Shown here piece by piece: positions 1 through 35,220 of a stretch of DNA of 35,220 nucleotides (within the stretch, counting starts at the first letter, position 1; each line of letters starts with the position of its first letter). The stretch lies in the IMG/VR virus record IMGVR_UViG_3300045988_171378; one strand, given 5' to 3'. The translations under genes were made by a program, and so were the position numbers. This stretch comes from a virus. The notes beneath the pieces were generated by a model. It worked only from the letters and a program-made list of their open reading frames with translations. It did not search any database and was not told where the DNA came from.

Positions 1-99
1 ACCTCGAGCAAATAGCCGCCGCTTTGGGCGTATCTTTCGAGGCGTATTTTGTCGCCACCGACGGTACAAAAATATAAGGTAACGCTATGCAAAAAAAAG
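1..99. repeat. Terminal direct repeat, identical to nt 35122-35220 (closed circular or terminally redundant genome; unique length 35121 bp)
   Basis: Both ends read acctcgagcaaatagccgcc...aacgctatgcaaaaaaaag, 99/99 identical. Genes run seamlessly across the junction. Confidence 0.97.
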
Positions 100-440
100 A
101 GTGTAAATTTTCTAAAGACGAATTACATCAACTTTATATTGAGGAGAATAGAACTTTAAGGGAAATGTGTCCTATCCTCGGTATAAAATCAACTATTACT
201 GCAAGTAAAATTTTGCAATCCTATGGCATATCAACAAATCACAATGAGCGCATTGCCAATAAAACTAAGCAAAATATGTCTGATGATGATTTCAAAAATT
301 ATATAACTGATTTATATATCAACAGTGAATTATCGTTAAACGAAATAGGTAGAAGGTTAAATGTATGCGCTAAAGCTTTAAGAAATATTTTAAGCGATAT
401 AATATTCCTTTACGAGAAACAGCCTTTGCTAAATCCATAG
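87..440 (+). CDS. N-terminal DNA-binding part of an HNH homing endonuclease (two HTH-like repeats), cut off from the catalytic part by a 1-nt frameshift
   Basis: RBS taaggt lies upstream of the ATG. Internal repeat: LYIEENRTLREMCPILGIKSTITASKILQSYGIST vs LYINSELSLNEIGRRLNVCAKALRNIL. The second repeat continues (KRYNIPL) only in the reading frame of ORF 485..877. Confidence 0.6.
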   Translation: MQKKECKFSKDELHQLYIEENRTLREMCPILGIKSTITASKILQSYGISTNHNERIANKTKQNMSDDDFKNYITDLYINSELSLNEIGRRLNVCAKALRNILSDIIFLYEKQPLLNP

Positions 441-484
441 CTACACAAAAGGAACGTCACCCACGATGGCAGGGCGGTAAGCAT

Positions 485-877
485 GTGTGTAATAATGGCT
501 ACATAGAAGTTTATTGCCCAGAACACCCAAGAGCCAAATCAAGGAAATATGTTTACGAACATATTTTAGTTATGGAAAAACATATCGGACGATATTTATT
601 GCCTAATGAAATCGTCCACCATAAAAATGAAATTAAAACTGATAATCGCATAGAAAATTTGCAACTCATGACAAATAATGAACATGCGGCTTTACATGAT
701 ACAATACGAGAAAAAAAACATATAAATGTTTTAAATGGGGCATGGAGTAAAAAATATGAATGTTGCATTAACTGTGGTTCAACTACAGTTAAACATAAAG
801 GCAATGGCTTATGTGTTAACTGCTACGCTACAATGTTGCGCCACAAAAAGGAGGTGATGCCCTATGTCGAACATTAG
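485..877 (+). CDS. HNH endonuclease catalytic domain with C-terminal Cys4 zinc ribbon
   Basis: GYIEVYCPEHPRA...YVYEHILVMEKHIGRYLLPNEIVHHKNEIKTDNRIENLQLMTNNEHAALH is a His-Asn-His signature; CINCG...CVNC follows. The frame is open back to nt 374 and there encodes KRYNIPLRETAFAKSIATQKERHPRWQGGKH. The listed start is GTG. Confidence 0.85.
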   Translation: MCNNGYIEVYCPEHPRAKSRKYVYEHILVMEKHIGRYLLPNEIVHHKNEIKTDNRIENLQLMTNNEHAALHDTIREKKHINVLNGAWSKKYECCINCGSTTVKHKGNGLCVNCYATMLRHKKEVMPYVEH

Positions 878-888
878 AGCCGCACTCT

Positions 889-2304
889 ATGTTCGCGTTT
901 AACGCAAGCACGATGGAACAAGCGACCGACGGATATTCCATAGGCGAGCAAAAGGATAAATTACTGCACTACGCAAGTGCGCAAGGGTATGCTGTCGTCG
1001 ATACGTATTCCGACGAGGGCTTTTCCGGCAAAGATTTATTACGCCCGAATATGGAGCGAATGCTGAACGATATTCAGCACGGCAAGATAAATACCGTGCT
1101 GGTATATAAGCTTGACCGTCTTTCACGCCATGTCAAGGACGTATTAGAACTTGTCGAAACCTTTGATAAATGTAACGTAACTCTTTATTCGCTTTCGGAA
1201 AACTTCGATCTAGCCTCTCCTTTCGGCCGCGCGGCATTAAAAATGATGGCTACTTTTGCCGAACTTGAGCGCGAAACTATTGTAGAGCGCATGGAAATGG
1301 GCAAAATCGCAAGGGCCAAAGACGGCAAATATACATGTCCCGGAACGCGCTGCCCTTTCGGATACCGGCACGATAAGAAAAACGACCGTCTCCTCATTGA
1401 GGAATCCGAAGCCGAGATTATACGCAAGATATTCGATTTATACGTTAATCACGGATATACCTTCAGAAAGCTATACGATTATTGCCGCGAAGCCTATCCG
1501 GACGTTAAATATTTCAACAATCAAATGTGCTGCAAGCCTATAATCGAAAGGCCGCTGTACGCCGGCTATTTCCGTTACCGCGGCGGAGAACTTACAAAAG
1601 GGACTAATTTCGAAGCGATTATTTCTTACGAGCTTTTTCTCCAGGCGCAGGCGCAAGTTGACAGAAACCGTACTAAACGGCTTTCGGACAGCTCGCCCTA
1701 TTTGTTAACCGGACTTCTGATTTGCGGAAGGTGCGGAAACCGATACGTCGGCAAAATGTATGAGCGTTACACTAAAAAGCCGGACGGTACGCACACCAAG
1801 CATTACCGTTACCGGGATTACGGTTGCGCGGCCAGACTTAAGCGCGATAAAAATTATCACCCGGCAAAATGCGACAATGATATTTACCGCGCCGAGGAGC
1901 TGGAAAAAATCGTCGAGGATTACGTACTCAATCTGAATATTGACGATTACAACAAAGCCGACTTCTCCCCCGGCCTCATAGATAAAATGATGAGCGAAAT
2001 AGGCGCGATAAAACGCTCGCAAAGCAAACTGCTTGACCTGTATCTTTCCGGCGATATTGATAAGGATACTTTTCTTATAAGAAAAATCGAATACGATTCT
2101 AAAATTGCGGAGCTGCAAAATCTGATAGAAAAAGAAACTGAATCCGTACAGTCCGCGCCGACTAACGCTGAAGCGATTAAAAAGTCTATTGCAGAATACA
2201 GTATGCTCAACCGGCGACAAAAGCGCACGTTGCTAGAATATCTTATCAAAAATATCATAGTTGACGGCAGCAGAATCACAGTAAATTTACGGCTCAAAAA
2301 ATAA
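889..2304 (+). CDS. int: Large serine recombinase (phage integrase), 5' end disrupted
   Basis: Resolvase-type catalytic domain STMEQATDGYSIGEQ...VLVYKLDRLSRH...AELERETIVERM. This is followed by a recombinase domain, a Cys-rich zinc ribbon (CGRCGNRY...C...C) and a coiled coil. The canonical start MSNIRAALYVRV (ATG 864, RBS aaggaggtg) is in another frame and ends at TAA 900. Seven nt (900-906) separate YVRV from STMEQ. Confidence 0.85.
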   Translation: MFAFNASTMEQATDGYSIGEQKDKLLHYASAQGYAVVDTYSDEGFSGKDLLRPNMERMLNDIQHGKINTVLVYKLDRLSRHVKDVLELVETFDKCNVTLYSLSENFDLASPFGRAALKMMATFAELERETIVERMEMGKIARAKDGKYTCPGTRCPFGYRHDKKNDRLLIEESEAEIIRKIFDLYVNHGYTFRKLYDYCREAYPDVKYFNNQMCCKPIIERPLYAGYFRYRGGELTKGTNFEAIISYELFLQAQAQVDRNRTKRLSDSSPYLLTGLLICGRCGNRYVGKMYERYTKKPDGTHTKHYRYRDYGCAARLKRDKNYHPAKCDNDIYRAEELEKIVEDYVLNLNIDDYNKADFSPGLIDKMMSEIGAIKRSQSKLLDLYLSGDIDKDTFLIRKIEYDSKIAELQNLIEKETESVQSAPTNAEAIKKSIAEYSMLNRRQKRTLLEYLIKNIIVDGSRITVNLRLKK

Positions 2305-2314
2305 TTCAACTTAA

Positions 2315-2352
2315 AAAAAGAGGCTTTTTTATAACAAAAACCTCTTTTTTTT
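2315..2352. terminator. Hairpin terminator after int
   Basis: AAAAAGAGG (2315-2323) pairs with CCTCTTTTT (2341-2349). There is an A-run upstream and a T-run downstream. Confidence 0.55.
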
Positions 2353-2470
2353 CTTGACAAATATATTTAACGGCTCTAAAATAGAGGTGAAGCTCAGAAA
2401 AATTGAATAGTCCATTGGCGCAATAATGAAGTAACGCTATAAATATTAACTTCAATAGGGCGATAAAATA

Positions 2471-2683
2471 TTATATCGGAAACATAAGCTCAATATCGAA
2501 ATCCAGGCCGTTTTCCTCGGCCGAATCCCAGCAAGCTATAAGCTCAAGACACTCTACATAAGCGGTTTTCTCTCCGTAAATAAAATCGGTATCAACGACT
2601 TCTGAATCGTACAGTTCGCGCAAATGACTTTTAACCGTTTCGATAACGTACTTCAATGCTTCTTCAGCTTTCATCTTTTGCAT
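2471..2683 (-). CDS. Small acidic hypothetical protein (70 aa)
   Basis: RBS ggggga upstream of the ATG. It is divergent from 2792..3187. No recognisable motif. Confidence 0.55.
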   Translation of the reverse strand: MQKMKAEEALKYVIETVKSHLRELYDSEVVDTDFIYGEKTAYVECLELIACWDSAEENGLDFDIELMFPI

Positions 2684-2791
2684 AATTCAATCCCCCACTG
2701 TATGTGCTGAATAAATTATATCTTATTTATATATCAGGATTTTCGCCCACTAAGGGCCTAATCAAATATTTTTTACAAAGGAAGTTGAAAA

Positions 2792-3187
2792 ATGAAACAC
2801 TATCAAAAGGTTAAACCGACGGAAAGACTGATTTTAAAAGCCCTTGTCGCTAAAGACGATAATCCCGAAATAACCGAAGCATTCAGCAGGGCTCTGGACT
2901 TTTTCGACAGCTACGACAAGGTCGAACACACGGCGCACGCGGAGGTCATGCGAAAAATTTATCTGAATAATAACTGTTATAAATACTCCAACAGCACGCA
3001 CGGACTGCCGAGAAAAACCGGCGTACCAAGCAGAACGCTCTGCCGATACAGAAAAAAATACCTGTCGTATCTTTACATGTTTTATTGCCGCCTGACCGGC
3101 AACGAATACACCGACAACATTACGAGCTTTTTTATACTGTTAAAACAAAAATTCAGTAAACAAAAACACGGAGGAAAAACACAATGA
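2792..3187 (+). CDS. Putative transcriptional regulator (HTH-like segment GVPSRTLCRYRKKYL)
   Basis: RBS aaaggaag. ATGA overlap with the next gene. The assignment rests only on a weak HTH-like motif. Confidence 0.4.
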   Translation: MKHYQKVKPTERLILKALVAKDDNPEITEAFSRALDFFDSYDKVEHTAHAEVMRKIYLNNNCYKYSNSTHGLPRKTGVPSRTLCRYRKKYLSYLYMFYCRLTGNEYTDNITSFFILLKQKFSKQKHGGKTQ

Positions 3188-3423
3188 ACAACGAAACGGA
3201 TATAATCAAACAAGAGCTGCGATATGCTATAATAAACAAGCGCGCCGAGCTCGATATTCCGCAAACAAAAATGGCCGAGCTTTTGGGAATTTCGCCGAGA
3301 AGCTACGTTGATATCGAGCACGGTATCAGCATACCGCGCACGCAAACTTTAATTAAATTCATGTGCCTGTTTAAGGACGACGCAATGAGGCTAATTGACA
3401 AAATTATTTTCAAACTGAACTAA
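3184..3423 (+). CDS. XRE-family HTH protein (79 aa)
   Basis: QTKMAELLGISPRSYVDIEHGISIPRTQTLIKF is a typical XRE helix-turn-helix. RBS ggagga upstream. Confidence 0.75.
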   Translation: MNNETDIIKQELRYAIINKRAELDIPQTKMAELLGISPRSYVDIEHGISIPRTQTLIKFMCLFKDDAMRLIDKIIFKLN

Positions 3424-3440
3424 TAAAGAATATTAAAAAT

Positions 3441-3474
3441 AAAAGCCTACGGAATTACTCCGTAGGTCTTTTTT
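3441..3474. terminator. Bidirectional rho-independent terminator between convergent genes
   Basis: CCTACGGA (3446-3453) / TCCGTAGG (3459-3466) with a 5-nt loop. A-run upstream and T-run downstream. It overlaps the stop codon of 3455..4372. Confidence 0.75.
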
Positions 3475-4372
3475 CATTAAGCTTTTTAGCATACCAAGCG
3501 TCGAATTGCTTTAAAACGTCGGCCTTGCGGGCATAGTGGGAAACGACGGTAGTTGTTATATCAGAATAGCCATCGAAATAAGACATGTACGAACGCCCCA
3601 CAATATAGCCGAGCTTGAATACTATAATACCTATCCCAAGCCAGCCCCACGTCGCTACGTCCTTAACGCCCATTAGCGCCATTAAAAAAACGCTTACCCA
3701 CCAGGATATGGCGCTCTTTCCTTTACGAATTTTCGCCATATCGCTCTCGCTTCTTCCGAGATCGGTCATGTCGTCGTTCTTGTTTCCGGATAAAAGGGTA
3801 TTGACGTCAATCCCCTTTACTCTCGCCGCCTTAGCCTCCAGCACGTAAACCGCGCGCTCCTTACCGAGCAGCATTCGCAGCTCTTTTTTTGGCAACGCTT
3901 TAAGCGGCGGTAAAACTTCTTTATCCGGCCCGTAAGTTTCTGCATCAAACCGCTCGAAGGATACTGCCGCCCGTTGCAATATACCGCTTTGAATCGTTTT
4001 AAGCGCCGCGTCATTATACGCTGCGCAAAATTCAGATAACCGGTCAAGCTGATCGCCCGTAAGCGCATTGGCCGCAGTCGAATAACTTTGCAAGGTGTCA
4101 ATATACTTCCTTTCTTTTTTCCCGGCGAACGTGCCTTTCGTGTAAAAATTCGCATTCAGCAGCATAGCTGCAAGAAAAAACGGCAGACACTCAATGCAGA
4201 TATCAAGTATAGAACGCCACGTTATCTCTTTTAGCTCGATCGCGCCGAGATTCAGCAAAAGCATAGCTATGACTATGCCAACGGCTATTATGTCGAAAAT
4301 TCTGTCTTTGATACCGCCCTTAAACGACTGCTTAAAATCGTTATACGTTTCCGCCGGATTCTTCTCCGCCAT
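3455..4372 (-). CDS. Membrane protein (hydrophobic helices at both ends, large soluble middle); last gene of the late operon
   Basis: RBS gaggaggggg. Hydrophobic stretches IFDIIAVGIVIAMLLLNLGAI, CLPFFLAAMLL, ISWWVSVFLMALMGV and WLGIGIIVFKLGYIV. Confidence 0.7.
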   Translation of the reverse strand: MAEKNPAETYNDFKQSFKGGIKDRIFDIIAVGIVIAMLLLNLGAIELKEITWRSILDICIECLPFFLAAMLLNANFYTKGTFAGKKERKYIDTLQSYSTAANALTGDQLDRLSEFCAAYNDAALKTIQSGILQRAAVSFERFDAETYGPDKEVLPPLKALPKKELRMLLGKERAVYVLEAKAARVKGIDVNTLLSGNKNDDMTDLGRSESDMAKIRKGKSAISWWVSVFLMALMGVKDVATWGWLGIGIIVFKLGYIVGRSYMSYFDGYSDITTTVVSHYARKADVLKQFDAWYAKKLNEKRPTE

Positions 4373-4808
4373 TCTGCGCCCCCTCCTCGATCAGCTTTTG
4401 GGTTGTGGTAAACACAAATCCTGCGTGTTTATAATCTTGCGCGCTCTCCGGGAAAGCTTTTTCGATAAACCTATACCACCGCTTGAAAGTCAGTTCGTCA
4501 ATGCCGCTTGCCGCTATTGTAGCAATGCAAACGTATTTGACAGGCAATATTATATGCTCTATCAACACGCACAGTATCAGCACGGCTATCGATATAATAA
4601 GTGCTGACGGACTTTTGAACTTCTCGGCAATTTTATCCTTAAAGAACAGTGCGGCTATCAGGATTGCAAACAAGCCCGCAGCAGATATCGCCGTTTCAGT
4701 TCTGTGCACGAAAAAATCACCGCAGCACGCCAGCGTTATTAAAGGAGTACCGACAGTAAGCGCTGTCGATACTCCTTTAAACGCGTTATATTTAGCTACG
4801 CTTTTCAT
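4341..4808 (-). CDS. Multi-pass membrane protein (holin-like by position only)
   Basis: RBS gggggt. About four hydrophobic helices (ALTVGTPLITLACC, AAGLFAILIAALFF, ALIISIAVLILCVLIEHIIL, ICIATIAASGI). Confidence 0.65.
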   Translation of the reverse strand: MKSVAKYNAFKGVSTALTVGTPLITLACCGDFFVHRTETAISAAGLFAILIAALFFKDKIAEKFKSPSALIISIAVLILCVLIEHIILPVKYVCIATIAASGIDELTFKRWYRFIEKAFPESAQDYKHAGFVFTTTQKLIEEGAQNGGEESGGNV

Positions 4809-4810
4809 AC

Positions 4811-5359
4811 TTACCCCCGCATCACTACGACGGACGGCTCTCCCGCCGCCACGATTTTATCGACGTTTTCCGTGCTCTTTTCCGCCTCCTCCGCGATAGC
4901 CGCTATTTTGGCCCTTAATTCAGCGTTTTCCTTCGCTATCGCCGCCCTGGTACCGGTTTCGCTGTACTTGGCGTTATTGATAACGTTATTTACATCTGTG
5001 CGCGTTTTTGCATTGGACGTAGCTCCGTTTTTTATATACTCCACTTCCAACACTGCGTTCGTTTTCGTCAAAATCCTGTCCGCCGTCTCCAGCGTTTCCT
5101 CGACCTTTTCACTCAAAACGTTATGCCCTTTCTCCAAAGCTCGTACTATATCCGCAAGCGCTTTATTCTGCTCCATAAGCGCCTTTAACTCCCTCGTCGC
5201 CGCAGTGTTCTCCTTTGCGCTTTTGCGCGTCTTTATAGTCAAAATTACGCTTATAATCGCGCTCAAAAAGCCTGACGACGTTATAAACGTTATAAACGCG
5301 GTTGAATGCTCCAGCACGTATCTCCATACCATAGAAAAAAATTCGTACATTTCAATCAT
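4811..5359 (-). CDS. N-terminal transmembrane anchor plus long coiled coil protein
   Basis: TM segment AFITFITSSGFLSAIISVILTI is followed by heptad-like helical sequence. The start may be the ATG at 5350, which has better spacing to GGAGG. Confidence 0.65.
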   Translation of the reverse strand: MIEMYEFFSMVWRYVLEHSTAFITFITSSGFLSAIISVILTIKTRKSAKENTAATRELKALMEQNKALADIVRALEKGHNVLSEKVEETLETADRILTKTNAVLEVEYIKNGATSNAKTRTDVNNVINNAKYSETGTRAAIAKENAELRAKIAAIAEEAEKSTENVDKIVAAGEPSVVVMRG

Positions 5360-5829
5360 ACCTCCTCGAGTTTATCGTCAACCCATGCCGGCCGCGCGGG
5401 TATCGTCTTAGTTTCCGTCACATCTAACCAGGCATTATACCAATCGGACAATTCTATTTCTTGATCACTTGTCAATCTGTCGTACCAAAGTTTCCCTCGG
5501 TTGACGACGGGAAAACACTCTGAAGCGCGCCGGCCGCGCAGTACCGTCAGCTCGCGTTCGGCAAGCTCTTCGGGCGTATAGGGTATATATACCTGTATAT
5601 CCTCGTACTCGTCATACGCCTCTCTTGCTTCCTGCGGCTCTATATCCCATACCCATTCCACGTCTTTTCCGCCGTTAGGATATTCTGTCAGAGTTTCATA
5701 ATGCCCCTCGCCCTTTCGCTCTTCTACTGCTTCGTGATGCGCCACAAAAAGCTTGTCCGATTTTAAATAACCCAACGCTAAATCATAGTTTTCTAAAACC
5801 GCAGTTTTTGTTTCGTTGTATACTTTCAT
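5356..5829 (-). CDS. Putative tail-fibre assembly/chaperone-like protein
   Basis: Start refined to MKVYNETK (RBS taaggaggt). C-terminal LSDWYNAWLDVTETKTIPARPAWV resembles the W..L.d....P..P.W ending of phage fibre-assembly proteins. It lies directly downstream of the fibre genes. Confidence 0.4.
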   Translation of the reverse strand: MKVYNETKTAVLENYDLALGYLKSDKLFVAHHEAVEERKGEGHYETLTEYPNGGKDVEWVWDIEPQEAREAYDEYEDIQVYIPYTPEELAERELTVLRGRRASECFPVVNRGKLWYDRLTSDQEIELSDWYNAWLDVTETKTIPARPAWVDDKLEEV

Positions 5830-5842
5830 TATTTTTACCTCC

Positions 5843-6331
5843 TTAAGCCGTTCTTTTCCAAGCATAAACTGCTAAGTACGGCGGCATTATACTGAAAGGC
5901 TGACCGCCGCCGCTTTCCGTCATATCTCCGGCCTCTTGGGTGCTGTACCCGGTACCGCCAAGTATATAACCGTCGCCCCCGACCGTACCCTCACGGGTAT
6001 AGATAATATTATGCTTATGCTTTGCCAATTCCTCAAGCGTCATAGTATGTGTTGCGCTGCCTCCCGTACTGCCTGCCGCGTATGTTGTTCCTGCCGCTAG
6101 CGGAAAAACGTCCTGGATTCTTGTCCAGCTCCCGCCTATAAAGCTTGCCGGTGAATTATTATTGACCGACATGTAAATGCTGCCAACCGGATAAAGCAGA
6201 TTAAGCAGCGCGGACTTTGCGCCCGTCCCAAACGTTTTTGTTTCCACTTGATTAAACGCTCCGACCGTTCCGGCCGCGCTTACCGTAAAGTTTCCTTTCA
6301 CCTCTACGTCCTGATAAATTACGTTCTCCAT
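5843..6331 (-). CDS. Tail-collar-domain fibre protein
   Basis: PVGSIYMSVNNNSPASFIGGSWTRI and GGSATHTMTLEELAKHKHN match the phage tail collar pattern. Confidence 0.6.
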   Translation of the reverse strand: MENVIYQDVEVKGNFTVSAAGTVGAFNQVETKTFGTGAKSALLNLLYPVGSIYMSVNNNSPASFIGGSWTRIQDVFPLAAGTTYAAGSTGGSATHTMTLEELAKHKHNIIYTREGTVGGDGYILGGTGYSTQEAGDMTESGGGQPFSIMPPYLAVYAWKRTA

Positions 6332-6346
6332 AATTTCTTTCTCCTT

Positions 6347-6850
6347 TTATGTAATATTGATTTTGAATGCTACAGCAACGTTGCTGTAAAGCCGTACTTC
6401 TCCGGTCGATGAATTTACATTGATGCCGAAATCTATTTTATTTCCGCTGTTGTCATACGTCATGACCGTCGGGTTATAACCTTTACCGTGCGTTTCTTCC
6501 GGTATTATGATTGTAAAAGGTGCGGCGCTGCCCTGCCACGCGCTTGCCGTATAGGTATTTACGTAAGGGGCCGCTCCTCCCGACGCCGGTATATGCCAAT
6601 TTCCATCACTATATATCCATAACCTGAAAGTCTGAATCACGTAATAAAGCTTGTTTTCTATAGGCGACAGTAACGCCTCTCGCTCACTCTCCGCTGCGAG
6701 CGGGATTATATCCGTAATTTCAATTCGGTCGCCGTTTAACGAGTCGAAATAAAGCCTTTTGGTGTCCCTGACGTATATTACCTGCCCGGCCGTTTTGGAT
6801 ATACTGTTAAGCGCCGACGATATCGTTTCGCCCGATTGCATTAAAGCCAT
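6347..6850 (-). CDS. Tail fibre-associated protein
   Basis: N-terminal motif VIYVRDTKRLYFDSLNG is paralogous to ALYFVSDTHRVYKGGTLY of the upstream fibre gene. RBS gaggagg. Confidence 0.45.
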   Translation of the reverse strand: MALMQSGETISSALNSISKTAGQVIYVRDTKRLYFDSLNGDRIEITDIIPLAAESEREALLSPIENKLYYVIQTFRLWIYSDGNWHIPASGGAAPYVNTYTASAWQGSAAPFTIIIPEETHGKGYNPTVMTYDNSGNKIDFGINVNSSTGEVRLYSNVAVAFKINIT

Positions 6851-6863
6851 AATCTTTTCCTCC

Positions 6864-7994
6864 TCACGTCGTAAGATTTCTCCAGGTCAGCGCCGAAACA
6901 ACCGCGCTCTCTGACGGTATCTTGCTTGCCGACGGATTACTTGCAGAAAGCGTAGTCGTTATGCTGGAAGTATCTACTTTCCCGCTAAGACTGCTTTGAA
7001 CTGCGTTTATACTGCCCTGCAAAGCTTGTCGCACCGCCGCGACCGCAGCTTCCGTAGCTAACACGTCGGGCGATGGGATTGACGCTATCGTTGCGCCGCC
7101 TATCGTCGCGCCGCTGACCTCTATGTCGCCCGACGTTTGCGATATTATTACCTCGCCTCCGCGGCCTGAAGGCAAGACATCCAGCTTGCCCGTAGGCGCA
7201 GGCGCGTATAGCCCGTCCGTTTTTGCTTCAAGGATATTATCCGAACTCGAGGACAGCTTTACATTGGCGGTAATTTCATTGCTTGCCGATACTCCGACGG
7301 TAACCGTTGCTGTGCTTCCGCCCGTATACACATCCACTAGCGCCTCTGCCGGTATCTTTATGACCGAGCCGTCCTTCAAAGTAAGCTCTATATCCTTTGT
7401 GGTGGGATTGTACGAACCCGATACTATGAAATTATCCTGCGGAAGATTAACTACGACTGGCTCGTCCACGCACGACATTCTGAAAGTCAGCGTCAGATTA
7501 TCCTTATCGTATTCGACCGACGAAACGAGATCGCTTAAGTGCAGCCTTTCCGTACTCCCTCCGCCCTTCGTTATGATTAGGTCGCGCTCGTCATTACCCG
7601 TGCTGCTTGTCGCCGCGTCTTTCGCTTCGTATGCTATGCTCGTTATTATCCCGCCCGAACCGATAGCCGTCTCCAGCGCGTTTGTCACGTATGCCGCCAC
7701 CGCCTTTGCTGTCGTTAGCTTTTCCGATGTTTCCGTCACCGTACCCGTGAAGCCTTTAGCTACCGTTACCCATGCTCCGTTCTGCCAGATGCGGCCCTCG
7801 AGATCGCTTTCCGCGATATAGACAACTCCGACCTCGCCGCTTGCAGGAAAGGATGATACCAGCTCTATTTTACCGGTATACAGCGTTCCTCCTTTATACA
7901 CACGGTGCGTATCGCTCACAAAATAAAGCGCGTCGCCGTCCTTATTCGCCAGCCCGTCGTAGGCGCTTTGCAAAATTGTATTAAACGTTACCAT
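6864..7994 (-). CDS. Tail fibre protein
   Basis: Ser/Thr/Gly/Ala-rich beta-type sequence with an N-terminal LYFVSDT..VYKG motif. Position in the tail module. Confidence 0.55.
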   Translation of the reverse strand: MVTFNTILQSAYDGLANKDGDALYFVSDTHRVYKGGTLYTGKIELVSSFPASGEVGVVYIAESDLEGRIWQNGAWVTVAKGFTGTVTETSEKLTTAKAVAAYVTNALETAIGSGGIITSIAYEAKDAATSSTGNDERDLIITKGGGSTERLHLSDLVSSVEYDKDNLTLTFRMSCVDEPVVVNLPQDNFIVSGSYNPTTKDIELTLKDGSVIKIPAEALVDVYTGGSTATVTVGVSASNEITANVKLSSSSDNILEAKTDGLYAPAPTGKLDVLPSGRGGEVIISQTSGDIEVSGATIGGATIASIPSPDVLATEAAVAAVRQALQGSINAVQSSLSGKVDTSSITTTLSASNPSASKIPSESAVVSALTWRNLTT

Positions 7995-9077
7995 TTATTT
8001 CGTTCCTCCTTTTACCGCGCTCGTATAATCTTTCCACGTGAGCGCGGCGCGAATCTTTGCATCTACCTCTTCCGGCGTCGTCCACGTTGCGCTAAGCGTC
8101 TCAGTCGTTCCGTCTACGTAAGTCACAAACAGATCCCCTCCTACTATAGCTATGCTCTTAACAAAGTTCGACGAAAACGTCTGCGCTCCGAACAACAGCA
8201 GCCGACCGCCGTACTGCGCGTTGCTTGTCATATATATAGAGCCGTCCGAGCCTATAAACGTTGTATCCGCCTGCGTGTAATATCCGTTGCGCTCAGCCGC
8301 CGTAAGGTCGCTGCCAGCTTTATACGTTTCCGTTCCCGTCCTTGACAGCAGCGCCATATATCTGTCGTCGCTAAAGCCTGTTTGACCGGGCCCGAACGCC
8401 AATTCGTACCCTCCGCCGGAAGCGCTCAGCCAGCTTTCTTCCGTAAACGTCAGTATCGTCAGCCAGTCAGATACTACGGTTCCTCCGCCCTGTCCTGCCG
8501 CCGGCACCCGCATACGCGCCGTGCTTCCGTCGCTGTAAATTTTATAAAACTCGTAATATTTCACTCCTTGCTCTTCGAGCAAAGCGCATGTAAAATCCAC
8601 CAGCACCTTTGCCGTATTTCTGTTCTCTAAATCCGTAACTCTGCCGGCCAGGCCGGAATACATCTCTAAAAGAGCCTGCCACTGATTCGGATCCGGTTCC
8701 TCGGGCGGTAACGGCGCCGTTCCCTTTTGAACGCTGAAGTTTACGGACGACGTCGCTACAACCTCTCCGGAATATGACACTTTAAATTGCGCTACTACCG
8801 TCCCGGCATACTTTGTCACCAGGCCGTTCTTCGTCTGCCACTCCCATACGCCGTACTCGTCTCCCAGCTTATCCGTTACTCCTTCAAGCTCCGATACCGA
8901 CGTCAGCCCGTACTCCTCCGTATAATCCCCGTTCGCCAGTATAAATGATACAGACACCGCGTCGGTATTGGGAAACGGCCCCACAAAGTACAGGCTCCCC
9001 TTTAAGCTTGATCCCTGATATACCGGCGTCGGGACCACGTCTATCGCCGTTCCGTCCGCTTTTACAAACACTATCAT
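7995..9077 (-). CDS. Tail/baseplate-associated structural protein
   Basis: The N-terminal region resembles baseplate-upper-protein-like N-terminal domains (weak). A central coiled segment QWQALLEMYSGLAGRVTDLE is present. Confidence 0.4.
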   Translation of the reverse strand: MIVFVKADGTAIDVVPTPVYQGSSLKGSLYFVGPFPNTDAVSVSFILANGDYTEEYGLTSVSELEGVTDKLGDEYGVWEWQTKNGLVTKYAGTVVAQFKVSYSGEVVATSSVNFSVQKGTAPLPPEEPDPNQWQALLEMYSGLAGRVTDLENRNTAKVLVDFTCALLEEQGVKYYEFYKIYSDGSTARMRVPAAGQGGGTVVSDWLTILTFTEESWLSASGGGYELAFGPGQTGFSDDRYMALLSRTGTETYKAGSDLTAAERNGYYTQADTTFIGSDGSIYMTSNAQYGGRLLLFGAQTFSSNFVKSIAIVGGDLFVTYVDGTTETLSATWTTPEEVDAKIRAALTWKDYTSAVKGGTK

Positions 9078-9081
9078 GCTT

Positions 9082-9306
9082 TTATTCCTCCGCCGGCGCT
9101 ATTCCGCTCGCTTCCACAAATACATTCATAAACCGCTCAATGTGATTAAGCTCGTCGGATATAATTTCGCGCATATCCGCCTGCGCCTGAATGTCGGTCA
9201 TGTCTCCCAAAAGCGCCATATACTTTTTGACCGTTTCCACCTCGTCCATTGCGCCGTCAAGCGCCGCCATTGCCACTCCCAGCCTTCCTTTTGTCTCTTC
9301 GTCCAT
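9082..9306 (-). CDS. Small acidic hypothetical protein (74 aa)
   Basis: RBS aggagga. Tightly packed between tail genes. Confidence 0.55.
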   Translation of the reverse strand: MDEETKGRLGVAMAALDGAMDEVETVKKYMALLGDMTDIQAQADMREIISDELNHIERFMNVFVEASGIAPAEE

Positions 9307-9317
9307 TTATGTTCCTC

Positions 9318-12161
9318 CTATAAAAATATATCGTGCTTACCGGCTATAAACAGCCCGTCGAGAATATCCTCGTCTTGTGGCGTTATTTGCCTGTTACAGC
9401 CGATTAAAACCTCTCCCGTTTCTTTATCCGTCATTACCCACGATTGCCCGTTTACTGGCGATTTACAAGGCTTAAACTGTATTCCACCGTCTATCAGATA
9501 AAATCCGTCGCTATTTCCGTTATAATCGTATATCTGCGTCGCTCCGTTAAGGTCCGCCTTAAGCCTGAATTTATTAAGACGCTGCGGTAAAACATACAAT
9601 ACCGCGCCGTGACCGCTCTGTGAGCCGCTCACAAACACGCAATTTTTTGCCAAAGCCGAACCGATTATGATGTTTTTGCGGTTGCTTACGTAATCTATCT
9701 GATATGTTACAGACAGTATTTCAGTACTGCCCTTTTTAACCCACAATGGTCTTTCCCCGGTGTTTATGTAGGCCTGTCCGCGTCCCGTAATATTGGTCGC
9801 ATTCGGTAAGCTTGTTCCTATCTGAGTTTGCTGCTCCTTTGTTGCCGGAATCGTTCCGCCCTCGTAATACTTCAAGTGCAAATACTCCATGTTTCCGTGC
9901 ACGTCGCTATACGCTACTCCGTTTGTAAACCACCCTTGCACGTTGTTTTGCTCTCGCCAGGTCACGTTATTTCCCGCGGAATAATTATCCTCGTATTTAA
10001 ACGTCATCACCGCCGCGTTACCGAACGCTGCGGTTTGCACCGGAAGCGCTATTTCTGCCAATAAGTTTTCCGAATCGTCTTCTCCCTGCGCAATAGCCAA
10101 CGTTATAGGCTCAGTTTCAAAATTCTGACTGAACGTTGTTGCTATTCTAGAAATGTCGAATAACGTATTCTCCGAGCCTACTTTATCTCCTATTACCACG
10201 TAGTCTCGATAAGATAAATTGCTGTCGTAGGCCTGCCTCTCGGATACCTCGTATACTCTCTTGGCCGTATTTATTCCTATAAACTCCGAATATCTGTTGA
10301 AGTCCTGCGAAAGCCCCAGCGTTATCTTTGTGGATTCGGGCTGTATTTCAACATCCACCGTGCTAATGTAATAATCGTCGTCAAATAGATCCCCGACCTT
10401 AGGAATCCTGGCCAAACCGGCAAACACAAAAGTATAGGTTTTCTCTACGTTGCCCATACGCGCTATAGCGCCCTTCATTCTCTCCCCGTAATAGCTTGCT
10501 TCTACCACATTTTGCGCCTGATTATACGCAAGCGTTCTGGGCGCTGTCAATTCGCCTATATACGCTTTGGACTGCTGTACCCTTGCGCTGAATATAGGCG
10601 TGTACGTTACCCTAAAAGCAAGAAGCGGATATCCTCCCTCCGTATATCCGTCCTCCCCATTTTCTTTCCCCTCATCTATCGTAAGACTGCTATCTCCGGT
10701 TGCTGCTCTGAGAATATTTAATATTGCATAATTTTTAAATGCAGGCGAAATCGGGTGCGCCTCCTTAAAATTAAGTCCGTAAATATTTTTTTCTCCGATA
10801 GTATAATACAGCGCGTATGCGCGCGATTCCGGATAAAGTTCGCTATATGAGCTCATACGCGCATAATCCGCACTCTCGAAAATATAAGGCGTTATATCCG
10901 CGGACGTCGTCTCTCCCACAAAGCCGCACTCCACTTTGCTGATTGAGTATATTGGCCACTGCGTCGAAATAAGCATATTGCCTTCTTCCACTCTTGCGTA
11001 TAACGTTTCCGTTCTCAGCGTTTTATAGCCTCCGTCATACGGCTCGATTATTACTCCGCTATCACGGCCGACCGTATTAACGAAATTGTCTACGCTGCTG
11101 TCTATGCCGCTTGCATATTGTTCGATATCCTGTCGCATTGACAAAGCCGCATAATTTTTATAATGCACGTCATTTAATGCTCCGGAGCCGTACATATCAT
11201 AGTATATTTCGTCACCGTTAAGCCGCGGCTCTCCGTGGATATACGCGCCCACGCCTTGCAATATCTCCCGCAGCGTGCTCTGCGTAAACTGAAATTCCGG
11301 CGTTTCTATCTTCTCAAATTCTTTCGCTTGATCAGCATTCAGGTGAAATTTCGGCGTATCGCCTTTTCGCAACGGCTCTGCTATCATCAACGCGCGCTCG
11401 ATAACGCTTCGCGCATTCCATTTCGGTGACGGTTCTACATTAGAAGCAATATTTACTAAATACGTTGCTGTACCATTTACAGTAAGTTGTCCGGTACTAT
11501 TCAATAAATCAAAATGATATATCAATTCAACAGTGCCATTAGTCAAATCAACGACTATAGGGGTATCTACATCTTTTTCCCTTTTTATTTCTACTCCATT
11601 TTGAATAACAACTGTATAACTTGACACGGTTGCTTTCCATGTAAACAATGACTGTAACGAGGGAAAAGAATTTTCCCCAACTAAAAGAGGAGTATATATA
11701 GATTGCTGTATTTCCGGAATTGATCCAATTCCACCTGTTTTTTCTAATGCAGGTTTTACTTCATTTTTTGCATTAGTGTAAATTCTCCCCAAGCTGTTTA
11801 CATAACCTTGAGATCGACATATAAACCCCTCTAAAAATTTTGTTTCCTCAATAAGCATTAACCGATGATTCCAGCGGCGTTCGCCTACTATTTTTTCCTC
11901 GGAATAATCGCTTGTAACCAACATATTAAGCGTAATGTCGCGACCGGGAAAATCATTATTCCAAATGCGAATAACTATTTTAGTCAACGGATGAATTACG
12001 GGCGTTTTTGTCCTGAGTAAAGCTATACTTGCCTCGTCAAGCTGTTCGTCCAGTATTTTTGATAATTTTATAGGAAACACAGTATTTTGCGTACAATCAA
12101 TTATTTTTCTGTTTATGTAGATAAATGTCTGAAAACTGTTACTTTTTGGCGAATTATTCAT
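9318..12161 (-). CDS. Large tail protein (947 aa), function unassigned
   Basis: Largest ORF. RBS ggag. It lies in the position of tail-tip or host-recognition proteins. It has no coiled-coil-rich tape-measure character. The 5' ~720 nt are markedly AT-richer than the rest. Confidence 0.6.
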   Translation of the reverse strand: MNNSPKSNSFQTFIYINRKIIDCTQNTVFPIKLSKILDEQLDEASIALLRTKTPVIHPLTKIVIRIWNNDFPGRDITLNMLVTSDYSEEKIVGERRWNHRLMLIEETKFLEGFICRSQGYVNSLGRIYTNAKNEVKPALEKTGGIGSIPEIQQSIYTPLLVGENSFPSLQSLFTWKATVSSYTVVIQNGVEIKREKDVDTPIVVDLTNGTVELIYHFDLLNSTGQLTVNGTATYLVNIASNVEPSPKWNARSVIERALMIAEPLRKGDTPKFHLNADQAKEFEKIETPEFQFTQSTLREILQGVGAYIHGEPRLNGDEIYYDMYGSGALNDVHYKNYAALSMRQDIEQYASGIDSSVDNFVNTVGRDSGVIIEPYDGGYKTLRTETLYARVEEGNMLISTQWPIYSISKVECGFVGETTSADITPYIFESADYARMSSYSELYPESRAYALYYTIGEKNIYGLNFKEAHPISPAFKNYAILNILRAATGDSSLTIDEGKENGEDGYTEGGYPLLAFRVTYTPIFSARVQQSKAYIGELTAPRTLAYNQAQNVVEASYYGERMKGAIARMGNVEKTYTFVFAGLARIPKVGDLFDDDYYISTVDVEIQPESTKITLGLSQDFNRYSEFIGINTAKRVYEVSERQAYDSNLSYRDYVVIGDKVGSENTLFDISRIATTFSQNFETEPITLAIAQGEDDSENLLAEIALPVQTAAFGNAAVMTFKYEDNYSAGNNVTWREQNNVQGWFTNGVAYSDVHGNMEYLHLKYYEGGTIPATKEQQTQIGTSLPNATNITGRGQAYINTGERPLWVKKGSTEILSVTYQIDYVSNRKNIIIGSALAKNCVFVSGSQSGHGAVLYVLPQRLNKFRLKADLNGATQIYDYNGNSDGFYLIDGGIQFKPCKSPVNGQSWVMTDKETGEVLIGCNRQITPQDEDILDGLFIAGKHDIFL

Positions 12162-12209
12162 AACTTTACTCCATTTGTTAAATTTTTTATTATTTTTTAA
12201 CTTATTTTA

Positions 12210-12238
12210 TTGACATAATACTTTTTAAACTCTATACT
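12210..12238 (+). promoter_or_regulatory. Near-consensus promoter of the moron gene
   Basis: TTGACA (12210-12215), 17-nt spacer, TATACT (12233-12238). RBS aaaggaga and ATG 12259 follow. Confidence 0.65.
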
Positions 12239-12258
12239 TTAAAAAAAGGAGAAGTATT

Positions 12259-12627
12259 ATGAAAAAAAAGACATTAAACATTTTAATAATTACAGTTTTA
12301 ACATTATCATTAACAAATTTTATAATCGTTTTAATCGATGTATTAAAATTTTTACCTGCTGATTTTAATTTTACAGTAGGTTGGAAAACTGCTCTTTTAG
12401 CAAGTACAATAAGAGCTTCTTTTTCTTGTCTGATAAGTATAATAATAACTATATTTTGCATTTTCCTAATGTGTAAAATAAATATAATCGAAATAAAAAC
12501 ATACTCCGGTGATTTTAAGGAATGGTATGAAAAAATGCGTAACGAGAGAAAACAGCTTAAGTTAGCAAAGAAAAAAGCTAAGCTGCAAAAACAGCTTGAC
12601 GAAATCAACGAAAAAGACAGCGAATGA
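12259..12627 (+). CDS. AT-rich moron: small membrane protein with Lys-rich coiled C-terminus
   Basis: Opposite strand to the surrounding tail genes, with its own promoter. Three hydrophobic helices (LNILIITVLTLSLTNFIIVLIDV, TALLASTIRASF, CLISIIITIFCIFLMC) are followed by KQLKLAKKKAKLQKQLDEINEK. Confidence 0.7.
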   Translation: MKKKTLNILIITVLTLSLTNFIIVLIDVLKFLPADFNFTVGWKTALLASTIRASFSCLISIIITIFCIFLMCKINIIEIKTYSGDFKEWYEKMRNERKQLKLAKKKAKLQKQLDEINEKDSE

Positions 12628-12671
12628 TTGTAAGGTTTTTATTTACTTCGCTTATATTCAGTTATTAACCC

Positions 12672-13154
12672 TTATATTCTCCTGCTGCCGCTGGTGGCCG
12701 CAACATTGCCGCCTGCGCGCGCATTTATCAAGCCTATTGAGATATTTTCCGAGGCGGCGCTTAGGTTTATCTTAGCCTGGTTTATCGCGTATCCGGCAAC
12801 AGTAGTAACGGTTGACATAACCGCACCGGCTACCGCGCCCCACAATCCTCCTACTGCGGCGCCTATAGCAATATTCTCAACTATACCGAAAGCCTTACTG
12901 CCTACACTGTAAGCAAATTGCATACGTTGCTGCGTCTCAGTCCGTCCGGTCCTTATAGATACGGTGCTGATACCATATTCAATACCCATACGAACAAACG
13001 GCGACACAATACGTTTAAAGGCAAAGTACTCCGCAACATTTTCTTTAGCCTTCGCCCTGCCGGTATCCTGAACGCTCTCGCTTTGCGTTTTCTGCGCTAT
13101 AGGCGATTTTTTCGTAACAGTATCATCTTTTATAACAATTTCATAATCCGCCAT
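12672..13154 (-). CDS. Hypothetical virion protein with glycine-zipper hydrophobic segment
   Basis: AIGAAVGGLWGAVAGAVMSTVTTVAGYAI. RBS ggag. The sequence resembles hydrophobic parts of tape-measure or ejection proteins, but the protein is only 160 aa. Confidence 0.5.
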   Translation of the reverse strand: MADYEIVIKDDTVTKKSPIAQKTQSESVQDTGRAKAKENVAEYFAFKRIVSPFVRMGIEYGISTVSIRTGRTETQQRMQFAYSVGSKAFGIVENIAIGAAVGGLWGAVAGAVMSTVTTVAGYAINQAKINLSAASENISIGLINARAGGNVAATSGSRRI

Positions 13155-13992
13155 TATCTAACTCCAATGCCTCTATAAGCGATATCGATTGACCTATATT
13201 TTCAACGCCTCGAGCAGTAATGTTGCTGGTTGCGAAAATCATGTTAAATTCACCGCTTATACCGGCGTATGATAAAGTGACTTTATGTACCGATTTATCT
13301 TTTTGAATAAGAAATTTTGCAAATTCCAGAGTAAGTAAATTATCTTCGAGAGCCGGTACTGAAATCTGCAATTCCAAAGCGTATCCGGTTGAATAATTTT
13401 TAACCGCACCGTCACTGTCAGAAAAAGCGCCTCCGTCCGTTACCGGCGTACATATCAAGGACATTTCCGTGAACGAAACAACCTCGCCGTCAAACGTCAC
13501 TTGATAATCCAAAGAGTTTATGCCGCTTTCGACAAAGGAATAAAAAACATTAAACTGATAAGTAATGCTTTCGCCGAAATCTATAGACGGACGCTGAGTA
13601 AGCTCTCCCGCCTGAGGTTGACTGCCGTAAACCGATACCGAATATTTTGTCTTGTCTCCGTCCGTCATCAACGTAACGAAAGGCTTGGACGTAAACGCGG
13701 ATATGGCTTCACGTACAGGAGATAAACTGTCCTGCGTGGGTTTATCAGGATCTATAGGCACGGCTACCACTATCGACAATGTCTGAGTTGCCACAGACAA
13801 ATTGTTTATCGGAACAATCGCGCTTTCCGCTATTTGAGCAATCCCCTCAATAAGCACGGTAACCGAATTATTTTCACGTACCGGAGGGACATAATCCCCT
13901 CCGTCGGGAATTATACTGAACGCCATGCCGTCGGGCAGCAAAGCGTTAAGAGAATTGTTTATATTATCCATAAGCTGCGTAACGGGTATCAT
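13141..13992 (-). CDS. Putative major tail/tube-type structural protein
   Basis: Position after the connector genes, beta-rich sequence, RBS ggagg. There is no family-specific motif. Confidence 0.4.
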   Translation of the reverse strand: MIPVTQLMDNINNSLNALLPDGMAFSIIPDGGDYVPPVRENNSVTVLIEGIAQIAESAIVPINNLSVATQTLSIVVAVPIDPDKPTQDSLSPVREAISAFTSKPFVTLMTDGDKTKYSVSVYGSQPQAGELTQRPSIDFGESITYQFNVFYSFVESGINSLDYQVTFDGEVVSFTEMSLICTPVTDGGAFSDSDGAVKNYSTGYALELQISVPALEDNLLTLEFAKFLIQKDKSVHKVTLSYAGISGEFNMIFATSNITARGVENIGQSISLIEALELDNGGL

Positions 13993-14363
13993 TGTTTACC
14001 TCCTCTTCTTTTCAATTCAGCTCCCGGAAGACTTGACATATAACTTTTTACTACTATTTCGGCAGCACGGTCAAACCAGCCCTGATTAGGGTTTTTATGT
14101 CCTTTCCATTTAGGGCTTATCCACTCCTCATTTGTGTAAGGCACATACGGCGCGATTTTATCATCTACGTATATAACGGCCTGAAAAGGGCTTAAAAACC
14201 TTATTTTGGACGCATTAAAAGCCATATTGCCGGTGCTTCCTCGCTGGCGATTGCCGTAAGCGTTTACATAATATCCCACTCCCCTTGTTTTAGGATTAGG
14301 CACCGCGGCCTTAAATCTCTTAAAAGCAAGCAAACAAATACGCTTGAAATTATTATTATTCAT
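13989..14363 (-). CDS. Neck/tail-completion protein (HK97 gp10-like, weak)
   Basis: Start refined to ATG 14363 (the track start is TTG). APYVPYTNEEWISPKWKGHKNPNQGWFDRA resembles gp10-type neck proteins. Confidence 0.45.
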   Translation of the reverse strand: MNNNNFKRICLLAFKRFKAAVPNPKTRGVGYYVNAYGNRQRGSTGNMAFNASKIRFLSPFQAVIYVDDKIAPYVPYTNEEWISPKWKGHKNPNQGWFDRAAEIVVKSYMSSLPGAELKRRGGKQ

Positions 14364-14364
14364 A

Positions 14365-14727
14365 TCACACAAGCCCCTTAGGATTATTAACTCCTATCAA
14401 AGCTATGATAAATTCCGCAGTCGGGTTTTCGGCTAAAAATCGCAGGGCCTCGTTATTGTTATTATCCGTTTGCACCTGCTCTATCGTCCAAAATTGTCCG
14501 TCCTGCGTGGAAACATAACCCTTCGGTTTAAAACCGCAATCCCATGCAGTACGAATTACAAGGCCCTCGCGCGTAGTAATTAAATTGTTAATTATCTCTG
14601 AATACCCTTTACTGGGCCTGTCCACTATAGAATAATCGAACCACATAAGACTGCTTTTAGGCGTATCTCTGTAGCTGCCCGTCATAACATAGCCGCGGCG
14701 CGGTTTTAAAAAATCCAATGCGTCCAT
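14365..14727 (-). CDS. Head-tail joining protein (hypothetical)
   Basis: Start refined to MDALDFLKPRRG (RBS ggagggagg). Position in the connector block. Confidence 0.45.
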   Translation of the reverse strand: MDALDFLKPRRGYVMTGSYRDTPKSSLMWFDYSIVDRPSKGYSEIINNLITTREGLVIRTAWDCGFKPKGYVSTQDGQFWTIEQVQTDNNNNEALRFLAENPTAEFIIALIGVNNPKGLV

Positions 14728-14728
14728 A

Positions 14729-15205
14729 TCAATATCCTCCCTCCTTATAATCCGGCGGACAAAATCTATAAGCCATAATACTTGTAAGAGGAACTCCTGT
14801 TTCGTTAACCGTCTGATCAAGTATTATTTTAGCCTGCATGTCCATATATGCGATTCTGTCCTCTTCCTTAGGACTGCGCGTCAAATCTCCTACGCTCATC
14901 AAATAAGCAAGCTGCTGCGCCATAGCGTCCTTTATGATTTCTCTGGCCGAGGGGCACTTTGCTATTATCCATTGCTGCGCCCGCCTGTTAGAATTAAAAT
15001 TAAATATATAATTGTAAACGTGCAAGCTGGCAGTATTAAGCATACTATTTATAACAGCCTGATTACCGACTGCTCTGCCGCCGCTCACTCGCCGCTGTAT
15101 ATCTATTCCCAGCACATCAGTAACATATTTAAGCGTCAAGACATAACGGTGCGTTGCGTAGTCATAGCGCATATATTCGTCGGAATACGGTAACGAATTT
15201 GGCAT
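14729..15205 (-). CDS. Head-tail connector/adaptor (hypothetical)
   Basis: Start refined to MPNSLPYSDEY (RBS ggagg at the correct spacing). The upstream part of the track ORF overlaps a noncoding promoter region. Confidence 0.45.
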   Translation of the reverse strand: MPNSLPYSDEYMRYDYATHRYVLTLKYVTDVLGIDIQRRVSGGRAVGNQAVINSMLNTASLHVYNYIFNFNSNRRAQQWIIAKCPSAREIIKDAMAQQLAYLMSVGDLTRSPKEEDRIAYMDMQAKIILDQTVNETGVPLTSIMAYRFCPPDYKEGGY

Positions 15206-15254
15206 AATAAAACCTCCAAAATTAAATATTTTTAATAAAATTTTCCATAAAATA

Positions 15255-15283
15255 TTGACATTTTTTAATTCCGGTTGTATAAT
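15255..15283 (+). promoter_or_regulatory. Consensus promoter pointing against the late operon
   Basis: TTGACA (15255-15260), 17-nt spacer, TATAAT (15278-15283). Confidence 0.6.
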
Positions 15284-15289
15284 AATAGT

Positions 15290-15368
15290 ATAAGTGACGC
15301 TTCTTGACCCGACCGAGATATGCACATCGGAGTTGGGTTCCCCGTGCATGGGGGGGCGTCATTTTTTA
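15290..15368 (+). ncRNA. Candidate ~78-nt structured antisense RNA inside the late operon
   Basis: Closing helix GTGACGC (15294-15300) / GCGTCAT (15356-15362). Inner helices GACCC/GGGTT, CCGA/TCGG and CCCC/GGGG. A T-run (15362-15375) follows. No ORF. Confidence 0.4.
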
Positions 15369-15962
15369 TTTTTTTCTTTCTTTATAAAAAGGGCGTAAAT
15401 CATATAAAGTACTGCTTCCGTCTTTTCTTATTCCGACATTTAATATGCCGTTATATACTTCTTTATCCATTTTGACACGAACTTTATAATATGCAAATTC
15501 CTCAAATCGCTTATTCAGCTTATCTTCCGCTTTTGAAATGTGGTCAAATTCACCTACCTTAATCATTTCAGCTAAAGCAGGACAAACGCGCAATTTATCA
15601 TAATGATCTTGATAAGTCATTTTATCTGCCCCAACGCGTTCAATAGCAACAGTTCTTCCGTCTGGCGAGGCATATCTCCCACGCAAATTATCCATTATAT
15701 ATCTAAAAGCTAATTCTTGCCTCTCCTTCGGTGTTGTTGCGTTTTTAAGTTTCTTTTGAATATCCGTATCTAAATTGACTTCTACTATATTCTCTGAAGA
15801 GGTCAATTTATTTTTACCGTCTCCTACCCCCATAGCCGACATATCTTCTTTAGGGGAATCTGAAAACTTCTTTACAGCCTCGCGTATTTTATCAGCGTCG
15901 CCTTTACCTTCAGTAAACTTACCGTCATCCGCACGCGGATGTTTGCTTTCGTCAAATATCAT
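15366..15962 (-). CDS. Hypothetical protein with KHPR..GKF N-terminus
   Basis: Start refined to MIFDESKHPRADDGKF (RBS ggaggg). It shares the motif A(V/I)(K/R)K(F/Y)SD.P with 22985..23758. Confidence 0.5.
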   Translation of the reverse strand: MIFDESKHPRADDGKFTEGKGDADKIREAVKKFSDSPKEDMSAMGVGDGKNKLTSSENIVEVNLDTDIQKKLKNATTPKERQELAFRYIMDNLRGRYASPDGRTVAIERVGADKMTYQDHYDKLRVCPALAEMIKVGEFDHISKAEDKLNKRFEEFAYYKVRVKMDKEVYNGILNVGIRKDGSSTLYDLRPFYKERKK

Positions 15963-16027
15963 ACATACCCTCCGTATAAATGGAAAGGGGCTTTGATAAC
16001 TGCTCAAAACCCCTCGGAAAAGCAATG

Positions 16028-17554
16028 TTATTTTGTTGTATTGGTATAAGTTTCTTCAAAATACGAAGGCAACATGCCGGACTTTACCGCGACTGCCTTA
16101 AGCGTCTGAGTACCGGTAATAGCAACTGCCGCCGTATATTTAGTGCTGGACGAAGAAGGAATGCTGCCGTCGGTCGTATAATAAATTTCAGCACCGGAAG
16201 TCGCTGTAGTCAAAGCAACCGTAGCGTTATTAGCCGCTGGAGTCGCTTTAATGTCTGCAACTTTCTTTAAACCGGACTGAAAATTATCGCCGTTAGGTTT
16301 AGCTGCCTTTGCTATCTGCTTAAAGCCGACAACGCTTCCATCTTCCGCATAAATCGGTACCGCAATCATATCTTCATTGCCGTTGTCGATTGACTTGGGC
16401 GCTACAGGATACTTACGATCCTCGGCGCTGAAACCAAGCGTTGTGGTAAGATAAGTCGTATTAAGAGTACTGTCGCCGATTATGTAAGATTTGCGGAACG
16501 ATTCATGGCCCCAAATATTGAGCGGCTGTGCCATAATGCCGCGCACCTCCTGAGCATCAACCATTTTAACGCCGAGATCAATCACGCGGCCCATTGCATT
16601 GCTTTCAAAAGAAACCGCAACCGCATAGACATTATTCAACGCGCCGGCAGGCAATCCGAGATATTTTTCCGCAAGCGTCCAAATATAGTCCGGAGCAGAC
16701 TGCCAATGGAACTGCATTGCATAACCCTTATATCCGGTGCCGACATAATTACGGTCAGGCATACGCGTATCAAGATCATAATTTTTAAGCATTGCCTGCG
16801 CCATATCAGCACCGGTCAGAATTATGCCGCTATCTTTGTTAAATACCTTGTTAATAAAAGAAGGCCGACCGATAATGGTTCTGCCTTCCGTTGCAAAGGT
16901 AAATGCTCCCTGCGGCTGATCGCCGTTATCCAGCTTTGCGTTAAGATCGTTGACCGCTTTCGCATACGCATTTTCAGCATCAAGGTCTGCCATATTATAC
17001 AGATTTTCACCGCCGTTAAGCGCCCGGAAAATATTATATGCCAATACTTCCGCAAGCGTAGAGCCAGTACGATCCTGAACAACCGCTTTCGCATATCCCG
17101 CAATTTTTCTTGCCATAACGTCAAGAGGTATATACTCCTTGCCGAGGTCGGGGAACAGCATACGCTGATCGTTGAGCTGATTGAGATATACCATAAATTC
17201 GTCGTTAGTAGGCAGATACGGTGCATTAACATTTATAACGCCGCCGTTACCGGGAGTACCGGGCCGACCGCCGTAGGCCGTTGTGCGGGATGAAAACGGA
17301 AACGGCGTATCGAGCATAACGCGTACTGCTCCGGCATTTCTGTCCGTTGTATATTTGCCTGTCACCGACTGTCCATCACGGAAAATCTCCTCGATATAGA
17401 TTGCTTCCGCGATAACGTTGGACAGCTCTACGTTTACCATATTACCGTCAAGATAAAAACGTCCGTTAGGATCCTGTTCGGTAGCCCCAAGCCCCATAAG
17501 AGCGGACTTTACAAAATTTTCTACGTTACCGTAGGTAGACACAATGTTTGACAT
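16028..17554 (-). CDS. Major capsid protein with C-terminal Ig/Fn3-like decoration domain
   Basis: Position after the scaffold, strong RBS caggagg, 508 aa. The C-terminus TSGAEIYYTTDGSIPSSSSTKYTAAVAITGTQTLKAVAVKSGMLPS resembles chitobiase/Fn3-associated Ig-like modules. Confidence 0.7.
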   Translation of the reverse strand: MSNIVSTYGNVENFVKSALMGLGATEQDPNGRFYLDGNMVNVELSNVIAEAIYIEEIFRDGQSVTGKYTTDRNAGAVRVMLDTPFPFSSRTTAYGGRPGTPGNGGVINVNAPYLPTNDEFMVYLNQLNDQRMLFPDLGKEYIPLDVMARKIAGYAKAVVQDRTGSTLAEVLAYNIFRALNGGENLYNMADLDAENAYAKAVNDLNAKLDNGDQPQGAFTFATEGRTIIGRPSFINKVFNKDSGIILTGADMAQAMLKNYDLDTRMPDRNYVGTGYKGYAMQFHWQSAPDYIWTLAEKYLGLPAGALNNVYAVAVSFESNAMGRVIDLGVKMVDAQEVRGIMAQPLNIWGHESFRKSYIIGDSTLNTTYLTTTLGFSAEDRKYPVAPKSIDNGNEDMIAVPIYAEDGSVVGFKQIAKAAKPNGDNFQSGLKKVADIKATPAANNATVALTTATSGAEIYYTTDGSIPSSSSTKYTAAVAITGTQTLKAVAVKSGMLPSYFEETYTNTTK

Positions 17555-17571
17555 AATTTTAACTCCTCCTG

Positions 17572-18039
17572 TTAATTAAATTTGTTTTCAAGCGCCGTAA
17601 GCTTGTCCGACATTTTATCGTCAACAGCTTGCGGACTTCTGCCGATGTTTTTAATCGCGGCTTTTAACTCCTCGATTTCTTTTTCCATTTTGGCCCTCCA
17701 ATCTCCGTCCGTACTATCGGAAGTAACCTCCCCTTCGTTTTTCTCATTCTCGCGGATTTCATTTTCACTGTCGTCGGTTTCACTGATTTCCGAAACGTCG
17801 CCTTCGCCGTCTGCGTGCTCAGCGCCTAAAGCTTCATGCTCGCGGTCGGCCGCACTCTGACTGTCCTCGTCTCCGTCAGCTTTTTCCTGTGCCGCTATGC
17901 TTTCATGCACTCGGTCAGCTATAGACTGATGAAACGCTTTTTTATCTTCGTCAGATAAATCTTCGTAAGCTTTGCGAATCTGCTCCAAAGTAGTCATTTT
18001 TTCGTTGTCCTCCTTGTTTTTTCTGAAAAAATTAAACAT
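17572..18039 (-). CDS. Scaffolding protein
   Basis: Start refined to MFNFF (RBS aaaggaga). Highly acidic and helical. It lies between the MuF-like and capsid genes. Confidence 0.6.
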   Translation of the reverse strand: MFNFFRKNKEDNEKMTTLEQIRKAYEDLSDEDKKAFHQSIADRVHESIAAQEKADGDEDSQSAADREHEALGAEHADGEGDVSEISETDDSENEIRENEKNEGEVTSDSTDGDWRAKMEKEIEELKAAIKNIGRSPQAVDDKMSDKLTALENKFN

Positions 18040-18070
18040 TTTGTTTTCTCCTTTATTCGTTTTTTTCACA

Positions 18071-18097
18071 TGAAAAAAGCCGAGGGTGATCTCGGCT
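18071..18097 (-). terminator. Hairpin plus U-run between the minor-head and scaffold genes
   Basis: On the minus strand: AGCCGAG atcacc CTCGGCT TTTTTCA. Confidence 0.55.
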
Positions 18098-18128
18098 CCT
18101 GTTTATTGCTTTCATTCTTAACCTCCTG

Positions 18129-19151
18129 TTATATTGCTGTGCGCATCGGATAAAAAGCTCGCTCGTTTTCCTTGCTGAATTTCATATAATTGGCGTATAA
18201 GGCCGCTGCTTTTTTGCGCGCTTCCAGGTACCATGTTTTGTTAATGTCCTTCAGCATAAGCGCTTCCACGCGCTTCCTCCTTACCGCCCTTTCCATAGCC
18301 CGCTGTCTGAGCGTAACCGCATACTCCGCTTTCCTTTCTTCCGCTGAAATCGTCGGCAGCAATTGGCCTTCATACGGCCTAAGCTCATGCCTACAATTAA
18401 AGCCGAGCAATCCGTTTTTATAAGTCCGCCCGGCTTTCGTCGTATAATATATTTCAGTCGCTAATTCCAACGGAACGTATCTATGTCCGTCCACTACTCC
18501 GTATGTACCGTCTAAACTGTACACGCGCCCCTGCCACGGTGCGCAACGATCAGAGCAATCCGCATGGCTCGAACAAACAACCAGCTTTATCCCTGACGCC
18601 TTAAGCTCCTCGATACGGTCTAAATGCGCCTGATAACGCGTCTCCATTTCCGCGAGGTTCCGCAGACTGTTACGTCCTGAATAATCATTTGGATCCAATG
18701 CTACGCTCTCAATAAGCCTGTCAATCGTGGGTTTAACTTTTTGGTCCCACACATCCTTATAGTACTTATGAAGCGGCACGCCCATATCCGTTACAGGCGC
18801 GTTAAAACGCCTAAATTCGCGTGTTATTCTGCTTTCCGTCTGTTTGTCTGGACGAAAGTCTTTCGCCGCGTATTGCCCCAAAATAAGTATTATTTCGGGC
18901 GGTAAAGCCGATTCCTCCCATATAAGCCTTTGCCGATTGGCAAAATTCCATAAACTTTGCTGTGCGTCCGCTTTAAGTCGCGTAATTTTTCCCTGAGATA
19001 CGGCTCTGTTAATTACTCCTCCCAAAGCTCTGTTCGTTGCGGCATAAGGCGACCGATGAAGAAAAGCTCGTTTGACAATATCGCGTATTCTCGTCTGCGC
19101 ATCCTCTAATGTCTGCGCGTAAATATTAAGCCGACCGTTCGCGTCCTGCAT
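18129..19151 (-). CDS. Minor head protein (Mu F / SPP1 gp7-like)
   Basis: VVCSSHADCSDRCAPWQGRVYSLDG...GFNCRHELRPY is family-typical. It lies directly after the portal gene. Confidence 0.7.
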   Translation of the reverse strand: MQDANGRLNIYAQTLEDAQTRIRDIVKRAFLHRSPYAATNRALGGVINRAVSQGKITRLKADAQQSLWNFANRQRLIWEESALPPEIILILGQYAAKDFRPDKQTESRITREFRRFNAPVTDMGVPLHKYYKDVWDQKVKPTIDRLIESVALDPNDYSGRNSLRNLAEMETRYQAHLDRIEELKASGIKLVVCSSHADCSDRCAPWQGRVYSLDGTYGVVDGHRYVPLELATEIYYTTKAGRTYKNGLLGFNCRHELRPYEGQLLPTISAEERKAEYAVTLRQRAMERAVRRKRVEALMLKDINKTWYLEARKKAAALYANYMKFSKENERAFYPMRTAI

Positions 19152-19156
19152 CGTTT

Positions 19157-20737
19157 TTATCTTACTCCCGATTCATTGTAATAATCGCTGTCGTTAAACG
19201 GATATTGACCGTAGCTTTCACGCTGAGATTTAACCGTCTGCTCACGTTCTATATCCTGCGCCCATGTCTCGATATCTCTTTCAGACAAATCATTCCAACG
19301 CTTTTGCAGATATTTCTTTATCGGAAGCACTCCCGCCTGATAATCGGCCAACAGTTCTTGATTCTCCGTTGCACTATTAGCGCCGGCTCTTCCCCATGCA
19401 ATCTCAACCTTATCGCTGAATCCGTAAAAAGACGCTACGTCGTTTAACATGGCGTTAATTCCGTTATTGGCAAGCTTTCGCTTTATATTAACGCTGCTTT
19501 CCGTCGTATCCTGCTCCGACCTTACTTCGGTAGCCGTTTTACTTGTATTATAAGTTAAATGATTGGCTAAAGTAGAGGACGAAAGTCCGACCTTACTGGC
19601 AAGCAGCTCAAGATCGCTGTCTCGAATGTATTTATGTGCATCGCCGCGTAAATCCGGCTGAAGCAGCGTAGGCTGAATCGGTTTACCGTCCACTCCGCTT
19701 GCCATTATTTGAGTGTAGAATTGATCGTCAAGCGGCTGCTGAGAAATAGCCTCCGTATAGCTTAAACCCTCCGCTATTTCTGGTCGATCATTTCGTACAT
19801 CTATCGATGCGCCGCCCATTTGCTTGGGGACAAGCGCGCGACTTTTACCCATATACATATCAACCTGAGCCTGCGTATAATTGTAATCGATCGAATAGAG
19901 CACATCCAACGCGGTGTAAAGAGTACTATCCGAATATCCGGGCAAATCGGATAAAGCAGCGGCAAGCGGCTTATTGCGTACATTATATACTCCTATTGAA
20001 GATAACGGCAGCTTATACCATAAGTCAGGTTTTATATCTCCGTAAGTATATCTCCATTGCATATAAATTTTTTCCGGCACCTCTTTAAGCTTGGATGAGT
20101 TCCAAACAGGCGAAGTTATAAGAGTACCCCTCCCCAGGCTTACCCGATAATAGGCTTCCCCGTCAACATACAGCCTGCATTCACGAGCATAATAAGCGTC
20201 GCTGCCTGCAACAAATCTATTGAGCAAAGTTGCCTGTGTAACATTACCCCGCCTGCCTATTTGGAAAAAGCATCTGTTTATAGGATATGCGCTTACATAT
20301 ACATCCCCGTCAACAGGCGTCAATACCAAAAGACAATTCCCACCGGAATTCGAGTTCCAAAACATCTGAGCAAGGTCCGAATCGAAATCGTCTTCCTTCG
20401 CCCAATTTTCGATAAATCGCTTCAGGTCCGAATTAACGCTTTCAAACCTATATCCTCCGGACATACATTCGCGCGTAAAAATCTCACATACAGTGTAGCC
20501 CATTCCGGTCGAAAAAAAATCCGACCTGTGCAGCATAGGTACAAAGCCCCGTGACCAATGAATACATTGCTCGATATACGCAATATAGTAGCTGACATAC
20601 GGCTCCGGTATCATTTCTTTAAACGCACTTTCGTTAATAATATTTTGCATATTCTGCCAACGCGCTCTGAACATCGGCCTGAATAATCTACGGCTCGGCG
20701 CATTGATTACCGCCGTATTAGCTTGAGCTTCTTTCAT
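19157..20737 (-). CDS. Portal protein
   Basis: 526 aa, immediately downstream of terL and upstream of the MuF-like gene. RBS ggaga. Confidence 0.7.
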   Translation of the reverse strand: MKEAQANTAVINAPSRRLFRPMFRARWQNMQNIINESAFKEMIPEPYVSYYIAYIEQCIHWSRGFVPMLHRSDFFSTGMGYTVCEIFTRECMSGGYRFESVNSDLKRFIENWAKEDDFDSDLAQMFWNSNSGGNCLLVLTPVDGDVYVSAYPINRCFFQIGRRGNVTQATLLNRFVAGSDAYYARECRLYVDGEAYYRVSLGRGTLITSPVWNSSKLKEVPEKIYMQWRYTYGDIKPDLWYKLPLSSIGVYNVRNKPLAAALSDLPGYSDSTLYTALDVLYSIDYNYTQAQVDMYMGKSRALVPKQMGGASIDVRNDRPEIAEGLSYTEAISQQPLDDQFYTQIMASGVDGKPIQPTLLQPDLRGDAHKYIRDSDLELLASKVGLSSSTLANHLTYNTSKTATEVRSEQDTTESSVNIKRKLANNGINAMLNDVASFYGFSDKVEIAWGRAGANSATENQELLADYQAGVLPIKKYLQKRWNDLSERDIETWAQDIEREQTVKSQRESYGQYPFNDSDYYNESGVR

Positions 20738-20752
20738 ATTCGGTTTATCTCC

Positions 20753-22078
20753 TTATTTAGTAATTATAGGTCTGTCATAATACAGCTTAGTCGCATATTC
20801 CAAACTATCGATAGTATCGTCTCTTTGCCCTTTTTTAGGTAATCCGGTTTTCTCATCGCCGATATACGACTCCATGTCCTCTACCAGCGTTATCGTATTG
20901 ACATTTTCAGCGACATGGAAAAGGAGTATGCCGTCATTCAGCATACTCCTTACCCGCTTTATATCGCCCATTATGGATTTCTGAAACATTGGCAGACATT
21001 CTTCAAATCCGTTTGTATCCGTCTGCATTTGAAGCATAAGCGCCTGTCCGGCTTCCGCGCAGTCAAATATCCAATGCCGTGAAACTGTATGTAAAAACGG
21101 AAACGTATTCAAAAGTTTATTTCTGTATTCGATAATAGCCCGCGTTTGTTCTGTCGGCGCGTGTCCTCCCGTCTCAACAGGATCCTTTTCAAAACAATCA
21201 AGAACAACCGCTCTGCCGGAATACAATATAGCTAATGCCGTAACGCACGTACTGTCATATATCGTTCCCTCATCTACTCCTAACACCAGCTCGCTTACTC
21301 TATCGCCACGCGCCAAAAGTGTATATATATTGACGAAATGCTTGTCCCTGCGCAACTGAGGATATATCAATCCGCGGCTTGCCGTTACTTCTCCCATGTA
21401 CTCGTACAGATAATAATTCAAATCCTGCGCTTTATCTTTCAATATTTCATCAACCACTTCTTTATCAAGCAAATCGTAAATGTCTTCCCATGATGAATAT
21501 ATCTCTATTGCGCGTCCGGCACGTACTTGAGCAGGAAAATAAACGTTTGCAAACTCGCCACGCGACGGCGGAGGATTGTATATATACAACCATTTAGTCG
21601 TAGGTCCCATTAACCGCAGCAATGTCTTTTCCGCTCCCTTTACCTCGAAGTCCTCTGACAGCTCCTGCGCCTCGTCATGGATGAAACGATGTACATAGCC
21701 TTGTTCAAAATCCAAGCCTTTAGTTCTATGCTCGTCACCACCGGTAGCAATAAAACGTATGATATTTCCGTTAGGACGAAATACGATGTCTCCCACACGT
21801 TTCGGGATGTCGCAATGCTCCGCTATACCAAACTTGTGCAGCGCTTTCTTGACACTGGCAAATGTTGTTTTACGAAAATCACAATCGTCGGCACGAGCGA
21901 AAACAATATTAGCTCCTTTAATCGTAATATATCCTTCAAGCGCATCCTCAATTATCGTTGTCGTCTTACCGCTATACCGGCCGCCCCGGACGACAAACCG
22001 ATGTGTGCCGTTCTCCTCGGTACTGCGTAACAGCGGCATAAAATTCTGCGGTATGATTGGATTATATGTTATCTCCAC
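20753..22078 (-). CDS. terL: Terminase large subunit
   Basis: Walker A RGGRYSGKTT and Walker B FIHDEAQE. A C-terminal nuclease-type region is present. GTG start overlaps the terS end. Confidence 0.9.
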   Translation of the reverse strand: MEITYNPIIPQNFMPLLRSTEENGTHRFVVRGGRYSGKTTTIIEDALEGYITIKGANIVFARADDCDFRKTTFASVKKALHKFGIAEHCDIPKRVGDIVFRPNGNIIRFIATGGDEHRTKGLDFEQGYVHRFIHDEAQELSEDFEVKGAEKTLLRLMGPTTKWLYIYNPPPSRGEFANVYFPAQVRAGRAIEIYSSWEDIYDLLDKEVVDEILKDKAQDLNYYLYEYMGEVTASRGLIYPQLRRDKHFVNIYTLLARGDRVSELVLGVDEGTIYDSTCVTALAILYSGRAVVLDCFEKDPVETGGHAPTEQTRAIIEYRNKLLNTFPFLHTVSRHWIFDCAEAGQALMLQMQTDTNGFEECLPMFQKSIMGDIKRVRSMLNDGILLFHVAENVNTITLVEDMESYIGDEKTGLPKKGQRDDTIDSLEYATKLYYDRPIITK

Positions 22079-22463
22079 CGTTCTGCTCCTTGTTTAACGA
22101 CAGATTACGTACCTGTCTGTCTATGACTATCCGCAATTCATTGCCGGACGCTTCCGCTTTTGCGTCGCCTAACGCCTCCCGCAATAGCTGCGCTGCTTTC
22201 GTCCGCTCTTTCGTCTGTTCATCCGTATTCCGCATTGTGTCGGACAAATAAGTCAATACTTCGTCTATCGTCGCAATACGGCTCGATTTCGCGTTTTCTT
22301 TTATCTTTTGTAAATATTTTTGAATGTCAACATTTGTCAACAATCTCTGCCCTATTGCTCGTGCCGTTTTTTCGCTGTAACCCGCCTTTCTCGCCGCCTC
22401 AGCTGCATTGAAACATGCGGCATAATGCTCTGCAAATGCTTTCTGTTTCTCGTTTAACGCCAC
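22062..22463 (-). CDS. terS: Terminase small subunit
   Basis: LNEKQKAFAEHYAACFNAAEAARKAGYSEKTARAIGQRLL is the Terminase_2-type HTH. Start refined to GTG 22463, 9 nt after AAAGGAGG. The track start at 22499 lies inside a terminator. Confidence 0.8.
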   Translation of the reverse strand: MALNEKQKAFAEHYAACFNAAEAARKAGYSEKTARAIGQRLLTNVDIQKYLQKIKENAKSSRIATIDEVLTYLSDTMRNTDEQTKERTKAAQLLREALGDAKAEASGNELRIVIDRQVRNLSLNKEQNGGDNI

Positions 22464-22487
22464 ATGGCTCAACCTCCTTTTTTTCAT

Positions 22488-22513
22488 GAAAAAAAGCACC
22501 GTGGTGCGGTGCT
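22488..22513 (-). terminator. Rho-independent terminator 24 nt upstream of terS
   Basis: On the minus strand: AGCACCG cacca CGGTGCT TTTTTTC. Confidence 0.7.
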
Positions 22514-22566
22514 TTGGTGCTATTGTTGTATCTTTGTGCTTCGTAATCGGTTAGCTGTCCGATTTA

Positions 22567-22734
22567 TCATTTTTCATGGACATTACCCTCTTCATCGTCA
22601 TCGGTGCGTTTATTCGATGAACGTGGTGTTAAGTTCATAAAACTTTGAATAAAATCATCTTCGTCGCTGTCCCAACGTTCATAAATACTTCCCTTTTTAT
22701 ATTGTAAATTTGGTGTATTCTTTTTCTCTTCCAT
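22567..22734 (-). CDS. Small hypothetical protein (55 aa, below the track cutoff)
   Basis: Hand translation gives MEEKKNTPNLQYKKGSIYERWDSDEDDFIQSFMNLTPRSSNKRTDDDEEGNVHEK. RBS ggaga lies 7 nt upstream. Confidence 0.4.
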   Translation of the reverse strand: MEEKKNTPNLQYKKGSIYERWDSDEDDFIQSFMNLTPRSSNKRTDDDEEGNVHEK

Positions 22735-22784
22735 TATACAATCTCCTCTAAAATTACTTAATGTGATTTACGGCATATCCTATA

Positions 22785-22988
22785 TCACATGCACATTAAG
22801 TAAACAACACTTGCCACGCTTGTCTTATGATTATATAAACACCGCAGTTCAGCTTCATCCTCTAATCCCTCTAATGCGTAGTCCACATCAGGCTCTTGTT
22901 GGGCAAGTGCATAGCATGCCTTCTTGAAATCCTCATAAGAGGTATTTGTATTGTCCATACGGTCATATTTTGTTTCTTGATAACTCAT
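22785..22988 (-). CDS. Hypothetical protein (67 aa)
   Basis: RBS ggaggt. ATGA-type overlap with the upstream gene. Confidence 0.55.
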   Translation of the reverse strand: MSYQETKYDRMDNTNTSYEDFKKACYALAQQEPDVDYALEGLEDEAELRCLYNHKTSVASVVYLMCM

Positions 22989-23758
22989 GCTTTGACCTCC
23001 GCATCCCTTTTTCGTTTAGCGTCATCGTAACTTTTACTTGGTGCCACATTGTTCAAAAATTCGTCACTACTTTTGTATGCAGTATATTTCCCCGTATATT
23101 TCCAAAAAATAACAGGCTCTTTTTCATCCCGTTGCGCATCCCATCCGGACGGTGCATATTGCTCATCAAACGGCGTCCAGCTGACAGGTTCAAAGCCGTT
23201 TTTAGAATAGAACCGCCACAACTTGCTGAATGCATCTAACTTCTTTCCGCCGTTTTTCACAGCAAATGCGAGCATATCTGAACCGTTTACCGTGTCGCCC
23301 GGTTTCTTGCACACACCTACAATATCCCCGTCAGGAGTTATCGCAATCGTACTGCCGCCTTTGGTAACATATTTTTTCGCATTCGGGTGTTCCTCGTCAA
23401 ATTCTTTCGCCGCCGGAGAGCTTACTCGCCATGCGTTTTCGGGGTTAATTATGTCTTTTGCCTGTGACAAAGCGTCTACAAATTCCTTCGTTGTCTTTTC
23501 ATCGCTTGCAGATAGTCCGTCTTCGCGCCTGCCGTCAGATTTTCGCAAACCATCTGACAGCCCGTATTCCGCAAAATCTCTTGCCGGCTCGTCCGAATAC
23601 TTACGAATTGCGTCAATAATGGTCAGCTTGTCTTTTGGAATCTCCTGCCGCAATCTCTTGGACATTTGCGCCGCTGTTTCCTGACTGCTTCCGCCATATT
23701 GTCCCGTGCTATCATCATATTCTTGTAGCTTTCCGCCGCCACCCTTCTTCTCCGCCAT
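22985..23758 (-). CDS. Hypothetical protein; disordered N-terminus, GNAT-like C-terminal half (weak)
   Basis: RBS ggggaggagg. GDIVGVCKKPG...GSDMLAFAVKNGGKKLDAF..FYSKNGFEPVS resembles an acetyltransferase fold. The match is motif-level only. Confidence 0.35.
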   Translation of the reverse strand: MAEKKGGGGKLQEYDDSTGQYGGSSQETAAQMSKRLRQEIPKDKLTIIDAIRKYSDEPARDFAEYGLSDGLRKSDGRREDGLSASDEKTTKEFVDALSQAKDIINPENAWRVSSPAAKEFDEEHPNAKKYVTKGGSTIAITPDGDIVGVCKKPGDTVNGSDMLAFAVKNGGKKLDAFSKLWRFYSKNGFEPVSWTPFDEQYAPSGWDAQRDEKEPVIFWKYTGKYTAYKSSDEFLNNVAPSKSYDDAKRKRDAEVKA

Positions 23759-23782
23759 TCGTGCCTCCTCCCCAATAGAAAA

Positions 23783-23832
23783 GGCACTATCTTTAGTTTA
23801 TCATGTTTATTCAACCATGTCAAGATAGTGCC
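23783..23832 (-). terminator. 11-bp perfect inverted repeat plus U-run after the late-regulator gene
   Basis: GGCACTATCTT (23783-23793) / AAGATAGTGCC (23822-23832). On the minus strand it is followed by TTTTCTATT. Confidence 0.5.
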
Positions 23833-23885
23833 CATATTTTTACACTACCATTTTAACATATAAAAAGGTGACATGGAGTGACATT

Positions 23886-24299
23886 TTATATTTTGTCAGA
23901 TAAATTTTGTATTGCCTTATTCTTCCGTCGTATAAGATGACGTACTTCATACCCGACATCTTCCGCAACTTTCCAGTTCGGCTTACCGTCCATATAGCAG
24001 CCGATGATTATATCCTGCTCGACAGGCTCCAATAATCCCACCGCCGCCGCCAGCTTATCTTCAATATCGAAATACGCCTGCAAGGCCGCCATATGCTTTT
24101 CACGCTCTGTTTCTATCTTTACAGCCAAACTCTCGACGCGGGAGTAAAACGCGTTCCCATGCGGCATTCCGCCCGCCAGAGCAGATTGTATGCTGTCTCT
24201 GTCGCCCTCAAGGTCCGCGATACGATTCTTTATTGCATTAGCACGCCGCCTTGCCGCGCGCAAATCTATAAGCAGCCTTTTCGCCTCTTCAAACGTCAT
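23886..24299 (-). CDS. Sigma-70 region-4-like late transcription regulator (DUF1492/ArpU/RinA-like)
   Basis: LEPVEQDIIIGCYMDGKPNWKVAEDVGYEVRHLIRRKNKAIQNL is a region-4-type HTH. It lies between the replication and packaging modules. Confidence 0.6.
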   Translation of the reverse strand: MTFEEAKRLLIDLRAARRRANAIKNRIADLEGDRDSIQSALAGGMPHGNAFYSRVESLAVKIETEREKHMAALQAYFDIEDKLAAAVGLLEPVEQDIIIGCYMDGKPNWKVAEDVGYEVRHLIRRKNKAIQNLSDKI

Positions 24300-24310
24300 A
24301 GCCTCCCCCT

Positions 24311-24403
24311 TTAGTCTCTGTCGTCAAAATGCGCTATGACATAGGCTATCGCTATCGGGATTATAAATATCCCTGCAAAAAGTATGTATTGCCATAGCTT
24401 CAT
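24311..24403 (-). CDS. 30-aa single-pass membrane peptide (below the track cutoff)
   Basis: Hand translation gives MKLWQYILFAGIFIIPIAIAYVIAHFDDRD. ATGA overlap with the stop of 24400..24867. Confidence 0.35.
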   Translation of the reverse strand: MKLWQYILFAGIFIIPIAIAYVIAHFDDRD

Positions 24404-24867
24404 TTCTCAATCTCCACTCCGAATCTCTCTACGATTTCCTTTGCTATGCTTCCGTCGATATACGGCTCAAATTCACCCGTCATCAGCCCGTATATCTCAA
24501 GCGCCGTACCCTTTGCGATTTTATTCAAGATATTTGTAAGACGTTTCAGATCAACTTCGCTGTAATAGCGCGCAAATTTTTCTAAAATATCTCTCGTTTT
24601 TTTCTTCATCCCCAAATACTCCTTGACAAGTTTTTCAATAGCGCTTACAGTAACTGCCATACCGCAAGTATACATATCGCTACTTTCAACCGCTTCCGAT
24701 TTCAGCCTTTTTGCAAACTCTTTTATCGCTTCTCGCTTTACCTCATCCCCCTTTCGGTATCCTGCTGCATAAAGAGCTTCGGCTATATCTTTCTCCTCCG
24801 TATCATACACCCAATATAACTCATTGATTATTTTTGTCATCTCTTCTATCTGTTGCTTTTTGTTCAT
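24400..24867 (-). CDS. Hypothetical protein (155 aa)
   Basis: RBS agagggg. No motif recognised. Confidence 0.55.
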   Translation of the reverse strand: MNKKQQIEEMTKIINELYWVYDTEEKDIAEALYAAGYRKGDEVKREAIKEFAKRLKSEAVESSDMYTCGMAVTVSAIEKLVKEYLGMKKKTRDILEKFARYYSEVDLKRLTNILNKIAKGTALEIYGLMTGEFEPYIDGSIAKEIVERFGVEIEK

Positions 24868-25015
24868 TTCTTCGCCCCTCTTTGAATACTCTTGCCCAGT
24901 CTATAGGCTTGTCCTCTATATAATGCGCTTTCTTACATCCCGGGCATACTCTCTTTTCCGTCGTCATAAACGGCGTTACCGCATACCCTAGCTTTTCTCC
25001 GCACTCGCATTTCAT
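24821..25015 (-). CDS. Small zinc-ribbon protein
   Basis: CECG...CPGC Cys4 arrangement. RBS aaggag. Confidence 0.55.
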   Translation of the reverse strand: MKCECGEKLGYAVTPFMTTEKRVCPGCKKAHYIEDKPIDWARVFKEGRRNEQKATDRRDDKNNQ

Positions 25016-25024
25016 ATTTGCTCC

Positions 25025-25450
25025 TTAAAACGGCAAATCGTCGTCAGCTACCGATATAGGTTTCAGAGTATCGAGAGATACTCCTTCCTTCTGCGGCTTG
25101 TACGCCGTCTCTCCGGGCTTGTCCTCCGACACCTGTTTATTCCCCAAAAATTCTACCTCCTGCACCAATATTTCCGTTACAGTGCGCTTAACCCCTGCCT
25201 TATCCTCATAACTGCGGTTTTGAAGCTCGCCCACTATCGCTATCCGATCGCCTTTCCTGACGTACTTTACTATCGCTTCGGCAAGTCCGCGCCATGCTGT
25301 GCAGTTGAAAAAATCCGTCTGTTTGTCCCCGTTTGAATCTGCATAATCTCGCGTTACCGCAATGCTGAATCTCGTCAGCCTTATCCCGCCGCTTGTCGTA
25401 TATATCTCCGCGTCCTTCGTCATCCGTCCTATTATTATACTCTTATTCAT
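25025..25450 (-). CDS. ssb: Single-stranded DNA-binding protein
   Basis: OB-fold signature IIGRMTKDAEI...TDFFNCTAWRGLAEAI..YVRKGDRIAIVGELQNRSYEDK. Acidic C-terminal tip DDDLPF. Confidence 0.92.
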   Translation of the reverse strand: MNKSIIIGRMTKDAEIYTTSGGIRLTRFSIAVTRDYADSNGDKQTDFFNCTAWRGLAEAIVKYVRKGDRIAIVGELQNRSYEDKAGVKRTVTEILVQEVEFLGNKQVSEDKPGETAYKPQKEGVSLDTLKPISVADDDLPF

Positions 25451-25480
25451 TTCTCTCCTCTCCTTTAAATAAAATCAAAG

Positions 25481-25795
25481 TTAATTTACTGTTTTTTCAA
25501 TCGTCCATTTCTCAGTTTTAACATCATATTTGTACTTATATCCAAAGTATTTTTCCGCCAAATATTTTAGTTGCCAAAACGTCAGTTCAATACCTTCTTC
25601 TTTCAGATACTTTCCGAATAATTTAACATCTTTCACTTTTTCACGGCTATAATATGCGTCGCACCAGATCCGAAACATTGTATAAACGTTTTTTCCACTT
25701 AAATTTCTAAAACAACTAGCTCGTTTCCGGCATGATATCCTTTCTGAATGTATTTGTGCAAGTAATTTATCTATATCTTCCATATCGTTCACCAT
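25481..25795 (-). CDS. Hypothetical protein (104 aa)
   Basis: Position in the replication module. The start may be the second ATG (25783), which has the better RBS. Confidence 0.5.
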   Translation of the reverse strand: MVNDMEDIDKLLAQIHSERISCRKRASCFRNLSGKNVYTMFRIWCDAYYSREKVKDVKLFGKYLKEEGIELTFWQLKYLAEKYFGYKYKYDVKTEKWTIEKTVN

Positions 25796-25797
25796 TT

Positions 25798-26781
25798 TTA
25801 AAACGGTAAATTACCGTCTTCTATAGGCTCTAAATCTAAAATCGTTTTATACAGCTTTTCAGATTTAGCAAACAGCTTGTCCGCTTCAGTTTTGGAAATT
25901 TTATTAGCTTGCAAGTATGTCTTTTTTTCACGGTCATACTTAATGCCAACAAAACCGCAACCATTGCCTTTGGTCTTTAATACTTGTAAAACGCCGTCGC
26001 ATTGTTTCAAATCAAAACCGCACTTCGCAACCTGTCCTTTTAAGCGCTCATAATCTTTGCCATCGGTTGACAACATATCTACTCTATACTGAGCTATTAC
26101 GTTGTAAGCTTTATTGCTTATGTTTAAGGAGCCAGCAACATCTTGAATATCGATTAGAAAGCCGCCTTTTTCTGCATTTTTCCGTTGATGAGCCACTAGT
26201 AATACTATTACTTTATAATTCAGCGCAAACGTTCTTATAGCCTCGGTAATACGCGTTTGCTCAGCAAATACATTGCTTGAGATATTATCTATCGAGATCA
26301 TGTTATCGACTAAAAAAAACCTTGTCCCACGTTCTTTATAGCACGCAATCATGCTTTCTAGCATAGTACCTATATCACGTTTTGCTTTATTAGAATAAAT
26401 AAAGATTTTATCAGCAAACTTTGCTTTTAGCTCCCTTTCTTTTTCTTCAGTTACATACCAATCTATTATGTTTGTATCCTTATAACGAATAGCAACATAA
26501 TCTTTTTTCTCGCTGTTTTGATGATACATAAGCTGTAAAAAACTTTGCGCCGTATGTTCTCCTGAAAATACCCAAGCCCTATATCCTTGATCAATAGCTT
26601 TTTTTAAAATACATTGGACTAACGTACTTTTACCTGCGTTTGTATTGGCTACTAAAAGCGTTACTCCTACGCTTAACCCTTTCGTATAGTAATCCAGATC
26701 GTTAAAGCCTGTTAATATGCGTTCTTGACTTACTCTCTCATAAGGTATTTGAGTTATGTCATAATATTGTTCAATCTTCAT
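25798..26781 (-). CDS. DnaB-like replicative helicase (RecA-type ATPase domain)
   Basis: Walker A LLVANTNAGKSTLV and Walker B RFFLVDNM. ATGA coupling to the initiator gene. It ends in ...EDGNLPF. Confidence 0.75.
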   Translation of the reverse strand: MKIEQYYDITQIPYERVSQERILTGFNDLDYYTKGLSVGVTLLVANTNAGKSTLVQCILKKAIDQGYRAWVFSGEHTAQSFLQLMYHQNSEKKDYVAIRYKDTNIIDWYVTEEKERELKAKFADKIFIYSNKAKRDIGTMLESMIACYKERGTRFFLVDNMISIDNISSNVFAEQTRITEAIRTFALNYKVIVLLVAHQRKNAEKGGFLIDIQDVAGSLNISNKAYNVIAQYRVDMLSTDGKDYERLKGQVAKCGFDLKQCDGVLQVLKTKGNGCGFVGIKYDREKKTYLQANKISKTEADKLFAKSEKLYKTILDLEPIEDGNLPF

Positions 26782-27566
26782 TGTTTATCGCTGTCTTCTA
26801 CGTTAGAATTAAGCCATGTTGAAAAGTACGGTATATATTCGAGTTTTCTTCCTTCCCCGTCATTCTCTCTTTTCCATGCTTCGTTATACCTTTCTAAAAG
26901 CTGATAAATCTCTGCGGCTTTTTTACGGGCATCTTCTTTCCTAATACCTTGCAATTTCTTAATAAAAGTGTTTTTGCCTTGCACTTTACTTACCTTACGA
27001 GGATATAGTTCGTAAATATATTTAAAGTAATTTTCTATTTCTTCCTTTGATACTTTATCTTTATCAATATTAGATATAAAATTATTATTTAATATATTTA
27101 TATTATCAGGTATAAATATATCTAAATTATTAGATATATTATCTATATTAGATATAGATATATTATTTTTATTTATTTTATTATTATTTATATTATTATT
27201 TAATATATTTATATTATCTATATTATTATATGTAACAATTTCTTCACTAGGAGAGCACGTTTTGATTCCTACCTCGGGAAAATCAGAAATGTTAATCTGA
27301 TCAATTCTTAAGATTCTTCTAGCCACTGTTTTCCCGTCTGCTTCATACTGAATTTCTCTGTATAAATATCCATTTTGCACTAACGCAGAAAGCCAATCCT
27401 TTATAGTTTTTTCAGTAACTTCATACAGAGTAGAAAAATATTTGTTTGTTGCACAACAAAAACCTTTTTCGACGCAAAGCGCGGCTATCTCGCCGTACAA
27501 CAATCTCGCCCCCATAGCTATTGATTTATCGTACCTTACATTTGCAGGAATAATTGCATAGTCCAT
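26778..27566 (-). CDS. Replication initiator / replisome organiser (winged-HTH N-terminus, DnaD-like C-terminus) with Asn/Ile-rich linker
   Basis: IPANVRYDKSIAMGARLLYGEIAALCVEKGFCCATNKYFSTLYEVTEKTIKDWLSALVQNGYL, then C-terminal YELYPRKVSKVQGKNTF...IPYFSTWLN. Confidence 0.65.
   Translation of the reverse strand: MDYAIIPANVRYDKSIAMGARLLYGEIAALCVEKGFCCATNKYFSTLYEVTEKTIKDWLSALVQNGYLYREIQYEADGKTVARRILRIDQINISDFPEVGIKTCSPSEEIVTYNNIDNINILNNNINNNKINKNNISISNIDNISNNLDIFIPDNINILNNNFISNIDKDKVSKEEIENYFKYIYELYPRKVSKVQGKNTFIKKLQGIRKEDARKKAAEIYQLLERYNEAWKRENDGEGRKLEYIPYFSTWLNSNVEDSDKQ
27069..27218. repeat. AT-rich iteron cluster inside the initiator gene (candidate origin)
   Basis: The 27-bp perfect direct repeat attattatttaatatatttatattatc occurs at 27081-27107 and 27192-27218. 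The 10-mer attagatata occurs at 27069, 27129 and 27147. Confidence 0.55.
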
Positions 27567-27614
27567 TGTTATACCTCTCTATTTTTGTAATCGTTTAACT
27601 AGTCTATTAGTTAC

Positions 27615-27872
27615 TCAAACATTGGCGGGAAAACAATGCTTGATAAAGACTACACCACTTTCATAACGAATGATAAAATTTTTTAATATTAAGATTTCCA
27701 AGTCATCTGTCGATGCGCCTATTAGTCGTACAAGACTTTTCGGGCTGTTCACAAATCCCTCATCGTCAGCGTACATACCAAGCATGAAATATAGAGCCTG
27801 TGTCGATAAGGGCATATCAAGGAAGGCATCACTAGTGACTACTGTTTCTGCAAACATTCTTCTTTCAGCCAT
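27615..27872 (-). CDS. Replication-associated protein, N-terminal-domain-like (weak)
   Basis: RRMFAETVVTSDAFLDMPLSTQALYFMLGMYADDEGFV resembles N-termini of phage replication organisers. RBS ggaga. Confidence 0.4.
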   Translation of the reverse strand: MAERRMFAETVVTSDAFLDMPLSTQALYFMLGMYADDEGFVNSPKSLVRLIGASTDDLEILILKNFIIRYESGVVFIKHCFPANV

Positions 27873-28024
27873 AATTATTTCTCCATTATAATTTTGTATT
27901 TTTTTATAGGCATTTACTCGGTCTTTCTCAAACGTAACGTCTCAATCGACTGTTTTATCGGCTGAGATATTTATGTTTGAGAAACACGTCAAGTTTAACG
28001 GTGTGTAAGGTGCAAAATCGCATT

Positions 28025-28306
28025 TTAATTGCGGTTTAAGTGTTGAATGTTTCTTTTACCTATTTCCCGTCTGTTTTTGCGGACCTCTTCAGTTATCGGA
28101 CGTTTGAAATTTACTGACAGCCGGGACTTTTCAACGTCATAAGTAACCACTCCGGTTTTGTCTTTACTGACCAACCTGCAAAGCTCCGGATATGCCGCGG
28201 CATAATTCGCCAGCTTGCGCTTCATCGGCGCGTTGTATGTATAAATATTTACAACGCTTTCCTCTTCATTAAAAAGTATTATCGTTTCCTTCTCACAATT
28301 TAACAT
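28025..28306 (-). CDS. Hypothetical protein (93 aa)
   Basis: RBS gaggagg. No motif. Confidence 0.55.
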   Translation of the reverse strand: MLNCEKETIILFNEEESVVNIYTYNAPMKRKLANYAAAYPELCRLVSKDKTGVVTYDVEKSRLSVNFKRPITEEVRKNRREIGKRNIQHLNRN

Positions 28307-28326
28307 TTTTTATTCCTCCTCAATTT

Positions 28327-28494
28327 TTATGCAACCCTCGGATTATCTCCGCACAACTTTTCATCCGTCGTATCCAAATAATTTTCTACAATGTCTAACA
28401 ACTTTTCGCCGGTTTCATAAGGCATTTCCTGCAATAACGCCGCGATAAAATAATATAAAAACTCCGTGTTATTTTCAGCTTTTTCTTTAAGCAT
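28327..28494 (-). CDS. Small protein, FLYYFIAALL family, copy A (55 aa, below the track cutoff)
   Basis: Hand translation gives MLKEKAENNTEFLYYFIAALLQEMPYETGEKLLDIVENYLDTTDEKLCGDNPRVA. It is paralogous to 34265..34483 and 33867..33974. Confidence 0.5.
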   Translation of the reverse strand: MLKEKAENNTEFLYYFIAALLQEMPYETGEKLLDIVENYLDTTDEKLCGDNPRVA

Positions 28495-28603
28495 TTGCCT
28501 GTCCCTCCTCGTTTAATAAACTTTGCACTTTCCCTACAAGCGGTTTAATTTTATCTTCTCCGATTATGTCGTACAACATTATCAACAGCAAATATAAATC
28601 CAT
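28487..28603 (-). CDS. Small hydrophobic-start peptide (38 aa)
   Basis: MDLYLLLIMLYDIIGEDKIKPLVGKVQSLLNEEGQANA. RBS ggag. 8-nt overlap with the next ORF. Confidence 0.35.
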   Translation of the reverse strand: MDLYLLLIMLYDIIGEDKIKPLVGKVQSLLNEEGQANA

Positions 28604-28624
28604 TTTTTAAATACTCCAATTTAT

Positions 28625-28653
28625 TTGACTTTTTTAACTGCCTGCCGTATAAT
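28625..28653 (+). promoter_or_regulatory. Consensus promoter of structured RNA A
   Basis: TTGACT (28625-28630), 17-nt spacer, TATAAT (28648-28653). Confidence 0.7.
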
Positions 28654-28659
28654 TAGAGG

Positions 28660-28737
28660 GTCGAGGGGCTTAGGCAGGTTGTTTGCCCCTCGTACCTTTT
28701 CGCCGTCCTTCCATACTACCGTTGGGCGGCTTTTTTA
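28660..28737 (+). ncRNA. Structured RNA, copy A (two hairpins, the second a terminator)
   Basis: Hairpin 1: CGAGGGGC (28662-28669) / GCCCCTCG (28685-28692) with a 15-nt loop. Hairpin 2: GCCGTCC (28702-28708) / GGGCGGC (28724-28730) followed by TTTTTT. Conserved with covariation in two further copies. Confidence 0.55.
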
Positions 28738-28753
28738 CTGCCTCACATTCCGA

Positions 28754-28867
28754 TTAACTCGTTTCTATTACTAATAGAAATTCAAGTATCTCGGTATCAC
28801 TCCAATTTCTAGCCCGAAGTTCGTTTATTATTCGGACTAACTCGTCGCTCCGCAACTCTTTTTCCAT
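28754..28867 (-). CDS. 37-aa first ORF of the module A minus-strand operon
   Basis: MEKELRSDELVRIINELRARNWSDTEILEFLLVIETS. RBS aggtaaagga. Paralogue at 33260..33373. Confidence 0.45.
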   Translation of the reverse strand: MEKELRSDELVRIINELRARNWSDTEILEFLLVIETS

Positions 28868-28923
28868 ATTCCTTTACCTGCCTTTTTAGATTTTCGCAAG
28901 GTCTTTCTCAACCTTACGATTAT

Positions 28924-28952
28924 ATTATACTCAATTTTGATTATATAGTCAA
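28924..28952 (-). promoter_or_regulatory. Consensus minus-strand promoter, module A
   Basis: On the minus strand: TTGACT (28952-28947), 17-nt spacer, TATAAT (28929-28924). Confidence 0.65.
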
Positions 28953-28991
28953 GCGTTTTTTAATATTTTTTGATTATTTTTTAATTATAAA

Positions 28992-29021
28992 TTGACAAAA
29001 TATAATCAAATATGCTATGAT
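28992..29021 (+). promoter_or_regulatory. Plus-strand promoter of the module A HTH gene
   Basis: TTGACA (28992-28997), 18-nt spacer, TGcTATGAT extended -10 (29013-29021). Confidence 0.55.
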
Positions 29022-29042
29022 AGTTTTGTGAGGTGATTAATT

Positions 29043-29267
29043 ATGGCTGGAGCAAAAACTATAAAACAGTTAATGATTGAGCGAAATATAACAGTTAAGG
29101 ATTTAGCTGACGCTATCGGTATAATACCGCAATCTATGAGTAATAAGCTATATCGTGATAATTTCGGAGCTGATGAGCTCGTAAAAATTGCTAAAATTTT
29201 AGATTGCAAAATCGTCGCGGAAACCAACGATAGCAAGAAACAATTTATTATCGATATCAATGAGTAA
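29043..29267 (+). CDS. HTH DNA-binding protein, module A (74 aa)
   Basis: NITVKDLADAIGIIPQSMSNKLYRDNFGADELVKIAKIL. Paralogue of 34986..35198 (NISEAELARRLGVTPQTLNKKMHTDNFSTADLEQIAAAL). Confidence 0.75.
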   Translation: MAGAKTIKQLMIERNITVKDLADAIGIIPQSMSNKLYRDNFGADELVKIAKILDCKIVAETNDSKKQFIIDINE

Positions 29268-29298
29268 GCCGTGACAAAAATAAAAATCTTATAATTTA

Positions 29299-29324
29299 CG
29301 CTGTCCAATCGGATAGCGTTTTTT
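29299..29324 (+). terminator. Rho-independent terminator after the module A HTH gene
   Basis: CGCTGTCC aatc GGATAGCG TTTTTT. Confidence 0.7.
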
Positions 29325-29325
29325 C

Positions 29326-30006
29326 TTACAGCTCCACCTCTTTGTTTTTTGCCTTAAGTCGCCACTTTCCGCAAAGCTCTTTATCCAGCTTAACTGCCTG
29401 TAAATGGTACTTTTCCAAAAACTCGCTCTTGCCGGACGTATGCGCTTCCGTATGGTGCTCGCGGCATAGCGGCAGCGCTCTCATCCCCTCGTGCTCTATT
29501 TCCGTTCTGTCTCTGCCCATGCCCACCGCGTCCACGTGATGCAACTCGGCTTTTCTTCCGCACACCGCGCACCTTTTGTGCATAAGACAGGAATATACAT
29601 ATTTTCCCACGTCCTCGCACAGCTCTCTCAGCGGTACCCGCGTCGGTATCTCATGCGCCAGTATAAAGTCCGTCAGATATGTTATAAAGTCCCTCGCCAG
29701 CGTCACGTCGCAGTCGGATAAACTGAATATCCCCTCTGCCATTCCCTTTAACTCGTCATGTATGTATTTCAGCTTAAACAGTCTTTTTACATATTCCGGC
29801 ATTTCTCCCATGTACTCCGTTATTTCCTCCAGCAGCGCATATGCTCTTCTTCTCTGCTCGTTCGTTATTCTCCGACTGTCCTGTAATACTATCCGACATT
29901 CCTTATATCTGCATCGCGCCAGCGCGGAGATATTTTCGTAATGCGCCCTTATTACCATTTCTCCGCGCTCGTCATAGTCCGTAATTCTGCCGTCGATTAT
30001 TTCCAT
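29326..30006 (-). CDS. HNH-like nuclease associated with the recombination module
   Basis: CAVCGRKAELHHVDAVGMGRDRTEIEHEGMRALPLCREHHTEAH (Cys pair plus His-rich motif). Adjacent to the annealing protein gene. Confidence 0.55.
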   Translation of the reverse strand: MEIIDGRITDYDERGEMVIRAHYENISALARCRYKECRIVLQDSRRITNEQRRRAYALLEEITEYMGEMPEYVKRLFKLKYIHDELKGMAEGIFSLSDCDVTLARDFITYLTDFILAHEIPTRVPLRELCEDVGKYVYSCLMHKRCAVCGRKAELHHVDAVGMGRDRTEIEHEGMRALPLCREHHTEAHTSGKSEFLEKYHLQAVKLDKELCGKWRLKAKNKEVEL

Positions 30007-30009
30007 TGC

Positions 30010-30654
30010 TTAGTCCTTAGCCGGCTTATACGCCTTTACCATTGCTATCAGATCGCTGTATTGCTGCTCCGTCAGCTCGTCATAGCTCTTTGCAGGTATT
30101 GCATTCATAAACATTATTATCCTGTCGTTGGGACACTTGCTCGCCAGCTGATGCTGTTTTACCGTCAGCTTCCTTCCGCTCTCCGCTATCCTCACATCGC
30201 TTGCTACCGATCTTTCCTCCGCCGTTTTCTGCGCGGGAATCGTGATATTTTCTTCCTCTTCTTTTTCGTTTTCCGGTAAATCCTCGCCCGCATAGATATA
30301 TAATCCCAACCCGTGCCGAGCGCACGCTTTGGTCAGACTTCTTTGTATCGCCTTATTCACGTCGCAGCTCGTCACGTTTTCTAACGGTATCGACTGGTTT
30401 CTGTTATTCATGACCGGCAGCTCCTCGATATGCTCGATGCCTTCTATGCTTACCCCCGTTTTCACCCAGCACGTGCGTCCGTCCGTATGATAATTCCACC
30501 CTTGCGCGTTCTCATAAATTACATAGCTCGCCTCCGGGTATCTCTTTTTTACTTCTCCCCATGCGTATGCCCAGGCTAAATACGTCAGTCCGTTCTTCTG
30601 TTCCGTTTTGTCGTTTACGTTTACCGCATTTAATTCTTCAAAATAATTTCCCAT
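30010..30654 (-). CDS. Rad52/Sak-like (DUF1071-type) single-strand annealing protein
   Basis: GLTYLAWAYAWGEVKKRYPEASY...LPVMNNRNQSI...NKAIQRSLTKACARHGLGLYIYAGEDLP matches the family pattern. Confidence 0.7.
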   Translation of the reverse strand: MGNYFEELNAVNVNDKTEQKNGLTYLAWAYAWGEVKKRYPEASYVIYENAQGWNYHTDGRTCWVKTGVSIEGIEHIEELPVMNNRNQSIPLENVTSCDVNKAIQRSLTKACARHGLGLYIYAGEDLPENEKEEEENITIPAQKTAEERSVASDVRIAESGRKLTVKQHQLASKCPNDRIIMFMNAIPAKSYDELTEQQYSDLIAMVKAYKPAKD

Positions 30655-30669
30655 GCTTCCGCTCCTTTC

Positions 30670-30924
30670 CTAAAAGCTTATTATGACGATCTTCCGCGTT
30701 TCTTTATCGTACACCGCTTCGAGCGCGCTATTCCCCTCCGGCGTTTGAACGTCCATGTTTTCATCAAATTTAATTCGCTTCAATACGCTCGTCAGTTCAT
30801 TCGCTAAGCGTCTTCCTCGCGCTACCCCGTCGCATTCTTGCTCGTGCGCTCTGCATGCGTCTTCAAAGAAAAACATATTGCCGCACTTTTCACAAGTATA
30901 AATCGTTTCTGTGGTGGTTTTCAT
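30670..30924 (-). CDS. Small zinc-binding protein (84 aa)
   Basis: CEKCG...CRAHEQEC. RBS aaaggaga. Confidence 0.5.
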   Translation of the reverse strand: MKTTTETIYTCEKCGNMFFFEDACRAHEQECDGVARGRRLANELTSVLKRIKFDENMDVQTPEGNSALEAVYDKETRKIVIISF

Positions 30925-30942
30925 ATCTTTTTCTCCTTTTTT

Positions 30943-30978
30943 GTTTAAGAATTTTACAAAATAACTAGGCTCTTAAAC
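30943..30978 (-). repeat. Solitary CRISPR-like repeat unit (36 nt)
   Basis: The minus strand reads GTTTAAGAGCCTAGTTATTTTGTAAAATTCTTAAAC. It overlaps the stop codon of 30973..31155. Confidence 0.6.
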
Positions 30979-31155
30979 TTTTATACGGTATCCCATATAC
31001 ATATTGCTGTTTTCTTCTACCGCCTCTTCGCTTTCCTCTTCCTCGTCCATATATTCCACTTCCACTCCGAGCTTGTCCAATGCCGCGCATAATTCCGCTG
31101 CCGCGTCGAAATCCTTTACCTTTATTCTTTGTGTTTCCAATACTACCTCGTACAT
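30973..31155 (-). CDS. Small highly acidic protein (60 aa)
   Basis: EYMDEEEESEEAVEE. RBS gaaggag. Confidence 0.5.
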   Translation of the reverse strand: MYEVVLETQRIKVKDFDAAAELCAALDKLGVEVEYMDEEEESEEAVEENSNMYMGYRIKV

Positions 31156-31215
31156 ATCTCTAACTCCTTCAACCCATAGGCTTTTATCCTTCCGGCTGCA
31201 TAATCCGCGTTTCTC

Positions 31216-32001
31216 TTAAACCTTGCCAAAATGAATTTTAATCAGTTCTATAAAGGCCTTATACTCTTTTCCGTAGATATTATCACCATGCGTTTCTTCA
31301 ACCTTTCGTTCAAACTCATTAAGCATGCCGCAAAAACACCCGCATACTATTTTTACTCCCCCATCTTTTTCAATAAATGCTGTTGTAGTATCAAGCCTTA
31401 AGCCGATTTTAGAGCACCATATAATATCTGCGTCACCGGATACACTCGCGTTGCCGTATACCCTCGCGTTGCCGGATACACTCGCGTCACCGCATACCCT
31501 CGCGTTGCCGTATACCCTCGCGTCACCGCATACACTCGCGTTGCCGGATATCCACGCGGCACCGGATATCCACGCGTCACAGCATACCCTCGCGTCACCG
31601 GATACACTCGCGTTGCCGGATACCCTCGCGTTGCCGTATACACTCGCGTTGCCGGATATCCACGCGTCACCGTATACCCTCGCGTTGCCGTATACACTCG
31701 CGTTGCCGTATACACTCGCGTTGCCGGATACACTCGCGTCACCGGATACACTCGCGTCACCGTATACCCTCGCGTTGCCGTATACACTCGCGTCACCGCA
31801 TACCCTCGCGTCACCGGATACACTCGCGTTGCCGGATATCCACGCGGCACCGGATTGACTTAAATTTTCCCCTTTTTCGACGTACCCGCCTAAGTCGCCT
31901 TTCTTGATTCCTAATGCTTTTATTGCCCTTACTGCTCGTATACGATAAAGCGTCACACCTGACTGTTCTATCGTAATATCTGTTAATTCATATTTCTTCA
32001 C
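31216..32001 (-). CDS. YdcK-like hexapeptide-repeat (beta-helix) protein
   Basis: The N-terminus YELTDITIEQSGVTLYRIRAVRAIKALGIKKGDLGGYVEKGENLSQSGAAWISGNA parallels E. coli YdcK. It is followed by 24 consecutive hexads G(N/D)A(S/R/W)(V/I)(S/Y/C). GTG start. Confidence 0.6.
   Translation of the reverse strand: MKKYELTDITIEQSGVTLYRIRAVRAIKALGIKKGDLGGYVEKGENLSQSGAAWISGNASVSGDARVCGDASVYGNARVYGDASVSGDASVSGNASVYGNASVYGNARVYGDAWISGNASVYGNARVSGNASVSGDARVCCDAWISGAAWISGNASVCGDARVYGNARVCGDASVSGNARVYGNASVSGDADIIWCSKIGLRLDTTTAFIEKDGGVKIVCGCFCGMLNEFERKVEETHGDNIYGKEYKAFIELIKIHFGKV
31420..31851. repeat. 24 tandem 18-nt units (coding hexapeptide repeats)
   Basis: Units such as gcgttgccgtataccctc and gcgtcaccggatacactc repeat head to tail. 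This keeps all frames on both strands open. Confidence 0.9.
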
Positions 32002-32177
32002 TGTTTGTCCCTCCTTGCGCTCAACCCGTTTGCGTCTCTCACAAACCCCGACAGCGTATCTACTAACACCTTAAAGCTTCCTTCTGCAAATTCATATGCT
32101 CGCCTGATCGCCGTTTCCTTGTCCGAATATCCGTACCGTCTCAATCCCTCGTCCCGTATTACCGTTACTATATACAT
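31998..32177 (-). CDS. Hypothetical protein (59 aa, below the track cutoff)
   Basis: Hand translation gives MYIVTVIRDEGLRRYGYSDKETAIRRAYEFAEGSFKVLVDTLSGFVRDANGLSARRDKQ. GTGA overlap with the next gene. Confidence 0.4.
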   Translation of the reverse strand: MYIVTVIRDEGLRRYGYSDKETAIRRAYEFAEGSFKVLVDTLSGFVRDANGLSARRDKQ

Positions 32178-32178
32178 G

Positions 32179-32406
32179 CTAACACTCCTCTTTACGGTTC
32201 TTTTCTATCACGTCAAAAAAGTAAGTTTCAGCCTCATCCGATTTCCCGGGCTTCGCCGTCTTCTTGATAAAATCCTTAATCAGCTTGTCCAACGCGGCGT
32301 ATGCGTCGGCATAAAAGCCTAAACATTCCGGCATACTGCCGCTTACGTTTCCGCTTATACTTACTCCGTCTTTTTCCTCCCGTATTACGATTTTCTTCAT
32401 GTCCAT
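32179..32406 (-). CDS. Hypothetical protein (75 aa)
   Basis: RBS aaaggaga. The start may be the second ATG (32400). Confidence 0.5.
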   Translation of the reverse strand: MDMKKIVIREEKDGVSISGNVSGSMPECLGFYADAYAALDKLIKDFIKKTAKPGKSDEAETYFFDVIEKNRKEEC

Positions 32407-32416
32407 TCTCCTTTTT

Positions 32417-32452
32417 ATATAAGAGTTTTACAAAATAACAAGGCTCTAAAAC
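32417..32452 (-). repeat. Solitary CRISPR-like repeat unit (36 nt, degenerate 3' end)
   Basis: The minus strand reads GTTTTAGAGCCTTGTTATTTTGTAAAACTCTTATAT. It overlaps the stop codon of 32446..32706. Confidence 0.6.
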
Positions 32453-32706
32453 TTTATAAGCTCTCTATCGATTTTTTCACGCTGCTCCAAAAGCTCGCGG
32501 CGGCGCTCTTCTATGCGCTCGAAACGCTTGACGGCGCGCTCTTTAGCTCTATAAGCAGGATCCACTTTACGCGCATAATCGTCGCATAATTCCTTGTTCT
32601 TTTCGTATGTAAAAACCTGCGGCTCTTTCATCCAATCCTCGCCTTTAAAGATTGTCCCGTCCGCCGTTACCATAGTGACTTCAAAATTATGCGGTTTATA
32701 TACCAT
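32446..32706 (-). CDS. Hypothetical protein (86 aa)
   Basis: RBS agaggtg. C-terminal charged helix. Confidence 0.55.
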   Translation of the reverse strand: MVYKPHNFEVTMVTADGTIFKGEDWMKEPQVFTYEKNKELCDDYARKVDPAYRAKERAVKRFERIEERRRELLEQREKIDRELIKF

Positions 32707-32749
32707 GTCGCACCTCTGCTTATGTCTTTATATGCCTTTATGTTTCGCG

Positions 32750-32769
32750 CTGTCACCGCTTTCGTACAT
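32750..32769. repeat. Left arm of the 20-bp perfect inverted repeat bracketing the mini-array (partner 32871-32890)
   Basis: ctgtcaccgctttcgtacat is the exact reverse complement of atgtacgaaagcggtgacag. Confidence 0.95.
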
Positions 32770-32870
32770 GTTTGAGGTTTTACAAAATAACAAGGCTCTC
32801 AAACGATTTTGATTTCCATTTTAAATACCCTCTTGTTTAAGAGTTTTATAAAATAACTAGGCTCTCAAAC
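32770..32870 (-). CRISPR. CRISPR-like mini-array: 36-nt repeat, 30-nt spacer, 35-nt repeat (type II-like repeat; no cas genes)
   Basis: Minus-strand repeats are GTTTGAGAGCCTAGTTATTTTATAAAACTCTTAAAC (32870-32835) and GTTTGAGAGCCTTGTTATTTTGTAAAACCTCAAAC (32804-32770). The spacer is aagagggtatttaaaatggaaatcaaaatc (32834-32805). Confidence 0.5.
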
Positions 32871-32908
32871 ATGTACGAAAGCGGTGACAGACGATTTTGA
32901 TTTCTATT

Positions 32909-33112
32909 TTACAAACTTCCGTTTCCTGAAAAATAATTTACCAACTCGTCGATTCCGACCGATAGTATATCTGCTAATTTCGGAATTTGCGTTAAACTAG
33001 GCTTACACTTACCTGACGCCCAAAATCCTACAAGCGAACGCGAAACACCTAATTTTCGCGCTAAACGTGCACAAGTCATATCGTTTGACTTTAACAGTTC
33101 TTTAAAATTCAT
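32909..33112 (-). CDS. Cro-like XRE-family HTH protein (67 aa)
   Basis: MTCARLARKLGVSRSLVGFWASGKCKPSLTQIPKLADIL. RBS aaggaggt. Divergent from the CI-like gene. Confidence 0.75.
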   Translation of the reverse strand: MNFKELLKSNDMTCARLARKLGVSRSLVGFWASGKCKPSLTQIPKLADILSVGIDELVNYFSGNGSL

Positions 33113-33121
33113 TATACCTCC

Positions 33122-33150
33122 TTGACTTTTTCCTGCCTCTGCTCTATAAT
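33122..33150 (+). promoter_or_regulatory. Consensus promoter of structured RNA B
   Basis: TTGACT (33122-33127), 17-nt spacer, TATAAT (33145-33150). Confidence 0.7.
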
Positions 33151-33156
33151 AATAGG

Positions 33157-33246
33157 AACGGAGGGGCTTAGGCAGGTTGTTCGCCCCTCTTCCCTTATCG
33201 CCGTCCTACGCTTTTTGCATTTCCGTCGGACGGCTTTTCTTTTTTA
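33157..33246 (+). ncRNA. Structured RNA, copy B
   Basis: Hairpin 1: GAGGGGC (33161-33167) / GCCCCTC (33183-33189), with the same loop as copy A. Hairpin 2: GCCGTCC (33200-33206) / GGACGGC (33228-33234) followed by TTTTCTTTTTT. Confidence 0.55.
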
Positions 33247-33259
33247 CCTTTTTACCTTT

Positions 33260-33373
33260 TTACGTTTTTGCTAAATATGTAAGCATCTCAATGATTTCCT
33301 TATCCGTCCAACCTTTTGTGGTCAGATACTCGATTATCCGTTCGAGCATCTTGTCTTGCATTTCTTCGTCCAT
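33260..33373 (-). CDS. 37-aa first ORF of the module B (lytic-direction) operon
   Basis: MDEEMQDKMLERIIEYLTTKGWTDKEIIEMLTYLAKT. Same RBS context as the module A copy. Confidence 0.45.
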   Translation of the reverse strand: MDEEMQDKMLERIIEYLTTKGWTDKEIIEMLTYLAKT

Positions 33374-33424
33374 TCCTTTACCTGCCTTTTTATATTAGTT
33401 AGCCATTTCGTCTAACTTAATCAT

Positions 33425-33453
33425 ATTTTATCACACATTTTGTCTATTGTCAA
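33425..33453 (-). promoter_or_regulatory. Minus-strand early promoter, module B
   Basis: On the minus strand: TTGACA (33453-33448), 17-nt spacer, TAAAAT (33430-33425). Confidence 0.65.
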
Positions 33454-33471
33454 CTATTTTTAGCCATTTTG

Positions 33472-33500
33472 TTGAATTTATTTGCACTTTATGTTAAAAT
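33472..33500 (+). promoter_or_regulatory. Promoter of the CI-like repressor gene
   Basis: TTGAAT (33472-33477), 17-nt spacer, TGtTAAAAT extended -10 (33492-33500). Confidence 0.55.
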
Positions 33501-33518
33501 GTTTTAAGGTGAAATATC

Positions 33519-33908
33519 ATGAAAACTTTGAAACCATTAAGAAAAGCACTGAAACAAACACAAACGGATATAGCTAAATATTTAGGTATTACTGTATCTG
33601 CTTACGGCAATTACGAATTAGGGCAACGCGAACCCGATATAGCCACACTCAACAAGCTTGCCGACTATTTCGACGTTTCCGTTGATTATCTATTAGGCAG
33701 GACTGAAATCCCCAATGCTTACGAAAATATTGTTAATACGCATATAAAAAATAAGTCTGCCGATTTTATTTCGACAGACTTACCCACTGCTATAGCTGAA
33801 AGAATGCGCTCTCATAATTTATCTTTAGAAAAATTTAAAAATTTAACTCCTCAGCAAACTGACGATTTACTTAATATTATCGAGATATTTCTCAATAATC
33901 TCAAGTAG
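33519..33908 (+). CDS. CI-like repressor (XRE HTH N-terminal domain plus C-terminal domain)
   Basis: LKQTQTDIAKYLGITVSAYGNYELGQREPDIATLNKLADYFDVSVDYLLGRTE. 129 aa. Divergent from the Cro-like operon. Confidence 0.8.
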   Translation: MKTLKPLRKALKQTQTDIAKYLGITVSAYGNYELGQREPDIATLNKLADYFDVSVDYLLGRTEIPNAYENIVNTHIKNKSADFISTDLPTAIAERMRSHNLSLEKFKNLTPQQTDDLLNIIEIFLNNLK

Positions 33909-33974
33909 CTTTTCTCCATCCTCGTACTCTAAGTCTTCCAACAATGCCGCAATAAAATAATAGAGAAAATCCAT
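33867..33974 (-). CDS. Small protein, FLYYFIAALL family, copy B (35 aa), antiparallel overlap with the CI-like gene 3' end
   Basis: Hand translation gives MDFLYYFIAALLEDLEYEDGEKLLEIIEKYLDNIK. RBS aaggagg lies 5 nt upstream. Confidence 0.4.
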   Translation of the reverse strand: MDFLYYFIAALLEDLEYEDGEKLLEIIEKYLDNIK

Positions 33975-34187
33975 TTTTCCTCCTTTTATACTTTATTCAC
34001 TTTAATAGCTATCGAGGTGTATTTACATTATACAATATATTTCGTCAAATTCCAACTGATAGAGTAAAATTTTTACATTTTTTTCTTGCAATTTTATCAA
34101 AAATTTTATATTGAATCAAAAATTGAATACTTTATACGATTTTTAAAAATTTATTAAATAACACTCTCTAAAAGAAGGTGATAATGT

Positions 34188-34253
34188 ATGTCGAATATCA
34201 AAGCAGCTCTCTACGTCAGAGTCAGCACGGCAGTAATTTTTCCGATAACGTAA
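34188..34253 (+). pseudogene. Orphan 5' fragment of a serine recombinase gene (first 14 codons intact, then unrelated sequence and a stop)
   Basis: ATG TCG AAT ATC AAA GCA GCT CTC TAC GTC AGA GTC AGC ACG encodes MSNIKAALYVRVST, then AVIFPIT*. RBS gaaggtga and an AT-rich promoter-like region lie upstream. Confidence 0.8.
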
Positions 34254-34264
34254 CGCCGTATTTT

Positions 34265-34483
34265 TCACACAGCAAAAGTATTTACTCGTAAAACTCTTTC
34301 ACTTTTAACCTCCGTAACGGGAGCCAAATAATTTTCTACAATGTCTAACAACTTTTCGCCTGCTTCGTAAGGCATTTCCTGCAATAACGCCGCGATAAAA
34401 TAATATAAAAACTCCGCGTTATTTTCTGTTTTCTCTAATACATGCGTCTCTTTTGCTTCCTCTGTGCGTATTCCTAAATCCAT
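34265..34483 (-). CDS. Small protein, FLYYFIAALL family, copy C (72 aa)
   Basis: NNAEFLYYFIAALLQEMPYEAGEKLLDIVENYL is nearly identical to copy A. The DNA at 34327-34430 is a close repeat of 28375-28478. Confidence 0.55.
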   Translation of the reverse strand: MDLGIRTEEAKETHVLEKTENNAEFLYYFIAALLQEMPYEAGEKLLDIVENYLAPVTEVKSERVLRVNTFAV

Positions 34484-34504
34484 TTTTTAAATCCTCCAAT
34501 TTAT

Positions 34505-34533
34505 TTGACTTTTTTACCTGCCTGTCGTATAAT
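34505..34533 (+). promoter_or_regulatory. Consensus promoter of structured RNA C
   Basis: TTGACT (34505-34510), 17-nt spacer, TATAAT (34528-34533). Confidence 0.7.
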
Positions 34534-34539
34534 CAGAGG

Positions 34540-34630
34540 GTGTCAGAGGGGCGGCAAGCGTTACCCCTCTGCCCTCTTGGCGCCGTTCGGTTTTGGTTTA
34601 GTGGACTTTCAACCGAGCGGCTTCCCTTTT
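34540..34630 (+). ncRNA. Structured RNA, copy C
   Basis: Hairpin 1: CAGAGGGG (34544-34551) / CCCCTCTG (34564-34571). Hairpin 2: GCCGTTCGG (34582-34590) / CCGAGCGGC (34613-34621), followed by TTCCCTTTT, a weaker U-run. Confidence 0.5.
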
Positions 34631-34775
34631 AGCCTTCCGCCTTAGCTTCCCTGACTATTTGAGCGGCTTCAGCGGCGTTCTGTGCTTCTGCTTCTATCCG
34701 TCTTGCTATCGTTTCAAGCAATGCGTTTAGTTGCGCATTCGTCATTCCGTTTGCCTCCATTTGCTCAACATTCAT
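34629..34775 (-). CDS. 48-aa first ORF of the module C minus-strand operon
   Basis: MNVEQMEANGMTNAQLNALLETIARRIEAEAQNAAEAAQIVREAKAEG. RBS aaaggaggt. Confidence 0.4.
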   Translation of the reverse strand: MNVEQMEANGMTNAQLNALLETIARRIEAEAQNAAEAAQIVREAKAEG

Positions 34776-34846
34776 TTGGACTCTACCTCCTTTTTGCTTG
34801 CCTTTTTATTCAATCTCGGTCGCTTGTCAACCTTGATTGTATCTTT

Positions 34847-34875
34847 ATTATAATCTATTTGGCTGATGTTGTCAA
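34847..34875 (-). promoter_or_regulatory. Consensus minus-strand promoter, module C
   Basis: On the minus strand: TTGACA (34875-34870), 17-nt spacer, TATAAT (34852-34847). Confidence 0.65.
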
Positions 34876-34926
34876 CCATTTTGCTGCTATTTTATAAAAA
34901 TATTTTTGAAATTTTAGTATTTTCTA

Positions 34927-34955
34927 TTGACATTATAAGCAAGATAGCTTATAAT
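34927..34955 (+). promoter_or_regulatory. Consensus promoter of the module C HTH gene
   Basis: TTGACA (34927-34932), 17-nt spacer, TATAAT (34950-34955). Confidence 0.7.
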
Positions 34956-34985
34956 ATTTTTATCATTATAATGGGAGATTAAAAA

Positions 34986-35198
34986 ATGAAATTTGCAAAT
35001 CGAATTAAGCACTTGCTTGTAGATTGCGGCAACATATCAGAGGCGGAACTTGCAAGGCGGTTGGGTGTAACACCGCAAACTCTCAACAAGAAAATGCACA
35101 CAGATAACTTTTCCACCGCCGACCTCGAGCAAATAGCCGCCGCTTTGGGCGTATCTTTCGAGGCGTATTTTGTCGCCACCGACGGTACAAAAATATAA
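34986..35198 (+). CDS. HTH DNA-binding protein, module C (70 aa)
   Basis: NISEAELARRLGVTPQTLNKKMHTDNFSTADLEQIAAALG. RBS gggaga. The 3' end lies in the terminal repeat (equivalent to nt 1-77). Confidence 0.75.
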   Translation: MKFANRIKHLLVDCGNISEAELARRLGVTPQTLNKKMHTDNFSTADLEQIAAALGVSFEAYFVATDGTKI

Positions 35199-35220
35199 GG
35201 TAACGCTATGCAAAAAAAAG
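35122..35220. repeat. Terminal direct repeat, identical to nt 1-99
   Basis: 99/99 identity with the start of the window. Confidence 0.97.

Follow-up and report, generated by a model that had tools for sequence, protein, structure and literature searches.

What becomes of a phage integrase whose reading frame is closed by a stop codon in the middle of its catalytic motif? The question is posed by the window, namely the whole 35,220-nt stretch of DNA analysed here (IMG/VR record IMGVR_UViG_3300045988_171378), which represents the complete circular genome (~35.1 kb, closed by a 99-nt end overlap) of a temperate phage of human-gut Christensenellales. The preliminary description of this DNA expected the integrase either to be inactive or to need an unusual rescue. 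The evidence presented below points to a rescue and speaks against inactivity, as identical phages are found integrated and excised and the interrupted alleles are common. On balance we consider it probable that a programmed translational bypass of 6-7 nt restores the canonical integrase, and that the bypassed gap travels on a cassette linked to a homing endonuclease, analogous to mobA and gene 60 of phage T4.

An integrase gene broken at its active site

Re-reading the sequence recovered all that had been described at the start of the gene, i.e., the ATG864 frame, the TAA at 900, the 7-nt gap, the body from 907 and the MFAFNAST start at ATG889 (Table 1), and the position of the break is indeed the boundary between the conserved Arg-Val pair and the nucleophilic Ser. 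The gap TAACGCA separates the Val codon from the Ser codon AGC (907-909) inside the Y-x-R-V-S-T motif, Y-V-R-V and S-T-M-E-Q being written in different frames with TAA and four further nucleotides between them. At the DNA level the Y-x-R-x-S-T-x-x-Q motif is thus not contiguous in any single frame, and only the product of the putative bypass would carry it uninterrupted.

Table 1. Features at and around the integrase gene of the window.
Feature	Positions	Strand	Details
HNH homing-endonuclease gene, pseudogene in the window	87..877	+	Pfam HNH_3, PHROG HNH endonuclease families
Shine-Dalgarno sequence of the integrase mini-ORF	848..856	+	AAGGAGGTG, 7 nt before ATG864
Mini-ORF, 12 codons	864..899	+	MSNIRAALYVRV; integrase residues 1-12, including Tyr9 and Arg11 of the catalytic motif
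ATG in the body frame	889..891	+	MFAFNAST...; start chosen by gene callers
Mini-palindrome	895..905	+	GCGTT-T-AACGC (GCGTTTAACGC), direct reading
Coding gap, 7 nt	900..906	+	TAACGCA; TAA stop 900-902, then CGCA
Integrase body	907..2304	+	STMEQATDGY..., Ser codon AGC to TAA 2302-2304; large serine recombinase, Resolvase, Recombinase and Zn-ribbon
attP	2419..2462	+	Imperfect inverted arms 2419-2432 and 2449-2462, centred on T2440/A2441

The Shine-Dalgarno sequence AAGGAGGTG constitutes the left part of a conserved patch, GGAGGTGATGCCYT-ATG, and the segment from it to the ATG is common to all six types of interrupted allele considered in this work (A to F, the window being type A). Since positions 895-905 are palindromic, five of the seven inserted bases (AACGC, 901-905) repeat the preceding GCGTT in inverted orientation; as RNA, the palindrome would form a stem of 4 bp (GCGU/ACGC) whose 3-nt loop takes in part of the Val codon, the candidate take-off codon, and the stop codon.

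When nucleotides 900-906 were deleted in silico, the resulting 477-aa protein matched the whole Pfam Resolvase profile (PF00239, 1-145/145, E=1.2e-41) as well as Recombinase (PF07508) and Zn_ribbon_recom (PF13408), that is, the catalytic, Recombinase and zinc-ribbon domain set of large serine recombinases. Its PDB matches were the TP901-1 and A118 integrases (3BVP, 4KIS), and the alignment with the TP901-1 catalytic domain (3BVP) runs without a gap across the repaired junction. Once the gap is removed, the domain architecture and the N-terminal catalytic motif are therefore those of TP901-1 and A118; the genes of these known members are, in contrast, uninterrupted.

The body frame is open from position 820, and the first start codon in it, ATG889, precedes the stop by 11 nt and lacks a Shine-Dalgarno sequence; the ORF beginning there encodes 471 aa. 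Reinitiation at this codon after the UAA, or at a downstream Met, would yield an integrase with a changed N terminus or a DNA-binding protein without catalytic activity, a reading favored by the closeness of ATG889 to the stop, by its being in the frame of the body and by its use by gene callers. The MFAFNAST product would, however, lack the Tyr and Arg of the motif, ATG889 is confined to type A, the body frame of types C, D, and F contains neither ATG nor GTG nor TTG before the Ser codon, and types D and F have no Met after Ser-Thr either, all of which makes reinitiation very improbable. Being present only in the allele type of the window, ATG889 is probably irrelevant as a start and does not account for the rescue.

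Spread of the interrupted alleles and the adjacent HNH gene

The gap is real, old and widespread. The identical 471-aa interrupted product was found in 59 index blocks of the collection, the sister interrupted alleles P0122 and P0138 in 63 and 71, and the interrupted forms overall in well over 100 index blocks, deriving from many samples and several assemblers; they are abundant in human and other gut metagenomes, and at least as common as the intact alleles sampled. The break junction is present in every type-A locus retrieved, and the single interrupted contig found in IMG/VR shares it, with 18 substitutions relative to the window over 3.4 kb. None of the GTDB representatives contained the 26-mer, and among GenBank phages there were no close relatives and only a weak match, to the HNH gene of a Staphylococcus phage. 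One further candidate, P0054 ('MSTLEQ...'), was discarded as an interrupted allele, its gene being intact with a miscalled start.

Such a record in more than 100 index blocks, many samples and different assemblers refutes the assembly error that had been suspected when the gap was first noticed. The 7 nt might still be removed from the DNA of a subpopulation by phase variation, given that consensus assemblies may hide minority variants and that the insert of type B is flanked by 3-nt direct repeats (GTC...GTC). Type A, on the other hand, lacks flanking repeats for a precise excision, the allele-specific patch never occurs without its insert in ~45 interrupted loci, and the intact alleles carry different patches and are not revertants; artefact and phase variation, taken together, have in our judgement only the slightest chance of being correct.

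The six allele types belong to four integrase lineages whose bodies are down to 67% identical, and have one layout in common: a Shine-Dalgarno sequence, a 12-codon mini-ORF ending in Y-x-R-V, TAA, 3-4 nt, and the Ser-Thr codons. From the Val codon to the Ser codon they read GUU UAA CGCA AGC (type A), GUC UAA GUC AGC (B), GUC UAA CGCA AGC (C), GUC UAA CGCC AGC (D), GUU UAA GUU UCA (E), and GUC UAA A GUU UCG (F). Aligned with the int genes of relatives, type-A loci show the same 7 nt and the sister gaps TAAGTC, TAAGTT, TAAAGTT, and TAACGCC lie at the same position. The UAA directly follows a Val codon in six types out of six, and in three of them (B, E, and F) a Val codon also stands directly before Ser, a "stop-hop" layout, where the type of the window has GCA. 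Matched Val codons flank the stop in types B and E, and in type F the frame is changed with the Val codon still adjoining Ser. Landing and take-off codons hence match in B (GUC/GUC), E (GUU/GUU), and F (GUC/GUU), and differ in A (GUU vs. GCA), C, and D. The layout is maintained even between loci whose HNH genes and integrase bodies share only ~70% DNA and 67% protein identity, with both bodies intact over 465 codons.

Directly upstream of the integrase, and overlapping its start with its tail, lies the HNH gene, which in the window is split into 87-440 and 485-877 by the loss of one A in the run 383-385. The identical split was observed in the loci L008-L011, and the gene is intact (263 aa) in L001, L013, L030, and L044. 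In types A, D, and E the gene occupies this position, i.e., that of a free-standing endonuclease next to an interrupted target. Every HNH-linked allele has an indel no more than 20 nt from the site (+7, +7, +6, or -3 nt), the single intact allele among them, P0001, lacking 3 nt at a point 15 nt downstream of the site; intact alleles without an HNH gene have no indel. The gap appears to spread together with the adjacent homing endonuclease gene in a T4 gene 60-like manner, and the earlier suggestion that the break is of the kind favored by homing elements fits, because the HNH gene adjoins upstream and the patch with its gap behaves as a mobile cassette.

A strict linkage between the HNH gene and the break was instead rejected, types B, C, and F and the locus L016 having no HNH gene. 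Types B and C combine an intact-type backbone with a 35-50-nt tract that is identical to the type D cassette and ends at the gap, L016 carries the type A patch on the intact-type backbone of types B and C, and a 35/36-nt patch match was found between integrase genes only 67% identical, which documents horizontal transfer of the cassette with co-conversion of its flank. Judging from these tracts, the patch with its gap moves alone too, by short-tract gene conversion.

We propose that the gap and ~55 nt of upstream patch are part of a mobile cassette tied to the adjacent HNH homing endonuclease, and that the insert, by analogy with T4 mobA and gene 60, disrupts the endonuclease target, which would lie where the integrase gene is most conserved. 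The HNH enzyme would presumably cut the uninterrupted site, for which the indels of the HNH-linked alleles are a circumstantial sign, so that carriers of the insert would be protected from cleavage, while bypassing would keep their integrase functional.

Integration and excision of phages carrying the gap

The centre of attP lies 137 nt after the int stop, and the identity between attP and attR ends at T2440/A2441. As for TP901-1 and A118, attP adjoins int, and its inverted arms flank a dinucleotide at the centre; the crossover falls at the middle of an attP typical of serine integrases and is the same one used by interrupted and intact alleles. For four types, phages 100.000% identical were found in different samples in the attR (integrated) and attP (excised) arrangements: L013 vs. 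L014 and L015 in type A (11,604 and 7,101 nt identical), L024 vs. L028 in type B (11,529 nt), L058, L062, and L044 vs. L060 in type D (6,332 nt), and L053 vs. L052 in type E (3,576 nt). The adjacent attP and this evidence of site-specific integration and excision are those of a serine integrase, and a second recombinase was found neither in the window genome (Pfam) nor among annotated neighbours.

The integrase could nonetheless be dead in all interrupted alleles, with the patch and gap spreading selfishly by HNH-driven conversion or hitch-hiking, and with the integrated and excised forms reflecting history, helper integrases of related phages, or the conversion of prophages already resident. 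Formally the ORF is broken, and the patch does move by short conversion tracts onto intact-type backbones. The pN/pS of the body, 0.03-0.23 between haplotypes, is no clean test of selection after the interruption, because the patch recombines onto different bodies; the body of haplotype 9 is nearly identical to that of the intact P0001, and both the diversity of the bodies and their low pN/pS could be older than the patch transfer. Most loci were, moreover, retrieved by exact protein identity, which biases the sampling towards intact bodies.

Phages that are 100% identical over 3.6-11.6 kb and present in both forms, in four types, are however hard to explain with a dead enzyme, as are the conservation of the layout at 67% body identity, with both bodies uninterrupted over their 465 codons, and the frequency of interrupted alleles, which equals or exceeds that of the intact ones sampled. 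All interrupted loci that cover the whole gene, L044 included, encode a full-length body, and neither deletion nor secondary disruption of the integrase was observed in the loci retrieved by DNA or tblastn (L001, L021, L044). The relaxed constraint, secondary disruption and lost function of a pseudogene are not what the integrase displays, with the caveats of sampling bias and patch recombination.

The mini-ORF provides a further indication. Across alleles it shows synonymous changes at codons 6, 7, 11, and 12 and nonsynonymous ones only at codons 2, 3, 8, and 10, Tyr9, Arg11, and Val12 being invariant, and the catalytic Arg is kept through a synonymous change from CGC to CGT. Since pS reaches ~0.45 with the catalytic residues invariant, and the layout is kept at 67% identity, the 12 codons are constrained as part of a protein, although the alleles have a homologous patch in common and part of this "conservation" is therefore common descent. 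In light of these results we regard a dead integrase as quite improbable.

Decoding of the gap and comparison with known recoding systems

In the bypass that we favor, ribosomes would initiate at ATG864, translate 12 codons, and stall, peptidyl-tRNA-Val sitting on the take-off codon GUU (897-899) and the A site being occupied by UAA. Some of them would escape termination, the peptidyl-tRNA releasing the mRNA and the mRNA slipping by 7 nt, and decoding would restart at AGC907 to give the canonical integrase, MSNIRAALYVRV-STMEQ...; GCA at 904-906 would serve as the landing triplet, near-cognate for tRNA-Val and unmatched. A single mechanism, with take-off at Val and restart at Ser, yields the canonical motif in all six allele types, and on this ground we infer a hop rather than another recoding event. 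The junction peptide would read VSTMEQATDGYSIGEQK after a hop, and VNASTMEQATDGYSIGEQK after a +1 shift.

Some observations weigh against bypassing. Types A, C, and D have no cognate landing codon, GCA and GCC pairing with the tRNA-Val anticodon at two positions out of three at most, and none of the stimulators of gene 60 was evident, there being no SD-like element near the gap and a nascent chain of only 12 residues. Local RNA folds were no better than those of shuffled sequences (z -0.0 to -1.1): the GCGU/ACGC hairpin belongs to the MFE fold of types A and C and is not statistically distinctive, type F has an 8-bp stem with a UUCG loop, types B and E have no take-off stem, and all folds are in the range of the shuffles. 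As UAA is normally an efficient stop, and synthetic stop-hops occur at the ~1% level, the yield of the bypass may be low. Two other decoding routes were discarded, namely reassignment of TAA (the two parts lie in different frames in 4/6 alleles, and TAA is also the terminator of the integrase gene) and a phage-encoded suppressor or frameshift tRNA (no tRNA gene is present in the window).

The gap could alternatively be decoded by a +1 frameshift at GUU_UAA_C in types A, C, D, and F and by stop readthrough in types B and E, giving a functional integrase with two extra residues (RV-NA-ST in the window). The insertion would be similar in all six alleles, i.e., N, K, or the readthrough residue followed by A or V (RV-x-V/A-ST), the seventh base of the gap (A in types A and C vs. 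C in type D) is synonymous, for Ala, in the +1 frame, and the attR/attP evidence of function fits this decoding as well as it fits hopping. "Shifty stops" are, besides, a known context for +1 shifts, such as the programmed one at CUU UGA C in prfB (RF2), with which GUU UAA C of the window has in common the succession of sense codon, stop and C. However, prfB relies on an essential SD-like stimulator 3 nt upstream and on good +1 re-pairing, neither of which is present here, where P-site re-pairing would be weak (GUU to UUU at 2/3 positions, GUC to UCU at 1/3). Two mechanisms would be required for one conserved layout, and a +1 shift would lengthen the active site by two residues between the catalytic Arg and the nucleophilic Ser, a place where neither TP901-1 Int nor any of ~185 inspected homologues has such an insertion. 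Furthermore, were the enzyme able to accommodate the insert as residues of its chain, one would expect at least some of the six alleles to carry a sense codon where UAA stands. We hence consider frameshifting or readthrough unlikely, though they merit more attention than a dead enzyme, and keep to bypassing in the comparisons that follow.

Very few natural systems are known to use programmed bypassing. In T4, the gap of gene 60 blocks self-cleavage by MobA, and the endonuclease is often lost with the bypass kept (Huang 1988; Bonocora 2011; Manning & Atkins bioRxiv 10.1101/2022.08.31.505936). The resemblance of the present locus is extensive, since it comprises a non-coding insert placed where the gene of an essential enzyme is highly conserved, a stop directly after the take-off codon, a gene for an HNH-type homing endonuclease immediately upstream, co-transfer of a diverged patch on the flank, pseudogenisation or loss of the endonuclease with retention of the gap, and "hit-and-run" alleles. 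The differences are equally clear: the gap is 50 nt there and 6-7 nt here, the interrupted gene encodes a topoisomerase in a T4-like myophage but a serine integrase in a temperate gut siphophage, and in the present locus the endonuclease gene does not divide the integrase into two ORFs. A long nascent-peptide signal, an internal SD and significant stem-loops were also not detected here, and the window allele has no matched landing codon. Short of a direct comparison with gene 60, no similarity to its cassette emerged.

As for shorter hops, O'Connor and colleagues are said to have reported in 1989 that tRNA-Val hops over GUG UAA GUU. Synthetic stop-hops in Escherichia coli have matched codons flanking the stop, nine nucleotides being read as one amino acid (Weiss et al. 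1987, cited in PMC5009743). This is precisely the arrangement of types B (GUC UAA GUC) and E (GUU UAA GUU), in which the matched codons are those of Val; the synthetic hops were, in contrast, engineered and of low efficiency, and the window allele requires a +7 hop onto a near-cognate triplet. The 2016 recoding review (PMC5009743) knows of no natural in-frame stop-hop and notes that shorter counterparts of gene 60 had long been expected. In Magnusiomyces capitatus mitochondria, "byp" elements of 27-55 nt are reported in many genes (Lang 2014; Nosek 2015), which are likewise short mobile inserts in coding sequences made harmless by bypassing, some with landing codons matched at 2/3 positions. 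Byps differ in that they rely on an unused codon in the A site and on features peculiar to mitochondrial translation, and in having no link to homing endonucleases.

No prior description of a serine integrase with bypassing, hopping or a homing endonuclease was found in the literature. We see an even chance that these alleles represent the first natural family of short stop-hops (6-7 nt, at UAA in a serine integrase motif) and a second, independent homing endonuclease with a protective bypassable gap. If so, a minimal bypass element would be active in gut Clostridia, and its natural alleles, with matched or near-cognate landing sites and gaps of 6 or 7 nt, would be a ready mutational series. 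The element is compact (~60 nt) and should be experimentally tractable, with six natural alleles and a functional read-out at hand in attP x attB recombination, and the locus would open to test the minimal requirements for take-off and landing and the co-evolution of homing endonuclease and bypass gap. Gene callers annotate such integrases as truncated products of 471, 463, 417, or 416 aa, so that surveys of integrases for phage lifestyle or genome engineering may wrongly drop functional enzymes.

The interrupted integrase gene and its alleles

The preliminary description of a broken integrase reading frame was borne out by direct reading of the sequence. In int, the large serine integrase gene, a 12-codon mini-ORF and the body of the gene are separated by a gap of 7 nt (TAACGCA, 900-906) located between a Val and a Ser codon. 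The frame of the body is open from 820, with ATG889 as its earliest start. Once 900-906 are deleted, int encodes a 477-aa protein matching the whole Resolvase profile together with Recombinase and Zn_ribbon_recom (Pfam), and its alignment with the catalytic domain of TP901-1 integrase crosses the junction gap-free. As an enzyme, int belongs to the large serine integrases of the TP901-1/A118 kind; a strict definition of that group by a contiguous motif leaves the gene out. A small palindrome spans the stop, so that five insert bases, AACGC (901-905), repeat the preceding GCGTT in inverted orientation.

Features of the window
Feature	Position	Remarks
HNH pseudogene	87-877	split into 87-440 and 485-877; one A lost at 383-385
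SD, strong	848-856	AAGGAGGTG; 7 nt ahead of ATG864
Mini-ORF	864-899	product MSNIRAALYVRV
Palindrome	895-905	GCGTTTAACGC
Mini-ORF stop	900-902	TAA
Body of int	907 to 2302-2304	+1 frame; from Ser codon AGC of STMEQATDGY... to TAA
Imperfect inverted repeat	2419-2432 / 2449-2462	centre at 2441
18-nt-period repeat	31358-31950	inside ORF 31216-32001 (minus strand)
Duplicated modules	28374-28709, 34324-34541; also 33161-33207, 33881-33993	
44-nt element	30938-30981, 32412-32455, 32764-32807, 32830-32873	four copies

The junction was compared in about 60 loci. Uninterrupted alleles exist (products P0001, P0130 and P0133; junction TAC GTC AGA GTY AGC), while in all six interrupted types TAA directly follows the Val codon and is separated from the Ser codon by 3-4 bases. 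The SD-to-ATG segment (GGAGGTGATGCCYT-ATG) and the mini-ORF, M-(S/K)-(N/S)-I-R-A-A-(L/I)-Y-(V/T)-R-V, are common to the six.

Interrupted int alleles and pairs of integrated and excised loci
Type	Junction	Gap	Loci	Integrated	Excised	Identical length
A (window)	CGC GTT TAA CGCA AGC	7 nt	window, L001, L008-16, L021, L030-34	L013	L014; L015	11,604 nt; 7,101 nt
B	CGC GTC TAA GTC AGC	6 nt, in frame	L022-25, L027, L028	L024 (NCBI MAG)	L028	11,529 nt
C	CGC GTC TAA CGCA AGC	7 nt	L026, L029			
D (body 67% identical to window's)	CGC GTC TAA CGCC AGC	7 nt	L044, L058-63	L058, L062, L044	L060	6,332 nt
E (third lineage)	CGT GTT TAA GTT TCA	6 nt, in frame	L051-54	L053	L052	3,576 nt
F (fourth lineage)	CGC GTC TAA A GTT TCG	7 nt	L055-57			

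That the gap is real and heritable is virtually certain. The IMG/VR contig L001 carries the identical 7 nt, with 18 substitutions relative to the window across 3.4 kb; the exact 471-aa product starting at ATG889 occurs in 59 index blocks of a public collection, on contigs from many samples and assemblers. Judging by the source names, these are Caudoviricetes and MAGs of human-gut Christensenellales. Interruption is common: the B/C and D products were found in 63 and 71 index blocks, respectively, and the cluster listing has the D product on 52 contigs and its intact counterpart on 70. Several contigs of ~35.2-35.4 kb open at differing points of one circle and nucleotides 1-99 of the window are identical to 35122-35220, which makes the window a complete circular genome of ~35.1 kb (about 35,121 bp), a closed assembly in the attP (excised) configuration.

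Integration and excision of gap-bearing phages

The integrase had been expected to be inactive or to need an unusual rescue. The former was not borne out, as 100.000%-identical gap-bearing phages were found both integrated and excised in different samples, each pair consisting of an attR (integrated) and an attP locus of different origin; together with the further lines of evidence below, this makes it likely that carriers still produce active integrase. In a 384-kb scaffold (L013 11554-11704; ERZ28564476 scaffold_14), a contig ending 51 nt past the attP crossover is followed by an N run and by a contig that starts with the attR junction; this joining of an attP-type end with an attR-type contig suggests that the excised and the integrated form were both present in the sample. 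Identity between attP and attR stops at ...GTAACGCTATA (window 2441), 137 nt past the int stop and at the centre of the imperfect inverted repeat, and the surrounding site is a typical serine-integrase attP. Interrupted and intact alleles have a common crossover and a common host site adjoining an NMT1/ABC-transporter operon. In types D and E the crossover was located ~78 nt past the int stop codon, within the 5' end predicted for a host NMT1-like gene (L058 6254-6332); the prophage apparently provides this gene with a substitute 5' end. No second recombinase was found in the window by domain search or among the neighbour annotations of relatives, nor was a tRNA gene found in the window.

The gap layout is old, being kept where the HNH gene and the int body are down to about 70% DNA identity, and the window-type and type D bodies are both still open across 465 codons. 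The mini-ORF evolves like enzyme coding sequence: codons 6, 7, 11, and 12 show synonymous changes (pS up to about 0.45), replacements are confined to positions also variable among intact integrases, and Tyr9, Arg11, and Val12 are invariant. The low pN/pS of the body (0.03-0.23) is no clean test, because the patch of ~55 nt upstream of the gap recombines onto differing bodies; moreover, most loci were retrieved through exactly matching proteins, and this biases the set towards intact bodies.

Proposed decoding of the gap

Comparison of the alleles supports the rescue that had been suspected, for which we lean, on balance, towards a hop giving the canonical protein. The peptidyl-tRNA-Val would leave GUY with UAA in the A site and decoding would restart at the Ser codon, producing the canonical Y-x-R-V-S-T by one mechanism in all six alleles. 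In types B and E the stop stands between matched Val codons. The triplet ahead of Ser is G(U/C)N in every type; type F retains a Val codon directly ahead of Ser despite the change of frame, and type D (UAA C GCC) is a single transition from the perfectly matched UAA C GUC. Against the hop, the landing triplet of the window allele (GCA) is near-cognate only, local RNA structures are unremarkable (z -0.0 to -1.1), and no gene 60 stimulator could be recognised. The stop is enclosed in a 4-bp hairpin in types A and C; type F forms an 8-bp stem capped by a UUCG loop.

Readthrough (B, E) or a +1 shift (A, C, D, F), always leaving two extra residues (RV-x-V/A-ST), would be as self-consistent across alleles as the hop; nonetheless it calls for two mechanisms where one suffices, and the hop is favoured for this reason. 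In addition, the inspected homologues and TP901-1 Int are all free of such an insertion between the catalytic Arg and the Ser, and an insertion that was tolerated would leave no need for every allele to keep a stop codon. Reinitiation is unlikely, as ATG889 exists in type A only and no start codon precedes Ser in types C, D, and F, the latter two of which also lack a Met after Ser-Thr. Reassignment of TAA is improbable too, four alleles being out of frame and int itself ending in TAA.

As a recoding element, the int gap would work like that of T4 gene 60 and like synthetic stop-hops. It differs from gene 60 in host gene and phage group, in size (6-7 vs. 50 nt), and in that no long nascent-peptide signal was detected at the int locus, and from both in that half of the alleles have a near-cognate landing codon. 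The 2016 recoding review (PMC5009743) states that natural in-frame stop-hops are not known. A search of an incomplete literature collection turned up no report in which serine integrases are connected to bypassing or to homing endonucleases.

The HNH gene, the mobile patch and other repeats

In types A, D, and E, int is immediately preceded by a gene for a phage HNH endonuclease (Pfam HNH_3, PHROG HNH families), and the tail of this gene overlaps the int start. The A lost from the window pseudogene is also missing in L008-L011 but not in the type A relatives L001, L013, and L030, which have an intact 263-aa HNH gene; a longer form of 321 aa, with an additional N-terminal DNA-binding repeat, occurs in the P0001 lineage. 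HNH alleles are mosaics of identical and ~70%-identical blocks. Patch plus gap behaves as a mobile unit, with 35/36 nt identical between int genes of just 67% identity. Types B and C consist of an intact-type backbone with a 35-50-nt tract that is identical to the type D cassette and stops at the gap, and L016 combines the B/C backbone with a type A patch, without the HNH gene.

In the logic of T4 mobA/gene 60, an HNH homing endonuclease aims at a conserved gene, an insert prevents self-cleavage and bypassing saves the protein; in time the endonuclease decays to a pseudogene or disappears and the gap stays behind, and 'hit-and-run' alleles exist. The int locus fits this pattern, HNH cleavage here being putative, and the early hint at a site of the kind favoured by homing elements gains support from the comparative evidence. 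By this analogy, the odds that the gap acts as a protective cassette linked to the HNH gene are about even. The sole HNH-linked allele with an uninterrupted int, P0001 (L002-L006), lacks 3 nt at a position 15 nt beyond the gap site and also bears substitutions (GAACAA---ATCGAC vs. GAACAAGCGACCGAC, ~window 922-927), a change that may be an alternative in-frame alteration of the same putative endonuclease target; intact alleles without the HNH gene show no indel at the site.

In L016, L024-L029, and L035-L039 a HicA/HicB toxin-antitoxin pair directly 5' of int replaces the HNH gene and its neighbours (a 70-aa HTH gene and small ORFs), and other relatives carry Abi_2, SIR2_2, or SocA_Panacea genes near int. 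The region 5' of int is a hotspot of accessory and defence cargo.

Elsewhere in the window, the 18-nt-period repeat comprises ~22 in-register copies, and the product of its ORF, matching YdcK beta-solenoid repeat and bactofilin Pfam families, is a predicted repeat protein of the phage early region. The duplicated non-coding modules of this region (113, 67, and 47 nt; 91-94% identical), the 67-nt one with a sigma-70-like promoter (TTGACT-17-TATAAT), look like repeated promoter or regulatory cassettes, and the 44-nt elements (core TTTTACAAAATAAC-AGGCTCT-AAAC) may be operator or terminator-like repeats.

Follow-up and report, generated by a model that had tools for sequence, protein, structure and literature searches.

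Three copies of a conserved convergent module point to a possible, undescribed RNA switch on the early genes of a gut-bacterial virus

Early operons and the three antisense units

The analyzed stretch of DNA, called the window in the following, comprises 35,220 nt and stems from the IMG/VR virus record IMGVR_UViG_3300045988_171378. A comparison of the window ends revealed that they overlap each other; the window is therefore a complete circular or terminally redundant genome of ~35.1 kb. Its source is a ~35-kb temperate phage of gut Clostridia with three early lytic operons. A large serine recombinase (serine integrase) is encoded at 889-2304, and the structural genes of the window are located on the minus strand. 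A search for tRNA and tmRNA found none, and in BLAST searches against GenBank phages there was no match for the element region described below or for 25 kb of the genome.

Each of the three early operons lies on the minus strand and is paired with a divergent plus-strand Cro/CI-type HTH gene (29043-29267, 33519-33908, and 34986-35198 for operons A, B, and C, respectively). These HTH genes have their own promoters at 28992 (11/12 consensus positions), 33472 (9/12), and 34927 (12/12). In all three operons the order is the same: a near-consensus early promoter, a leader of 35-60 nt, a small first ORF, the element, and a second gene (gene 2), which lies 0-20 nt from the -35 hexamer of the antisense promoter. 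The early promoters were found at 28924..28952 in operon A (TTGACT-17-TATAAT, convergent with the promoter of the putative small RNA, sRNA), at 33425..33453 in operon B (TTGACA-17-TAAAAT with a TG), and at 34847..34875 in operon C (TTGACA-17-TATAAT, 12/12), all on the minus strand. The small first ORF of operon A (28754..28867, minus strand) encodes 37 aa, MEKELRSDELVRIINELRARNWSDTEILEFLLVIETS, and belongs to a conserved 'EYL..GWT' mini-protein family. The corresponding ORF of operon B (33373..33260, minus strand) also encodes 37 aa, and that of operon C (34775..34629, minus strand) encodes 48 aa unrelated to the ORFs of A and B. The peptides are acidic, hydrophilic, and helical, and have no membrane segment. 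Gene 2 of operon A is a 38-aa ORF, followed by a 55-aa ORF and further on by a DnaD-like loader and a helicase. In operon B it is a Cro-like HTH gene (32909-33112, minus strand), continuing to recombination genes, and in operon C a 72-aa ORF.

The original prediction had placed three plus-strand units at 28625-28737, 33122-33246, and 34505-34630, and these positions were borne out. The promoter assigned to each of them, TTGACT-17-TATAAT, matches the consensus at 11/12 positions and starts at 28625, 33122, and 34505; thus, TTGACA-/TATAAT-like hexamers at a spacing of 17 ± 1 bp, as in bacterial sigma-70/sigma-A promoters, are present in 3/3 copies. In the whole window, 13 promoter-like sites with at least 11/12 matches were counted, whereas block shuffles contained 1.04 on average and never more than 6. 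Correct, too, was the description of the units as antisense within a minus-strand early operon and converging on its promoter (-35 at 28952, 33453, and 34875); ~300 bp lie between the early and the sRNA promoter. The position can be refined in that each unit fills the gap from the small first ORF to gene 2.

In copy A, the antisense promoter (28625..28653, plus strand) is followed by hairpin 1 at 28655..28699, with an upper stem at 28663-28669/28685-28691 and a lower stem extending the hairpin, and by hairpin 2 with a T6 run at 28702..28737. The latter has the stem GCCGTCC/GGGCGGC (28702-28730), contains a U·G pair on the plus strand only, and would act as intrinsic terminator of the sRNA. In copy B, the promoter occupies 33122..33150 on the plus strand, with a distance of 9 nt between the start of its -35 hexamer and the ATG of the HTH gene on the minus strand, and the plus-strand hairpins lie at 33155..33246 (hairpin 1, 33155-33193; hairpin 2, 33200-33234; then a U-run). 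Copy C has its promoter, again TTGACT-17-TATAAT, at 34505..34533 and its hairpins at 34535..34630 (hairpin 1, 34535-34577; hairpin 2, 34582-34621; then a weak U-run), also on the plus strand. Without the lower stem, the G-rich hairpin 1 covers 28663-28691, 33161-33189, and 34544-34571. Plus-strand folding gave z-scores of -3.9, -3.3, and -3.2 for A, B, and C relative to shuffles.

A GC-rich hairpin directly before a U-run, as in intrinsic terminators, is thus present. The stems and tails are 7 bp and U6 in A, 7 bp and UUUUCUUUUUU in B, and 11 bp and UUCCCUUUU in C, and the terminator loops of 15-21 nt are unusually long. Of the two hairpins plus U-run proposed for every unit, both hairpins stood, but the tail UUCCCUUUU of copy C is a weak U-run. 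The units had also been described as free of ORFs, but ORFs of 46-59 aa do overlap them. These ORFs begin with TTG inside the -35 hexamer and hence upstream of any plausible transcript start, so that a coding function was rejected.

With the transcript start placed from the -10 hexamer alone, the sRNA of copy A would span about 28660-28737. The covarying lower stem of hairpin 1 begins 3-5 nt past the -10 hexamer, and part of it probably lies outside the sRNA but inside the mRNA. The 3' end of the sRNA would lie 5-25 nt beyond the small-ORF stop codon. At its other end, the whole promoter (29 bp) plus 0-20 nt separate its putative start from the Shine-Dalgarno sequence of gene 2. As deduced, the sRNA overlaps no ribosome-binding site and no ORF of the early operon, and a classical translation block would therefore not be open to it.

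The copies are mosaics and not simple duplicates. A and C are alike on the promoter side (28595-28661 versus 34475-34541, 94%), including the start of the downstream gene. A and B resemble each other in hairpin 1 as well as in the 5' arm of hairpin 2 (28663-28709 versus 33161-33207, 91%), and their small-ORF leaders show 96% identity. Compensatory change between the copies, as claimed originally, has therefore to be judged with care: within the window only copy C is informative, and the evidence there is thin because the hairpin-1 stems of A and B are identical. Across relatives the claim was substantiated, as described in the following section.

Relatives, conservation, and strand bias

In Rfam 15, the elements had no match at the gathering threshold or at E-values up to 10; this included the C4 model, and no sequence or structure homology to curated phage antisense RNA families was detected in Rfam. 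By pattern and protein scans, family members were collected from IMG/VR gut viral contigs, human-gut metagenome contigs, and bacterial genomes. The bacterial genomes are those of Christensenellaceae, Lachnospiraceae, a Subdoligranulum sp., unclassified Clostridia/Clostridiales MAGs, and Ezakiella peruensis. The units belong to a family that is conserved among gut-Clostridia phages and prophages. A covariance-model search, suggested earlier as a check, was run with a model built on eight close members and found all three window copies (86.6, 83.1, and 24.5 bits) as well as diverged members.

The yield of the scans differed. A small-ORF-anchored metagenome scan returned 7 near-identical human-gut loci only, and viral contigs scanned with single proteins gave few loci. 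The new matches of a hairpin-only degenerate scan were chance hairpins in GC-rich phages, and a looser promoter-plus-hairpin scan gave no clear further family members among the matches listed. For the small-protein search, a 49-aa in-frame extension from a relative was used as query. One locus (L005/L011), located where contig IMGVR_UViG_3300045988_182789 ends, showed an inverted junction within hairpin 1. A real rearrangement was rejected here; since a second contig of the phage, ~36 kb long, breaks in the same element, the junction was judged to be a repeat-related assembly artefact.

Relatives found via the hairpin (L004, L008, L009) retain both hexamers at a spacing of 17 bp, with a diverged spacer sequence between them. 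The same combination of kept hexamers and spacing with diverged spacers was seen in relatives found solely via the neighboring small protein (L252-L266), a sample that is unbiased with respect to the element; here, the hexamer variants (TTGACA, TAGAAT, TGnTAAAAT) are all consensus-like. The hairpin-anchored scan revealed no family member lacking the promoter. A terminator with U-run was detected in 19/21 members by an automatic scan. The same hairpin and a T-run are present in L071 and L078, where the loops exceed the length limit of the scan. The terminator stem sequences differ strongly between types.

MAFFT combined with RNAalifold did not recover the hairpins of diverged members because loop lengths vary, and a covariance-model alignment of 16 members was used instead for measuring covariation. 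In this alignment 95.6% of the cells are paired versus 79% in shuffles, a percentage inflated by the fitting of the alignment to the model structure, and 13/20 pairs are altered on both sides. The covariation score was 0.40 versus 0.145, with 0/500 shuffles reaching the former, and slid controls scored 0.03-0.11. The stem pairings are preserved in relatives; their loss would have counted against the original prediction.

For the question of the strand, G·U pairs are informative: 19 G·U cells occur in the stems on the sRNA strand versus 5 on the other strand, not all of them independent, many being inherited from one event. Folds of the sRNA strand are more stable by 3.1 kcal/mol on average. 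In most A/B-type members, hairpin 2 contains a U·G pair whose mRNA-strand counterpart is a C·A mismatch, which does not favor processing of a regulator from the sense strand as in the C4 family. A plus-strand small-RNA gene antisense to the early operon is well supported by the conservation of promoter and terminator, by the covarying stems, and by the plus-strand bias of G·U pairs. On sequence grounds, the feature is real and conserved, and its earlier description is confirmed with minor corrections.

Copies of the loop sequence on the mRNA strand

The earlier interpretation is partly supported and can be substantially extended. The loop of hairpin 1, here called L, reads GGCAGGT in A (28673-28679) and B (33171-33177) and GGCAAGC in C (34553-34559). 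Its minus-strand complement, L', is ACCUGCC in A and B and GCUUGCC in C. L' is complementary to two sites on the mRNA strand, S1 and S2, so that the motif is present three times per module in a fixed arrangement.

S1 comprises 7-9 nt flanked by A-runs and is located 3-11 nt upstream of the Shine-Dalgarno sequence of the small ORF or overlaps it; S1 of the A/B type overlaps the sole plausible Shine-Dalgarno sequence of this ORF. On the minus strand, it was found at 28882-28876 in A (GGCAGGT, its end lying 8 nt ahead of the small-ORF ATG), at 33386..33380 in B (GGCAGGT), and at 34802..34796 in C (GGCAAGC, 5 nt upstream of a GGAGG Shine-Dalgarno sequence). S2 is part of the 17-bp spacer between the antisense promoter hexamers. 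Its distance to the downstream Shine-Dalgarno sequence of gene 2, where this is recognizable, is 4-26 nt, and its position inside the spacer shifts among relatives. In A, it occupies 28638-28646, with the plus-strand reading CTGCCTGCC and GGCAGGCAG on the mRNA strand. In B, it is located at 33132-33138 (plus-strand reading CCTGCCT) and in C at 34516-34522 (plus-strand reading ACCTGCC). On the mRNA strand, S2 of copy C pairs with the L' of C itself only via two G·U pairs, and it is a perfect match to L' of the A/B type.

Six loop types were distinguished, each with its own S1 at the same place: GGCAGGT in A, B, and close relatives, GGCAAGC in C and L072, GCGGTGA in L016, GGCAGGC in L021 and L070, GCAGGTG in L050 and L078, and GGACGAGAG in L058. 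In a permutation test with the pairing re-optimized for every loop-leader combination, the cognate assignment of loops to S1 had rank 1 of 720 permutations, and that of loops to S2 was among the best 3 of 720. The observed duplex energy was matched in 0.8-5% of the per-locus leader shuffles. Spacer-loop duplexes of the family mostly have -7 to -15 kcal/mol (two are weaker, -3 and -5), compared with about 0 to -7 kcal/mol for unrelated promoter-plus-hairpin matches from the same scans. The three-way complementarity of S1, L', and S2 is significant. According to structure prediction, 78-98% of L' is unpaired in the sense leader. The members without S1 (L032/37, L061, L065, L071) are precisely those in which the small ORF has decayed or is absent; in the decayed copy L071, loop and S2 have drifted apart as well. 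S2 is imperfect or degraded in L253, L065, and L071.

S2 sits between the -35 and -10 hexamers and is therefore not part of the sRNA, so that it pairs on the mRNA strand or nowhere. In diverged S2 sites, helix-internal changes are wobble-compatible on the mRNA strand only (L009, C/L010 with two changes, L047, L058, L072, L032). Overall helix length of S2 gave a mixed comparison: the mRNA strand has the longer helix in about 7 members and the opposite strand in 9, and the evidence for pairing of S2 on the mRNA strand is therefore suggestive only. As both S1 and S2 share the sRNA loop sequence on the mRNA strand, they cannot be targets of the sRNA.

Modes of action and relation to known systems

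Antisense control, with or without transcriptional interference, remains the leading idea. This proposal of the original prediction gained comparative evidence for the sRNA gene, but it had missed the two mRNA sites S1 and S2. According to our analysis, the unit is probably a cis-antisense sRNA gene of about 75-95 nt with its own near-consensus housekeeping-sigma promoter and intrinsic terminator, the product of which would pair with the early mRNA. The sRNA, constitutively made and about 80 nt long, would pair with the complementary stretch of the early mRNA reaching from the small ORF to gene 2. The first contact would most likely be made by its loop L with L', exposed in the open 15-17 nt loop of the mRNA hairpin. 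Such pairing would set the expression level of the early operon, with duplex formation and cleavage as the route of action and with interference added by convergent transcription. For L', S1 and S2 would be alternative partners in cis and the sRNA a partner in trans, and the sRNA may compete with the internal pairings or be held off by them. Thereby, S1 and S2 would adjust how accessible L' is and would link antisense control with the translation of both flanking cistrons. We lean towards the sRNA being a threshold or immunity-type negative regulator of the downstream early genes. Production of the RNA, formation of the pairings, and the direction of the effect are what we infer here from the letters of the genome.

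S1 and S2 are not needed by a simple antisense model, and two readings give them a larger part. In one of them, L' would pair with S1, with S2, or with an sRNA mimicking both, and the sRNA would be a decoy or competitor re-routing translation of two cistrons. We regard such a three-partner switch as possible but doubtful; that it is a portable device of a kind not described before, available in six or more orthogonal specificities and employed by one phage at three early operons, is put forward just as tentatively. The other reading, to which we give a rather small chance, moves the regulator to the target strand: the mRNA-strand hairpin (hp1') would shut off translation of the small ORF and of gene 2 by pairing of L' with S1 and S2, in cis or, after processing, in trans, and the sRNA would be an antagonist or decoy, or secondary. 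The significant S1-L'-S2 geometry and covariation, the location of both sites next to ribosome-binding sites, the fully open loop predicted for L', and the wobble-compatible substitutions inside the S2 helices of L009, C/L010, L047, L058, L072, and L032 all fit a same-strand regulator. So do the lower stem of hairpin 1, which reaches beyond the likely 5' end of the sRNA, and the perfect fit of the copy C S2 to L' of the A/B type, which would permit cross-talk in trans. A precedent is the P4 CI RNA, which has two pairing partners, seqA on its upstream side and seqC on its downstream side (PMC4825925). However, a same-strand regulator leaves the strictly conserved antisense promoter with its 17-bp spacing and the terminator unexplained, and in most A/B-type members it would have to tolerate the C·A mismatches in hairpin 2. 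Moreover, the C4 model of Rfam has no match up to an E-value of 10, and helix length did not assign S2 to the mRNA strand (about 7 versus 9 members).

The remaining explanations have less in their favor than cis-antisense control by the plus-strand RNA. As an alternative role for the plus-strand promoter, the original prediction had named read-through of the terminator into the downstream plus-strand HTH (CI-like) gene. Such a transcript would cross the small ORF and the early promoter in antisense direction, as do those from lambda PRE or, for prgX, from pCF10 PX. The order of promoter, terminator, antisense small ORF, and HTH gene (29043, 33519, 34986) would allow it, and the terminator of copy C is weak; nothing specific speaks for it, and we consider it improbable as the main function. 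Read-through is not needed for HTH expression, because each HTH gene has its own promoter. The terminators of A, B, and most relatives look strong, their stems being GC-rich and their U-runs long. A read-through transcript would not include S2, and no antiterminator feature was found. Still less probable is an action on the DNA level only, with the promoter as a roadblock of bound polymerase or a source of collisions, the motifs as protein-binding sites, and the RNA irrelevant. Convergent promoters about 300 bp apart and a motif repeated three times per module in fixed arrangement would suit it, but it does not account for compensatory changes in both hairpins or for the wobble type of the motif changes, and six motif variants would demand six protein specificities. 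The motif is also non-palindromic and unrelated to the repeats of the divergent promoter regions, and its use as operator for a CI-like repressor was rejected because those repeats differ. A small ORF beside a convergent sRNA in a prophage recalls type I toxin-antitoxin systems, with the ORF as toxin and the sRNA as antitoxin. This explanation is scarcely credible and was rejected: the small ORFs are hydrophilic, as described above, each is the first cistron of a long early operon, and the sRNA ends 5-25 nt past the stop codon and overlaps neither the ORF nor its ribosome-binding site. Attenuation driven by a countertranscript (pCF10, pIP501, or pT181 type) is unlikely because no sense-strand terminator follows the element; no terminator-like site was found on the minus strand between element and gene 2, and no U-run after hp1'.

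Antisense control of phage immunity is textbook knowledge in enterobacterial phages (P22 sar, P1 c4, P4 CI, lambda OOP). For phages of the dominant gut Clostridia, we found no description of antisense immunity control, and the combination of features, the six covarying specificities, and the triple use per genome were not described in the open-access text searched, which is weak evidence of novelty. The module points to an undescribed RNA switch on the early genes of a gut-bacterial virus. It would join two classical designs, a true antisense gene and the sense-strand seqA-seqB-seqC layout, in a compact recombining cassette with several apparently orthogonal specificities that would gate every early operon of the phage. 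If confirmed, it would make the stability of lysogeny and the thresholds of induction in gut prophages accessible to direct tests, and it would also provide natural, mutually orthogonal RNA-RNA pairs whose design already includes compensatory mutations.

Closest in layout is sar of the P22 immI region (Pant-arc-ant). This short antisense RNA is made from a promoter of its own, located in the first intercistronic gap after a small gene. It is transcribed toward the operon promoter, ended by a terminator, and covers the ribosome-binding site of ant. An opposite-strand promoter within the first intercistronic gap is common to both; here, however, the transcript stops short of the gene-2 ribosome-binding site, which only the promoter abuts. 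Other differences are the Gram-positive Clostridia host, the three copies per genome, and the lack of sequence or Rfam similarity. The missing overlap with a ribosome-binding site, together with the absence of similarity to any Rfam family, is why we do not regard the units as members of the sar family, and we know of no S1/S2-type loop copies in P22. Lambda OOP likewise comes from the early region of a temperate phage and is a short antisense RNA that has its own promoter and ends at a terminator. It covers the 3' end of cII and works via RNase III, but here there is no ORF overlap and Rfam scans gave no similarity.

With P4 CI and with P1/P7 c4, where c4 provides antisense control of icd/ant (PMC8198154), the module shares a hairpin loop, placed in an early- or immunity-operon leader, that is complementary to one upstream and one downstream site of the same transcript. 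S1-L'-S2 has the same geometry as seqA-seqB-seqC, with sites beside ribosome-binding sites, and the complementarity of one loop to two sites that characterizes the C4 family covaries across the six loop types. In P4 and P1, however, the regulator is processed from the same strand without a dedicated antisense promoter, whereas here a consensus promoter is present for a complementary RNA whose loop mimics the target sites, and there is no covariance-model (Rfam) match.

Two other systems share further traits with the module. In enterococcal pCF10 (prgQ/Anti-Q) and pAD1, a countertranscript of ~100 nt is complementary to the region after a small first ORF in a Gram-positive host, and Anti-Q acts on the sense RNA during its synthesis by favoring termination. 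The small first ORF, the Gram-positive host, the convergent promoters at a distance of a few hundred bp, and, as predicted, a countertranscript of such length and position recur here; different from pCF10, the mRNA strand has no terminator-like hairpin with U-run after hp1', and the repressor gene has its own promoter. In hok/sok, the sense RNA masks the antisense-target and translation region by long-range self-pairing, thereby timing the binding of antisense RNA and ribosomes. Masking of an antisense target by self-pairing of the mRNA is a precedent for the tuning of L' access by S1 and S2, which differ in belonging to another architecture without a toxin, where the internal partners copy the sRNA loop at two ribosome-binding sites.

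Genome ends and plus-strand units in the structural region

Comparison of the start and the end of the window revealed that positions 1 to ~100 recur at 35120-35220, and the window therefore is a complete genome of ~35.1 kb, either circular or terminally redundant. Within the minus-strand structural region, a promoter scan and ORF analysis detected a near-consensus promoter followed by a 122-aa hydrophobic ORF (12210-12627, plus strand). This ORF stands alone on the plus strand there and, with its putative own promoter upstream, is moron-like.

At 15255-15372, the structural genes of the minus strand also enclose a fourth plus-strand promoter, which matches the consensus perfectly (TTGACA-17-TATAAT, 12/12). 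Downstream of it lies a structured region of ~75 nt with the closing stem TGACGC...GGCGTCA and then a T-run, for which folding gave an MFE of -31.5 kcal/mol and a z of -3.1. Its sequence is unrelated to copies A, B and C, the three candidate antisense sRNA units of the early operons; it looks like a further small antisense RNA gene.

RNA candidates and junctions in other contigs

In two Oscillospiraceae MAG contigs, one of them assigned to Faecousia, a structured RNA candidate of ~150 nt was detected on the plus strand downstream of a TTGACT-17-TATAAT promoter (L059, 5588-5750; L073, 2249-2410). Its hairpins are conserved and its terminator is GCCGCTTCTCG...GGGGGGCGGT. This RNA is different and longer, and it does not belong to the sRNA family of copies A, B and C.

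At the end of contig IMGVR_UViG_3300045988_182789 (L005/L011), hairpin 1, the G-rich hairpin following the promoter of each unit, lies between two inward-facing promoter halves. Here, an A/C-type left side is joined to the reverse complement of a B-type left side, and the terminal inverted repeat of the contig arises from this junction. An inversion at hairpin 1 is possible; probably, the junction is an artefact that arose at the repeat during assembly or from a chimeric read.

Small first ORFs and repeats of the early region

The small ORFs at 28754-28867 and 33260-33373 (minus strand) belong to a conserved family of mini-proteins of ~31-37 aa with the motif L.R[IL].EYL...[GN]W[TS]...I[ILV].[ML]..Y[LI]. 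In the window as well as in the related loci L050, L070, L078 and L252-L266, they are invariably the first cistron of an early operon. Searches of Pfam and PHROG gave no assignment, with only a sub-threshold match to Pex14_N.

Between the early genes of operon B, the minus-strand operon containing copy B, four copies of a 44-nt TTTTTGTTTAAGAATTTTACAAAATAACTAGGCTCTTAAACTTT-like repeat are located (30938-30981, 32412-32455, 32764-32807, and 32830-32873); weak hairpin-type (miRNA-like) Rfam matches in the region of the last two are noise. Nearly the whole of the 261-aa ORF at 31216-32001 (minus strand) is made up of tandem copies of an 18-nt (6-aa) unit, 22 of them in register, which encode (G[DN]A[SRW][VI][SYC])n.

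What the first reader, a model, noticed from the sequence alone, without database searches (positions are those of the whole stretch)
28662..28883. The RNA loop motif covaries with a site next to the RBS of the opposing small ORF
In modules A and B the hairpin-1 loop contains AGGCAGGT (28672-28679; 33170-33177). Its reverse complement ACCTGCCT lies about 200 nt downstream on the same strand (28876-28883; 33380-33387). On the minus-strand mRNA this reads AAAAAGGCAGGTAAAGGAAT-ATG of the 37-aa ORF. In module C both partners have changed together: the loop has GGCAAGC (34553-34559) and the downstream site has GCTTGCC (34796-34802). Joint change in an otherwise diverged module argues for a selected interaction. 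The options are intramolecular RNA pairing, either in a plus-strand read-through transcript or between leader and intergenic region of the minus-strand mRNA, or a pair of inverted DNA half-sites for a module-specific regulator.
Basis: seen in the sequence. Interest (0 to 1): 0.65.

Follow-up and report, generated by a model that had tools for sequence, protein, structure and literature searches.

The report
Phage mRNA loop with three competing partners
In this gut-bacterial phage and many relatives, a hairpin loop in the early mRNA matches a site at the start of the small gene upstream. It is also the docking point of an antisense small RNA, so this looks like an undescribed RNA switch, related in logic to plasmid copy-number and phage P1/P4 immunity controls.

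Summary
AGGCAGGT occurs 5 times in the window (0.4 expected), only in the three modules. I collected 35 related modules (21 clusters under 80% identity) from viral, genome and metagenome contigs. In all of them the hairpin-1 loop and the ribosome-binding region of the opposing small ORF carry the same 6-9 nt word. At least 9 different words are in use, and permutation gives p<1e-5. Among three alignable types, two positions change on both sides and none on one side only.

The pairing is best placed on the window's minus strand, the early mRNA. A site at the small ORF's ribosome-binding region pairs with the loop of a hairpin about 200 nt downstream. The plus-strand sRNA has a conserved consensus promoter and terminator and is antisense to that hairpin. 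Its loop therefore mimics the leader site and competes for the same loop. A third, less constant copy lies in the sRNA promoter spacer, usually at the top of a hairpin that hides the next gene's Shine-Dalgarno.

Neither the small-protein nor the HTH family tracks the word, which argues against protein recognition. There is no Rfam match and I found no published description. The logic resembles ColIb-P9 Inc RNA/pseudoknot and P1 c4/P4 CI. Expression and regulatory direction are untested.

The parts
28625..28653 (+). Module A sRNA promoter (TTGACT-17-TATAAT). Its spacer holds site 1 (CCTGCC, 28641-28646), which reads GGCAGG on the early mRNA.
   Evidence: 11/12 consensus match. The same promoter at the same distance from the loop is present in all 21 clusters. 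The spacer matches its own loop better than permuted loops.
28659..28736 (+). Module A antisense sRNA (predicted, about 78 nt). Hairpin 1 has arms 28663-28669 and 28685-28691 and loop 28670-28684 carrying AGGCAGGT. Hairpin 2 (28702-28730) plus the T-run 28731-28736 forms the terminator.
   Evidence: Fold energy -35.1 kcal/mol, z = -4.2. Promoter. Motif. No Rfam match.
28663..28691 (-). Hairpin 1' on early mRNA A. Its open 15-nt loop holds ACCUGCCU, the shared partner of the leader site, site 1' and the sRNA loop.
   Evidence: The minus-strand fold leaves the whole 15-nt loop unpaired. Predicted duplex with the leader site is -15.4 kcal/mol.
28876..28883 (-). Leader site (site 3) of module A: AGGCAGGU at positions -16 to -9, abutting the SD of the 37-aa ORF.
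28754..28867 (-). Small ORF A (37 aa, 'GWTD/GWSD' family; predicted helical hairpin).
   Evidence: ORF. The family has 33 clusters. AF2 pLDDT is 93.5 for the family model, whose first sequence is ORF B. No Pfam or PHROG family.
28924..28952 (-). Early promoter of module A, followed by a 5' stem-loop (about 28918 to 28895) that ends just before the leader site.
   Evidence: 11/12 consensus match. The 5' stem-loop recurs in the leaders of related modules.
28614..28657 (-). Hairpin 3' of module A. The CUCUAAUU arm (28657-28650) pairs with AAUUGGAG (28621-28614), which is the SD of the next ORF (ATG at 28603). Its apical loop carries site 1'.
   Evidence: P(SD unpaired) is 0.01 against 0.39 for shuffles.
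29043..29267 (+). Divergent Cro/CI-type HTH gene of module A (its promoter is at 28992-29021).
   Evidence: Pfam HTH_26, HTH_3 and Phage_CI_repr; PHROG transcriptional repressor.
33122..33150 (+). Module B sRNA promoter. Its spacer holds site 1 (CCTGCCT, 33132-33138).
33157..33245 (+). Module B antisense sRNA. Hairpin 1 has arms 33161-33167 and 33183-33189 and a loop carrying AGGCAGGT at 33170-33177. The terminator hairpin is 33200-33234 with T-run 33235-33245.
   Evidence: Fold energy -31.9 kcal/mol, z = -3.2. Motif.
33380..33387 (-). Leader site of module B (AGGCAGGU, positions -14 to -7), next to the SD of the 37-aa ORF at 33260-33373(-). The early promoter is at 33453-33425(-) and the HTH gene at 33519-33908(+).
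34505..34533 (+). Module C sRNA promoter. Its spacer carries an A-type site 1 (ACCTGCCT, 34516-34523). It can pair with C's own loop' only through G.U wobbles on the mRNA strand (GGCAGGU:GCUUGCC). This marks a recombinant junction.
34540..34630 (+). Module C antisense sRNA. Hairpin 1 has arms 34544-34551 and 34564-34571 and loop 34552-34563 carrying GGCAAGC. The terminator hairpin is 34582-34621 with a weak T tail.
   Evidence: Fold energy -42 kcal/mol, z = -3.0. Motif.
34796..34802 (-). Leader site of module C (GGCAAGC, positions -27 to -21), upstream of the SD of the 48-aa ORF at 34629-34775(-), which belongs to the 'MTNAQLNAxLE' family. The early promoter is at 34875-34847(-) and the HTH gene at 34986-35198(+).

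Best explanation
Each module is an RNA switch built on the leftward (window minus-strand) early mRNA.

Layout of that mRNA, 5' to 3': a short 5' stem-loop; a 6-9 nt 'leader site' inside the ribosome-binding region of a small ORF; the small ORF; the complement of the sRNA terminator; hairpin 1', whose loop is complementary to the leader site; then, in most modules, a second copy of the site (site 1').

Hairpin 1' is also the region to which a convergently transcribed sRNA of about 40-95 nt is perfectly antisense. The sRNA loop is therefore the same word as the leader site. The sRNA cannot pair with the leader. Instead it competes with the leader, and with site 1', for the one loop.

Proposed working (inferred):
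- Loop' pairing with the leader site occludes initiation on the small ORF. In some types the site covers the SD or the AUG itself.
- Loop' pairing with site 1' (a pseudoknot or kissing contact) remodels the hairpin that hides the SD of the next gene.
- The sRNA kisses loop' and then zips up. This removes the loop from both cis partners and resets both genes, probably holding the distal early genes off in a lysogen.
- The many loop words would give orthogonal specificity groups.

Shown by sequence analysis: the covariation, the conserved anatomy and the strand preference. Inferred: that both RNAs are expressed, the direction of regulation, and the immunity role.
For: - The motif is enriched and confined to the modules.
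- Each window module has a consensus plus-strand promoter, two hairpins and a T-run.
- 35 modules in 21 clusters came from pattern scans. Independently of any RNA pattern, more came from small-ORF protein searches.
- In an unbiased scan, the longest complement between the small-ORF initiation region and the 170 nt after the ORF falls in the hairpin-1' loop in 31 of 35 modules.
- Summed run length of the initiation region against its own loop is 147. Permuted loops give 108 +/- 5 (maximum 133 in 1e5). Shuffled initiation regions give 88 +/- 4.
- At least 9 words are in use: GGCAGGU, GGCAAGC, GGCAGGC, GCGGUGA, GAACGAGA, GCAGGC, UGCAGGU, GGUAGC, GUAAGGC.
- In the alignable subset, the 7 core pairs are 100% paired. 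Two positions change on both sides (G-C to A-U in 4 modules, C-G to U-A in 5). None change on one side only, and sliding the partner destroys pairing.
- Hairpin stems differ with compensation (also L144).
- Internal mismatches are G.U on the mRNA strand: L132 and L078 at the leader site; L074, L083, L105, L092, L078, L095 and window module C at site 1'.
- The antisense promoter scores at least 10/12 with a 17-nt spacer in all 21 clusters, including those found through protein searches.
- Site 1' against its own loop sums to 121, against 98.6 +/- 4.7 for permuted loops.
- The next gene's SD is sequestered: P(unpaired) 0.28 against 0.51 for shuffles, Wilcoxon p = 0.001.
- One word occurs with unrelated small proteins and unrelated HTH genes.
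Against: - There are no expression data. The sRNA and the early mRNA are inferred from promoters and terminators.
- The pairings are only 6-9 bp and cannot be predicted by nested folding.
- The strand-asymmetry argument rests on roughly 6-9 substitutions, several of them at the weaker site 1'. A terminal-extension count was uninformative.
- Site 1' is absent or mismatched in L120, L134, L141 and L149, and is wobble-only in window module C.
- The SD-hiding hairpin is not predicted in window module B, L005, L078 or L137.
- Many modules came from a pattern that required the GAGGGG/CCCCTC stem and the promoter. The protein-derived modules agree with them.
- The direction of regulation is not determined by any result here.
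Confidence: 0.62

Rival explanations
1. A c4/CI-like riboregulator. The hairpin on the early-mRNA strand is cut out of the transcript. It then acts, in cis or in trans, as the real regulator by pairing with the leader site and site 1', blocking translation or causing termination. The plus-strand sRNA would be its antagonist (an anti-antisense).
For: The geometry is the same as P4 seqA-CI-seqC: a loop complementary to one upstream and one downstream site on the same transcript (PMC4825925). Modules A and B share one word, so they could cross-act.
Against: There is no match to the Rfam C4 family or any other. Processing signals cannot be tested here. A dedicated, perfectly conserved antisense promoter and terminator has no counterpart in P1 or P4. 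No extra RBS-adjacent copies of the word occur elsewhere in the window.
Confidence: 0.2
2. Protein recognition. The shared word is bound by a module-encoded protein (the small ORF product or the HTH protein). Binding could be on RNA, with the sRNA loop acting as a decoy for an autoregulator that binds its own leader (CsrA/CsrB-like). Or it could be on DNA, as inverted half-sites.
For: The loop and leader carry the identical word on their own RNAs, as in protein-titration mimicry. A copy lies in a promoter spacer, where a repressor could act.
Against: The same word occurs with unrelated small proteins: GGCAAGC with the MTNAQ, GWTD and a third family; GGCAGGC with two families. It also occurs with unrelated HTH genes and operators. 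The site shifts position within the initiation region and within the spacer. Tolerated substitutions follow G.U pairing rules rather than identity. Separate module-specific repeated operators lie between the divergent promoters.
Confidence: 0.07
3. Pairing within a plus-strand read-through transcript. sRNA that escapes its terminator runs antisense through the small ORF, and its loop pairs with ACCUGCCU about 200 nt downstream.
For: Complementarity exists on this strand too. Module C's terminator tail is weak.
Against: The third copy, in the promoter spacer, is not transcribed from that promoter. The informative substitutions would be A.C mismatches on this strand (L078: -8.9 vs -12.5 kcal/mol; L132: -7.4 vs -10.9). 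The placement of the site on the SD or AUG of the minus-strand ORF would be unexplained.
Confidence: 0.05
4. No function. The repeats are relics of recombination or hairpin-mediated rearrangement between mosaic modules.
For: The modules are mosaic, with breakpoints near hairpin 1 (window module C, L149). One contig ends in a fold-back at the hairpin (L032/L004).
Against: At least 9 different words are each matched at two or three places in otherwise diverged sequence. The changes are compensatory, and permutation gives p<1e-5.
Confidence: 0.03

Closest known systems
IncI-alpha/IncB/IncL-M plasmid replication control (ColIb-P9 Inc RNA, repY leader peptide, repZ pseudoknot; Asano & Mizobuchi 1998, as cited in PMC10724649 and summarised in PMC8053102)
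   Same: A cis-antisense sRNA targets a stem-loop in an mRNA. The same loop also pairs with a distal sequence near an RBS, so the antisense loop and the distal site are the same word and compete. A small leader ORF lies on the same transcript. The regulated gene's RBS sits in a hairpin.
   Different: This is a phage early operon in Bacillota, not a Rep gene in Enterobacteria. Here the loop has two cis partners, one upstream at the small ORF's own initiation region and one downstream. The hairpin lies after the small ORF, not before it. The downstream site is embedded in the antisense promoter. There is no sequence or Rfam relationship.
Phage P1/P7 c4 RNA and satellite P4 CI RNA (Rfam C4 family). 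CI pairs with seqA upstream and seqC downstream (PMC4825925). C4 RNA blocks icd/ant expression (PMC8198154).
   Same: It is a phage immunity-region RNA hairpin whose loop is complementary to one upstream and one downstream site on the same transcript. From my own knowledge, the loop and target words differ between the heteroimmune relatives P1 and P7.
   Different: In P1 and P4 the regulator is processed from the sense transcript and there is no antisense gene. Here a consensus antisense promoter and terminator are conserved. There is no Rfam C4 match. The hosts are Gram-positive.
hok/sok mRNA fold-back (5' tac to 3' fbi pairing), a type I toxin-antitoxin
   Same: A long-range intramolecular pairing involving the 5' translation region controls both translation and access of the antisense RNA (from my own knowledge).
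   Different: The small ORFs here are hydrophilic helical hairpins, not membrane toxins. In hok/sok the antisense RNA targets the leader itself.
par of pAD1 (fst RNA I / RNA II) and pCF10 prgQ/prgX convergent transcripts in Enterococcus
   Same: It is a Gram-positive system with convergent promoters, overlapping terminators and short dispersed repeats that set RNA-RNA contacts (from my own knowledge).
   Different: In par the repeats are direct, so the sRNA pairs with the toxin's initiation region. Here they are inverted, so the sRNA is identical to the leader site and cannot pair with it.

Membership tests
ColIb-P9-type antisense/pseudoknot control | A cis-encoded antisense sRNA complementary to a stem-loop of the regulated mRNA | tested here: met
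   A consensus promoter, hairpin and terminator lie on the opposite strand in all 21 clusters. Expression itself is not shown.
ColIb-P9-type antisense/pseudoknot control | The target loop also pairs with a distal sequence next to an RBS, and that sequence is identical to the antisense loop | tested here: met
   Covariation between the leader site and the loop. Site 1' covaries too, but less constantly.
ColIb-P9-type antisense/pseudoknot control | The RBS of the regulated gene is sequestered in a hairpin that carries the distal site | tested here: inconclusive
   Predicted in 14 of 19 clusters, Wilcoxon p = 0.001. It is absent in window module B, L005, L078 and L137.
ColIb-P9-type antisense/pseudoknot control | Leader-peptide translation is coupled to translation of the downstream gene | not testable with these tools
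   A small ORF is present, but its stop codon lies about 120-150 nt before the next start.
ColIb-P9-type antisense/pseudoknot control | The regulated gene is a plasmid replication initiator, in an I-complex plasmid context | tested here: not met
   The window is a temperate phage with a serine integrase, portal and terminase. The next ORFs are small unknown or HTH proteins.
P1 c4 / P4 CI (Rfam C4) | A hairpin loop complementary to an upstream and a downstream site on the same transcript | tested here: met
P1 c4 / P4 CI (Rfam C4) | A match to the family covariance model | tested here: not met
   There are no Rfam hits at gathering score. Nothing in the sRNA regions reaches E<=10.
P1 c4 / P4 CI (Rfam C4) | The regulator is produced by processing of the sense transcript | not testable with these tools
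   This needs RNA end mapping. Here a dedicated antisense promoter exists instead.
Type I toxin-antitoxin (hok/sok, fst/RNA II, clostridial type I TA) | A small hydrophobic membrane toxin | tested here: not met
   The small ORFs are charged, amphipathic two-helix proteins.
Type I toxin-antitoxin (hok/sok, fst/RNA II, clostridial type I TA) | The antisense RNA is complementary to the toxin's translation-initiation region | tested here: not met
   The repeats are inverted in the DNA. The sRNA loop is therefore identical, not complementary, to the leader site.
CsrA/CsrB-type protein titration by RNA mimicry | A conserved protein-binding motif shared by sRNA loops and mRNA leaders, with a cognate protein | tested here: not met
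   At least 9 unrelated words are in use. No linked protein family tracks the word. Substitutions follow G.U pairing rules.

The most novel reading that the evidence does not exclude
This is a widespread, undescribed family of programmable RNA switches in temperate phages of gut Clostridia and Tissierellia. One mRNA hairpin loop is contested by two cis sites and an antisense sRNA: its own upstream small-ORF initiation region, and a site at the top of the hairpin that hides the next gene's SD. The loop word defines at least 9 orthogonal specificity (immunity or cross-talk) groups that are shuffled independently of the repressor and small-protein cassettes. This one phage carries three such switches in series, using two specificities.
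Probability: 0.4. Interest if true: 0.8.

Novelty: new variant of a known kind. Interest (0 to 1): 0.7.

Why it matters
Antisense control that competes with a long-range pairing is a textbook mechanism, but it is known from a few enterobacterial plasmids and from P1/P4. Here the same logic appears, with a different layout, at the lysis-lysogeny regions of many uncultured phages of human-gut Bacillota, where regulation is almost unstudied.

The element is small and modular. It comes in many naturally orthogonal versions. That gives direct compensatory-mutation experiments, a way to predict which phages share RNA specificity, and possible parts for synthetic RNA switches in Gram-positive bacteria. 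It also assigns a role to two large families of unannotated 37-55 aa ORFs (33 and more than 238 clusters), which mark these switches.

Tried and rejected
- Rfam at gathering score and at E<=10 gave nothing for the sRNAs.
- Megablast of the region against GenBank phages gave no match.
- The search for related loci with the diverse GWTD alignment failed because no conserved stretch was found. With close members it returned only known loci plus one false hit, L110.
- AF2 models of both small-protein families are confident two-helix hairpins. Foldseek against the PDB gave no usable match, so a Rop/Rom-like role (binding kissing complexes) could be neither supported nor excluded.
- Pfam and PHROGs gave nothing for the small ORFs.
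- Counting terminal wobble extensions to decide the strand was uninformative, because A-rich flanks create chance A.C 'extensions'. Only internal substitutions were used.
- A covariance model was prepared (alignment A8) but not built. The stems of divergent types did not align, and the model would only have re-found known loci.
- A search for extra trans targets of the word in the window found none near an RBS.
- The 'face-to-face promoters sharing one hairpin' in L032 was rejected as biology. It lies at a contig end and is the reverse complement of the same contig's start (L004), so it is probably a fold-back artefact.
- Literature searches found no description of this module.

Full report
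**What is at the coordinates.** The window is a temperate phage genome. It has a serine integrase at 889-2304, terminase, portal and head genes, a DnaB-like helicase and a Sak-type annealing protein. Almost all genes are on the minus strand. Three look-alike modules lie at 28.3-29.3 kb (A), 32.9-33.9 kb (B) and 34.3-35.2 kb (C).

Each module has these parts:
- A Cro/CI-type HTH gene on the plus strand.
- A divergent consensus promoter firing leftward.
- A small minus-strand ORF of 37, 37 or 48 aa.
- A consensus plus-strand promoter facing it (TTGACT-17-TATAAT, 11/12). This promoter is followed by hairpin 1, hairpin 2 and a T-run, giving a predicted antisense sRNA of 78-96 nt (fold z-scores -3.0 to -4.2).

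AGGCAGGT occurs five times in 35 kb against 0.4 expected. All five are in these modules: the A and B loops, the A and B leaders, and the promoter spacer of sRNA-C. Module C has GGCAAGC in both loop and leader, but that 7-mer is common in the window. Module C on its own would be weak evidence.

**A point that changes the reading.** The loop copy is on the plus strand and the leader copy on the minus strand, so the two RNAs carry the same word. The sRNA cannot pair with the leader. The leader can pair only with the complement of the loop. That complement is the loop of the mirror-image hairpin (hairpin 1') formed by the early mRNA itself about 200 nt downstream, after the small ORF. On that strand the loop is predicted fully open.

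**Does the covariation hold elsewhere?** I scanned viral, genome and metagenome contigs with a pattern that fixed the promoter and the GAGGGG/CCCCTC stem but left the loop free. I also searched independently of any RNA feature, using the two small-ORF protein families: 'GWTD' with 33 clusters and 'MTNAQLNAxLE' with more than 238 clusters. I fetched their contigs. This gave 35 modules in 21 clusters under 80% identity. They come from human and mouse gut metagenomes and from MAGs of Christensenellaceae, Lachnospiraceae, Subdoligranulum, other Clostridia, and Ezakiella.

In an unbiased comparison I looked for the longest Watson-Crick complement between the small-ORF initiation region (-45 to +12) and the 170 nt after the ORF. 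It falls in the hairpin-1' loop in 31 of 35 modules.

At least nine words are in use:
- GGCAGGU(U)
- (C)GGCAAGC
- (A)GGCAGGC
- GCGGUGA
- GAACGAGA
- GCAGGC
- UGCAGGU
- GGUAGC
- GUAAGGC

Summed over the 21 cluster representatives, the run length of own site against own loop is 147. Reassigned loops give 108 +/- 5 (maximum 133 in 100,000 permutations). Shuffled leaders give 88 +/- 4. For the three types whose leaders align naturally (12 modules), the seven core pairs are paired in every sequence. Two positions change on both sides (G-C to A-U four times, C-G to U-A five times). None change on one side only, and sliding the partner by one column drops pairing to 27-53%. Further modules found later agree (L144-147, L149). 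The hairpin itself is conserved as a structure, not as a sequence: GAGGGG/CCCCUC, GGGAAA/UUUCCC, CCGAG/CUCGG, CAGGG/CCCUG, AGAGAG/CUCUCU and GGAGCGG/CCGCUCC.

**Which molecule, and RNA or protein?** Four observations point to pairing on the early-mRNA strand.
1. The site is always inside the small ORF's ribosome-binding region, but not at a fixed place. It lies just 5' of the SD in A, B and C. It lies on the SD in L141, L144 and L149. It lies on the AUG and codons 2-3 (AUGCAGGCA, Met-Gln-Ala) in L090, L111, L113, L116 and L134.
2. When one partner carries an internal substitution, it is G.U-compatible on the mRNA strand and would be A.C on the sRNA strand. L132 has leader GUGAGGC against GCCUUAC (-10.9 vs -7.4 kcal/mol). 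L078 has leader GGACGAGA (-12.5 vs -8.9). Several site-1' cases behave the same way. The number of such events is small, roughly 6-9.
3. A third copy of the word lies in the spacer of the sRNA promoter. It is transcribed only as part of the early mRNA. It matches its own loop better than permuted loops (121 vs 98.6 +/- 4.7, maximum 120 in 100,000).
4. The word does not follow the linked proteins. GGCAAGC occurs with three unrelated small proteins and GGCAGGC with two. AGGCAGGU occurs with at least three different HTH genes and operator sets. The intergenic regions also have their own module-specific repeated operators.

These points disfavour a protein-binding word, DNA half-sites and a plus-strand read-through RNA.

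**The antisense gene is part of the family.** All 21 clusters, including the ten found only through proteins, have a promoter scoring at least 10/12 with a 17-nt spacer. Its -10 box ends 13-19 nt before the loop. A T-run follows the last hairpin on that strand in most of them. In the Ezakiella-type modules hairpin 1 itself is the terminator.

**The downstream half.** In 14 of 19 clusters the stretch after hairpin 1' folds so that a CU-rich arm pairs with the Shine-Dalgarno of the next ORF. That arm is encoded by the sRNA -10 box and discriminator. Site 1' sits in the apical loop of this hairpin. Mean P(SD unpaired) is 0.28 against 0.51 when the upstream arm is shuffled (Wilcoxon p = 0.001). 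Window modules A and C show this hairpin; B does not. Site 1' is the least constant element. It is missing or foreign in L120, L134, L141 and L149. In window module C it is an A-type word that can pair with C's loop only through two G.U wobbles. This is consistent with recombination breakpoints between the -10 box and hairpin 1.

**Mechanism proposed.** The loop of hairpin 1' is a hub with three mutually exclusive partners.
- Pairing with the leader site should block initiation on the small ORF. This is inferred, and is strongest where the site covers the SD or the AUG.
- Pairing with site 1' should remodel the SD-hiding hairpin of the next gene. This is inferred by analogy.
- The sRNA, abundant from its consensus promoter, should capture the loop and then form a full duplex, releasing both cis sites. 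This is inferred.

The direction of each effect cannot be read from sequence. The diversity of words suggests selection for orthogonality of a diffusible regulator, as in plasmid incompatibility or P1/P7 heteroimmunity. Modules A and B of this phage share one specificity and C has another.

**Comparison with known systems.** The closest logic is ColIb-P9 and the IncB plasmids. There the Inc antisense RNA blocks leader-peptide translation and also prevents a pseudoknot that repZ translation needs (PMC8053102; primary papers listed in PMC10724649). The geometry of 'one loop, one upstream and one downstream target' is that of P4 CI with seqA and seqC (PMC4825925) and of P1 c4 (PMC8198154).

Membership in either family fails. 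There is no Rfam match. The regulated genes and hosts differ. The hairpin lies after the small ORF. The loop has two cis partners. The downstream partner is built into the antisense promoter. Type I toxin-antitoxin membership fails because the small proteins are hydrophilic two-helix hairpins and because the sRNA is not complementary to the initiation region. Literature searches found no description of this module. I rate it a new variant of a known kind.

**Limits.**
- Nothing here shows that either RNA is made.
- The pattern-derived loci share a stem and promoter by construction.
- The clusters are related by descent, so the counts are not fully independent events.
- The pairings are pseudoknot-type and rest on covariation, not on energy models.
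- The strand call rests on few substitutions.

Noticed in passing
window 30943-30978, 32417-32452, 32769-32804, 32835-32870 (all minus strand); also L091 next to an sRNA terminator: Four copies of a roughly 36-nt element, GTTT[A/T/G]AGAGCCT[A/T]GTTATTTTGTAAAA..AAAC, lie in intergenic spots of the early region. It looks like a type II CRISPR direct repeat and gives weak Rfam CRISPR-DR22 hits of 21.8 and 18.6 bits, below threshold. Two copies start 66 nt apart (36+30). They are framed by a perfect 27-nt inverted repeat at 32750-32776 / 32864-32890. It could be solitary repeat units or a mini-array (RNA anti-CRISPR-like), or simply REP/terminator-like elements.
   Followed up: partly
window 31358-31950 within ORF 31216-32001(-): About 22 tandem 18-nt units encode a hexapeptide-repeat protein (GNASVYGNARVYGDASVSG...). 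It matches PHROGs of unknown function (phrog_7964, phrog_5070).
   Followed up: no
L032 12555-12660 and L004 1-90 (both from IMGVR_UViG_3300045988_182789): The contig ends with an A-like sRNA promoter running into hairpin 1 and then into an inverted B-type promoter. This end is the reverse complement of the contig's own start. It is probably a fold-back chimera formed at the hairpin during amplification or assembly, but a real inversion at the hairpin is not excluded.
   Followed up: partly
window 28327-28494(-), 33867-33974(-), 34265-34483(-): Three paralogous small acidic ORFs (..FLYYFIAALL[QE][ED][ML].YE.GEKLL[DE]I[VI]E[NK]YL..) lie in the leftward operons shortly downstream of the sRNA region in A and C, and after module B's HTH gene. 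They have no Pfam or PHROG family.
   Followed up: no
window 28895-28918(-); equivalent leaders in L055, L079, L083, L111, L113, L120, L122: A conserved 5' stem-loop (UAAGGUUGAG..ACCUUA-like) lies at the very start of the early mRNA and ends immediately before the leader site. It recurs across modules with different loop words.
   Followed up: partly
L090, L111, L113, L116 and proteins P0027-P0031, P0050-P0081: Two otherwise unrelated small-protein families share the N-terminal extension MQA(N/E)EKVFE.... In these modules the RNA site overlaps the start codon (AUGCAGGCA). An RNA pairing constraint therefore seems to fix the first three codons, and the leader plus N-terminus appears to move as one cassette.
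   Followed up: partly
window 34505-34540 versus 28625-28660: Module C's left part (next ORF, RBS, sRNA promoter and the first bases of the sRNA) is nearly identical to module A's. Similarity stops at hairpin 1. This is a recombination junction inside the switch, and it leaves C with a foreign site 1. L149 shows the same kind of mismatch.
   Followed up: yes

Follow-up and report, generated by a model that had tools for sequence, protein, structure and literature searches.

Why should a phage carry, within one early operon, lone copies of a 36-nt repeat that begin exactly on the stop codon of the gene upstream? The arrangement was noted in a preliminary description of the virus record IMGVR_UViG_3300045988_171378, where an RNA anti-CRISPR, a cassette-boundary recombination site and an RNA-processing or translational-coupling element were put forward as possible roles. 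The window, meaning the whole stretch of 35,220 nucleotides that was analysed, comprises a phage genome of 35,121 bp plus a 99-bp terminal redundancy. Judged by sequence, the phage family is common in the human gut, about 35 kb in genome size, temperate in its gene set and devoid of cas genes and a tracrRNA of its own; no cas or tracrRNA homologue was found in the window (tblastn with the host cas operon). Among GenBank phages no close relative was found, and matches are limited to the repeat-protein and Sak genes. Genomes of the family have up to five repeat sites, located within the early and lysogeny region. The features of the window are collected in Table 1.

Table 1. Repeats, neighbouring genes and spacer targets in the window (positions are those of the whole stretch).
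Feature	Position	Strand	Details
Target of the mini-array spacer of sibling phages L013, L082, L126 and L161	34595..34624	-	28/30; 3' flank aaaA
Target of the mini-array spacer of sibling phage L002, in CI-like repressor gene	33599..33621	+	21/23; 3' flank ggcA
Decayed copy of the gene start targeted in L002	32893..32922	-	23/30; ATG to ATA; flank gtcT, not PAM-like
Inverted repeat, upstream arm	32871..32890	-	ctgtcaccgctttcgtacat; perfect, 20 nt; brackets mini-array
Mini-array repeat 1	32835..32870	-	GTTTGAGAGCCTAGTTATTTTATAAAACTCTTAAAC
Mini-array spacer, 30 nt	32805..32834	-	AAGAGGGTATTTAAAATGGAAATCAAAATC; 30/30 to sibling L002 146-175, 3' flank gaaA
Mini-array repeat 2, 35 nt	32770..32804	-	First 25 nt identical to host repeat
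Inverted repeat, downstream arm	32750..32769	-	atgtacgaaagcggtgacag; pairs with arm at 32871..32890
86-aa early gene, function unassigned	32446..32706	-	Between mini-array repeat 2 and repeat A; ends inside repeat A
Solitary repeat A	32417..32452	-	GTTTTAGAGCCTTGTTATTTTGTAAAACTCTTATAT, then AAAAAGGAGAATGGAC-ATG; TTT-TAG end of 86-aa gene
75-aa gene	32179..32406	-	Downstream of repeat A
261-aa gene	31216..32001	-	18-nt (hexapeptide) tandem units; ends on stub
9-nt stub	31213..31221	-	GTTTAAGAG; GTT-TAA ends 261-aa gene
60-aa acidic gene	30973..31155	-	Ends inside repeat B
Solitary repeat B	30943..30978	-	GTTTAAGAGCCTAGTTATTTTGTAAAATTCTTAAAC, then AAAAAAGGAGAAAAAGAT-ATG; GTT-TAA end of 60-aa gene
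84-aa DUF7128 gene	30670..30924	-	Downstream of repeat B
Sak single-strand annealing protein gene	30010..30654	-	PF06378, E = 1.2e-37; same operon
Protospacer of host array L044 spacer	27346..27375	+	30/30

Both full copies, A and B, are present on the minus strand, the one that also encodes the early genes. With up to three mismatches allowed, the window has three matches to the family consensus, and 100 shuffles have none. The reported overlap with stop codons is exact: the protein ending in RIKV closes with GTT-TAA on positions 1-6 of repeat B, the one ending in LIKF with (AA)G-TTT-TAG on positions 1-7 of repeat A, and the one ending in FGKV with GTT-TAA on the stub. A and B therefore lie between genes, yet the upstream ORF takes its last codons from their first 6-7 nt. 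Directly after both comes the ribosome-binding site AAAAAGGAGA, as first described, with an ATG 10-18 nt further on. Repeat A has a private variant, G5T, and repeat B has the changes G5A/T13A. No other copy lies within about 100 bp of either; the stub is 234 nt from repeat B. The proteins of 59-86 aa that flank the repeats have no informative Pfam or PHROG family beyond a weak DUF7128 match and a marginal PHROG match (E = 0.0039). For the 86-aa protein no family match was found, and 406 blocks of the metagenome collection contain it exactly.

The stub GTTTAAGAG was taken from the start for a remnant of the same repeat. As a 9-mer it is not beyond chance (0.47 expected per window); it is the sequences of relatives, not this statistic, that bear the claim out. 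At the same gene end, contig L003 reads GTTTGAGAG and contigs L001, L128, L130, L131 and L133 have a full degenerate repeat, GTTTGATAGCTTTGTAATTTGTAACTCTTAGAC, and because of these the stub is regarded as a real remnant. At this site L002 has a mini-array, many contigs have a solitary repeat that is degenerate, and the window and L003 have a stub.

The preliminary description had proposed a comparison with host CRISPR repeats, and both full copies proved to be identical at 32 of 36 positions to the repeats of type II-A arrays from human-gut metagenomes, which is just under the 90% cut-off of SRUFinder. By this alignment, each of the two 36-nt elements is one copy of the repeat found in the CRISPR arrays of the phage's gut host. 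The host arrays have 36-nt repeats and 30-nt spacers; 25 loci have at least five repeats, and spacers were extracted from 32 loci under a looser criterion. Beside the array of locus L063 are genes for Cas9 (E = 4e-245), a type II Cas1 and Csn2 (E = 1.5e-37; all NCBIfam). L010, L020/L104 and L057 have a conserved tracrRNA complete with promoter, anti-repeat and terminator, of which L041 shows just the anti-repeat and terminator. From Cas9, type II Cas1, Csn2 and a tracrRNA with an anti-repeat, the host system is assigned to type II-A. Spacers of host arrays match the window at 30/30 and 29/30, and the phage is linked to hosts carrying this repeat because the L044 spacer matches it over its full length. 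A T26A change is common to all phage copies and absent from every host array examined, and the host leader end (..ATTTGAG), the integration anchor in type II-A systems, is missing from both A and B. As to the taxon of the host, one prophage protein is labelled 'Christensenellales bacterium'. A match to a Sulfurovum metagenome-assembled genome was rejected as chance; the genome scan pattern had required the phage-type ending ...TNTAAAA, whereas host repeats read ...TAATA.

If a mini-array is defined as at least two repeats with a spacer, A and B do not belong to one in the window, and a one-spacer mini-array is found at 32770-32870, 317 nt upstream of repeat A, to which it is the nearest other copy. 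The first 25 nt of its second repeat are the part predicted to pair with the host tracrRNA. Rfam returned nothing at gathering scores, and at permissive E-values gave sub-threshold matches to CRISPR-DR22 and CRISPR-DR61; matches to miRNA precursors were spurious, the inverted repeat that brackets the mini-array having produced them. Across relatives this site, between a cro-like gene and the 86-aa gene, holds zero, one or two spacers, and four different spacers occur there.

The matches obtained with mini-array spacers of the family (30/30, 29/30, 28/30 and 21/23) are all to sibling phages. The second spacer of L016 and L146, which matches at 29/30, has its target in the L002 gene that the spacer of the window also hits, 2 nt further on. 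Of eight spacer-protospacer matches, which include host-array spacers on other phage loci, seven have A as the fourth base of the 3' flank, giving a PAM estimate of N3-A that rests on eight protospacers, too few to define more.

A comparison of more than 30 related contigs showed three states of these intergenic sites: a solitary repeat, a repeat-spacer-repeat unit and a decayed stub. Repeat A is present in all relatives sampled through its flanking proteins and is solitary in most contigs. Four independent assemblies (L128, L130, L131 and L132), which form one sub-lineage, have at site A a repeat, the 30-nt spacer tcaatatagcgctgtcgaaaacgatgataa and a second repeat, both repeats reading GTTTTAG...AAAC. 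The T5 variant is confined to site A, barring one decayed fragment in L127. Because both flanking repeats keep this private G5T, the unit seems to be the footprint of Cas1-Cas2 spacer integration into a solitary repeat. It could also be that the repeat-spacer-repeat state is ancestral and the solitary form derived by loss; either way, the sequences suggest that the two states are linked. No protospacer of the site-A spacer was found in IMG/VR, in GenBank phages or in the loci before L134.

Since siblings have spacers at these sites, we consider it about an even chance that A and B are empty or collapsed slots of phage mini-CRISPR arrays, with which siblings would attack one another by way of host Cas9. 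The repeats, which are co-oriented with the early genes, would be transcribed inside the early operon, and their first 25 nt would pair with the host tracrRNA, as sequence and predicted duplex energy suggest. At a single repeat, host Cas1-Cas2-Csn2-Cas9 would add a 30-nt spacer, duplicating the repeat in the process, a step to which the four site-A assemblies point. The crRNA from the phage array would load host Cas9 against rival siblings, consistent with the reciprocal spacer-protospacer matches and their 3' flanks, and recombination between repeats would remove spacers, leaving a solitary repeat or a stub. As a by-product, the 36-nt repeats would be portable homology for the exchange of gene modules. 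Upstream ORFs would run into an inserted repeat, and the position exactly on the stop codon would arise because these ORFs terminate at the first in-frame stop of the repeat. From an empty slot a harmless crRNA-like RNA would arise, with the 3' end of the upstream gene as its guide; in the phage itself that gene end would be protected, since it is followed by the repeat and not by a PAM. Against the empty-slot reading stand the lack of a target for the site-A spacer, the missing leader end, changes in the lower stem of the tracrRNA duplex, and breakpoints without repeats.

It is also possible, and we put it forward tentatively, that the lone repeats are working, leaderless 'single-repeat arrays' into which the host type II-A system writes spacers, and which double as integron-like cassette boundaries. 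Type II-A systems are able to integrate spacers at internal, non-leader repeats, as in CRISPR1 and CRISPR3 of Streptococcus thermophilus (PMC7999890). There too a non-leader repeat gains a spacer and is duplicated; such ectopic acquisition is known only inside host arrays, whereas the putative target here is a lone phage repeat between protein genes. The closest parallel for the use of spacers is with the mini-arrays of Sulfolobus viruses SPV1 and SPV2 (PMC11656645), which likewise have host-type repeats, carry one or two spacers against close viruses, rely on host Cas proteins and vary in spacer content between near-identical genomes. Those viruses are archaeal, with a class 1 system and a single array, whereas the present phages are from the human gut, with a bacterial type II-A system, spacer-less A and B, and several separate sites interleaved with protein genes.

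A different function would be that of a decoy in the manner of RNA anti-CRISPRs (Racrs): repeats abundantly transcribed within the early operon would pair with the tracrRNA and, after cleavage by RNase III, load Cas9 with harmless guides of phage origin, so that both tracrRNA and Cas9 are titrated away from those host crRNAs that are directed at this phage. Validated Racrs belong to single-guide types I-C, I-E, I-F and V-A, have their own promoter and bind repeat-processing Cas proteins (Camara-Wilpert et al. 2023, PMC10651486); one for type VI-A has been reported separately. The present copies resemble viral solitary repeat units (SRUs) and Racrs in being lone host repeats in a cas-less phage, matching the host subtype and adjoined by small genes. 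They differ in that the system is type II-A, so that the partner would be tracrRNA plus Cas9, in having no clear promoter, in overlapping stop codons, and in that the sites of siblings hold spacers; as inhibitors they are candidates. A need for counter-defence follows from the host arrays that target this phage, and non-targeting crRNAs also lower type I-F interference. The copies are co-oriented with early genes and lie beside small proteins, as Racrs often adjoin acr genes (RacrIC1 is 11 nt after acrIC5 in one operon, PMC10651486), but the neighbouring proteins here have no known family. In the predicted duplex with tracrRNA (A -24.4, B -20.5, host repeat -28.2 and shuffles about -7 kcal/mol), the 17-nt upper stem is intact in A and nearly so in B, but the lower stem, beside the guide, is lost through G5T in A and G5A/T13A in B. 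Owing to these modelled lower-stem changes, A and B may be poor crRNA handles. No promoter just upstream of the repeats scores better than 9/12 (32613-32586 and 31229-31200); a strong promoter is found at 33453-33425. Copy B is dispensable in many relatives, and the same phages would depend on a working Cas9 for their own spacers. Finally, no plain-repeat decoy has been shown for type II, where the validated RNA inhibitors mimic an sgRNA or tracr-L. These, rAcrIIA1 (10.64898/2026.06.03.729762) and the tracr-L-derived viral single-guide RNAs (cited in 10.1101/2024.10.29.618823), are phage RNAs homologous to the type II crRNA repeat that engage Cas9, as A and B would. Such RNAs fuse repeat-like and tracrRNA-like parts and have their own promoter, whereas the window has no tracrRNA-like sequence. 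On balance we regard a decoy as unlikely.

The repeats might instead be neutral scars, that is RNA-inert leftovers of decayed mini-arrays or of recombination, kept for the stop codon and spacing that they give the flanking genes and of importance only as short homology in module exchange. The 3' ends of the solitary copies are decaying (CTCTTATAT and CTCTTAATC), and truncated copies and stubs occur at other sites in relatives. Within repeat A, polymorphism is 0/26 at positions 1-26 and 4/10 at positions 27-36, and it is high downstream; constraint on positions 1-26 was considered and rejected, as 0/26 is no different from the equally conserved upstream gene (11/300). The presence of copy B is polymorphic: it is identical in at least 13 relatives and missing in L002, in L124 and in a haplotype whose homology block stops at 30981, where the replaced segment comprises repeat B and the 5' two-thirds of the 84-aa gene. 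The preliminary description had reasoned that genes without the repeat in related phages would speak against a fixed boundary role, and this is the case for B (L002 and L124 have the same upstream gene) and not for A, which every relative examined retains. The cassette-boundary idea itself gains comparative support from homology blocks that begin or end at or inside repeats, recurrently at 30981 and 32804. Two phages of an unrelated pair differ by a 1.55-kb indel that directly adjoins a solitary repeat; a 30-nt sequence that precedes the solitary repeat in L027 and L088 and recurs in L062 and L067 was tried as a genuine spacer and proved to reflect this indel. Many breakpoints here lie at gene boundaries without repeats (31998, 30746, 30175 and 29337). 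The Sak annealing protein, whose gene belongs to this operon, could plausibly catalyse exchange over such short homology at the repeats.

Sequence divergence bears on scars in both directions. In distant alleles repeat A is conserved at 30-31/36, similar to the adjacent gene (78-80% nucleotide identity), but each diverged copy still has 32-34/36 identity to the host consensus. A repeat precedes every homologue of the 75-aa protein that was looked up (46-100% protein identity in our own alignment), even where the upstream gene differs (L127, L133 and L033), so that repeat A is kept though both flanks turn over. A fresh 30-nt spacer between exact, site-specific duplicates further implies that the repeat is recognised by adaptation machinery. 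Inert scars are accordingly an improbable account of both copies.

A further proposal is that the last 20-30 nt of the upstream gene act as a spacer, giving a non-canonical crRNA against rivals that lack the repeat. Jiao et al. 2021 reportedly found that a repeat-like stretch of mRNA can pair with tracrRNA and make the sequence upstream of it a Cas9 guide; those crRNAs derive from fortuitous host transcripts, whereas here full repeats stand at defined phage gene ends. Relatives without B share the gene end bar one base (...ccgtataaCa, then acgG), and the phage's own copy would be protected, as GTTT follows it, with T at flank position 4, unlike NNNA. That single mismatch, though, lies in the seed, 2 nt from the would-be PAM, and the flank there has G and not the usual A. 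Repeat A accompanies the 86-aa gene in all relatives that have this gene, leaving that guide without a known target, and the 5' variants weaken the crRNA handle. Gene-end guides are thus very unlikely. A Cracr-like guide against the host cas promoter was also tried and rejected: 3'-anchored k-mers of at least 11 nt from upstream of solitary repeats had no match in the cas9 and tracrRNA promoter regions of L010, L020, L057 and L104, and where the sequence upstream of copy B has a 13-nt match in relatives, the flank is not PAM-like.

Still less can be said for a structural RNA element, a hairpin that would stabilise or process the polycistronic mRNA or couple translation, and we rate it as most improbable. 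Its location between stop codon and ribosome-binding site would suit such a role, and palindromic ends are seen in B and in other solitary repeats of gut phages, some with stems of -9.9 to -11 kcal/mol. The hairpin first described for each copy can form in B, as a 9-pair stem (eight Watson-Crick pairs and one G.U), and fails for A, where the stem is broken because the 3' end CTCTTATAT, the part most variable among relatives, is unpaired with the 5' end. The predicted folds, -4.5 kcal/mol for B (z = -1.2) and -2.4 kcal/mol for A (z = -0.4), are no better than those of shuffles, the host repeat folding at -9.3 kcal/mol. The copies are invariant in the 5' arm while the 3' arm decays without compensating changes, no T-run follows on the sense strand, and all Rfam families are below threshold. 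With low predicted stability and one broken stem, the case for RNA processing or translational coupling is weak; the host repeat is the source of the palindromic ends.

Finally, it is barely credible that the repeats mimic an attachment site for integration into the host CRISPR array, as in PhiAP1.1 of Streptococcus pyogenes (10.1101/2020.10.09.333658), also a temperate phage of a type II-A host with a repeat-like sequence, which there is the attachment site: relatives do have, immediately before their serine integrase gene, a truncated repeat (site D), but this integrase-proximal copy is absent from the window, and A and B are part of the early operon, which integration would split, and on the circular map are separated from the integrase gene by about 4.5-6 kb. 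Cycles of integration and excision of the PhiAP1.1 type can also move spacers between host and phage (10.1101/2020.10.09.333658).

In viruses, a solitary repeat is commonly taken for an RNA anti-CRISPR and a mini-array for a weapon against rivals; here both are found at the same sites. If the lone repeats are single-repeat arrays, SRUs and mini-arrays would be no separate devices but alternative states of a single adaptive system carried by the phage, and the phage would keep in its own genome a heritable record of rival phages. Whether host Cas1-Cas2 writes into a lone phage repeat thereby becomes a testable question. For type II-A, where only sgRNA-like and tracr-L-like RNA inhibitors are known so far, the locus would add an example with a plain repeat, and it offers a natural source of short, repeat-flanked gene cassettes. 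The spacer matches, for their part, point to Cas9-mediated warfare between sibling prophages of the gut.

The window holds an entire phage genome (35,121 bp) and a 99-bp terminal redundancy (1-99 = 35122-35220), with a gene set of temperate type and early genes (29.3-33.1 kb) on the minus strand. On that same strand lie four copies of one 36-nt element, two in a mini-array and two solitary (copies A and B). As the preliminary description stated, the solitary repeats provide the stop codons of the upstream ORFs; behind each come AAAAAGGAGA and then the next gene start. The consensus matches the window three times at no more than three mismatches and not once in 100 shuffles; a 9-nt piece, the stub, is not above chance as a bare 9-mer (0.47 expected).

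Repeat copies in the window, repeat sites of the phage family and targets of phage-borne spacers (L-numbers are metagenome loci; matches are identical over aligned nucleotides)
Feature	Position	Strand	Particulars
Mini-array repeats	32870-32835 and 32804-32770	-	30-nt spacer between
Copy A, solitary	32452-32417	-	gives TTT-TAG end of 86-aa ORF (...LIKF)
Stub GTTTAAGAG	31221-31213	-	end of 261-aa ORF (...FGKV)
Copy B, solitary	30978-30943	-	gives GTT-TAA end of 60-aa ORF (...RIKV)
Site 0	between cro-like gene and 86-aa gene		no spacer (decayed repeat + terminal repeat), one (window) or two (L016, L146); different spacers in L002 and in L013/L082/L126/L161
Site A	copy A		in all contigs having the 86-aa gene
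Site B	copy B		identical in at least 13 contigs; missing in a second haplotype (L002, L124, others)
Site C	upstream of 60-aa gene		mini-array (L002), degenerate solitary repeat (many), GTTTGAGAG (L003) or stub (window)
Site D	upstream of serine integrase gene		truncated repeat in ~15 relatives; none in window
Target of window spacer	L002 146-175		30/30; 3' flank gaaA
Target of L016/L146 second spacer	L002 178-207		29/30; 3' flank aaaA; 2 nt beyond window-spacer target
Target of L002 spacer	window 33599-33621		21/23; 3' flank ggcA; CI-like repressor gene
Target of L013/L082/L126/L161 spacer	window 34595-34624		28/30; 3' flank aaaA

A metagenome scan with the pattern TTTGAGAGCYTWGTTATTT gave 119 loci, 25 of which are arrays of 36-nt repeats and 30-nt spacers (cut-off of at least five repeats), nearly all from human gut. 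The host array repeat is GTTTGAGAGCYTTGTTATTTTGTAATAYTCTTAAAC, with a few variants (host-type search pattern GTTTGAGAGCYTTGTTATTTTGTAATA). Locus L063 has cas9 (TIGR01865, E = 4e-245), type II cas1 and csn2 (TIGR01866, E = 1.5e-37) ahead of its array, and the host system is therefore type II-A. The tracrRNA gene is divergent from cas9, with a TTGACA/TATAAT promoter and an intrinsic terminator in L010, L020/L104 and L057, and its anti-repeat and terminator are also visible in L041; the anti-repeat, TTACAAAATAACAAGGCAAGTTCAAATAA, pairs with repeat positions 1-25. Two of these host loci look degenerate while keeping the tracrRNA, with cas9 reduced to a 346-aa N-terminal ORF (L020 7339-8376, L104 6712-7749) ahead of cas1, csn2 and a 13-repeat array. 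At 27346-27375 (30/30) and 6358-6387 (29/30) the window is matched by spacers of the host array L044, so hosts with this repeat meet this phage. The window itself has no cas genes and no tracrRNA-like sequence, and its Rfam search gave nothing above threshold. Comparison with host CRISPR repeats, as the preliminary description had proposed, revealed 32/36 identity to type II-A repeats for each of copies A and B. A T26A change is shared by all phage-family copies retaining position 26 and occurs in no host array. Copies A and B are genuine solitary repeat units of host type II-A origin.

Relatives were gathered by the repeat, which biases the sample to intact copies, and by the repeat-flanking proteins, which does not. 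All repeat-like sequences were catalogued in more than 30 different contigs, each ~35 kb and of human-gut origin, giving up to five repeat sites. Repeat A precedes every homologue of the 75-aa gene looked up, including those with a different upstream gene (L127, L133, L033); in the haplotype without copy B, the product of the 60-aa gene has the C-terminus ...GYRITTV, and the gene after it is a diverged allele. Because site C of relatives holds a mini-array, a degenerate repeat or GTTTGAGAG, the stub is, as first supposed, a genuine repeat remnant, on the basis of these states and not of 9-mer statistics. In L002 (1471-1525) the sequence that follows the stub (window 31161-31210), gcggattatgcagccggaaggataaaagcctatgggttgaaggag, forms the 3' end of another gene, in frame; being out of frame in the window, it is the leftover of a deleted cassette, whose deletion joins two AAGGAG ribosome-binding sites. 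The 261-aa gene (31216-32001, minus strand) consists mostly of ~22 tandem 18-nt units encoding hexapeptides (GNASVY/GDARVC...), ranges in length from 171 to 279 aa across relatives and strongly matches PHROGs of unknown function.

At site D the truncated repeat is GTTTGAGAGCCTTGTTATTTTACTCTTAAAC (L023, L106, L121, L128, L132, L134, L136-L140, L142, L145, L148, L149), with no repeat at window 840-865. PhiAP1.1 has an attachment site related to the host CRISPR repeat, and the truncated copy at site D may be another. The adjacent serine integrase (window 864-2304, plus strand) reads MSNIRAALYVRV-stop and then, from 889, another frame (471 aa), a break that splits the usual N-terminal YxRVS motif. 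Since the same 471-aa product occurs in 59 collection blocks, all in contigs under 50 kb, the split is no assembly error, and integration may perhaps be absent from this subtype. Between integrase and CI-like repressor the cargo varies (L128, L134, L136-L140, L142, L144-L149, L160), comprising HicA/HicB toxin-antitoxin, an Abi_2 abortive-infection gene, or HNH and Clr5-like genes (window type).

We put at about even the chance that the solitary copies are empty or collapsed slots of mini-arrays turned against sibling phages with the help of host Cas9 and the host's adaptation machinery; module exchange and overlap with stop codons would then be by-products. The window spacer matches a small-gene start in L002, and the window's own version (32893-32922) is decayed (ATG to ATA). 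Base 4 of the 3' flank is A in 7/8 matches, phage and host spacers pooled, which suggests a PAM of N3-A type; the repeat (GTTT...) has no A at that flank position. The target of the second L016/L146 spacer lies ~5 nt away from the place where the first spacer is predicted to direct cleavage. Cleavage-primed spacer acquisition is a feature of type II-A systems, and this position would fit it. Primed adaptation is described in PMC8265633.

A perfect 20-nt inverted repeat, ctgtcaccgctttcgtacat / atgtacgaaagcggtgacag, brackets the mini-array (window 32750-32890) and with the palindromic repeat ends would form a ~27-bp stem around it, a possible RNase III site; its upstream arm is present only in window-type relatives, and it is the source of spurious Rfam miRNA-precursor matches. 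A segment duplicated at ~94% identity (113-nt and 67-nt blocks; window 28374-28709, 34324-34541, 33161-33207) contains a promoter-like site (TTGACT-17-TATAAT) ahead of a GC-rich hairpin (GAGGGGC...GCCCCTC) and is possibly a repeated regulatory or small-RNA module; one of its copies adjoins the L013-type spacer target.

At site A, four independent assemblies (L128, L130, L131, L132) read ...gagcttataaa / GTTTTAGAGCCTTGTTATTTTGTAAAACTCTTAAAC / tcaatatagcgctgtcgaaaacgatgataa / GTTTTAGAGCCTTGTTATTTTGTAAAACTCTTAAAC / aaaaaggagaaagg-ATG, where the insert, with the spacer sequence TCAATATAGCGCTGTCGAAAACGATGATAA, has a length of exactly 30 nt, as host spacers do. Both repeats have T at position 5; bar one decayed L127 fragment, this variant is seen only at site A, whose TAG stop it creates. 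Integration by Cas1-Cas2 copies the target repeat and so predicts two identical copies; import from another array would be expected to bring a G5 repeat, and the two T5 repeats thus point to Cas1-Cas2 integration. Spacer gain is the more parsimonious direction, because the solitary state occurs in every sub-lineage, the expanded one in a single sub-lineage. The phage repeat copies are without the host leader end ...ATTTGAG, and type II-A systems occasionally use non-leader repeats (PMC7999890). No protospacer for this spacer was found in IMG/VR, GenBank phages or the metagenome loci numbered up to L133. Judged from sequence, a lone repeat has apparently gained a spacer in situ.

The RNA anti-CRISPR role raised in the preliminary description, a Racr-like decoy, is unlikely but has the tracrRNA pairing of copies A and B on its side. 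The predicted duplex with the host anti-repeat reaches -28.2 kcal/mol for the host repeat, -28.4 for the functional mini-array repeat (32804-32770), -24.4 for copy A and -20.5 for copy B, against about -7 for shuffled sequences. In copies A and B the predicted duplex lacks the lower stem adjoining the guide because position 5 is changed. They could therefore soak up tracrRNA and may be poorer Cas9 handles, which keeps the decoy role alive. Against it, type II has no known inhibitor of plain-repeat form; those validated mimic a whole sgRNA or tracr-L. The strongest promoter (33453-33425) lies ~1 kb upstream of copy A, and the neighbouring small proteins have no known-family matches. That the copies are neutral scars is neither more nor less probable than the decoy.

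The host repeat has stops in two of three frames, GTT-TGA (positions 4-6) and TAA (23-25), and phage-specific changes supply the rest: G5T gives TAG at 5-7 (site A), and T13A gives TAG at 12-14, used by the ORF entering site C in L003. The second mini-array of L002 shortens an ORF, which ends GTT-TGA within the repeat. This pattern is expected of repeats that arrived at gene ends, by insertion or by recombination, with ORFs reading on to the first stop; translational coupling, suggested at the outset, is not needed. Compared across the site-A region, nine haplotypes are variable at 11/300 sites of the upstream gene, at 0/26 over repeat positions 1-26, at 4/10 over 27-36 and at 3/16 over the 16 nt that follow; further on, polymorphism is very dense. 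The switch from conserved to variable block thus falls inside the repeat. Homology to the window recurrently ends at 30981 (copy B edge, 14 contigs) and 32804 (mini-array end, 17 contigs), and in a pair of gut phages unrelated to this family a 1.55-kb indel adjoins a solitary repeat. The operon encodes a Sak annealing protein, which might exploit the 36-nt homology. The proposed cassette-boundary role of the repeats is thus supported, but not as one exclusive to them, since homology also ends recurrently at repeat-free gene boundaries (31998, 30746, 30175, 29337).

That the repeats serve as gene-end guides is improbable, and a structural RNA element more so. The hairpin first described for every copy is weak in copy B, where a 9-pair stem is possible (-4.5 kcal/mol, z = -1.2 against shuffles), and broken in copy A, whose 3' end CTCTTATAT does not pair with the 5' end (-2.4 kcal/mol, z = -0.4). 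As the host repeat folds better (-9.3 kcal/mol), the palindromic ends are, on these predicted folds, a CRISPR-repeat legacy not maintained in copies A and B. Least probable of all is an attachment-site mimic.

Largely unrelated gut phages also carry solitary copies of this repeat family (L062/L067/L027/L088, L011/L015/L022/L120, L071/L080/L111, L005/L058/L030, L025). Their 3' end is often changed to CTCTCAAAC, which makes the 9-bp stem perfect (-9.9 to -11 kcal/mol), with a compensatory GAGCG/CGCTC pair in one; some precede a ribosome-binding site, and in L062/L067 an intrinsic terminator lies ~25 nt 3' of the repeat, as in a small-RNA gene.

Viral solitary repeat units (PMC10651486) and mini-arrays (PMC11656645) likewise are host repeats carried by viruses, solitary or with spacers. 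What stands out here is that the system is type II-A, that the repeats are interleaved with protein genes, that targeting among abundant gut phages is reciprocal and that a lone repeat has apparently gained a spacer in situ.

What the first reader, a model, noticed from the sequence alone, without database searches (positions are those of the whole stretch)
34188..34253. Orphan integrase 5' end with its own promoter 1.8 kb upstream; a 6-bp direct repeat would restore a perfect gene
Nt 34188-34229 encode MSNIKAALYVRVST behind RBS gaaggtga and an AT-rich promoter-like region. The frame then runs into unrelated sequence. This copy and the copy at 864-899 are 26/36 nt identical and 11/12 aa identical. 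The differences are almost all synonymous, so these are two diverged alleles and not a recent duplication. AGCACG ends the orphan (34224-34229) and begins the int body (907-912). Deleting the 1798 bp between them, across the circular junction, gives ATG...GTC AGC ACG ATG GAA CAA. That is an intact MSNIKAALYVRVSTMEQ... gene. The intervening DNA carries switch module C, an HNH homing endonuclease and the second int 5' fragment. It therefore looks like an insertion or cointegrate joined at a 6-bp microhomology or target duplication. It may be a homing-endonuclease-associated cassette that landed in the integrase active-site codons.
Basis: partly seen in the sequence, partly recalled or inferred. 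Interest (0 to 1): 0.75.

Follow-up and report, generated by a model that had tools for sequence, protein, structure and literature searches.

The report
Homing-endonuclease cassette splitting a phage integrase
The stray integrase gene start is the original 5' end, pushed aside when a 1.8-kb mobile cassette carrying an HNH homing endonuclease inserted at the catalytic-serine codons; the cassette supplies a new start followed by a conserved 7-base gap led by a stop codon, which ribosomes probably have to skip, much as in phage T4 gene 60.

Summary
The window is a 35,121-bp circular phage. It holds two diverged copies of the first 12-14 codons of a large serine integrase. Removing the 1,798 bp between the two AGCACG copies rebuilds an intact gene.

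- The exact empty-site allele exists in four public assemblies.
- The same cassette with the same junctions sits in a second phage background.
- HNH-integrase pairs without an orphan also exist.

The cassette's own 5' fragment is separated from the integrase body by 7 nt (TAACGCA) that begin with an in-frame TAA, directly before the catalytic Ser codon. Seven lineages of this HNH subfamily carry a stop-led gap at exactly this position: 4 nt (TGAA), 6 nt (TAG/TAA GTT) or 7 nt.

All of these integrases are otherwise intact. In the best-sampled clade dN/dS is 0.03-0.05. Identical gap-bearing phages occur both integrated and unintegrated.

The best reading is a MobA/gene-60-like cassette of endonuclease, replacement exon and coding gap, with the integrase expressed by translational bypass. 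The 6-nt form, GUU-UAG-GUU, looks like a natural stop-hop. Decoding and endonuclease immunity are inferred, not shown.

The parts
34170..34187 (+). Native integrase ribosome-binding region (aaaagaaggtgataatgt)
   Evidence: Identical in the uninterrupted alleles L086-L089 and near-identical in L003. Promoter-like matches upstream are only weak, 9/12.
34188..34253 (+). Orphan: the native integrase codons 1-14 (34188-34229), then a 7-codon cassette-derived tail and a stop (MSNIKAALYVRVST-AVIFPIT*)
   Evidence: It is 42/42 nt identical to the 5' end of the intact allele in L086-L089.
34230..35121 (.). Left part of the 1,798-bp inserted cassette, which continues at base 1. It holds a 72-aa ORF (34265-34483, minus strand), a promoter plus structured RNA ('module C', about 34505-34625, plus strand), a 48-aa ORF (about 34629-34775, minus strand), divergent perfect sigma-70 promoters (34875-34847 minus, 34927-34955 plus), and the start of a 70-aa Cro/cI-type HTH gene (34986 onward)
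   Evidence: Absent from the empty-site alleles L086-L089 and from L003. Present with the same left junction ACG|GCAGTAATT in the L002/L051/L073-L080 background. ORFs, promoters and Pfam.
1..77 (+). 3' end of the HTH gene (34986..35121 + 1..77; 70 aa)
   Evidence: Pfam HTH_26/HTH_3; PHROG transcriptional repressor.
87..877 (+). HNH homing-endonuclease gene, a pseudogene in this window. One A is lost from an A-run at about 383-385, splitting it into 87-440 and 485-877. It is intact (263 aa) in L002, L051 and L073-L082
   Evidence: Pfam HNH_3 at 1e-12 plus a Clr5-like N-terminal domain; PHROG HNH endonuclease. It has a C-terminal CxxC...CxxC tail. Its last 14 nt overlap the integrase start out of frame.
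848..899 (+). Cassette-encoded replacement 5' end: RBS aaggaggtga (848-857) and 12 codons MSNIRAALYVRV (864-899). This is a 'HomR'-like copy, 72% identical to the native 5' end
   Evidence: This block is 74-100% identical across all pairs of the six lineages and 92-100% within the 6-nt-gap lineages. The next 300 nt of int are only 63-80% identical.
900..906 (+). Coding gap TAACGCA: an in-frame TAA stop plus 4 nt, between the Val12 and Ser13 codons
   Evidence: It is the same in L002/L051/L054-57/L073-82, and is TAACGCC in L046, whose int is 67% identical. Gaps of 6 nt (TAG/TAA GTT) and 4 nt (TGAA) occupy the same position in L058, L063, L064, L068 and L070.
907..2304 (+). Integrase body, from the catalytic Ser codon AGC to the stop. 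It is a large serine recombinase
   Evidence: Pfam Resolvase + Recombinase + Zn_ribbon_recom. With the gap removed it is a full 477-codon ORF. It is 99% identical to the uninterrupted L001, L003, L052 and L086.
2426..2460 (+). attP core region (ATGAAGTAACGCTATA|AATATTAACTTC...)
   Evidence: The same P arm is joined to host DNA (CTGTCAGGCGCAGG..., then NMT1-like and ABC-transporter genes) in L052, L073 and L074.

Best explanation
The window is a temperate phage of gut Christensenellales. Its large-serine-integrase gene has been invaded at the catalytic Arg-Val-Ser-Thr codons by a 1.8-kb mobile cassette built around a free-standing HNH homing endonuclease. The native promoter-proximal 14 codons were left behind as the orphan at 34188-34229.

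The cassette carries regulatory passengers: small ORFs, an sRNA-like module and a Cro-like HTH. It also carries the HNH gene and, overlapping the end of that gene, its own strong RBS and a diverged 12-codon replacement of the integrase start. That replacement ends in an in-frame stop that opens a 7-nt gap just before the Ser codon.

Inferred mechanism:
1. The HNH enzyme cuts uninterrupted integrase alleles near ...AGCACG|ATGG in co-infections.
2. Repair from a cassette-bearing genome copies the cassette in, using the orphan and the integrase body as homology arms.
3. The gap moves the recognition sequence apart, so the carrier's own gene is not cut.
4. The integrase is still made, at a low level, from the strong HTH-HNH-int transcript. 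Ribosomes holding peptidyl-tRNA(Val) on GUU with UAA in the A site skip the gap and resume at AGC, restoring the canonical YVRVST active site.

Shown here: the insertion, its exact boundaries, the empty allele, the strict HNH-gap association, the conservation of the gap, and the integrated and free forms of gap-bearing phages. Inferred: the cleavage specificity, immunity through the gap, and the decoding event itself. In this window the HNH gene has since been lost to a frameshift while the gap remains.
For: Insertion and boundaries:
- Empty-site alleles L086-L089 equal the window's orphan plus its body, with no cassette. L003 has the same module B and RBS with an intact gene.
- An identical cassette and junctions sit behind different upstream DNA in L002, L051 and L073-L080.
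- A second, independent orphan lies directly downstream of a cI-like repressor in L046.

Cassette nature:
- The gene is HNH_3 by Pfam and PHROG.
- HNH homologues of 39-100% identity lie immediately upstream of serine integrases in 10 contexts.
- All seven gap-bearing lineages carry the Zn-ribbon-tailed HNH. Uninterrupted integrases lack it (L001, L003, L045, L047; upstream DNA is not on the short L086-89 contigs) or carry a tail-less HNH (L071, L083). L052 is the single exception.

Gap is selected:
- Gaps of 4, 6 and 7 nt all begin with a stop directly after GTY(Val12) and end directly before the Ser codon.
- The Ser codon varies among TCG, AGC, TCA and AGT, and the stop between TAG and TAA, while both GTT codons are invariant in four lineages.
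- All six tested genes are full ORFs once the gap is removed.
- Clade III (L058, L063, L068) all carry the gap, with dS of 2 or more and dN/dS of 0.03-0.05. The HNH tree mirrors the integrase tree.
- None of about 113 full-length homologue N-termini has any residue inserted between R-V and S-T.

Integrase works with the gap:
- L073 and L074 (orphan, intact HNH, 7-nt gap) are joined to host DNA at att. L076 is the attP form and shows 0 mismatches to L073 over 3,372 nt.
- L058 (integrated) and L060 (attP) are identical over 2,359 nt and carry the 6-nt gap.
- The 471-aa MFAFNAST gene calls lie on contigs up to 384 kb; one cluster member on a 318-kb contig and the window's own protein are named Christensenellales bacterium by NCBI.

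Precedent:
- The MobA element has the same parts: an HNH gene, an overlapping start, HomR, and a gap led by a stop or hungry codon that protects against nicking.
- A 10-nt frame-disrupting gap with UAA in the A site is bypassed in phage Hau3 terminase, shown by mass spectrometry.
- Synthetic stop-hops with matched codons flanking a stop are known.
Against: - No protein or ribosome data exist, so decoding is inferred.
- In the window's 7-nt type the triplet before the Ser codon is GCA (GCC in L046), not a Val codon. There is therefore no matched landing site. The 4-nt type has GAA.
- RNA folds around the gap are no more stable than shuffles (z -0.2 to -0.8) and no conserved stimulator was found.
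- L052 carries an HNH variant directly upstream of an uninterrupted integrase and is integrated. This argues against an absolute need for the gap, unless that HNH is inactive or has a different specificity.
- Intact-integrase phages of the same att specificity co-circulate (L086, L003) and could supply integrase in trans.
- The HNH/int co-phylogeny could also arise from homing that is limited to homologous targets.
- The window lineage itself (HNH pseudogene) was only seen in the attP form.
Confidence: 0.62

Rival explanations
1. The cassette is purely selfish and the integrase is dead. The stop-led gap is just the end of a 12-codon decoy ORF. The integrated copies reflect integration before invasion, or integrase supplied in trans by co-infecting phages with intact genes.
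For: There is no conventional start for a Ser-containing product in L046, L058, L063 or L068. The window-type genome was seen only as attP-form circles, in 59 blocks and never on a contig above 50 kb. Intact alleles with the same att co-circulate. MobA-type insertions are typically recent.
Against: Three gap-bearing lineages diverged to dS of 2 or more while keeping dN/dS at 0.03-0.05 and no other lesion. The Ser codon changes only synonymously. Genotypes identical at 0/3,372 and 0/2,359 nt occur both integrated and free. The 12 codons stay coding-like in all lineages, whereas the displaced orphan in L046 has decayed, with no ATG and Arg changed to His.
Confidence: 0.18
2. The integrase is expressed by linear recoding rather than bypass: a +1 frameshift at the 'shifty stop' GUU-UAA-C giving RV-NA-ST (RV-E-ST for the 4-nt type), and stop-codon readthrough for the 6-nt type giving RV-x-V-ST. 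The active-site loop would tolerate 1-2 extra residues.
For: Read in the +1 frame, the 7-nt gap gives AAC GCA in the window and AAC GCC in L046. Both are Asn-Ala, so the only difference is synonymous. A stop followed by C or A is a weak termination context (general knowledge). No matched landing codon exists in the 7-nt and 4-nt types.
Against: tRNA-Val cannot re-pair at +1, because the codon would be UUU, or UCU in L046. There is no upstream Shine-Dalgarno stimulator as in prfB. The three gap types would give different insert lengths, 1 or 2 aa, inside the most conserved motif of the family. No natural homologue among the N-termini read has any insertion between R-V and S-T. In the 6-nt type both GTT codons are invariant, which readthrough does not require.
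Confidence: 0.12
3. The orphan and the AGCACG repeat serve a reversible DNA switch. Precise deletion of the 1.8 kb restores the gene, possibly releasing a circle, so the phage alternates between int-off and int-on genomes.
For: The restored sequence exists in nature and is only 9/1,531 nt away from the window in the integrase region, closer than the other cassette-bearing lineage at 13.
Against: Six bases of homology is too short for RecA-type recombination, and no recombinase for it is evident. Integrated prophages still carry the cassette. L046's orphan has no such repeat. HNH-gap-int lineages without any orphan keep intact integrases. The mosaic pattern of differences fits recombination among co-circulating alleles as well as it fits excision.
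Confidence: 0.06
4. The structure is an integrase-made cointegrate at a pseudo-att site, a self-splicing intron or intein, or an assembly artefact.
For: The integrase 5' coding DNA somewhat resembles the host attB arm. HNH genes are common in group I introns (general knowledge).
Against: The real att core lies about 120 nt downstream of int, and the orphan junctions are 9-15 nt away from the equivalent crossover position. There are no Rfam hits at all, so no intron model matches, and the insert holds opposite-strand genes and promoters. The exact interrupted gene is on record in 59 blocks of independent assemblies.
Confidence: 0.02

Closest known systems
MobA element of T4-like phages (mobA HNH endonuclease plus the gene 60 50-nt translational bypass cassette; Bonocora et al. 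2011 as cited in Manning & Atkins, bioRxiv 10.1101/2022.08.31.505936)
   Same: Both are built on a free-standing HNH endonuclease inserted into a highly conserved catalytic region of a phage gene. In both, the downstream ORF start overlaps the HNH ORF out of frame. Both have an element-encoded diverged copy of the displaced target sequence: HomR is 67-81% identical there, the copy here 72%. Both are followed by a coding gap that opens with a stop codon right after the take-off codon, and the insert ends at or near the resume site. Near-identical empty alleles co-exist, the endonuclease is often pseudogenised while the gap stays, and the HNH tree tracks the host-gene tree.
   Different: The target is a serine integrase, not topoisomerase. 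The gap is 4-7 nt rather than 50 nt, and no nascent-peptide, stem-loop or SD signals are evident. The insertion is at codon 12-14, so the upstream 'ORF1' is a 21-codon orphan with no function to retain. The window's version carries about 1 kb of regulatory passengers. Matched take-off and landing codons occur only in the 6-nt variant. Sequence homology of this HNH to MobA was not tested.
Short coding-gap bypass in Streptomyces phage Hau3 terminase (Antonov et al. 2023, PMC10732093)
   Same: Both have short frame-disrupting inserts (10 nt there, and a 7-nt case) at conserved junctions of a phage gene. Each opens with a slow-to-decode codon. Bypass was shown by mass spectrometry in E. coli when that codon was UAA.
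   Different: In Hau3 the trigger is the rare UUA codon, proposed as a host-physiology sensor, and no homing endonuclease is involved. Here the trigger is always a true stop and the gap is linked to an HNH gene.
Synthetic 'stop-hops' (Weiss et al. 1987; reviewed in Atkins et al. 2016, PMC5009743)
   Same: In the relatives with GUU UAG GUU or GUU UAA GUU, matched codons flank a stop, so 9 nt would specify one valine.
   Different: Those were engineered constructs, and the 2016 review states that no natural occurrences are known. The window's own gap, GUU UAA CGC A, is not of the matched type.
MobE-split nrdA of phage Aeh1 and other 'genes in pieces' made by homing endonucleases (as summarised)
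   Same: A free-standing HNH gene inserted inside an ORF splits it, and the element adds new termini.
   Different: There the two halves are translated separately and assemble. Here the upstream piece is only 14 codons and the cassette replaces it instead.

Membership tests
Homing-endonuclease + coding-gap mobile cassette (MobA/gene 60 type) | A free-standing HNH-family endonuclease gene inside or abutting the target ORF | tested here: met
   Pfam HNH_3 at 1e-12 and PHROG HNH endonuclease. The gene lies at 87-877 and ends 14 nt into the integrase start.
Homing-endonuclease + coding-gap mobile cassette (MobA/gene 60 type) | Near-identical genomes with and without the insert, with clean insertion boundaries | tested here: met
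   L086-L089 against the window: the orphan matches 42/42 nt, the integrase region differs at 9/1,531 nt, and there is a clean break at AGCACG.
Homing-endonuclease + coding-gap mobile cassette (MobA/gene 60 type) | An element-encoded, diverged copy of the displaced target sequence (HomR), followed by a gap that opens with a stop or hungry codon | tested here: met
   Bases 864-899 are 26/36 identical to the native 34188-34223. TAA at 900-902 opens the 7-nt gap. The same layout is seen in 7 lineages.
Homing-endonuclease + coding-gap mobile cassette (MobA/gene 60 type) | Matched take-off and landing codons | tested here: not met
   In the window the pair is GTT...GCA, in L046 GTC...GCC, and in L070 GTT...GAA. 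The feature is met only in the 6-nt relatives, which have GTT...GTT.
Homing-endonuclease + coding-gap mobile cassette (MobA/gene 60 type) | Ribosomes bypass the gap and make one polypeptide | not testable with these tools
   Only indirect support: intact ORFs, purifying selection, and integrated plus free forms of identical gap-bearing phages.
Homing-endonuclease + coding-gap mobile cassette (MobA/gene 60 type) | The endonuclease cuts the empty allele and the gap protects the carrier | not testable with these tools
   Inferred from the strict co-occurrence of the tailed HNH and the gap. L052 is a counter-example.
Homing-endonuclease + coding-gap mobile cassette (MobA/gene 60 type) | Sequence homology to MobA and to the 50-nt cassette | not tested
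   No MobA sequence was compared. The gap is 4-7 nt, so it cannot be homologous to the 50-nt cassette.
Large serine recombinase (phage integrase) | Resolvase catalytic domain plus Recombinase domain plus zinc-ribbon domain | tested here: met
   PF00239 at 1e-41, PF07508 and PF13408.
Large serine recombinase (phage integrase) | A contiguous Y-x-R-V-S-T catalytic motif in one reading frame | tested here: not met
   In the DNA as written, YVRV is followed by TAA, and ST lies 7 nt on in the +1 frame. The motif is restored only if the gap is skipped.
Large serine recombinase (phage integrase) | attP x attB integration | tested here: met
   The P arm at 2426-2441 is joined to a host NMT1-like gene in L052, L073 and L074, and to the phage P' arm in the window, L075 and L076.
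Group I or group II intron carrying a homing endonuclease | A ribozyme core detectable by covariance model, with a single-strand gene layout | tested here: not met
   There are 0 Rfam matches in the window. The insert has divergent promoters and minus-strand ORFs.
prfB-type programmed +1 frameshift | A P-site codon able to re-pair at +1 before a stop, plus an SD-like stimulator a few nt upstream | tested here: not met
   GUU U and GUC U give UUU and UCU, with no re-pairing for tRNA-Val. There is no GGAGG-like element just upstream of 897.

The most novel reading that the evidence does not exclude
A second, independent family of 'homing endonuclease + coding gap' cassettes, this one aimed at the catalytic-serine codons of phage serine integrases in gut Clostridia. 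Its mini-gaps of 4, 6 and 7 nt are decoded by translational bypass. The GUU-UAG/UAA-GUU variant would be the first natural 'stop-hop'. The gap would serve two purposes: self-immunity against the endonuclease, and a throttle on integrase synthesis, and therefore on lysogeny.
Probability: 0.45. Interest if true: 0.9.

Novelty: new variant of a known kind. Interest (0 to 1): 0.8.

Why it matters
Programmed translational bypass linked to a homing endonuclease has essentially one studied example, T4 gene 60/mobA and its homologues. In-frame 'stop-hops' have only been made synthetically. This is a compact, widespread case, on record in dozens of human-gut assemblies, with three naturally varying gap designs at one codon of a well-assayable enzyme. 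That makes the rules for short-range bypass directly testable: how far a ribosome can slide, whether a matched landing codon is needed, and what a stop in the A site contributes. It would also show that homing endonucleases can colonise integrase genes, linking selfish-DNA spread to control of lysogeny. There is a practical consequence too. Gene callers truncate or discard these integrases, reporting 410-471-aa products or 'pseudogenes', so such temperate phages can be misread as integration-defective.

Tried and rejected
- attP at the integrase 5' end, with a promoter or 5' swap on integration. Rejected: the att core is about 120 nt downstream of int.
- L046's upstream fragment as host attL. 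I first reinterpreted it this way because it shares TACTGTCACGT with attR. I reversed that when the gene upstream proved to be a phage cI/LexA-like repressor, so it is a decayed integrase orphan.
- TAACGC as a special repeated motif. It occurs about 50 times in the window.
- P-nucleotide or palindrome footprint (GCGTT-T-AACGC). Not conserved as a palindrome in L046 beyond 4 bp, and absent from the other gap types.
- Hop CGC to CGC (+9). It stays in the wrong frame.
- Internal starts. ATG 889 exists in the window and L070 but not in L046. There is no ATG, GTG or TTG before the Ser codon in L046, L058, L063 or L068.
- Conserved RNA structure at the gap. Not significant.
- Alternative genetic code or suppressor tRNA. 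TAG, TAA and TGA are all used at the site and the window has no tRNA gene.
- GenBank phages. No relatives.
- IMG/VR pattern scans. They added only one further copy of known types and one chance hit, L050.
- More distant tailed HNH genes (P0203, P0176). Not next to integrases.
- Exact look-up of my reconstructed 'restored' and 'bypass' proteins. Not on record, but cluster member P0253 is the restored form.
Full report
**1. What is in the window**

Bases 1-99 repeat at 35122-35220, so the contig is a 35,121-bp circle. It is a phage, with most genes on the minus strand and a structural-protein Pfam hit in related loci.

At 34188-34229 an ORF behind gaaggtga encodes MSNIKAALYVRVST. It then runs into unrelated sequence, AVIFPIT*, with the stop at 34251-34253. 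A second copy of the integrase start lies at 864-899 and encodes MSNIRAALYVRV. The two copies share 26/36 nt and 11/12 aa. A degenerate pattern for this 5' end finds only these two sites, with none expected by chance. AGCACG occurs at 34224-34229 and at 907-912. The 1,798 bp between them cross the circular junction, and removing them gives an intact MSNIKAALYVRVSTMEQ... gene.

The second fragment is not fused to the body. GTT 899 is followed by TAA CGC A (900-906), and the body resumes at AGC ACG ATG GAA (907-) in the +1 frame. The only conventional ORF for the body starts at ATG 889 (MFAFNASTMEQ...) and lacks the catalytic Tyr and Arg. With the gap removed, the protein is a large serine recombinase with Resolvase, Recombinase and Zn_ribbon_recom domains.

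Between the orphan and the body lie:
- a 72-aa and a 48-aa minus-strand ORF;
- a promoter plus structured-RNA module;
- a pair of perfect divergent sigma-70 promoters;
- a 70-aa Cro/cI-type HTH gene;
- an HNH endonuclease gene (87-877) whose last 14 nt overlap the second integrase start.

In this window the HNH gene is broken by loss of one A in an A-run. It is intact (263 aa) in relatives.

**2. The insertion is real and its empty site exists**

- IMG/VR contig L003 has the same upstream switch module B and the same RBS, followed by an uninterrupted gene (MSIIKAALYVRVSTMEQV). L001 is also uninterrupted.
- The protein cluster of the window's integrase contains P0253, MSNIKAALYVRVSTMEQATDGY.... 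Its four contigs, L086-L089, come from independent assemblies. They carry the window's RBS and all 42 orphan bases unchanged, followed directly by ATGGAACAAGCGACC.
- Over the integrase and att region this allele differs from the window at 9 of 1,531 positions. The other cassette-bearing lineage differs from the window at 13. The pattern is mosaic, so ancestor and revertant cannot be told apart.
- The same cassette, with identical left (ACG|GCAGTAATT) and right junctions, occurs behind completely different upstream DNA in L002, L051 and L073-L080.
- A diverged cassette sits in L046, whose integrase is 67% identical. It left a second, decayed orphan directly downstream of a cI/LexA-like repressor. 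That is where the intact gene sits in L047. The join there is ...CAC GT|AATTAC, so the AGCACG repeat is not a general target duplication.

**3. Not an att event, an intron or an artefact**

- The att core lies about 120 nt downstream of int. The P arm ATGAAGTAACGCT(A/T)TA is followed by phage DNA in the window and in L075/L076. In L052, L073, L074, L058 and L046 it is followed by host DNA: CTGTCAGG.../CTGTCATG.../CTGTCACG..., then an NMT1-like binding protein and ABC-transporter genes.
- Rfam finds nothing in the window, and the insert has genes on both strands.
- The exact interrupted gene product is on record in 59 blocks of independent assemblies.

**4. The gap is a conserved feature tied to the HNH gene**

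Homologues of the HNH (39-100% identity) lie immediately upstream of large serine recombinase genes in every context I could fetch down to 39% identity.

All seven lineages with the C-terminal Zn-ribbon-tailed HNH have the integrase interrupted at the same place, between the Val codon of R-V and the Ser codon of S-T:

| Gap | Sequence | Loci |
|---|---|---|
| 7 nt | GTY TAA CGC M \| AGC | window/L002, L046 |
| 6 nt, in frame | GTT TAG GTT \| TCG, AGC or AGT; GTT TAA GTT \| TCA | L058, L063, L068, L064 |
| 4 nt | GTT TGA A \| AGC | L070 |

Integrases without this HNH are uninterrupted: L001, L003, L045 and L047, and also L086-89, although those short contigs do not show what lies upstream. So are those with tail-less relatives of the HNH (L071, L083-85). 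L052, an HNH variant next to an uninterrupted gene, is the only exception.

Removing the gap gives full-length ORFs of 469-477 codons in all six tested lineages. The Ser codon after the gap varies among four synonymous codons, and the stop varies between TAG and TAA, while both GTT codons of the 6-nt type never vary.

The block from the RBS through the 12 codons to the stop is 92-100% identical among the 6-nt-gap lineages. Their integrase bodies are only 63-80% identical at the DNA level, and the high conservation ends exactly at the gap.

In clade III (L058, L063, L068) all three lineages carry the gap. Synonymous sites are saturated and dN/dS is 0.03-0.05. The HNH tree mirrors the integrase tree. 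None of the roughly 113 full-length homologue N-termini I read has any residue inserted between R-V and S-T.

**5. Gap-bearing phages integrate**

- L073 and L074 (orphan, intact HNH, 7-nt gap) are joined to host DNA at att. L076 is the attP form. L073 and L076 are identical at all 3,372 positions from the orphan ATG to att.
- L058 (integrated) and L060 (attP form) are identical over 2,359 nt that include the HNH gene and the 6-nt-gap integrase.
- Gene calls that only arise from the interrupted arrangement lie on long contigs: the 471-aa MFAFNAST... calls reach 384 kb and a 463-aa MEQ... kb, the latter named Christensenellales bacterium by NCBI.

The integrase is therefore made despite the gap, unless it is always borrowed from co-resident phages.

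**6. Mechanism**

The anatomy matches the MobA element of T4-like phages part for part. That element has an HNH endonuclease, a downstream ORF start overlapping it out of frame, and an element-encoded 'HomR' copy of the displaced target (67-81% identical). It then has a coding gap that opens with a stop or hungry codon, ends at the landing or resume site, and protects the carrier from MobA nicking. Empty alleles are nearly identical, and the endonuclease is often pseudogenised while the gap persists.

I therefore read the window as follows. The HNH enzyme cuts intact integrase alleles near AGCACG|ATGG. Repair copies the cassette, with the orphan and the integrase body serving as the two homology arms. 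The gap keeps the carrier immune. The integrase is translated from the strong HTH-HNH-int transcript by ribosomes that skip the gap.

For the 6-nt relatives, GUU-UAG-GUU is the design of the synthetic 'stop-hop', for which a 2016 review says no natural case is known. For the window's 7-nt gap there is no matched landing codon. Bypass of short frame-disrupting gaps with UAA in the A site has nevertheless been shown by mass spectrometry for the 10-nt insert of phage Hau3 terminase, and a 7-nt case was noted there.

A +1 frameshift giving RV-NA-ST remains possible. I find it less likely, because tRNA-Val cannot re-pair, and because linear decoding of the three gap types would give different insert lengths inside the most conserved motif of the family.

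Cleavage specificity, immunity and the decoding event are all inferences. No conserved RNA stimulator was found.

**7. Verdict**

The orphan is not a switch waiting for a deletion. It is the displaced exon, and homology arm, of a homing-endonuclease cassette. The more notable feature is the conserved stop-led mini-gap at the catalytic serine. I rate this a new variant of a known kind (a MobA/gene-60-type cassette) with high interest.

Confidence by step:
- insertion and cassette, about 0.9;
- the integrase remains functional through recoding, about 0.6;
- bypass rather than frameshift, about 0.45;
- the gap provides immunity against the HNH, about 0.5.

Noticed in passing
window 28620-28740, 33122-33240, 34505-34625 (+ strand); L046:4570-4720: There are three paralogous modules. 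Each has a near-consensus promoter (TTGACT-17-TATAAT) followed by a short RNA with a GAGGGGC...GCCCCTC hairpin and a terminator-like hairpin with a U tract. Each lies antisense between small minus-strand ORFs. No Rfam family matches. They look like cis-antisense sRNAs of switch or toxin-antitoxin-like modules.
   Followed up: partly
window 31358-31950: About 33 tandem copies of an 18-nt unit lie inside the minus-strand ORF 31216-32001, which makes it a hexapeptide-repeat protein.
   Followed up: no
window 32750-32890 and 30938, 32412, 32764, 32830: A perfect 27-nt inverted repeat has arms 87 nt apart, and a four-member family of 44-nt repeats (TTTTACAAAATAAC.AGGCTCT.AAAC) is also present. They look like operators or terminators in the early region.
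   Followed up: no
window 2426-2460; L052, L058, L046, L073, L074: The phage attP is here. The attB lies in the 5' end of a host NMT1/THI5-like binding-protein gene of an ABC transporter, at the codons ...LYC(H/Q)... The phage P arm supplies a new 5' end and start for the host gene. The host is Christensenellales by NCBI names.
   Followed up: partly
L046:4063-4090 vs L046:7470-7490; window 34209-34229 vs L073:6355-6375: The integrase's own 5' coding DNA resembles the B' arm of its attB. TACTGTCACGT is shared in L046, and TAC-GTCAG resembles TACTGTCAGG in the window type. It could be chance (about 0.1 for the 11-mer) or a pseudo-attB or autoregulatory site.
   Followed up: partly
L051:7073-10521; L077:3077-5528: The same att P arm is joined at the core to other phage DNA (SSAP_Sak recombinase, HNHc_6, replication genes) instead of the P' arm or host DNA. 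This is either integrase-mediated phage-phage exchange or a mosaic joint.
   Followed up: no
L002:440-456, L073:2987-3010: In the L002/L073 background the orphan is preceded by CCACAAAAAGAGGGTAATGCCTT. This is a relic of an HNH 3' end and its RBS, which suggests an earlier round of cassette gain and loss at the same spot.
   Followed up: no
L052:602-1620: An HNH variant with an internal duplication (321 aa, tail ending ...LRHKKRR*) lies directly upstream of an uninterrupted integrase in an integrated prophage. It is the one case where the tailed HNH and an intact target coexist.
   Followed up: partly
L083-L085, L071-L072: Shorter relatives of the HNH, without the Zn-ribbon tail, also sit directly upstream of uninterrupted serine integrases. 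Examples are Streptococcus prophages beside comG-like T2SS genes; that HNH is on record in 254 blocks.
   Followed up: partly
L003:1060-2100: A gene of about 1 kb (ORF 1187-1981) is inserted between switch module B and the integrase RBS relative to the window. This is another sign that the integrase-proximal junction is a hotspot for cargo.
   Followed up: no
L086:1-46, L088:1-3, L089:1-22: Public contigs begin with Nextera adapter sequence (…AGATGTGTATAAGAGACAG) just upstream of the integrase RBS. All four empty-allele contigs break in the AT-rich region there.
   Followed up: no
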